DNA of 10,277 bases from a virus (Duplodnaviria; Heunggongvirae; Uroviricota; Caudoviricetes), in the IMG/VR virus record IMGVR_UViG_2836824207_000004, positions 1 through 10,277 of that record; one strand, 5' to 3'. The translations under genes were made by a program, and so were the position numbers. Below, piece by piece: positions 1-10,277 of this stretch. Below the pieces are notes generated by a model. The model did no database searches. It saw nothing but the letters and a program-made list of their open reading frames with translations, and had not been told where the DNA came from. Within the stretch, counting starts at the first letter, position 1. Every line of letters starts with the position of its first letter.

Positions 1-1200
1 ATGCTAACAGATACAAAAATTAAATCTCTTAAACCTAAAGACAAAGTGTATAAAGTCGCAGATCGAGATGGACTTTATGTTTCCGTGTCAGTGACTGGGA
101 CTATCACTTTCCGCTATGACTATCGTATAAACGGCAGACGAGAAACGCTGACTATAGGCAAATACGGTGTTGATGGCATCAATCTTGCGGAAGCTCGTGA
201 GCGTTTGATGATTGCTCGTAAACAAGTAAGTGAAGGGGTTTCACCTGCAAGACAAAAGCGTGCCGAACGTAATAAAATCCGCAATGCAGATCGTTTTTGT
301 ATTTTTGCGGAAAAATATCTTGCTGACGTCAAATTAGCTGACAGTACAAAAGCCTTACGTATTGCAACATACGAGCGAGATATTAAAGACACTTTTGGCA
401 ATAGGCTGATGGTTGAAATCACAACTGATGAAATTCGTCATCACTGTGAAAAAATCAAAGATCGCGGTGCTCCTTCTACGGCGATATTTGTCCGTGATCT
501 CATTGCAAATATTTATCGCTATGCTATTCAACGCGGGCATAAATTTAGCAACCCTGCCGATGAGATTGCTAATTCATCCATTGCTGTATTCAAAAAACGA
601 GAGCGTACATTAACTCCACGCGAAATTCATTTGTTCTTCAATGCTCTTGAAGAAACTCAATCGGACTTCGGTTTGAAAAAAGCGGTTAAATTCATTTTGT
701 TAACCCTTGTACGAAAGGGCGAACTCATCAACGCTAAATGGGATGAAATCGATTTCAAAAATAAAGTCTGGACAATTCCCGCTGAAAGAATGAAAGCTAA
801 ACGTGCACATAACGTTTATTTGTCTGAACAATCCATTGATTTAATTGTAGCGTTTCAAATTTATTCAGAGGGTTCGCCATACTTGTTGCCAGGTCGAATA
901 AATCGGCAAAAACCTATCGCCAATAGCTCTCTTAATCGAGTGATTGCCAACTGTATTCAATATATTAATCGCAACGAGCAGCTCATCGATGATTTTACCG
1001 TACACGATTTGCGTCGCACAGGATCCACCTTACTACACGAGATGGGATTCAATAGTGATTGGATTGAGAAAAGTTTAGCTCACGAGCAACAAGGTGTGCG
1101 TGCAGTTTATAATAAAGCTGAATATGCAGAACAAAGAAAAGAAATGTTGCAAGTGTGGGCTGATAAGGTGGATGAATGGATTAAAGGTAAGAATTTGTAA
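1..1200 (+). CDS. int: Tyrosine recombinase/integrase, P4/IntA-like with N-terminal arm-binding domain (399 aa)
   Basis: The N-terminus MLTDTKIKSLKPKDKVYKVADRDGLY...FRYDYRINGRRETLTIGKY is typical of the Arm-DNA-bind_3/DUF4102 domain. Catalytic residues are present: R in TLVRKGEL, K in ERMKAKR, HDLRR (H-x-x-R), LAH, and Y in VYNKAEY. The ATG is at base 1, so the promoter, RBS and att site cannot be seen. Stop TAA at 1198-1200. Confidence 0.96.
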   Translation: MLTDTKIKSLKPKDKVYKVADRDGLYVSVSVTGTITFRYDYRINGRRETLTIGKYGVDGINLAEARERLMIARKQVSEGVSPARQKRAERNKIRNADRFCIFAEKYLADVKLADSTKALRIATYERDIKDTFGNRLMVEITTDEIRHHCEKIKDRGAPSTAIFVRDLIANIYRYAIQRGHKFSNPADEIANSSIAVFKKRERTLTPREIHLFFNALEETQSDFGLKKAVKFILLTLVRKGELINAKWDEIDFKNKVWTIPAERMKAKRAHNVYLSEQSIDLIVAFQIYSEGSPYLLPGRINRQKPIANSSLNRVIANCIQYINRNEQLIDDFTVHDLRRTGSTLLHEMGFNSDWIEKSLAHEQQGVRAVYNKAEYAEQRKEMLQVWADKVDEWIKGKNL

Positions 1201-1225
1201 AAAAACCGCACCTTTCGATGCGGTT
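1201..1225 (-). terminator. Rho-independent terminator of the minus-strand structural operon, between convergent int and the gp21-like gene
   Basis: The minus strand reads AACCGCATC-GAAA-GGTGCGGTT-TTTTT: a 9-bp stem with one U.G wobble, a GAAA tetraloop and a U-tract. One arm (AGGTGCGGT) is an 8/9 match to the USS core. On the plus strand there is no U-tract after the stem, so termination of int would be weaker. Confidence 0.85.
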
Positions 1226-1234
1226 GCTCTGCTA

Positions 1235-1978
1235 TTAAAGTCCCATTCTGCGACGCATTTTGAATGATTTCAGGCGACGCATTTTAGCTGCACCTGTATT
1301 AGCTCTGCGTTGTGCTTTGCGAATTGCTGTACGTTGTTTGGCGGTCAAACGAACCTTACCCGAAATGCGTTTATTAATACGCATTTTCTTGCCATTGCGG
1401 ATAGCAAACACTTTTCTATAAGCGGCATCAGTGATTAATTCATCAGCCAATGCACCATCTAACACCGCTTCATTTTCTTCCGTTGAGAAAATTAATGCGT
1501 CCATCTCACCTTGCATTTCCTCTTCACCTTGTGGCAATTTGGTCAAGATAAATTCGTGAATATTGCGTGCAAGGTCATTGTCAAAATCATCTAATAGTGC
1601 CCCTGCATTTTCTTCAGAAACGCCTTTAGAAATTAAGTAATCATAGACCGCATTTAGTCCGATGGTAACAACCTCTTGCTCGTCATCGTCTAATTCTCCA
1701 TCTTGATTATCATCTGCAACAGCGATCATCAACCCAAGCAGGCGATCACCAAATCCTTCGTTTTCTTCAAGATCCTCTTCATTAGTTTCACACCATTCAT
1801 AGAAATAATTCAAGGCTTCTGAAGCAATTTGCTGTTCTTGGAAAAGTGCAAGTCTGTTATCGGGCTTATCTTCTTCCGCACCATCAAGAATCATTGCATT
1901 TTTATTTGCAACCATTGCGGTGGGTTTTCCTACCGCTTTTTTCGGGAGGCGTGATAAATGTAATAATTGCTCAAACAT
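1235..1978 (-). CDS. gp21: P1 gp21-like virion protein; acidic body with a strongly basic C-terminal tail (247 aa)
   Basis: The C-terminus YRKVFAIRNGKKMRINKR...RLTAKQRTAIRKAQRRANTGAAKMRRLKSFKMRRRMGL resembles the P1 gp21 tail as remembered (FKKVVRNGEIKLIRKR...RLTAAQKSALKKARRKAQTGAAK...). It lies directly downstream of the gp22-like gene, as in P1. RBS AAGGA lies 7 nt before the ATG and overlaps the sheath stop codon. Confidence 0.85.
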   Translation of the reverse strand: MFEQLLHLSRLPKKAVGKPTAMVANKNAMILDGAEEDKPDNRLALFQEQQIASEALNYFYEWCETNEEDLEENEGFGDRLLGLMIAVADDNQDGELDDDEQEVVTIGLNAVYDYLISKGVSEENAGALLDDFDNDLARNIHEFILTKLPQGEEEMQGEMDALIFSTEENEAVLDGALADELITDAAYRKVFAIRNGKKMRINKRISGKVRLTAKQRTAIRKAQRRANTGAAKMRRLKSFKMRRRMGL

Positions 1979-1987
1979 AATCTTTCC

Positions 1988-3628
1988 TTATCGAGTAATC
2001 GTTGATGTAATATGTATTTGGCGAACACAACCCTCTGGGCGAACACGCCAGCTGACCATCATTACGTCTGCAGGGCGTTGTTGATTTGGCATAATTTCTA
2101 GCTCATAAGCCTTGCCACCTAATTCACTGCTATTTACAAGCCACCCTGACGTTTTCGCGGCATCAAAATGCTGGGTGATCATTCGATATGCTGCTTTTAT
2201 CGCCTCTTCCATCGGCATAAAGAGTAAAAATTCTCTTGCTATACGTGCAACATCTCGTTCAAGCGAGGTGATAATTTCAACAGAAGAAATTAAATTTAAG
2301 AAACTGGTTTCTTTTCCCGCTTTGGTAATGGCATCAGCAAAAACATAGCCACTACTACTTGAGAATGTTTGGAAAATAACAGGCGTAATTCCAGCCGCTG
2401 CTAAATCGGATAATTCCTCATTATCAGGCTTATAAAGTTGCTTCATTCCTTGTCGTTGAATTGGGAATTGACGACCCGCTACCGCGTATTGTTTGGCAGA
2501 GAAGCCAAGTGCATTTTGTACGGCATTACGCTGGCAAGATAAGGCACAGCGATAAGCACTCGTCCCAATTTTGACCCGACCACTTACCCCATTAGGATCA
2601 TTACATTCCACAGGATGCCAGAGTAAGCTTAATAAATAGCTACTCAATCCCAATTGATTTACCCAAGCAATCGCTTGTTTTGGCGTAAAATGATTGGGCA
2701 CATCAATCATTACTTGAATATTTTTATCAAATCCTAATTGTGCTAATGCAGCACAAAGTGCGGTAGAATTTGAGCCTAAACTTGAAATATAGACAAAATT
2801 GCTATCCGTATCTTTCAGCTGTTTTACTGCACTTTGGTATTGGAGTGCGGTGAAACTACTCACGCTCCCTTCACTAAATGGATATAGCACCTCTGTTACT
2901 TGAACGCGTTGAATGCCATTCTCATTTTTACCATAAGCAGCACAATCTTTCGGAATTACCGCACCTTGAGCTAAAACAAGTTCATAATCATCAAAGGCGT
3001 ATTTCGCAATTTGTGCTTGCAAGCTATTTGGGTAGCCATCGTCATCAACAGAATCTAAGTCGATTGATCCCGTAAATTCATCAAGCACAGATTTATTTTT
3101 ATCCATTACTTTTAACGTGATCATTTTGGCATCAACTGACTGGCTTCTTTCATCTTGCAATTCAGGTGCTGAAATAGAAAGTCGTATGCCATCATTAAAA
3201 CAGCCGTGATGTTTTAATGCCAAAATGAAGGTATCACTAGGAACCTCATCGACCAATTCAACTTTTAACGCATAACGTCCACTAGGGCTATCAGGCTTTT
3301 TCACTACAATCCACTTGTTCTTTGCATCCGTTCCGACTAAGCGAGAAATCACCGCACGTTTTGCTCCCTTATTTAAGGCTTCAACAAGCTGAGTATGTGC
3401 ATCATTCAGTGCATTAACTCGAATAGGCTCAGGACGACCGGTAATACGTAGGACATTTCCTTTATGTACTTCAAATGCTCGACCAATCGGACCGCGTGGT
3501 AATCGAGCTACTGCAGCAAATGTTTGATCTTCGACAGCATTAACCGCAAATCCCTCACTCTTGTCTAGCGTTGGATTAAGCTGTACACCGGGTTCGTGTC
3601 CTAAAGAACGACTAAAACTGGTTGCCAT
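1988..3628 (-). CDS. gp22: Contractile tail sheath protein, P1 gp22-like (546 aa)
   Basis: The N-terminus FSRSLGHEPGVQLNP...AAVARLPRGPIGRAFEV...GRPEP resembles P1 gp22 as remembered (IQQSLGNASGVAVSP...GIGVFARGKPFTVLAV...GEPLKP). It has a sheath-like C-terminus (AGRQFPI, FDAAKTSGWLV, VSWRVRPEGCVRQIHI), and size and synteny fit. RBS AAGGAG lies 6 nt upstream, within the last codons of the 153-aa gene. Confidence 0.87.
   Translation of the reverse strand: MATSFSRSLGHEPGVQLNPTLDKSEGFAVNAVEDQTFAAVARLPRGPIGRAFEVHKGNVLRITGRPEPIRVNALNDAHTQLVEALNKGAKRAVISRLVGTDAKNKWIVVKKPDSPSGRYALKVELVDEVPSDTFILALKHHGCFNDGIRLSISAPELQDERSQSVDAKMITLKVMDKNKSVLDEFTGSIDLDSVDDDGYPNSLQAQIAKYAFDDYELVLAQGAVIPKDCAAYGKNENGIQRVQVTEVLYPFSEGSVSSFTALQYQSAVKQLKDTDSNFVYISSLGSNSTALCAALAQLGFDKNIQVMIDVPNHFTPKQAIAWVNQLGLSSYLLSLLWHPVECNDPNGVSGRVKIGTSAYRCALSCQRNAVQNALGFSAKQYAVAGRQFPIQRQGMKQLYKPDNEELSDLAAAGITPVIFQTFSSSSGYVFADAITKAGKETSFLNLISSVEIITSLERDVARIAREFLLFMPMEEAIKAAYRMITQHFDAAKTSGWLVNSSELGGKAYELEIMPNQQRPADVMMVSWRVRPEGCVRQIHITSTITR
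2756..2764 (+). repeat. Haemophilus-type DNA uptake signal sequence (USS) inside the sheath gene
   Basis: Perfect AAGTGCGGT followed by AGAATTT, which fits the AT-rich flank of the Hin-type USS consensus. Confidence 0.8.
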
Positions 3629-3631
3629 TGA

Positions 3632-4093
3632 TTACTCCTTGTTGTTTTCTTCATCAGGTTTAACATCTTCATTTTGTTGATGCTTATCTCTTCGTTTACG
3701 TGATTTTTTGCTCTCTCCGGTTTCGTTTCTTTCAGTTTCAACAGTATGAGTTTCTTCAACTTCAGCTGTGTGAGCGTCTTCAACTGTATCAACCTCTTTT
3801 TCTGCAATAGAAAGTGAGATCGCTTTTTCAAAATCATTTGCTTTTGCCACCAATTCAATATCCGTAACGAATTGCATTAAATGACCAAATGTCGGAAATT
3901 CAACTTCTTGCTTTGTGATACCGCTTGCTTTTAAATTAGAGTCTAAAAACAGGCTCACCGAAGCCCCAACAACATCACGGGGCATATGGTTTTCTACAGT
4001 AATTTTTTGCGGGAAGTTAAATTCCCCACATTCTTGTTTTAAGATCGCTAATGCTTCATTTTCTTTTAGCATTGATCCAATAATTAAGAACAT
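3632..4093 (-). CDS. Hypothetical protein between capsid and sheath genes (153 aa): about 97-aa putative folded domain plus a charged, low-complexity tail
   Basis: Strong RBS AAGGAGA lies 7 nt before the ATG, right after the capsid double stop (TGA TAA). The ORF exactly fills the gap between two operon genes, and its final codons supply the sheath RBS. Confidence 0.85.
   Translation of the reverse strand: MFLIIGSMLKENEALAILKQECGEFNFPQKITVENHMPRDVVGASVSLFLDSNLKASGITKQEVEFPTFGHLMQFVTDIELVAKANDFEKAISLSIAEKEVDTVEDAHTAEVEETHTVETERNETGESKKSRKRRDKHQQNEDVKPDEENNKE
3732..3787 (-). repeat. Imperfect short tandem coding repeat (TVEDAH/TAEVEETH/TVETE)
   Basis: The minus strand has three related units, ACAGTTGAAGAC, ACAGCTGAAGTT and ACTGTTGAAACT, separated by HT-encoding segments. 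Confidence 0.45.
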
Positions 4094-4108
4094 AGGGGAA
4101 TCTCCTTA

Positions 4109-5743
4109 TCAATTTGGGGTGTCTAACACATCAAGCAAAGCAACACTTGCCGCATACTCTGGCACGGGGTTTTGTTCTGCAAAGTTTTTACCCGTTACCC
4201 AATAGCCACCCTCAGGGCTTTCTGAATTTGGGTTAATGCGATCAATTTTTGGTGCACCCACTTCACCAAAAATAAATGGATTGAACGCTGGTTGTGCGGA
4301 ATTAGCACCAATCAACAACATACGAGCGGCTTTCTTGCCACCACTTTCGGTGCGTTTACCTAAGCCTTTCGGTGTGTAATAAACTTCATACATTCCACCT
4401 AAGCGACCTAAGCGATAACTCCCTGGGCGTGCTGAAATATTAGATGATTCAAAATAATCCCCACCAAGTGCAGAAAGAATAGTACGAATGCGATCATCAA
4501 CATAAATATGGGATACCCCGTGAGAGCCGTTACGATTTGCCATCTCTTGGCTAATCATATCGATTTTGCTTAATAAAATTTTGGCAATCTCTTCTTGAGA
4601 TTTGCGTTTACCTGCTTCGTCCCAATCAAAGTCAAATTCATTCGCATTGTGGAATTTCGCAATGGTTGTCGCATCATTCAGGGCTTTATAAAGATGTTCT
4701 TGAGCAAATTGCATACGAATCATCATTGTCCCTTCTGTCGCGGGATCAATACCCATTTCTTGACTAAACTGACGTTCCGCTTCTGGAGTTACCACTACTT
4801 TTGAGCGGTAGGATTTTGCAAACATTGTATATTTATTTGCAATCGTTTTGACTGACGGCGTTGCCTCTTTAAATTTCACATCTTCCACGTTCAAATAACC
4901 GCGTGCTGCCACAACGGTATTTTCAGGCACGGCGGACGTAAACGCGACGGTAACTTCGCCAGTTTGAATTTTAACAGTGGCAGTAAAACTGTAATCCGTA
5001 TCGCCAATTTTTACTGCCGCCGAAACCATTTCAGTATCAGATTTTGAATTTGTAGTTGTCGCCGCAACTAACCCATTTACCATAATTTGCGTACGACTAG
5101 GATAAAGCGGGATCACGGTAGCAGACTGATCGCATTGAGCAAAATCGGTCATTACTGAAGTAATTTTACCTGAGTAATTGGTTTTATCACTTGAAGTTAA
5201 TGTATGTGTACGATCGGAAGTAATAAATGGATTACCACCACTTACACCATTTAATGATCCCCCAACATCATACATACCGGTTTTATTTCCCGCGTGATGA
5301 GAAATAATAATTAACGGTGCTTCACCCGTGTTTTTATCCCCTTGCAAATAATAGGCAAATGGCACACCCGCAAATAACACAGACTTAATCGCAATCAAGG
5401 CTTGGCGTGGCACCATCGCACGTGCTTCTGATGACATTGAATTTGATGTTGCAATCGCATCATCAAGATACACTTTTCCTTGTTCAAGTGCTGACGCAAC
5501 TAAGTGTGAACCCGGTTTACATCCGTGTGCTTTTTCATAGGCATTAATGCCATCTAAAATCGCTTGTCGGATTTCCACCATTCCCACTTGATTGGCTTCC
5601 TTCCCATCATTAAACGAGCCTAATTTATCATTGATTTGCTCAACAGAATCTAACTGTAACGATGAAACATCATTCACATCAGCAAGTACACTATCCATTA
5701 ACAACTGAGCTTCTTGGCAGCGTTTATCATCATAAAATGGCAT
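4109..5743 (-). CDS. gp23: Major capsid protein precursor, P1 gp23-like (544 aa)
   Basis: YEKAHGCKPGSHLVASALEQ resembles P1 gp23 YAAAHKSMPRPEILASC. PLYPSRTQIMVNG resembles PIRKGRTNIYVNR, TGEVTVAFTSAVP resembles IGQIALSFSKAPD, and KYTMFAKSY resembles KYTLFPSQF (P1 sequences from memory). It is the first gene of a 23-22-21-like operon, with RBS GGAGG 7 nt before the ATG and a double stop TGA-TAA. Confidence 0.88.
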   Translation of the reverse strand: MPFYDDKRCQEAQLLMDSVLADVNDVSSLQLDSVEQINDKLGSFNDGKEANQVGMVEIRQAILDGINAYEKAHGCKPGSHLVASALEQGKVYLDDAIATSNSMSSEARAMVPRQALIAIKSVLFAGVPFAYYLQGDKNTGEAPLIIISHHAGNKTGMYDVGGSLNGVSGGNPFITSDRTHTLTSSDKTNYSGKITSVMTDFAQCDQSATVIPLYPSRTQIMVNGLVAATTTNSKSDTEMVSAAVKIGDTDYSFTATVKIQTGEVTVAFTSAVPENTVVAARGYLNVEDVKFKEATPSVKTIANKYTMFAKSYRSKVVVTPEAERQFSQEMGIDPATEGTMMIRMQFAQEHLYKALNDATTIAKFHNANEFDFDWDEAGKRKSQEEIAKILLSKIDMISQEMANRNGSHGVSHIYVDDRIRTILSALGGDYFESSNISARPGSYRLGRLGGMYEVYYTPKGLGKRTESGGKKAARMLLIGANSAQPAFNPFIFGEVGAPKIDRINPNSESPEGGYWVTGKNFAEQNPVPEYAASVALLDVLDTPN

Positions 5744-5961
5744 ATTTTGCCCTCCATAGTTTCATTAATTGACGTATTGAAATTACAAAGGGCAATGAAT
5801 GAGAATTGAAGCCACTCTGCCTTTGTAAACAGCGTTACTTTACAAATGACTAGAAGAAAGAAATTTTCATTTTTCCTAATTTGACTACGAAATAAAGTGC
5901 AGTGGCGAATAGATAGGAAAAATACCGCTCTCCTAAAAAAATCAACCTTTATGCTAGAGGA
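5744..5961. promoter_or_regulatory. Divergent control region between the capsid operon and terminase; probable late promoter(s)
   Basis: This is the only sizeable non-coding gap (218 bp) and lies between divergent starts. It holds three TTACAAA copies (5783-5789 +, 5822-5828 -, 5840-5846 +) forming two inverted repeats, and GCGTTACTT (5832-5840), a 7/9 match to the remembered P1 Lpa box AAGTTACTT. No canonical sigma70 -35/-10 pair was recognised. Confidence 0.6.
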
Positions 5962-7494
5962 ATGAGCAAAAATACCCTACCTAAATTAATTCAAGATCAT
6001 CGTTATGCCGCTTTTGTGAAACGGTACGCTTTCAATTTGCCTTTATTTGCGAAAGAAGTTTGCGGATTAGATCTCACTTATCAGCAAATTGATGTGATGG
6101 AGAGCGTACAGACACTCGGATCTCGTACTTCTATTTCATCTGGCCACGGCACGGGAAAGACAGCGAGCTTTGGGGTGATCGTACTTTGGCACTTAACTTG
6201 TTATTATAATTCGATCACGGCAGTTATAGCCCCAAAAGTAGAACAAGTACGAAAACAAGTATTTAAGGAAGTTGCGTTATCACTCAATCGAATGAAAAAA
6301 AGCAACTTTAGCTGGGTTGCTGAAGAAGTAGAACTCAATGCTACCGACATTAATATTAAGGGGGCGAAGCAATATTGGCACGTTCTTGCCAAAACGGCAC
6401 CCAAAAATGAACCTGAAAACTTGGCGGGGTTGCACGGCGATTATCTTTTAGTCATCGCTGATGAAGCCTCTGGGATTGAAGATACCCACTTTGGCGTGCT
6501 GACAGGTTCACTCACTGATCGCCGAAACAGAATGGTGCTTGCCAGTCAGCCAACTCGAAATACGGGCTTTTTCTATGAAACCCATCATAAACTAAGCCGT
6601 GCTTTTGGTGGTGCGTGGAATAATCTTACACTCAATTCTGAACTTTCTCCCATTGTTAGCTATGAATTTTTACAAGAGAAGAAACGCCAGTACAGCAAAG
6701 AGCAATACGACATTAAAGTACGCGGATTATTTCCGAATAAATCCGATGGCTTTTTATTGGGGCGTAGTGAGGTTGAAGCGATCTTCGGACATAATCCATT
6801 AAATGGCTATCAAGATTGGGGCTATGTGATCCCTATTGATGTCGGAGGTGGGGATTTTCGCGATGACAGTGTAATGACCGTTGCACGTGTGTGGGGATTT
6901 GGAATGTATGGCGAAAATGCCCGCCGTGTTTATATTGAAGACATTCCCATTGTGCGTGATGATCAAGATACGGTGAATTTTGCAAGAGCGGTCGCCAGAA
7001 AATCTACAGATTATCAAAACGCTACCCTTGTCGTGGACTATGGCGGGCTAGGGGTAGGTTTCATTCATAACCTTAATGACCTTGGTGTGCCAAATATTGA
7101 AAAAGTGAAATGGGGAAATCTTTGTTTCCGTAAGGAATTAAAAGAGAGTTTTTATAATTTACGTGCACAGTCGATCGTTTCTCTTGCCAGAGCCATTCAA
7201 GAAAAACGCTTTGGTATTAGTGCAGCGGTTGCGGATCGTTATGGCATACGCATCATTAATGAATTAACTCGCATACCTTACAATTATGATAATAAAGCCC
7301 GCTACCAAATTATGAGTAAACCCGATATGAAAGCTCAAGGCATACCCTCGCCTGATATTGGCGATACGTTTGCCTTTGCGTTCCTTGAAAGCACGCATTA
7401 TATTGCGGCAGAAATTGGTGAGCAAACAGAAATAGATCGCCGCTGGTCGGATAAAATCGCTCAAAGTTTAGCAGGACTTGATAACTACCTCTAA
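5962..7494 (+). CDS. pacB: Terminase large subunit, P1 PacB-like (510 aa)
   Basis: Walker A SGHGTGKT (6139-6162), Walker B VIADEASG (D167-E168), coupling region LASQPTRNTGFFYE and nuclease aspartates in IDVGGG, VVDYGGLG and SPDIGDT are present. NLAGLHGD, KVRGLFP...DGFLLGRSEVE and KVKWG match motifs remembered from P1 PacB. Confidence 0.94.
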   Translation: MSKNTLPKLIQDHRYAAFVKRYAFNLPLFAKEVCGLDLTYQQIDVMESVQTLGSRTSISSGHGTGKTASFGVIVLWHLTCYYNSITAVIAPKVEQVRKQVFKEVALSLNRMKKSNFSWVAEEVELNATDINIKGAKQYWHVLAKTAPKNEPENLAGLHGDYLLVIADEASGIEDTHFGVLTGSLTDRRNRMVLASQPTRNTGFFYETHHKLSRAFGGAWNNLTLNSELSPIVSYEFLQEKKRQYSKEQYDIKVRGLFPNKSDGFLLGRSEVEAIFGHNPLNGYQDWGYVIPIDVGGGDFRDDSVMTVARVWGFGMYGENARRVYIEDIPIVRDDQDTVNFARAVARKSTDYQNATLVVDYGGLGVGFIHNLNDLGVPNIEKVKWGNLCFRKELKESFYNLRAQSIVSLARAIQEKRFGISAAVADRYGIRIINELTRIPYNYDNKARYQIMSKPDMKAQGIPSPDIGDTFAFAFLESTHYIAAEIGEQTEIDRRWSDKIAQSLAGLDNYL

Positions 7495-7495
7495 A

Positions 7496-7523
7496 AAAGT
7501 GCGGTCAAAAAAGACCGCACTTT
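7496..7523. terminator. Bidirectional hairpin terminator formed by two inverted USS, between convergent pacB and darB-like genes
   Basis: AAAGTGCGGTC (7496-7506), loop AAAAAA, GACCGCACTTT (7513-7523): a perfect 11-bp stem with perfect USS cores at 7497-7505 (+) and 7514-7522 (-). It sits 1 nt after the pacB stop and 4 nt from the darB stop. Paired-USS terminators are well known in Haemophilus. Confidence 0.9.
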
Positions 7524-7527
7524 GTGA

Positions 7528-10277
7528 CTAGACAACCGAATTTGCTGTAATCTTCGCATTATTGAGATCTTCACGATAAGCTTCGACAAGCCAATCCCAA
7601 GCCTGCTTATGAATGATCCAGCTGTTGGCGGGTAAGACGGCGAACTGCTCATCATTAAATTGTTTGAAGAATTGTCCATCACCTTTCTGATTAAAGGATT
7701 TGTCTTTCTTCAGCCACGCAATGGCATAAGTAGGATCAAGTTCATCACGTTTTAATACACTGTTTACACTGTTACGGAATTTATTCCCGTTACTGTCTTG
7801 ATATTTCAACGTATTGCCCGAAACAACCAGATAATTCGCAAGAAGAGTATAGCGTAAGGCTTCTTTTTCCTTTGCTTTTTCTGCATTCTGTTTTTCAAGC
7901 TGTTTTTGTTGGTAATCAATAAATAAATCTGATGCCAAGCGGAATAGATAAGTGAAAATATTGCTCTTAAAATCCGTTATACGAGAAGAAACAACGCGTT
8001 GATAATCAAACAAGGTAAACCCCTTCTCAATAACCTTTAATTCTTCAAGACGAGCATTGGCTAGTTCATTCATTTTCTGAATTAAGGCTTCTCCACTCTC
8101 GATATTCGCAACATCAATTTGACTAAAGACATTTTCTACCGCCTCTAATGGCTGAGGCATTGGCGTGTGTATTAAATCGGAGAAGTAACCATCAGCTACC
8201 TTCTCATTTAATGGATAATTGTATTTCACATAAAAGGTGAATAATTCATCACTCACATCGTTTGACCAATAATATCGGGACTGATAAATATTACTGATCG
8301 GGGCATAAATACCGTTATCTCGATACTCCACACCTTGATCATCATAAATACGACGAATATGTTCGTAAGCTTCTGGTGATTGCTTTAACGCTTGATAGTC
8401 TTCCTCATTCAAAATAAGTGAAAAATCAAGATTACGATCATTGAATCGATATTGACGTGCTTCACTCAATTTGACTTTGGCTGAGCTGTCAATATATTTT
8501 TCAATTTCAGGCATCTCTTTAGTCCACCACTCATAGGTTGATAAAGACTGCTCCGCACGTTTTGCAATGTGCTGATAAATCACTTCACTCTCAGGACTAT
8601 TTGCCTTAATTAAGTGGTATCCCTTCAATTTTTCTTCATTATAACGATCTATTCCTTTATTCTCTAAAGGTTCTAATGAAATCCCAAGTCCAAACAAATA
8701 ATGATCATTAATCGAACTAACGTAGATTAAATCATTTTCTGATTGTAATAAATCCCCCTCTAATATTGGATAATTCTCCACCAAAAAGGCTTTTGCCTCT
8801 TTTAATGCTTGCAACCTTTCTTCATCAATATCTACCTGACTTGCCAGTTCTGATAGCTTATGTTCATACTCTTCTATCATCTGTGTGTAAGCCCCGCTCT
8901 CTTCTTCCCAATTATTGTAAAGTGGGTGTTGCTCTCCTTTTTCGAGATTTTGTTTTAAGCTGTTTGATTTGGTGCCGTAATAAGGTTGGCTTTCTTCAAG
9001 CAGACTGCTCGCTCGTTTAAAATCCTCATCAGGCATTACATCGGGATAAATAGATTGGTATTGACGCACGAATGCCGCCCACTTTTTCATTAATACGGCA
9101 TTTCTTCGCTCAAGCTTGCTTTCCAAACCAATACGTTTTTTCTGTTTGCTTGAAATCGTGGCCTCATTTGTTTCATTTTCCAACTCTTGACGAATTTTGC
9201 TAATGTTATTCTCTAATGGAGCAATTTGAGCAATGATTTCATTGTTGATTGCCTCTAAATGCCTTACGGCATCATTAAAATGGGATTGTAGAAAATCATC
9301 AAAAGTACGGATTTTTTGTGCTTCTGTTTTGATCGTTTCTGCCATTTGATAGGTATTGACAAAATCCTGTTTAAGCGTGGCTAAACGTTTTTCTTCGTTA
9401 AGTTTTTTCAGTTTTTCCTCAGCCTGTTTATAGGCTTCTTCATTACCCATTAAGTCAGCTAAATATTCCTGATCTTTTTTGCTTAGTCCATTTTCAATAT
9501 TAACTTTATTTTCATCTCCATAGAGTAAATGATTAATCCAACTCGCTTTATTTCCAATCAACTTGCGTTTATAGCTATCAAATGTACCATTCGCATCATA
9601 ATGATAAACATTCACCGCAATGCCTTCTTGTGCTAAATAGTTACCTTGACGAACACCACGACCATTACGCTGTTGCAAACTATCGGGTGTCCAGCCTACC
9701 GTTAAATGATGAATAGCTTGTGTGCCTTTTTGTAGGTTGATTCCCACTTCCGCTTTCTTATTGGCAATAATGATTTCATATTTGTTTTCAGAAAGCGTTG
9801 TGCCATTTTCATCAATAACGGTGTCCGCATTAAAGCCATCTTGAATTTCTTGCACCTCTCCGCTGTCTTTCACGGATTTTGCATTAAAAATCACAATTTT
9901 ATGTGCTGGGATATTGGCTTTATTGACGAGGGCGAGCTTTAATTTATTATGTGAGCCGATCATATCGCAAAAAATAATTTGCTTACACACGCCCCCTTTG
10001 GCTTTCGGATTAGCCCGCTCAAGATTAACGTTTTCTAAAAGTGCGGCCATTTTTGAACCGAGTTTTACATCAAGTGCTAACCCCGCTTTTTCAGCAAGTT
10101 TCAAAAATTTACTCTGATTTTCAAAATCCGTCGTGGTTAATTCTATCTGGTTGTTAATTAAACGAGCGATAACCTGAACAGTATAAAGCGTTTTTGTTGC
10201 GAAATCGTCAATCCCTTCTTTATCTTTCGCCATCATCGTATCAAGAATAATCTCTGCGGTTGTACCAATCAAATTCT
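7528..10277 (-). CDS. darB: DarB-like large SNF2/SF2 helicase-domain protein (defence against restriction), C-terminal part; 5' end outside the window
   Basis: Helicase C-terminal motifs KQIIFCD (IV), IIIANKKAEVGINLQKGT (V) and WTPDSLQQRNGRGVRQGN (VI, 9640-9672), followed by VYHYDANGTFDSY, match P1 DarB as remembered (IIICNKKAEVGINLHRGT...WTPASIAQRNGRGARVG). The frame stays open past the TTG at 10272 to the window edge, so that TTG is not the true start. The methyltransferase and N-terminal helicase lobes are not visible. Confidence 0.85.
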   Translation of the reverse strand, partial: NLIGTTAEIILDTMMAKDKEGIDDFATKTLYTVQVIARLINNQIELTTTDFENQSKFLKLAEKAGLALDVKLGSKMAALLENVNLERANPKAKGGVCKQIIFCDMIGSHNKLKLALVNKANIPAHKIVIFNAKSVKDSGEVQEIQDGFNADTVIDENGTTLSENKYEIIIANKKAEVGINLQKGTQAIHHLTVGWTPDSLQQRNGRGVRQGNYLAQEGIAVNVYHYDANGTFDSYKRKLIGNKASWINHLLYGDENKVNIENGLSKKDQEYLADLMGNEEAYKQAEEKLKKLNEEKRLATLKQDFVNTYQMAETIKTEAQKIRTFDDFLQSHFNDAVRHLEAINNEIIAQIAPLENNISKIRQELENETNEATISSKQKKRIGLESKLERRNAVLMKKWAAFVRQYQSIYPDVMPDEDFKRASSLLEESQPYYGTKSNSLKQNLEKGEQHPLYNNWEEESGAYTQMIEEYEHKLSELASQVDIDEERLQALKEAKAFLVENYPILEGDLLQSENDLIYVSSINDHYLFGLGISLEPLENKGIDRYNEEKLKGYHLIKANSPESEVIYQHIAKRAEQSLSTYEWWTKEMPEIEKYIDSSAKVKLSEARQYRFNDRNLDFSLILNEEDYQALKQSPEAYEHIRRIYDDQGVEYRDNGIYAPISNIYQSRYYWSNDVSDELFTFYVKYNYPLNEKVADGYFSDLIHTPMPQPLEAVENVFSQIDVANIESGEALIQKMNELANARLEELKVIEKGFTLFDYQRVVSSRITDFKSNIFTYLFRLASDLFIDYQQKQLEKQNAEKAKEKEALRYTLLANYLVVSGNTLKYQDSNGNKFRNSVNSVLKRDELDPTYAIAWLKKDKSFNQKGDGQFFKQFNDEQFAVLPANSWIIHKQAWDWLVEAYREDLNNAKITANSVV
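10039..10047 (+). repeat. Near-consensus USS (8/9) in the darB-like gene
   Basis: AAGTGCGGC followed by CATTTTT, which fits the USS flank. Confidence 0.5.

Follow-up and report, generated by a model that had tools for sequence, protein, structure and literature searches.

Acinetobacter phage ABMM1 (vB_AbaM_ABMM1, OQ471969) and Xanthomonas phage Rb1/GYRb1 (PQ569993) cluster with D6 and Punavirus in proteomic and TerL trees (PMC13478112). Both are temperate or probably temperate myoviruses of 76-91 kb (PMC10345192; PMC13478112). ABMM1 carries an arm-type tyrosine integrase, and PFGE data suggest chromosomal integration (PMC10345192), while for Rb1 an integrase was not predicted by the authors (PMC13478112). 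P1-like elements have also been observed in the chromosomes of Enterobacteria by Pfeifer and Rocha (2024), and these are close P1 kin retaining P1-like replication and partition genes (PMC10879196).

Integration at the guaA gene has been described for other elements. The Int protein of GIsul2 targets guaA with the core GAGTGGGA, uses secondary sites containing GGGA or TGGG, and has alpA alongside (PMC9376610). In phage vB_EcoP_ZX5 the guaA end holds attB, and the attP core is located 5' of int at a distance of 190 bp (PMC9782041). Within the open-licence literature, we found no description of a P1-like prophage in Avibacterium or Pasteurellaceae.

The DNA analysed here (10,277 nucleotides, referred to as the window) comprises bases 1-10277 of a 74,277-b (~74.3 kb) IMG/VR provirus record of Avibacterium paragallinarum. 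This bacterium is a poultry pathogen. In the initial annotation, the proximity of P1-like virion genes and a P4-type integrase was taken to indicate a P1-related myovirus that has switched to chromosomal integration or combines integration with a plasmid lifestyle. Based on our results, we consider it highly probable (at roughly 0.88) that the window belongs to a temperate P1-related myovirus which owns its integrase, is inserted in the chromosome at guaA, and is built of three modules.

Gene content of the window and relation to P1

The first 11,978 b of the record share 99.5% identity with A. paragallinarum NCTC11296, and a nucleotide search of the window against 50,697 phage records gave no match. 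In complete genomes the full element has 74.9 kb, and the window corresponds to its left end. The record itself carries no host flank and stops about 0.4 kb short of attR, leaving alpA out; the insertion site of this particular copy is therefore deduced from near-identical genomes. The features of the window are listed in Table 1.

Table 1. Features located in the window, with the evidence used for their assignment
Feature	Position	Strand	Basis
P4-type arm-binding tyrosine integrase, guaA-specific subgroup, 399 aa	1..1200	+	Pfam, PHROG, homology to phage integrases
Convergent intergenic gap, 34 bp	1201..1234	.	ORF coordinates; hairpin prediction
P1 gp21-like baseplate or tail-tube protein, 247 aa, last late-operon gene	1235..1978	-	tblastn, phrog_1053
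Contractile tail sheath, P1 gp22 counterpart	1988..3628	-	phrog_1036 E 1.9e-110
153-aa ORF between capsid and sheath genes	3632..4093	-	ORF list
Major capsid protein, P1 gp23-like	4109..5743	-	tblastn, phrog_1014, Pfam Gp23 (weak)
Large terminase, P1 PacB-like	5962..7494	+	tblastn, phrog_2 terminase large subunit
DarB-like helicase gene, anti-restriction, 3' part	7528..10277	-	tblastn, PHROG DarB-like + DNA-methyltransferase families

The integrase, which the initial annotation had described as intact and of the P4 type, does carry all three expected domains above the cut-off: Arm-DNA-bind_3 (E 1.5e-20), Phage_int_M (E 1.5e-12) and Phage_integrase (E 1.1e-22), the last match spanning profile positions 2-170 of 172. 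It belongs to phrog_1 (integrase, E 3e-75), and over the full length it is 56-57% identical to its counterparts in the Escherichia phages TL-2011b and vB_EcoP_ZX5. The set of candidate catalytic residues (R-K-H-R-H-Y), assigned by motif inspection rather than structural alignment, is complete: R238, K265/K267, H335-x-x-R338, H361 and Y370. This arm-type Int is the only tyrosine recombinase of the whole record. The short gap between int and gene 21 contains, as previously proposed, a terminator-like hairpin (1204-1225; 9 pairs followed by a T run, a consensus match only), which probably terminates the late operon and possibly int as well.

The P1-like character of the neighbouring genes was confirmed by tblastn, and the relationship is a distant one. 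The gp21-like protein matches P1 gene 21 with 27% identity across 211 aa (E 5e-13; phrog_1053 E 1.4e-45), the capsid protein matches gene 23 with 22% across 360 aa (E 2.7e-9; phrog_1014 E 5e-85), and the terminase matches pacB with 33% across 475 aa (E 3e-73). The DarB-like gene encodes 1714 aa and extends beyond the window as far as base 12672 in the complete record; over its whole length (7528-12672) it matches P1 darB with 28% identity across 834 aa (E 6e-64). For the sheath, tblastn gave no direct match to P1 gene 22, and the protein was recognised only at the level of the PHROG profile. It shares 39% identity with its counterpart in Xanthomonas phage Rb1, 26% with that of ABMM1 over part of the length, and 30-38% with proteins from plasmid records of Pseudomonas and Burkholderia (81-114 kb) and from a 709-kb Ideonella record. 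The gene order 23-22-21 is preserved, with an additional 153-aa ORF between 23 and 22, but the genes on either side differ from those in P1. The 153-aa ORF matched no Pfam or PHROG family, and another Avibacterium provirus carries it with 100% conservation.

In the entire element 16 homologues of P1 genes were identified by tblastn (22-54% amino acid identity): 21, 23, pacB, darB, darA, hdf, 25, sit, 5, pro, prt, bplA, S, ssb, hrdC and dmt. The search for plasmid functions that the initial annotation had proposed gave a negative result. Homologues of P1 repA, parA, parB, cre, repL and c1 were not found by tblastn, a six-frame search of the record revealed no match to ParB_N, and no ParA or Rep family was present among the 56 scanned ORFs. 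Lambda-like genes characterise the early region, namely those of a candidate repressor of the CI-like HTH/S24 type, CII, Rha, a DnaC-like loader, NinG, RecT and YqaJ. As judged by these protein similarities, the term P1-like denotes here only a distant relative, placed outside the genus Punavirus.

Attachment sites and prophage ends

In NCTC11296 the stop codon of guaA (NCBIfam E 3e-249) is located 203 bp ahead of int, and an identical integrase protein adjoins guaA in many assemblies. Among the matches listed, this spacing of 203 bp between the guaA stop and the int ATG was found at 6 of 10 places with the identical integrase (13 further places are similar). The attL core begins 211 bp 5' of the int ATG, i.e. 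outside the window and about 210 bp before base 1, in agreement with the earlier prediction of an attL just upstream of the window. A host gene or a tRNA end had been expected in the preceding 1 kb, and it is the 3' end of a protein gene, guaA, that is present. A tRNA attachment site was rejected, because searches of the window and of the Avibacterium locus (20 kb) found no tRNA.

The predicted second repeat was found 74.9 kb to the right, beyond all phage genes and adjoining the host gene ywiC, which places the element between guaA and ywiC. In CP034110.1 the attL core is at position 1,590,424 and the attR core at 1,665,336, giving an element of 74,912 bp; the int-to-SPFH distance is the same as in the record of the window, and CP051639.1 is arranged likewise. 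The direct repeat has 92 bp with 89 matches and represents the guaA 3' end together with its terminator, the core variants GAGTGGGA and GAATGGGA overlapping the final guaA codons. A gene encoding a 59-aa AlpA protein (PF05930, E 9e-12) is located just inside the element, about 100 bp before attR, and past attR follow ywiC, ridA and an exonuclease III-family (Exo_endo_phos) gene.

The comparison with an empty site, another of the earlier proposals, was possible in a sister species, where guaA and ywiC are about 2 kb apart with no integrase between them (a near-empty site). Within A. paragallinarum no empty guaA-ywiC site was found; on all contigs with an identical YwiC, its neighbour was alpA, an IS element or the contig end. 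An attP junction was not seen either in the public sequencing runs, which consist of contigs and do not reveal rare junctions. The evidence for the att sites comes mainly from the complete genomes and not from NCTC11296, in which attL and the attR-like repeat are on separate contigs. This split results either from an assembly break in early genes common to several prophages or from a rearrangement.

Copies at other chromosomal sites

The identical int, together with the genes from 21 to pacB, was also found with four further left flanks, and the junction is always at the same point before GGGAATAAAACC. CP087589.1 contains two int-to-alpA units, of 74,978 and 75,021 bp, at different sites. For one of them, the joined flanks form a 35-mer that occurs with 0 mismatches, uninterrupted, in the Mu-like prophage of NCTC11296; this int-to-alpA unit is nested inside a Mu-like prophage. 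The rejoined flanks of the other unit were found in the empty allele of another strain; this junction is less clean than the Mu one, because the allele differs by 3 nt located inside the presumed core. It is evident that the unit has moved as a whole between sites. The occurrence of one 75-kb unit at several sites and its exact empty target in another strain point indirectly to Int-dependent integration and excision as a candidate function of the cassette.

Model of the integrated prophage

We suggest that the phage genome is composed of three modules: (i) the virion, packaging and Dar anti-restriction genes, with distant P1 kin, (ii) a lambda-like immunity, replication and recombination region, and (iii) a cassette of a P4-type Int, AlpA and attP, specific to the guaA 3' end. 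In the circular genome, the early-left operon (recT, exonuclease, ssb, rdgC, dmt, SPFH) would be followed by alpA, attP and int, with int convergent to the late operon, whose last gene is gene 21. Strand exchange would be performed by Int, presumably inside AGTGGG of the core GAGTGGGA, i.e. in the last guaA codons. After the insertion guaA would stay intact, because a copy of its end, together with the terminator, is supplied by attP. The prophage would then be replicated passively with the chromosome and would not need rep/par functions. Excision is expected to require Int and the AlpA-family protein, whose gene adjoins attR on the inner side. If the guaA site is occupied or missed, secondary sites with a partial core may be used by Int, and this would give rise to the extra copies, including the one nested in the Mu-like prophage.

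P4-type integrases frequently mark small islands, and it might be proposed that int is part of a separate small island or satellite, the phage genes being a remnant or an independently maintained element. The int/alpA cassette does appear exchangeable, as the SPFH-alpA end module is also present on a P2-like element of CP113955.1 (Phage_GPA, Ogr). However, host guaA lies directly to the left of int with no island there, the gap between int and gene 21 is as short as 34 bp, and the matching att repeat is found 74.9 kb away, past all phage genes. A second att repeat is absent from the 74-kb record, which ends before attR and contains no shared word of at least 14 nt. Moreover, the whole 75.0-kb unit from int to alpA recurs elsewhere in the chromosome, and the empty site of one such copy was recovered exactly, all of which makes a separate island extremely improbable. 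We also regard as very improbable a prophage that integrates and persists as a plasmid as well. This possibility, raised in the initial annotation, is suggested by a distant relative, an 81-kb Pseudomonas atacamensis plasmid record in which a ParA/MipZ-like ATPase is encoded alongside an arm-type integrase, and by several further relatives of the sheath gene that are plasmid records. In the Avibacterium element there is no sign of such a combination, given the negative ParA, ParB, Rep and P1 repA, repL and par searches described above; its replication genes are lambda-like, of the DnaC-loader type, and every copy seen is chromosomal.

It is also conceivable, but rather unlikely, that the association is real and the prophage is a defective, fixed resident, whose extra copies were left by past activity or recombination. 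A pacA homologue was not detected by tblastn from P1, CheckV rated the provirus record as 81% complete, and in one strain the int of a copy is reduced to its last 136 residues. On the other hand, the 81% value is explained by references that are larger than this element, which measures 74.9 kb from att to att, relatives having 73-78 kb. The portal, protease, capsid, sheath, baseplate, tail-fibre, tape-measure-like, holin, terminase and Dar genes are all long open frames, and Int is intact and 100% identical in at least five chromosomal contexts, which argues for its recent movement. An integrated temperate phage with its own integrase, which may still produce particles, agrees best with these observations. 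None of the situations that the initial annotation had regarded as contradictory, i.e. a nearby attR or a separate island, a plasmid with rep/par genes and no att pair, or homologues devoid of int, was encountered for the Avibacterium phage.

Meaning for the P1 lineage and the host

The proposed switch to chromosomal integration holds as far as integration is concerned. A recent switch peculiar to the Avibacterium phage does not, since each of the distant virion-module relatives examined (5/5) carries an arm-type integrase. The integrase gene of the Pseudomonas atacamensis relative even has the same topological position, following the rdgC early operon and pointing at the end of a late operon. 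The lineage-specific trait is the guaA-type cassette and not integration itself. It is possible, though doubtful, that the non-Punavirus branch of the P1 supergroup (Avibacterium, Acinetobacter, Pseudomonas) is ancestrally integrative, with an arm-type integrase ending the rdgC early operon, and that the plasmid lifestyle of P1 with Cre/lox is derived. If so, the Avibacterium phage swapped in a guaA-type Int/AlpA cassette, whose relaxed core requirement would let the phage accumulate in one genome and nest in other prophages.

The prophage constitutes a clean natural case of an exchangeable lysogeny module in the P1 lineage, in which a similar virion is associated with plasmid prophages in enterobacteria and with an integrase-driven chromosomal prophage in Avibacterium. 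Precise att sites are now given for an important poultry pathogen. The guaA-type integrase acting at weak secondary sites would lead to two or three copies per genome and to a prophage within a prophage, and the frequent use of such sites is relevant to rearrangements and assembly difficulties of A. paragallinarum genomes. Generalised transduction is typical of P1-type phages, and gene flow in this species is where an active one would be important. No concept is overturned by these results, as integrating P1 relatives (ABMM1) and guaA-specific integrases have both been described already.

Comparison with known systems

P1 and other Punavirus phages share with the Avibacterium phage a contractile tail and the Dar anti-restriction set, known in the latter from its genes. 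The genome of the Avibacterium phage is smaller (75 kb versus 95 kb in P1) and its gene order is rearranged. In P1 (NC_005856) pmgG and bplB come after gene 21, while parS and parB stand before gene 23, whereas int and pacB are the flanks in the Avibacterium element. Instead of repA, parAB, cre/lox, repL and c1, the latter possesses the lambda-like early region with its CI/S24 repressor, CII and RecT. The cause of the integration of the elements reported by Pfeifer and Rocha is unclear, while the Avibacterium phage, devoid of plasmid genes, has a dedicated Int/AlpA/att system.

ABMM1 and Rb1 have a related sheath, but they are very distant from the Avibacterium phage, infect other hosts and show no nucleotide similarity to it, and the guaA-type integrase is a feature of the Avibacterium phage. 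The Int proteins of GIsul2, of vB_EcoP_ZX5/TL-2011b (Uetakevirus) and of the Avibacterium phage have in common the domain architecture, the guaA 3' end as a target and the core GAGTGGGA. The attP site lies about 190-210 bp 5' of int in the guaA-type systems as well as in the Avibacterium phage, and an alpA partner has been shown for GIsul2. Relaxed secondary sites with TGGG or GGGA are likewise common to the GIsul2-type integrases and the Avibacterium phage. In GIsul2 and these phages, the guaA-type Int belongs to a 15-kb genomic island or to podoviruses of 39-45 kb, whereas here it serves a 75-kb P1-related myovirus.

Integration locus and boundaries of the prophage

The window covers bases 1-10,277 of an IMG/VR record of 74,277 bases that is classified as a provirus. 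The record starts exactly at the ATG of the integrase gene (int) because its boundary was trimmed to the gene edge, and it therefore contains no host DNA. Avibacterium paragallinarum NCTC11296 carries a near-identical copy (99.5% over 11,978 bases); there, guaA (GMP synthase; E 3e-249) is the gene directly before int, the order before it being guaB and then two genes (PM0188 family in other strains). The guaA stop lies 203 bp from the int start, and no tRNA was found in the window or at the NCTC11296 locus. The attachment site is the end of guaA.

Both ends of the element were placed in complete genomes by exact-protein look-ups. CP034110.1 has the int start at 1,590,635 and the end of the SPFH gene at 1,664,756, a spacing equal to that in the record; the arrangement in CP051639.1 is similar. 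To the right of the SPFH gene lie a 51-aa ORF, a gene for a 59-aa AlpA-family protein (PF05930, E 9e-12), host ywiC, ridA, an exonuclease III-family (Exo_endo_phos) gene and a Na/H exchanger gene. A sequence running from the last guaA codons through the guaA terminator occurs once before int (attL) and once, in the same orientation, after alpA and next to ywiC (attR). This direct repeat spans 92 bp with 89 matches, and its cores are 74,912 bp apart. As the second copy sits after alpA, about 0.4 kb separate the end of the record from attR, and alpA is not included. Ending at 74277, the record understates the element, since the candidate excision factor AlpA and the att repeat (both in L063:5703-6375, a stretch covering this end) are missing.

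A sister Avibacterium species has about 2 kb and no integrase between guaA and ywiC-ridA-exonuclease; the 75 kb therefore represent an insertion between neighbouring host genes. The initial annotation, which had called for a search for an upstream host gene, a distal repeat and an empty site, placed attL of an integrative P1-related prophage just before base 1. This inference holds: the guaA flank, the 92-bp repeat and the movable 75-kb unit described below all favour it.

Several related loci were also observed. The sister species G010 carries, about 1.4 kb after guaA, a homologue of the window's integrase (L086:1485-2274; 81-89% identity), which aligns as two overlapping pieces and is possibly frameshifted. 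Another sister species (stretch L082) has guaA, two small genes and ywiC in order, with the core GAGTGGGAG in place of GAGTGGGAA. NCTC11296 contains at least three prophages with early segments 95-99% identical to one another. Its contig C1 (C1:1-64766) begins inside the prophage and carries attL and the left part of the phage, and a mid-contig region of C2 (716000-743600) carries matching early genes and an attR-like repeat, 85% identical. The split is due either to a break in the assembly or to a genuine rearrangement.

Gene content and comparison with P1

ORF calling revealed seven long ORFs in the window. All three P4-type domains of the integrase score far over the Pfam cut-offs, its N-terminal domain is similar to CP4-like integrase arm domains of known structure, and motif inspection located all candidate catalytic residues (R238, K265/K267, H335, R338, H361 and Y370). 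The int stop lies 34 bp from that of the oppositely oriented gene 21-like gene, beyond which come, in order, the tail-sheath gene, the 153-aa ORF and then genes for a P1 gp23-like capsid protein, a PacB-like large terminase and a DarB-like protein, the helicase part of which is within the window. ORF coordinates, domains and P1 matches bear out the original observation that int abuts P1-like virion genes.

Features of the window and of the Pseudomonas atacamensis 81-kb plasmid record
Feature	Position	Strand	Remarks
P4-type tyrosine integrase, 399 aa	1-1200	+	Pfam Arm-DNA-bind_3, Phage_int_M, Phage_integrase
Hairpin and T run, single	1204-1225		between int and gene 21-like gene
P1 gene 21-like	1235-1978	-	match to P1 gene 21
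153-aa ORF	3632-4093	-	between capsid and sheath genes
Divergent region, 218 bp	5744-5961		between capsid gene and pacB
ParA/MipZ-like ATPase	L089:17715-18377		NZ_CP070504.1
Arm-type integrase	L089:36238-37461		NZ_CP070504.1

Neither Pfam nor PHROG gave a match to the 153-aa ORF, and P1 has no counterpart of it; in a second Avibacterium provirus it is conserved at 100%. In P1 pacA precedes pacB, whereas the Avibacterium prophage has no gene resembling pacA directly before pacB, and tblastn of the full record returned no pacA homologue.

The 85 ORFs called on the full record were compared with P1 (NC_005856). Homologues of 16 P1 genes were detected, at 22-54% identity: 21, 23, pacB, darB (in two places), darA, hdf, 25, sit, 5, pro, prt, bplA, S, ssb, hrdC and dmt. 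The full record has no homologues of P1 repA, parA, parB, cre, repL or c1, Pfam identified no ParA, ParB or Rep family in the 7 window ORFs and 49 further ORFs, and six-frame searches gave no ParB_N match and only one tyrosine recombinase. By these searches, the plasmid lifestyle, which the initial annotation had considered possible alongside integration, is absent and not combined with it.

The right-hand 28 kb are lambda-like. This region encodes repressor pieces of the CI-like HTH and S24 types, a DnaC/IstB-like loader, CII, Rha and NinG, as well as Dam, RecT with a YqaJ exonuclease, SSB, RdgC, a Dmt-like methylase and the SPFH protein, and accessory genes, HigBA among them. The phage is therefore a mosaic, in which a distantly P1-type particle and anti-restriction set is joined to a lambdoid control region.

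Movement between sites

In other complete genomes, the identical int and identical downstream phage genes have other left neighbours, i.e. filamentous-haemagglutinin, Mu-like Baseplate_J, polysaccharide-deacetylase or HP1-like tail genes. All left junctions fall at the same nucleotide, directly before GGGAATAAAACC. CP087589.1 carries two int-to-alpA units (74,978 and 75,021 bp) at two secondary sites, its guaA-ywiC site being occupied by a third element, which bears alpA and differs in its early genes. One of the units interrupts a Mu-like prophage between the Baseplate_J and gp48 genes; when its flanks are rejoined at AGTGGG, they give a 35-mer found uninterrupted, with 0 mismatches, in the Mu-like prophage of NCTC11296. 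This insertion is conservative and site-specific and involves the whole 75 kb. The rejoined flanks of the second unit show three mismatches to the NCTC11296 site, all inside the presumed core; they stem either from polymorphism between strains or from a correction to the allele of the phage. Across all junctions compared, strand exchange appears confined to AGTGGG within GAGTGGGA.

In CP081939.1 (L064:6150-6800), the alpA-side arm is joined at TGGGA to codon W247 within an int gene, leaving in front of gene 21 only a 136-aa C-terminal integrase fragment without R238. This looks like Int-mediated recombination with a pseudo-site in its own gene, probably between adjacent copies. The alpA end is also joined to other elements in three stretches, L055, L056 (CP113955.1) and L062, with the SPFH and 51-aa genes included in the latter two. 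One such alpA-bearing element is P2-like (Phage_GPA, Ogr_Delta) and directly adjoins Mu-like genes; in others the early region differs and the neighbour is ywiC or an IS. The att/alpA cassette thus seems to be shuffled among unrelated Avibacterium prophages. Three points are of most interest: secondary sites are used, one unit is nested in a Mu-like prophage, and the alpA end module is common to other Avibacterium prophages.

Relationship to known elements

Matches to the virion module in the phage collection were limited to Xanthomonas phage Rb1 and, weakly, Acinetobacter phage ABMM1, and 14 records matched in the plasmid collection, including 62-114 kb ones of Pseudomonas, Burkholderia and Acinetobacter. 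An integrase with Arm-DNA-bind_3, Phage_int_M and Phage_integrase is present in all five relatives examined (two IMG/VR records, an A. lwoffii 78-kb contig, a Pseudomonas 497-kb contig and the P. atacamensis plasmid record). The P. atacamensis integrase shares only 29% identity with the window's. Topologically its position is equivalent: it stands where the rdgC operon ends and faces the end of a late operon. This record (NZ_CP070504.1), which also encodes a ParA/MipZ-like ATPase, represents either a candidate for a dual lifestyle or a phage circle that had excised and was assembled as a plasmid. Among the distant relatives, additional virion genes come after gene 21; in Avibacterium their homologues are found at a distance of 36 kb, and the late region has therefore undergone rearrangement around the att/int point.

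ABMM1 has been described as a temperate myovirus with an arm-type integrase, for which PFGE suggests integration (PMC10345192); in a paper from 2026, ABMM1 and the Xanthomonas phage fall into one group with D6 and Punavirus (PMC13478112). Among close relatives of P1, Pfeifer and Rocha described a few that are integrated in the chromosome and retain rep and par genes (PMC10879196), whereas in the Avibacterium prophage no P1 rep/par homologue was found. The element is best filed as a new member of the already sampled integrase-bearing distant P1 relatives.

Its guaA-type cassette is already known from other mobile elements. The end of guaA is also where the Escherichia podovirus vB_EcoP_ZX5 integrates, and the attP core of that phage lies 190 bp 5' of int (PMC9782041). 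The window integrase shares 56-57% identity over its full length with the integrases of vB_EcoP_ZX5 and TL-2011b-like phages. The GIsul2 integrase directs insertion at the guaA 3' end, at GAGTGGGA, with secondary sites reduced to GGGA or TGGG; it is accompanied by alpA, and both excision and integration were demonstrated by experiment (PMC9376610). GIsul2 and the Avibacterium element are alike in their guaA 3' end target, core GAGTGGGA and alpA partner. Judged by sequence, the Avibacterium cassette is a member of this known, characterised guaA-specific subgroup.
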